Positions 1 to 4,951 of a stretch of DNA of 4,951 nt are shown in pieces. Position 1 is the stretch's first letter. Every line of letters starts with the position of its first letter. Source of the stretch: Naegleria gruberi (lineage: Eukaryota). The stretch lies in NCBI GenBank assembly GCA_000004985.1, contig GG739170.1; one strand, 5' to 3'. The notes below the pieces were generated by a model. The model saw only the letters and a list, made by a program, of their open reading frames with translations, was not told the origin of the DNA and did not search any database. Both the position numbers and the translations under genes were made by a program.

Positions 1-293
1 TTTCTCTACCACCATATATAGATGTTTTAGTATTTAATGCTCTCTTTTCATTTAAATCATCATGATATAAATCTCTATCTTTTAATTCCTTTTCATAATC
101 ATATTTCACTTTAGCAATTGGTCTTCTTTCTACTTGTACATCATGTATATGTTGAAGATATTGAGTTCTATTTTCATCTTTAATTTCTTTTGTTATAATA
201 TCAAATGCCTTATTTTCTGCTAATTTTTGTACCGTTGGTGGTTCTCTTGCCATTTTTAATATGGCTGCTTCTTTTTGTAAATGTTCTTCTTTT
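1..293 (-). CDS. Exon 2 (partial, continues beyond window start) of a two-exon gene for an uncharacterised protein. The segment is K/E/D-rich and coiled-coil-like: ...E-KEEHLQKEAAILKMAREPPTVQKLAENKAFDIITKEIKDENRTQYLQHIHDVQVERRPIAKVKYDYEKELKDRDLYHDDLNEKRALNTKTSIYGGRE...
   Basis: Translated by hand on the minus strand in the phase set by the upstream GTATGT donor (phase 2; base 293 completes the GAa codon). There is no stop in 97 codons to position 2, which is improbable by chance in AT-rich DNA. The alternative phase-0 splice model hits TAA after about 27 codons. Composition matches exon 1. I do not recognise the protein family. Confidence 0.55.
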
Positions 294-395
294 CTATTAT
301 ATCATTATTAAAAGTATTAATATTTCAATTAATTTCAATTAGTTATTATTAAATATTAAATTAATAAAAATATTAATAAATATATATAAACATAC
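294..395 (-). other. Spliceosomal intron, 102 nt, AT-rich, with a GTATGT donor (minus-strand reading of plus 395..390) and a TAG acceptor (plus 296..294). The first AG in the intron is the acceptor.
   Basis: The ORF track extends exon 1 through ...EKEYVYIYLLIFLLI*. The YVYIYLLIFLLI tail (the EKE is exonic) is read straight out of GTATGTTTATATATATTTATTAATATTTTTATTAA, a canonical GTATGT donor followed by Ile/Leu/Phe-only codons typical of intron read-through. Splicing to the first downstream AG restores a long open frame (exon 2). Confidence 0.6.
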
Positions 396-1168
396 TCTTT
401 TTCTCTTTGTTCTATATTTGGATCATTATGTAATTGTAAAATAGGATGAAATTTCTTCTTTATAACTGTATCATATCTAGTTTTTATAAATTCATCTCTT
501 TTAGCTAGTTCTTGTTTTAAATCTTCAATTGGATTTTGAGTTTTATAAATTAGGAAAAAATCATCAAATGATGGTTTTGATTTTTGAAATTTCTTCTTTT
601 TAGATTCTCTATCAATTAATTCAACACTTTCAGAATGTTTTAAAACATTTGAATAATCAATTTTTTTACCAAGTGCTTCTCTAGGTTGAGGAAAATATGA
701 TTTAATTGAATTACCATCCAATGATGATCTCCTTGTTTTATCATTTAATGTTACAATATCAAAATGACTTTCCAATAAATTTGATCTATCCATAGCTCTA
801 TTCATTGTATCAATTGACATTTCTTGTTCCAATTTTTTAAATTCTTCCTCTTTTTTAGTATCAATAAATTGTTGTAGAACTGGATTAATTTGTCTTTGTT
901 CTTCTCTCCATTTTAAACTTTTATCTCTTGTTTGACGATAAACTGGTTCAGGCTTTTCAATTTTTGGATGAGGAATGACCTTATCACTTCTATACATGTT
1001 TAATAATTCTCCCCATGATTGAGGCTCTGATCTTGTTGATGTTCTTAATCCGATATTATTATTATTATTGGGTGATGTTGGAGTCTGTATTGATGATGAT
1101 GAGGCATTATTATTGGGTATTGTTGTTGAGGTTGATTGTGTCGTGTCGTAGATGTCATTTAATGGCAT
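396..1168 (-). CDS. Exon 1 (start codon at 1168..1166, 257 codons plus 2 nt) of the uncharacterised two-exon gene. The N-terminal region is Ser/Thr/Asn-rich low complexity (TTQSTSTTIPNNNASSSS...SPNNNNN), followed by a basic, charged region.
   Basis: The ORF 356..1168(-) from the track is trimmed at the GTATGT donor. An AAAAAAATG start context is seen on the minus strand (revcomp of 1166..1175). It is a long ORF with dictyostelid-like codon usage. Confidence 0.65.
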
Positions 1169-1195
1169 TTTTTTAAATTTACTTATGGAGGGAAA

Positions 1196-1440
1196 ATTTA
1201 CAGATCGTTATGCTACCACCGTTTCATTCAGCTAATATTCTAATCTTGATGTTTCAATTATTACATAATTTAATAGCATTGTTCTTCTCTTTCATTTCCA
1301 ATTAATACAGACTAAGAGGATGTTATTGGATTGACCTGATGGTGGTGGCTGGTTGCTAAGAATAAGCTTACGTGTTGCCAGCATCACTGCCAACACAACA
1401 ATAAAATCATCAGCCTAAAAAAAATGTAAGTCATCACTTG
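1196..1440. other. GC-rich island inside the divergent intergenic region. It is a candidate small ncRNA gene or conserved regulatory block; strand and exact ends are undetermined.
   Basis: Counted by hand, 1321..1380 is about 45% GC (27/60) and 1381..1440 about 35%. The flanking intergenic DNA is clearly lower in GC and the coding sequence here is about 25%. On the minus strand there are box-C-like GUGAUGA (plus 1437..1431), CUGAUGA (plus 1416..1410) and GUGAUGC (plus 1387..1381). On the plus strand, CUGAUGG sits at about 1335..1341. No clean C/D architecture or terminal stem could be built, and there are no tRNA A/B boxes. Confidence 0.25.
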
Positions 1441-1550
1441 CCGTAATTTGTATTTTTTTAACAAATCTAAATTTTTAATTCCTATCAACACAATGATCAT
1501 CACTAAATACAACAATAACCTCATCCTCTAATAATATATTCTGAAAATAA

Positions 1551-1570
1551 CACAACAACAACAACAACAA
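1551..1570 (+). repeat. (CAA)n microsatellite, CA(CAA)6, in the 5' leader/promoter of the coatomer gene.
   Basis: Direct reading: cacaacaacaacaacaacaa at 1551..1570, 28 nt upstream of the ATG. Confidence 0.9.
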
Positions 1571-1597
1571 TATATAGCAAAAATATTAAATCTAAAG

Positions 1598-4157
1598 ATG
1601 AATAGATTAGATATTAAAGATAAATTGGTAGCACGTTCAGAGCATCGTGTAAAATCTGTTGATATCCATCCAACAGAACCATGGGTATTATCTTCCTATT
1701 ATAATGGAAATGTTGNNNNNNNNNNNNNNNNNNNNNNNNNNNNNNNNNNNNNNNNNNNNNNNNNNNNNNNNNNNNNNNNNNNNNNNNNNNNNNNNNNNNN
1801 NNNNNNNNNNNNNNNNNNNNNNNNNNNNNNNNNNNNNNNNNNNNNNNNNNNNNNNNNNNNNNNNNNNNNNNNNNNNNNNNNNNNNNNNNNNNNNNNNNNN
1901 NNNNNNNNNNNNNNNNNNNNNNNNNNNNNNNNNNNNNNNNNNNNNNNNNNNNNNNNNNNNNNNNNNNNNNNNNNNNNNNNNNNNNNNNNNNNNNNNNNNN
2001 NNNNNNNNNNNNNNNNNNNNNNNNNNNNNNNNNNNNNNNNNNNNNNNNNNNNNNNNNNNNNNNNNNNNNNNNNNNNNNNNNNNNNNNNNNNNNNNNNNNN
2101 NNNNNNNNNNNNNNNNNNNNNNNNNNNNNNNNNNNNNNNNNNNNNNNNNNNNNNNNNNNNNNNNNNNNNNNNNNNNNNNNNNNNNNNNNNNNNNNNNNNN
2201 NNNNNNNNNNNNNNNNNNNNNNNNNNNNNNNNNNNNNNNNNNNNNNNNNNNNNNNNNNNNNNNNNNNNNNNNNNNNNNNNNNNNNNNNNNNNNNNNNNNN
2301 NNNNNNNNNNNNNNNNNNNNNNNNNNNNNNNNNNNNNNNNNNNNNNNNNNNNNNNNNNNNNNNNNNNNNNNNNNNNNNNNNNNNNNNNNNNNNNNNNNNN
2401 NNNNNNNNNNNNNNNNNNNNNNNNNNNNNNNNNNNNNNNNNNNNNNNNNNNNNNNNNNNNNNNNNNNNNNNNNNNNNNNNNNNNNNNNNNNNNNNNNNNA
2501 TTGATTTATATCCTGAAACTATGGAATATGATCCAAAAGGACATTTTATTGCAGCAGTTGGTGGTGGTGATTATAATATTTATGCAGCAGTTCAATGCGT
2601 TCAAAGACTTATGGTAGTGGTGAAGAATTAGTTTGGAGTTCAACAAGTGGATGTTATGCAGTTAGATCTAAATCTAATGAAATTAAGATTTACAAAGATT
2701 TTAAAGAATTTAAAGTATTTAAACCATTCTTTACACCAAAACAAATATTTGGTGGACAATTATTAGGTATTTCATCAAAGGAATTTATTTGTTTCTATGA
2801 TTGGGAAACATGTCAAATGATTAGAAATATTGGTATTATTCCACGTAAAGTATATTGGAATGATGATAGTGTTTTAATTGCAAGTGAAAATGAATTTTAC
2901 TTGTTGAGATATAATTCACAACTTGTTAAAAATGCTTTAAAAACAAGAAATCCAGAAGAAGAAGATTCACAAATTGAAGATTCACTTATTTTAGAATATA
3001 ATATTGAAGAAAAGATTCGTGAAGGTCAATTTATTGGTGAAACATTTATTTATACAAATAATGATTCTAGATTGAATTATGTTATTGGTGGACAAGTTAC
3101 AACAATAACACATTTAGAAGATTCTAAACATTTCTTTTTAGGTTATGTTTCTAAACATAATAGAATTTATATTATGGATAAGGAACGTAATATTCTTAGT
3201 TTTAGATTATTTGTACAAGTTTTACAATATGAAACTTTAATTTTAAGAGGTGATTTAGAAACTGCAAGTTTATTATTACCTCAAATTCCAAAAGATGAAT
3301 ATAATAGATTAGCTAAATTCCTTGATCAACAAGGATATAAACAATTAGCAATGCAAGTTACACAAGATGATGAACATTGTTTTGAAATTGCAATTCAATT
3401 AAATGATTTACAAAAAGCCTATGAAATTATTAAAAAGAGTAAATCAGCATTAGAAACTAAATGGAAACAATTAGGTCAATTAGCTTTATCACAATGTAAT
3501 ATTGAATTAGCAAGAGAATGTTTTGAATTGGGTAATGATTTTGGTGGATTATTATTATTATATTCAAGTATTGGTGATCGTGAAGGAATGATTAAATTAG
3601 CAGAAATGGCAAAGAATAATTCAACTACAAGTTATAACAATATTACATTTATGTGTTATTATTTATTAGGACAAGTTGATAATTGTATTAATTTGTTAAT
3701 TGAAACTAAACGTTTACCTGAAGCTGCTTTATTTGCTAGAACTTATGCTCCTTCTCATGTTTCAAGAGTTGTTCAATTATGGAGAAGTGAATTAACAAGT
3801 GATAATCAAAAAGTTAATTCTCAAAGATTGAAATCTATTGCTGATTCACTTGCTGATCCAATCGATTATCCAAATATGTTTAATAATTTTGGAGATTCTT
3901 TACAAGTTGAAAAATTTATGAATAGAGATTTTTATACAAAATTACAAAATAATGAACTATCTTCAAATCAATATCAAAATATTAAGAAATCTTTATATAA
4001 CACTGATTGGATTGAACAATATAAACAAGAAGGTGAATCTCAATTTAAAATTAATTATATTCATCAAGAAGTAGAAGAAGTACAAGTTGAAGAAAAGGAA
4101 TCATCAACTACTCCAATTGATACCACTACCACTACAACTACTCCACAAGAAGAATAA
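1598..4157 (+). CDS. COPB2: Coatomer (COPI) subunit beta-prime, a WD40 plus alpha-solenoid protein. Segments are 1598..1715 (N-terminus, frame 2), the assembly gap 1716..2499, 2500..2595 (frame 1), an apparent 1-nt deletion at about 2596..2597, and 2598..4157 (frame 0, stop TAA at 4155..4157).
   Basis: N-terminus [39 protein letters not shown] is near-identical in pattern to the metazoan COPB2 N-terminus ([39 protein letters not shown]). After the gap, [32 protein letters not shown] aligns with human ...[31 protein letters not shown]. Continuing in the next frame, [70 protein letters not shown] aligns with [71 protein letters not shown]. Further colinear matches include [44 protein letters not shown] and SLADP. 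The symbol is given as the orthology-group name, not a verified locus name for this organism. Confidence 0.9.
1716..2499. other. Assembly gap: a run of 784 N (scaffold gap), falling in the WD40-repeat region of the coatomer gene.
   Basis: Direct reading. The track ORFs 1659..2504 and most of 1598..2617 are poly-X artefacts of translating N. Confidence 0.99.
4122..4142 (+). repeat. In-frame (ACN)7 tract encoding Thr7 in the C-terminal tail of coatomer beta-prime (...[18 protein letters not shown]).
   Basis: Direct reading: acc act acc act aca act act in frame 0. Confidence 0.85.
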
Positions 4158-4230
4158 GTGATGATGGTAATGATAAGATGAGTGTAATGATAAAGATTGA
4201 AACATTATGTAAAAGTATTATTATATTATT

Positions 4231-4236
4231 AATAAA
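4231..4236 (+). terminator. AATAAA hexamer, a candidate polyadenylation signal for the coatomer transcript. It lies 74 nt after the stop and 18 nt before the next ATG.
   Basis: Motif match only. Many A/T hexamers occur in this AT-rich spacer, so specificity is low. Confidence 0.25.
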
Positions 4237-4253
4237 AAGTCAAGTTAAAAAAA

Positions 4254-4951
4254 ATGATTGAAAAATTGAATCAATTATTTAATAGTTTAATGTCATCACA
4301 ACAAAAGATGAGTGAATTGTCATTATTTGGAAAGTTATCATCTTCATCATCACTGACACAAATATTAATATTTATTATTAGTATTATAACAGGTGGATTC
4401 CGATATTATCAAACAATTAATAGAAAATCAATAACATTTAATTCAATACCATCACTACAATCATCCAATAATAATAATTTATCATCATCAAATGTAAATA
4501 ATCAACAACAACAACAAATAAGGAAAGTATTAACATCACCTTATTTTGGAGAGAGACCACATTATTTTCTACCACCATCAGATGTAGAACAATACAGAAA
4601 AACCATCAGTAATAATTCTAATAATTCTAATAATTCTAATTCCAATAATAATAATAATAATATTAAAAAACAAATAGAACATTATTATATTCCATATCCG
4701 AATGATCCACCACATACATTTCCATCAATCAAGGCTAGAAATTTATTTACAAAATCACCTAAAAAATTAAGTCAAATTTATATAGAAAGAATTGATCCTA
4801 TTAATAGATCTAATTTAAGAACAGGTGCTAAATTAAAAGTACCTTTACAACAATTAGAAGAAAGATTTAGAACTGTTTATTCAAATGCAAATGAAAATGG
4901 TTTAGAAATTACTATTAATAGTAAATCAGATAAACCTTTTGAAAAATTAGG
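4254..4951 (+). CDS. 5' portion (232 codons, open to the window end) of a gene not in the supplied ORF track. The predicted protein is single-pass membrane, type II-like. It has a short N-terminal tail, a hydrophobic segment LTQILIFIISIITGGF (nt 4353..4400), then an N/Q/S-rich low-complexity stem and a globular region (...HYYIPYPNDPPHTFPSIKARNLFTKSPKKLSQIYIERIDPINRSNLRTGAKLKVPLQQLEERFRTVYSNANENGLEITINSKSDKPFEKL...).
   Basis: Hand translation from the ATG at 4254 (context AAAAAAAATG) in frame 0 gives no stop codon through 4951. An in-frame TAA at 4233..4235 upstream makes 4254 the first possible start. In-frame AAT/CAA tracts and codon usage resemble the neighbouring genes. The family is not recognised. 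The topology resembles Golgi glycosyltransferases, but that is speculation. Confidence 0.55.
   Translation, partial: MIEKLNQLFNSLMSSQQKMSELSLFGKLSSSSSLTQILIFIISIITGGFRYYQTINRKSITFNSIPSLQSSNNNNLSSSNVNNQQQQQIRKVLTSPYFGERPHYFLPPSDVEQYRKTISNNSNNSNNSNSNNNNNNIKKQIEHYYIPYPNDPPHTFPSIKARNLFTKSPKKLSQIYIERIDPINRSNLRTGAKLKVPLQQLEERFRTVYSNANENGLEITINSKSDKPFEKL
4611..4637 (+). repeat. 9-bp tandem repeat (AATAATTCT)x3 followed by a degenerate copy and an (AAT)6 run (4644..4661). It lies in-frame within the downstream gene and encodes SNNSNNSNNSNSNNNNNN.
   Basis: Direct reading of 4611..4661. Confidence 0.85.

Follow-up and report, generated by a model that had tools for sequence, protein, structure and literature searches.

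The window (the whole stretch of DNA that was analysed, 4951 nt) is a small draft scaffold from the heterolobosean amoeboflagellate Naegleria gruberi (Heterolobosea). Its plus-strand ORF 2604–4154 was 100% identical to the N. gruberi NCBI protein named 'coatomer subunit' (β′-COP), and a spliced ORF on the minus strand was 100% identical to the N. gruberi predicted protein P0121. A dictyostelid origin had been assumed in the earlier note on this DNA; the identity of the β′-COP ORF contradicts this, and since the host is Naegleria, the dictyostelid premise (DUSE elements, class I RNAs and GC islands) on which a small ncRNA gene had been proposed falls with it. The two genes are arranged head to head. 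The minus-strand gene, with its ATG at 1168, is composed of exon 1 (396–1168), an intron (294–395) and exon 2 (1–293), and specifies a Naegleria-specific protein of unknown function, 57–58% identical to its N. lovaniensis and N. fowleri counterparts. The start codon of β′-COP lies at 1598 on the plus strand, where residues 1–39 of the N. fowleri protein align to 1598–1714 with 89.7% identity. A spacer of 429 nt (1169–1597) separates the divergent start codons 1168 and 1598, and most of it is taken up by the GC-elevated block at 1196–1440 that is the subject of this work. The β′-COP coding sequence is broken by an N gap (1716–2499) plus a 1-nt frameshift near 2592, because of which the NCBI model of the protein is partial (520 aa); both mark a draft-quality scaffold or an assembly error. 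The frame changes within 2500–2620, residues 379–409 of the N. fowleri protein aligning in frame 1 and residues 410–931 in frame 3. A third plus-strand ORF (4254–4951), rich in runs of Asn, Ser and Gln, leaves the scaffold at its end.

The GC elevation for which the block had been singled out was confirmed: its overall GC content is 34.3%, with a peak of 45% (27/60) at 1321–1380, and the spacer on either side (1169–1195 and 1441–1597) contains 22–23%. The scaffold as a whole has 25.9% GC; when it was read in 100-nt windows the maximum was found at 1301–1400 (43%), the highest value elsewhere being 40%. The block had also been described as richer in GC than nearby coding DNA, which holds only in part, the adjoining coding stretch 904–1148 reaching 34.7%. 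The contrast is weaker than claimed because of this coding stretch and because the mean GC content of the N. gruberi genome is 35% (PMC9928731, Table 1). With a composition close to the genome mean, the block is therefore GC-rich only against an unusually AT-rich scaffold, and the compositional observation, while real, is unremarkable for the N. gruberi genome. In N. lovaniensis and N. fowleri the corresponding spacers contain 35–37% GC, much like the coding sequences that flank them (30–45%).

Orthologous loci were recovered via the flanking proteins. They came from N. lovaniensis (L003; PYSW02000025.1), N. fowleri (L005; VFQX01000044.1, with a second isolate, L006), Willaertia magna (L001/L002) and an uncultured Naegleria-like organism represented in three metagenome or read-set assemblies (L007–L009). 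The divergent gene pair is kept in synteny in N. lovaniensis and N. fowleri. In the uncultured taxon, whose β′-COP shares 76% identity with that of N. fowleri, the upstream neighbour of β′-COP is a different, same-strand ORF of 138 aa (L007 871–1287), and in W. magna it is a divergent SNF2 helicase (L001 5019–9614). Synteny upstream of β′-COP is not fixed across taxa. Global alignment of the spacer with those of Willaertia and N. lovaniensis produced no alignable block, and the spacers of N. lovaniensis, N. fowleri and the uncultured taxon share no conserved block of 60–150 nt with it. Conservation of the block, which the earlier note had expected to be telling, was thus not seen in any of the four related taxa (the Naegleria relatives and Willaertia). 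When the N. lovaniensis and N. fowleri spacers were compared with each other, just two blocks passed E ≤ 0.05. An 11-mer, ATCACTTGCCG, common to the N. gruberi and N. fowleri sequences gave E = 0.88 and was therefore treated as a chance match. Contigs derived from transcripts were looked for in N. fowleri and the uncultured taxon, but all those obtained were genomic, and two metagenome scans for closer relatives provided no usable loci.

At the left edge of the block, the motif ATTTTCCCTCCATAA (minus strand, 1183–1197) precedes the ATG of the minus-strand gene by 15–29 nt. Its equivalents, ATTTGCCGCCCTTTA in N. lovaniensis and ATTTGCCGCCCATAA in N. fowleri, occupy equivalent places, giving a consensus conserved in three species, ATTT[G/T]CC[G/C][C/T]CC[A/T]T[A/T]A, at window 1197..1183. 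The block that holds this motif in the comparison of N. lovaniensis with N. fowleri had a blastn E value of 2.8e-6. A further string, AAAATTTACAG (1193–1203), is common to N. lovaniensis and N. fowleri, where it is found in opposite orientation. Together with CTGTAAATTTT, the consensus motif is located 16–64 nt before the start codon of the minus-strand gene (window 1183–1203; L003 ∼5921–5960; L005 ∼5947–5985). ATTTTCCCTCCATAA is probably a promoter or leader element of this gene. The E2F consensus is TTTSSCGC; the string TTTGCCGC, which the motif contains in N. lovaniensis and N. fowleri, resembles it.

A different set of conserved elements faces β′-COP. The hexamer ACGTGT (plus strand, 1370–1375), a box with an ACGT core, has a single copy in the window and is rare across the 13-kb loci. 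Four taxa (N. gruberi, N. lovaniensis, N. fowleri and the uncultured one, L007/L009) have it 36–56 nt upstream of a GT donor. In the region examined (18–100 nt upstream of the donor; 25–100 nt in L007), any 6-mer common to all four would be expected 0.004 times (P = 0.0036). The donor itself follows an A-run: A8T at 1417–1425 (plus strand) would form the 3′ end of a non-coding exon 1 of β′-COP, the donor G being at 1426. The 15-mer AAAAAAATGTAAGTC at this place is identical in N. lovaniensis (E = 0.012), and a match of 33 nt to N. fowleri (E = 0.002) covers it as well; among the N. gruberi matches, those provided by A7TGTAAGT(C) ranked first apart from repeats, and a higher score was reached in N. 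fowleri by a match at a CAA repeat. The string AAAAAAAT is common to all taxa. With a slash marking the junction, the A-run and donor read AAAAAAAAT/GTAAGT in N. gruberi, AAAAAAAT/GTAAGT in N. lovaniensis and N. fowleri, and AAAAAAAATTCCAAAGG/GTAGGT in the uncultured taxon. The order of the elements is conserved too, ACGTGT being followed by the A-run that ends in the 5′ splice site, and this by a stretch free of AG. The uncultured taxon (L007/L009) keeps ACGTGTTGCAAGC, the A-run and GTAGGT despite its different neighbour; these elements therefore belong to β′-COP. Since its position and order are kept in the orthologous promoters beyond chance, ACGTGT is a candidate conserved promoter element. 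It may be a transcription-factor site of the β′-COP promoter, to which a factor would bind, or else part of exon 1; the β′-COP transcription start would be expected at ∼1376–1417 in the first case and farther upstream in the second. Both ACGTGT and the donor are missing from Willaertia magna, which counts against reading the region as a promoter and leader intron.

Most of the annotated introns that were resolved at the loci of N. lovaniensis and N. fowleri use a donor identical to GTAAGT at 1426–1431. The first AG past this hexamer belongs to tatatAG at 1576–1577, 20 nt before the ATG, and donor and AG together would delimit a putative 5′-UTR intron of 152 nt (plus strand, 1426–1577; GTAAGT...tatatAG) with a GC content of 26%. 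The rest of the 5′ UTR, 1578–1597, would be the start of exon 2, directly upstream of the ATG at 1598. Directly after the donor, the sense strand has a run free of AG, which measures 144 nt (N. gruberi), 231 nt (N. lovaniensis), 293 nt (N. fowleri) or 72 nt (L007). For the two long runs, those of N. lovaniensis and N. fowleri, ∼10–11 AG would be expected from the composition; GA is present in them 13–18 times, and none of 20,000 mononucleotide shuffles was AG-free (0/20,000). Neither strand of the whole 13-kb locus of either species has a longer AG-free run. In N. gruberi and L007 the P value was ∼0.055, the N. gruberi sequence being G-poor and the L007 segment short; that the run is only marginal in N. 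gruberi itself counts against an intron. The runs end 18–154 nt before the β′-COP ATG, at tatatAG/c, aaatAG/c, gaaAG/c and atcAG/t. The equivalent splice junctions would lie on the minus strand in L003 (5756 down to 5518) and L005 (5743 down to 5443).

As a control, annotated CDS introns of N. gruberi, N. lovaniensis and N. fowleri were reconstructed within these loci, and those that could be resolved unambiguously were examined (L003 6798–6959 and 9572–10860; L005 6849–6962; window 294–395). They start with GTAAGT or GTATGT, end in (A/T)ATAG and contain 0–1 internal AG versus 6–14 GA; one ranks second in length among the AG-free runs of its strand. Such near-AG-free introns suggest that the first AG is chosen as the 3′ splice site, a possible cue for finding introns. 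Because 1426–1577 bears the same signature as these annotated Naegleria introns, a donor, an interior and an acceptor can be recognized in it, and a GT-AG intron in the 5′ UTR of β′-COP is put forward as putative. Its removal by splicing, and a β′-COP transcription start upstream of 1425, would follow from this arrangement. One feature counts against it: T precedes the donor in three species, while the exon upstream of the annotated introns ends in G or A. The predicted exon junction (...AAT/CAA...) makes no start codon. A start codon split by the intron was considered and rejected, as AT/GTAAGT needs an acceptor followed by G and none is present. A hidden coding exon was likewise rejected: the ORFs in the block are ≤46 aa and unsupported, and the N-terminus of β′-COP at 1598 is conserved. 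The longest ORFs had previously been put at ∼29 codons; those overlapping the block measured 31, 34 and 46 aa. The L007, L008 and L009 contigs are genomic, and all of them retain the putative intron segment.

The proposal that 1196–1440 contains a small ncRNA gene (box C/D, H/ACA or lineage-specific) transcribed independently of the flanking genes had rested on its GC content, on several strings of the UGAUGA type and on a hairpin. The strings exist: GUGAUGA at 1437..1431 and GUGAUGC at 1387..1381 of the minus strand are where they had been placed, CUGAUGA on the same strand is at 1413..1407 rather than 1416..1410, and the plus-strand CUGAUGG, given as about 1335..1341, is at 1336–1342. The imperfect inverted repeat GTTGCCA-gcatcac-TGCCAAC is also real, with 7 bp and one mismatch, but occupies 1374–1394 instead of 1373..1394; N. 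lovaniensis and N. fowleri have no counterpart of it. Pentamers of the TGATG type are enriched in 1120–1600 (six observed versus 1.8 expected; 0.7% of shuffles reach six), which would agree with a ncRNA gene, as would the position of the window's locally highest GC content. When 1000–1700 was compared with Rfam at permissive E-values, only chance-level matches were obtained (≤18.4 bits versus gathering scores of 39–65). These included weak C/D-like alignments on the minus strand at 1379–1449, to snoR64a (17.8 bits) and SNORD41 (15.2 bits), with E = 2.8–7.6; the gathering scores of these two families are 45 and 41 bits. At the gathering score there was no match in the window or in three orthologous loci, so that the covariance-model search suggested in the earlier note came nowhere near any Rfam threshold. 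ARAGORN detected 0 tRNA or tmRNA genes.

Searches for the individual features of snoRNA genes gave similar results. The perfect minus-strand C box at 1437..1431 is followed only by a CUGA, 17 nt downstream, with neither a terminal D box nor a stem; in a custom scan, C and D boxes backed by a stem were found only with degenerate C boxes (AGGAUGA and GUGUUGA, at 1527 and 1491), outside the island. The heuristic scan for H/ACA layouts (hairpin, ANANNA hinge, hairpin, and ACA 3 nt from the 3′-end) gave a best layout of –29.6 kcal/mol, within the range of the shuffle bests (–21.0 ± 4.4 kcal/mol; minimum –30.0), and its second hairpin contributed just –4.8 kcal/mol. These custom scans agree with the statement made earlier that no canonical box C/D or H/ACA fold could be assembled. 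Compared with dinucleotide shuffles, the whole block folded no better than expected (z = –1.37 for the plus strand and +0.94 for the minus strand), nor did the core at 1328–1400 (z = –1.32 and –0.34 for the two strands), and the most stable local hairpin (1337–1395; z = –1.32) was not significant. The RNAalifold consensus over four taxa contained 0 predicted pairs. Given this result and the lack of an overall alignment of the spacers, the region holds no conserved unit of the snoRNA or snRNA type. The dictyostelid DUSE is a CCCAYAA-type element located ∼60 nt upstream of ncRNAs. Neither this element, the upstream presence of which had been proposed as a check, nor the 11-nt class I RNA motif CCUUACAGCAA was found above chance frequency. 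The literature searched on Naegleria snoRNAs, UTR introns and promoter motifs contained nothing specific. An ncRNA gene recognized by dictyostelid rules therefore failed the Rfam, C/D, H/ACA, folding, conservation and DUSE/class I tests alike.

Taken with moderate confidence, the block is best explained as the regulatory and leader region of the two divergent genes, including exon 1 of β′-COP and the beginning of a leader intron, and not as an RNA gene. Its left edge (1183–1203) would carry elements of the minus-strand gene; the middle, which includes the GC peak, is not conserved; and the right half would be formed by the β′-COP promoter with the ACGTGT box, followed by a short non-coding exon 1 ending at 1425. 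A spliceosomal intron (1426–1577) would part this leader from exon 2, which would start 20 nt before the ATG at 1598, so that the last 15 nt of the block (to 1440) would already be intron. The GC excess would be the usual contrast of a promoter and exon with an intron of 26% GC and a spacer of 22–23% GC. The two alternatives named in the earlier note, a bidirectional-promoter element or a 5′-UTR exon, fit the motifs found at both ends of the block and the conserved 5′ splice site at 1426. That the GC-richest part (1321–1369) is not conserved counts against the promoter and leader-exon explanation. This part is also where a residual form of the RNA proposal would be placed, a small RNA confined to N. 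gruberi within 1321–1369, which no result supports. A companion conjecture is a regulatory switch in which retention of the leader intron exposes a start-stop mini-uORF that curbs β′-COP translation or sets off decay, while splicing removes this uORF. We consider both very improbable.

An independently transcribed ncRNA gene we regard as highly improbable. The perfect C box with its nearby CUGA, the weak snoR64a and SNORD41 alignments, the TGATG enrichment and the local GC maximum speak for it. Against these stand Rfam scores far under the gathering values, in the orthologous loci as well, a good C box that is left without a terminal partner while the stem-backed pairs are degenerate and outside the island, an H/ACA-like layout indistinguishable from shuffled sequence, ordinary folding energies with an empty four-taxon consensus, spacers that share no block of the size of such a gene, and a dictyostelid rationale that is inapplicable to Naegleria. 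Unlikely, but less so, is that the block is plain promoter or spacer DNA with a fluctuation in GC content, in which ACGTGT and the A-run with GTAAGT are DNA-level elements or chance occurrences and there is no intron. The block has the GC content of the genome mean, most of it is unconserved, and the AG-free run of N. gruberi taken alone is not significant; this last point, the marginal statistics of N. gruberi by itself, is the main reason why the explanation retains some probability. It leaves unaccounted for a strand-specific AG-free zone that begins precisely at the conserved GTAAGT and that no other run exceeds in two independent 13-kb loci; this zone matches a property of the annotated introns of the same loci, and the donor hexamer is the 5′ splice site that those introns use.

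The sequence around the donor might also have been kept for another reason. If the RNA is unspliced, ATG at 1424–1426 and TAA at 1427–1429 make a start-stop mini-uORF, and A7–8-AUG-UAA in an unspliced β′-COP leader could then act on translation or mRNA stability, GTAAGT being retained merely through its overlap with it. For this reading speak the identity of AAAAAAATGTAA in N. gruberi, N. lovaniensis and N. fowleri, an A-rich context like the one in which the neighbouring gene starts (AAAAAAATGCC), and extra copies of ATGTAA downstream (one in N. lovaniensis and two in N. fowleri). The uncultured taxon, however, has no ATG there and yet keeps the GT donor, both extra N. fowleri copies stem from one tandem duplication, and neither the strand-specific AG-free zone (≤293 nt) nor the (A/T)ATAG-type acceptor would be explained. 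We therefore think a uORF improbable as the reason for the conservation. The Arabidopsis gene NIP5;1 carries a minimal AUG-UAA uORF. The β′-COP sequence is like it in having AUGUAA in an A-rich 5′ leader context conserved in three species, but differs in that AUGUAA is missing from the fourth taxon, overlaps the 5′ splice site and would be lost if the leader is spliced.

The preferred explanation, a promoter and leader exon followed by a UTR intron, would most likely be an ordinary feature and unsurprising to a specialist. The segment 1426–1577 resembles a 5′-UTR spliceosomal intron in its GTAAGT donor, in its AG acceptor shortly before the start codon, in being AT-richer than the upstream exon and promoter, in a position relative to the gene that is kept in four taxa, and in an interior depleted of AG as in Naegleria CDS introns. 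It departs from one in that it is unannotated in the genomes examined and predicted from sequence, in that the upstream exon ends in T, and in its absence from Willaertia. The 429-nt spacer resembles a bidirectional promoter, with head-to-head genes and separate conserved motifs near each; the persistence of the β′-COP elements beside a same-strand neighbour makes them gene-specific, not truly shared. With a box C/D snoRNA the block has in common RUGAUGA and CUGA strings and a GC content above its flanks, but it has no terminal C/D pairing, conserved guide, conservation or significant covariance-model score. With the class I and DUSE-driven ncRNA genes of Dictyostelium it shares only the idea of a GC island in an AT-rich spacer; the host belongs to Heterolobosea, and neither CCUUACAGCAA nor a DUSE is present above chance. 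The Dictyostelium rule by which a GC island indicates a ncRNA does not transfer to Naegleria, where the genome mean GC equals that of the island. An unannotated 5′-UTR intron and a non-coding exon 1 are predicted here for a housekeeping gene, and the near-AG-free introns of these Naegleria loci could help gene-model and UTR annotation. The literature searched gave no promoter-motif description for the group, for which ACGTGT is a candidate conserved promoter box.

Some further similarities were noted among the loci. The string ACGTGTTGC[C/A]AGC is near-identical in the window (1373–1394) and in the uncultured taxon (L007 1427–1448), and in both an imperfect palindrome of the TTGCC/GGCAA type follows it; N. 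lovaniensis and N. fowleri lack the string and the palindrome and have ACGTGTCAAT in its place. TGATG upstream of the donor is common to all four taxa, and every taxon has repeated TCATCA in the sense strand of its leader and putative intron. Read in reverse complement, the minus-strand UGAUGA-like strings are such TCATCA-type sense-strand motifs. The TGATG/CATCA enrichment could represent a cis-element or a compositional habit. Finally, the putative leader intron of N. fowleri (L005 5520–5600, minus strand) contains a tandem duplication of CATCAAATGTAA[T/C]TCATCATCATCCTACT, which adds two ATGTAA.
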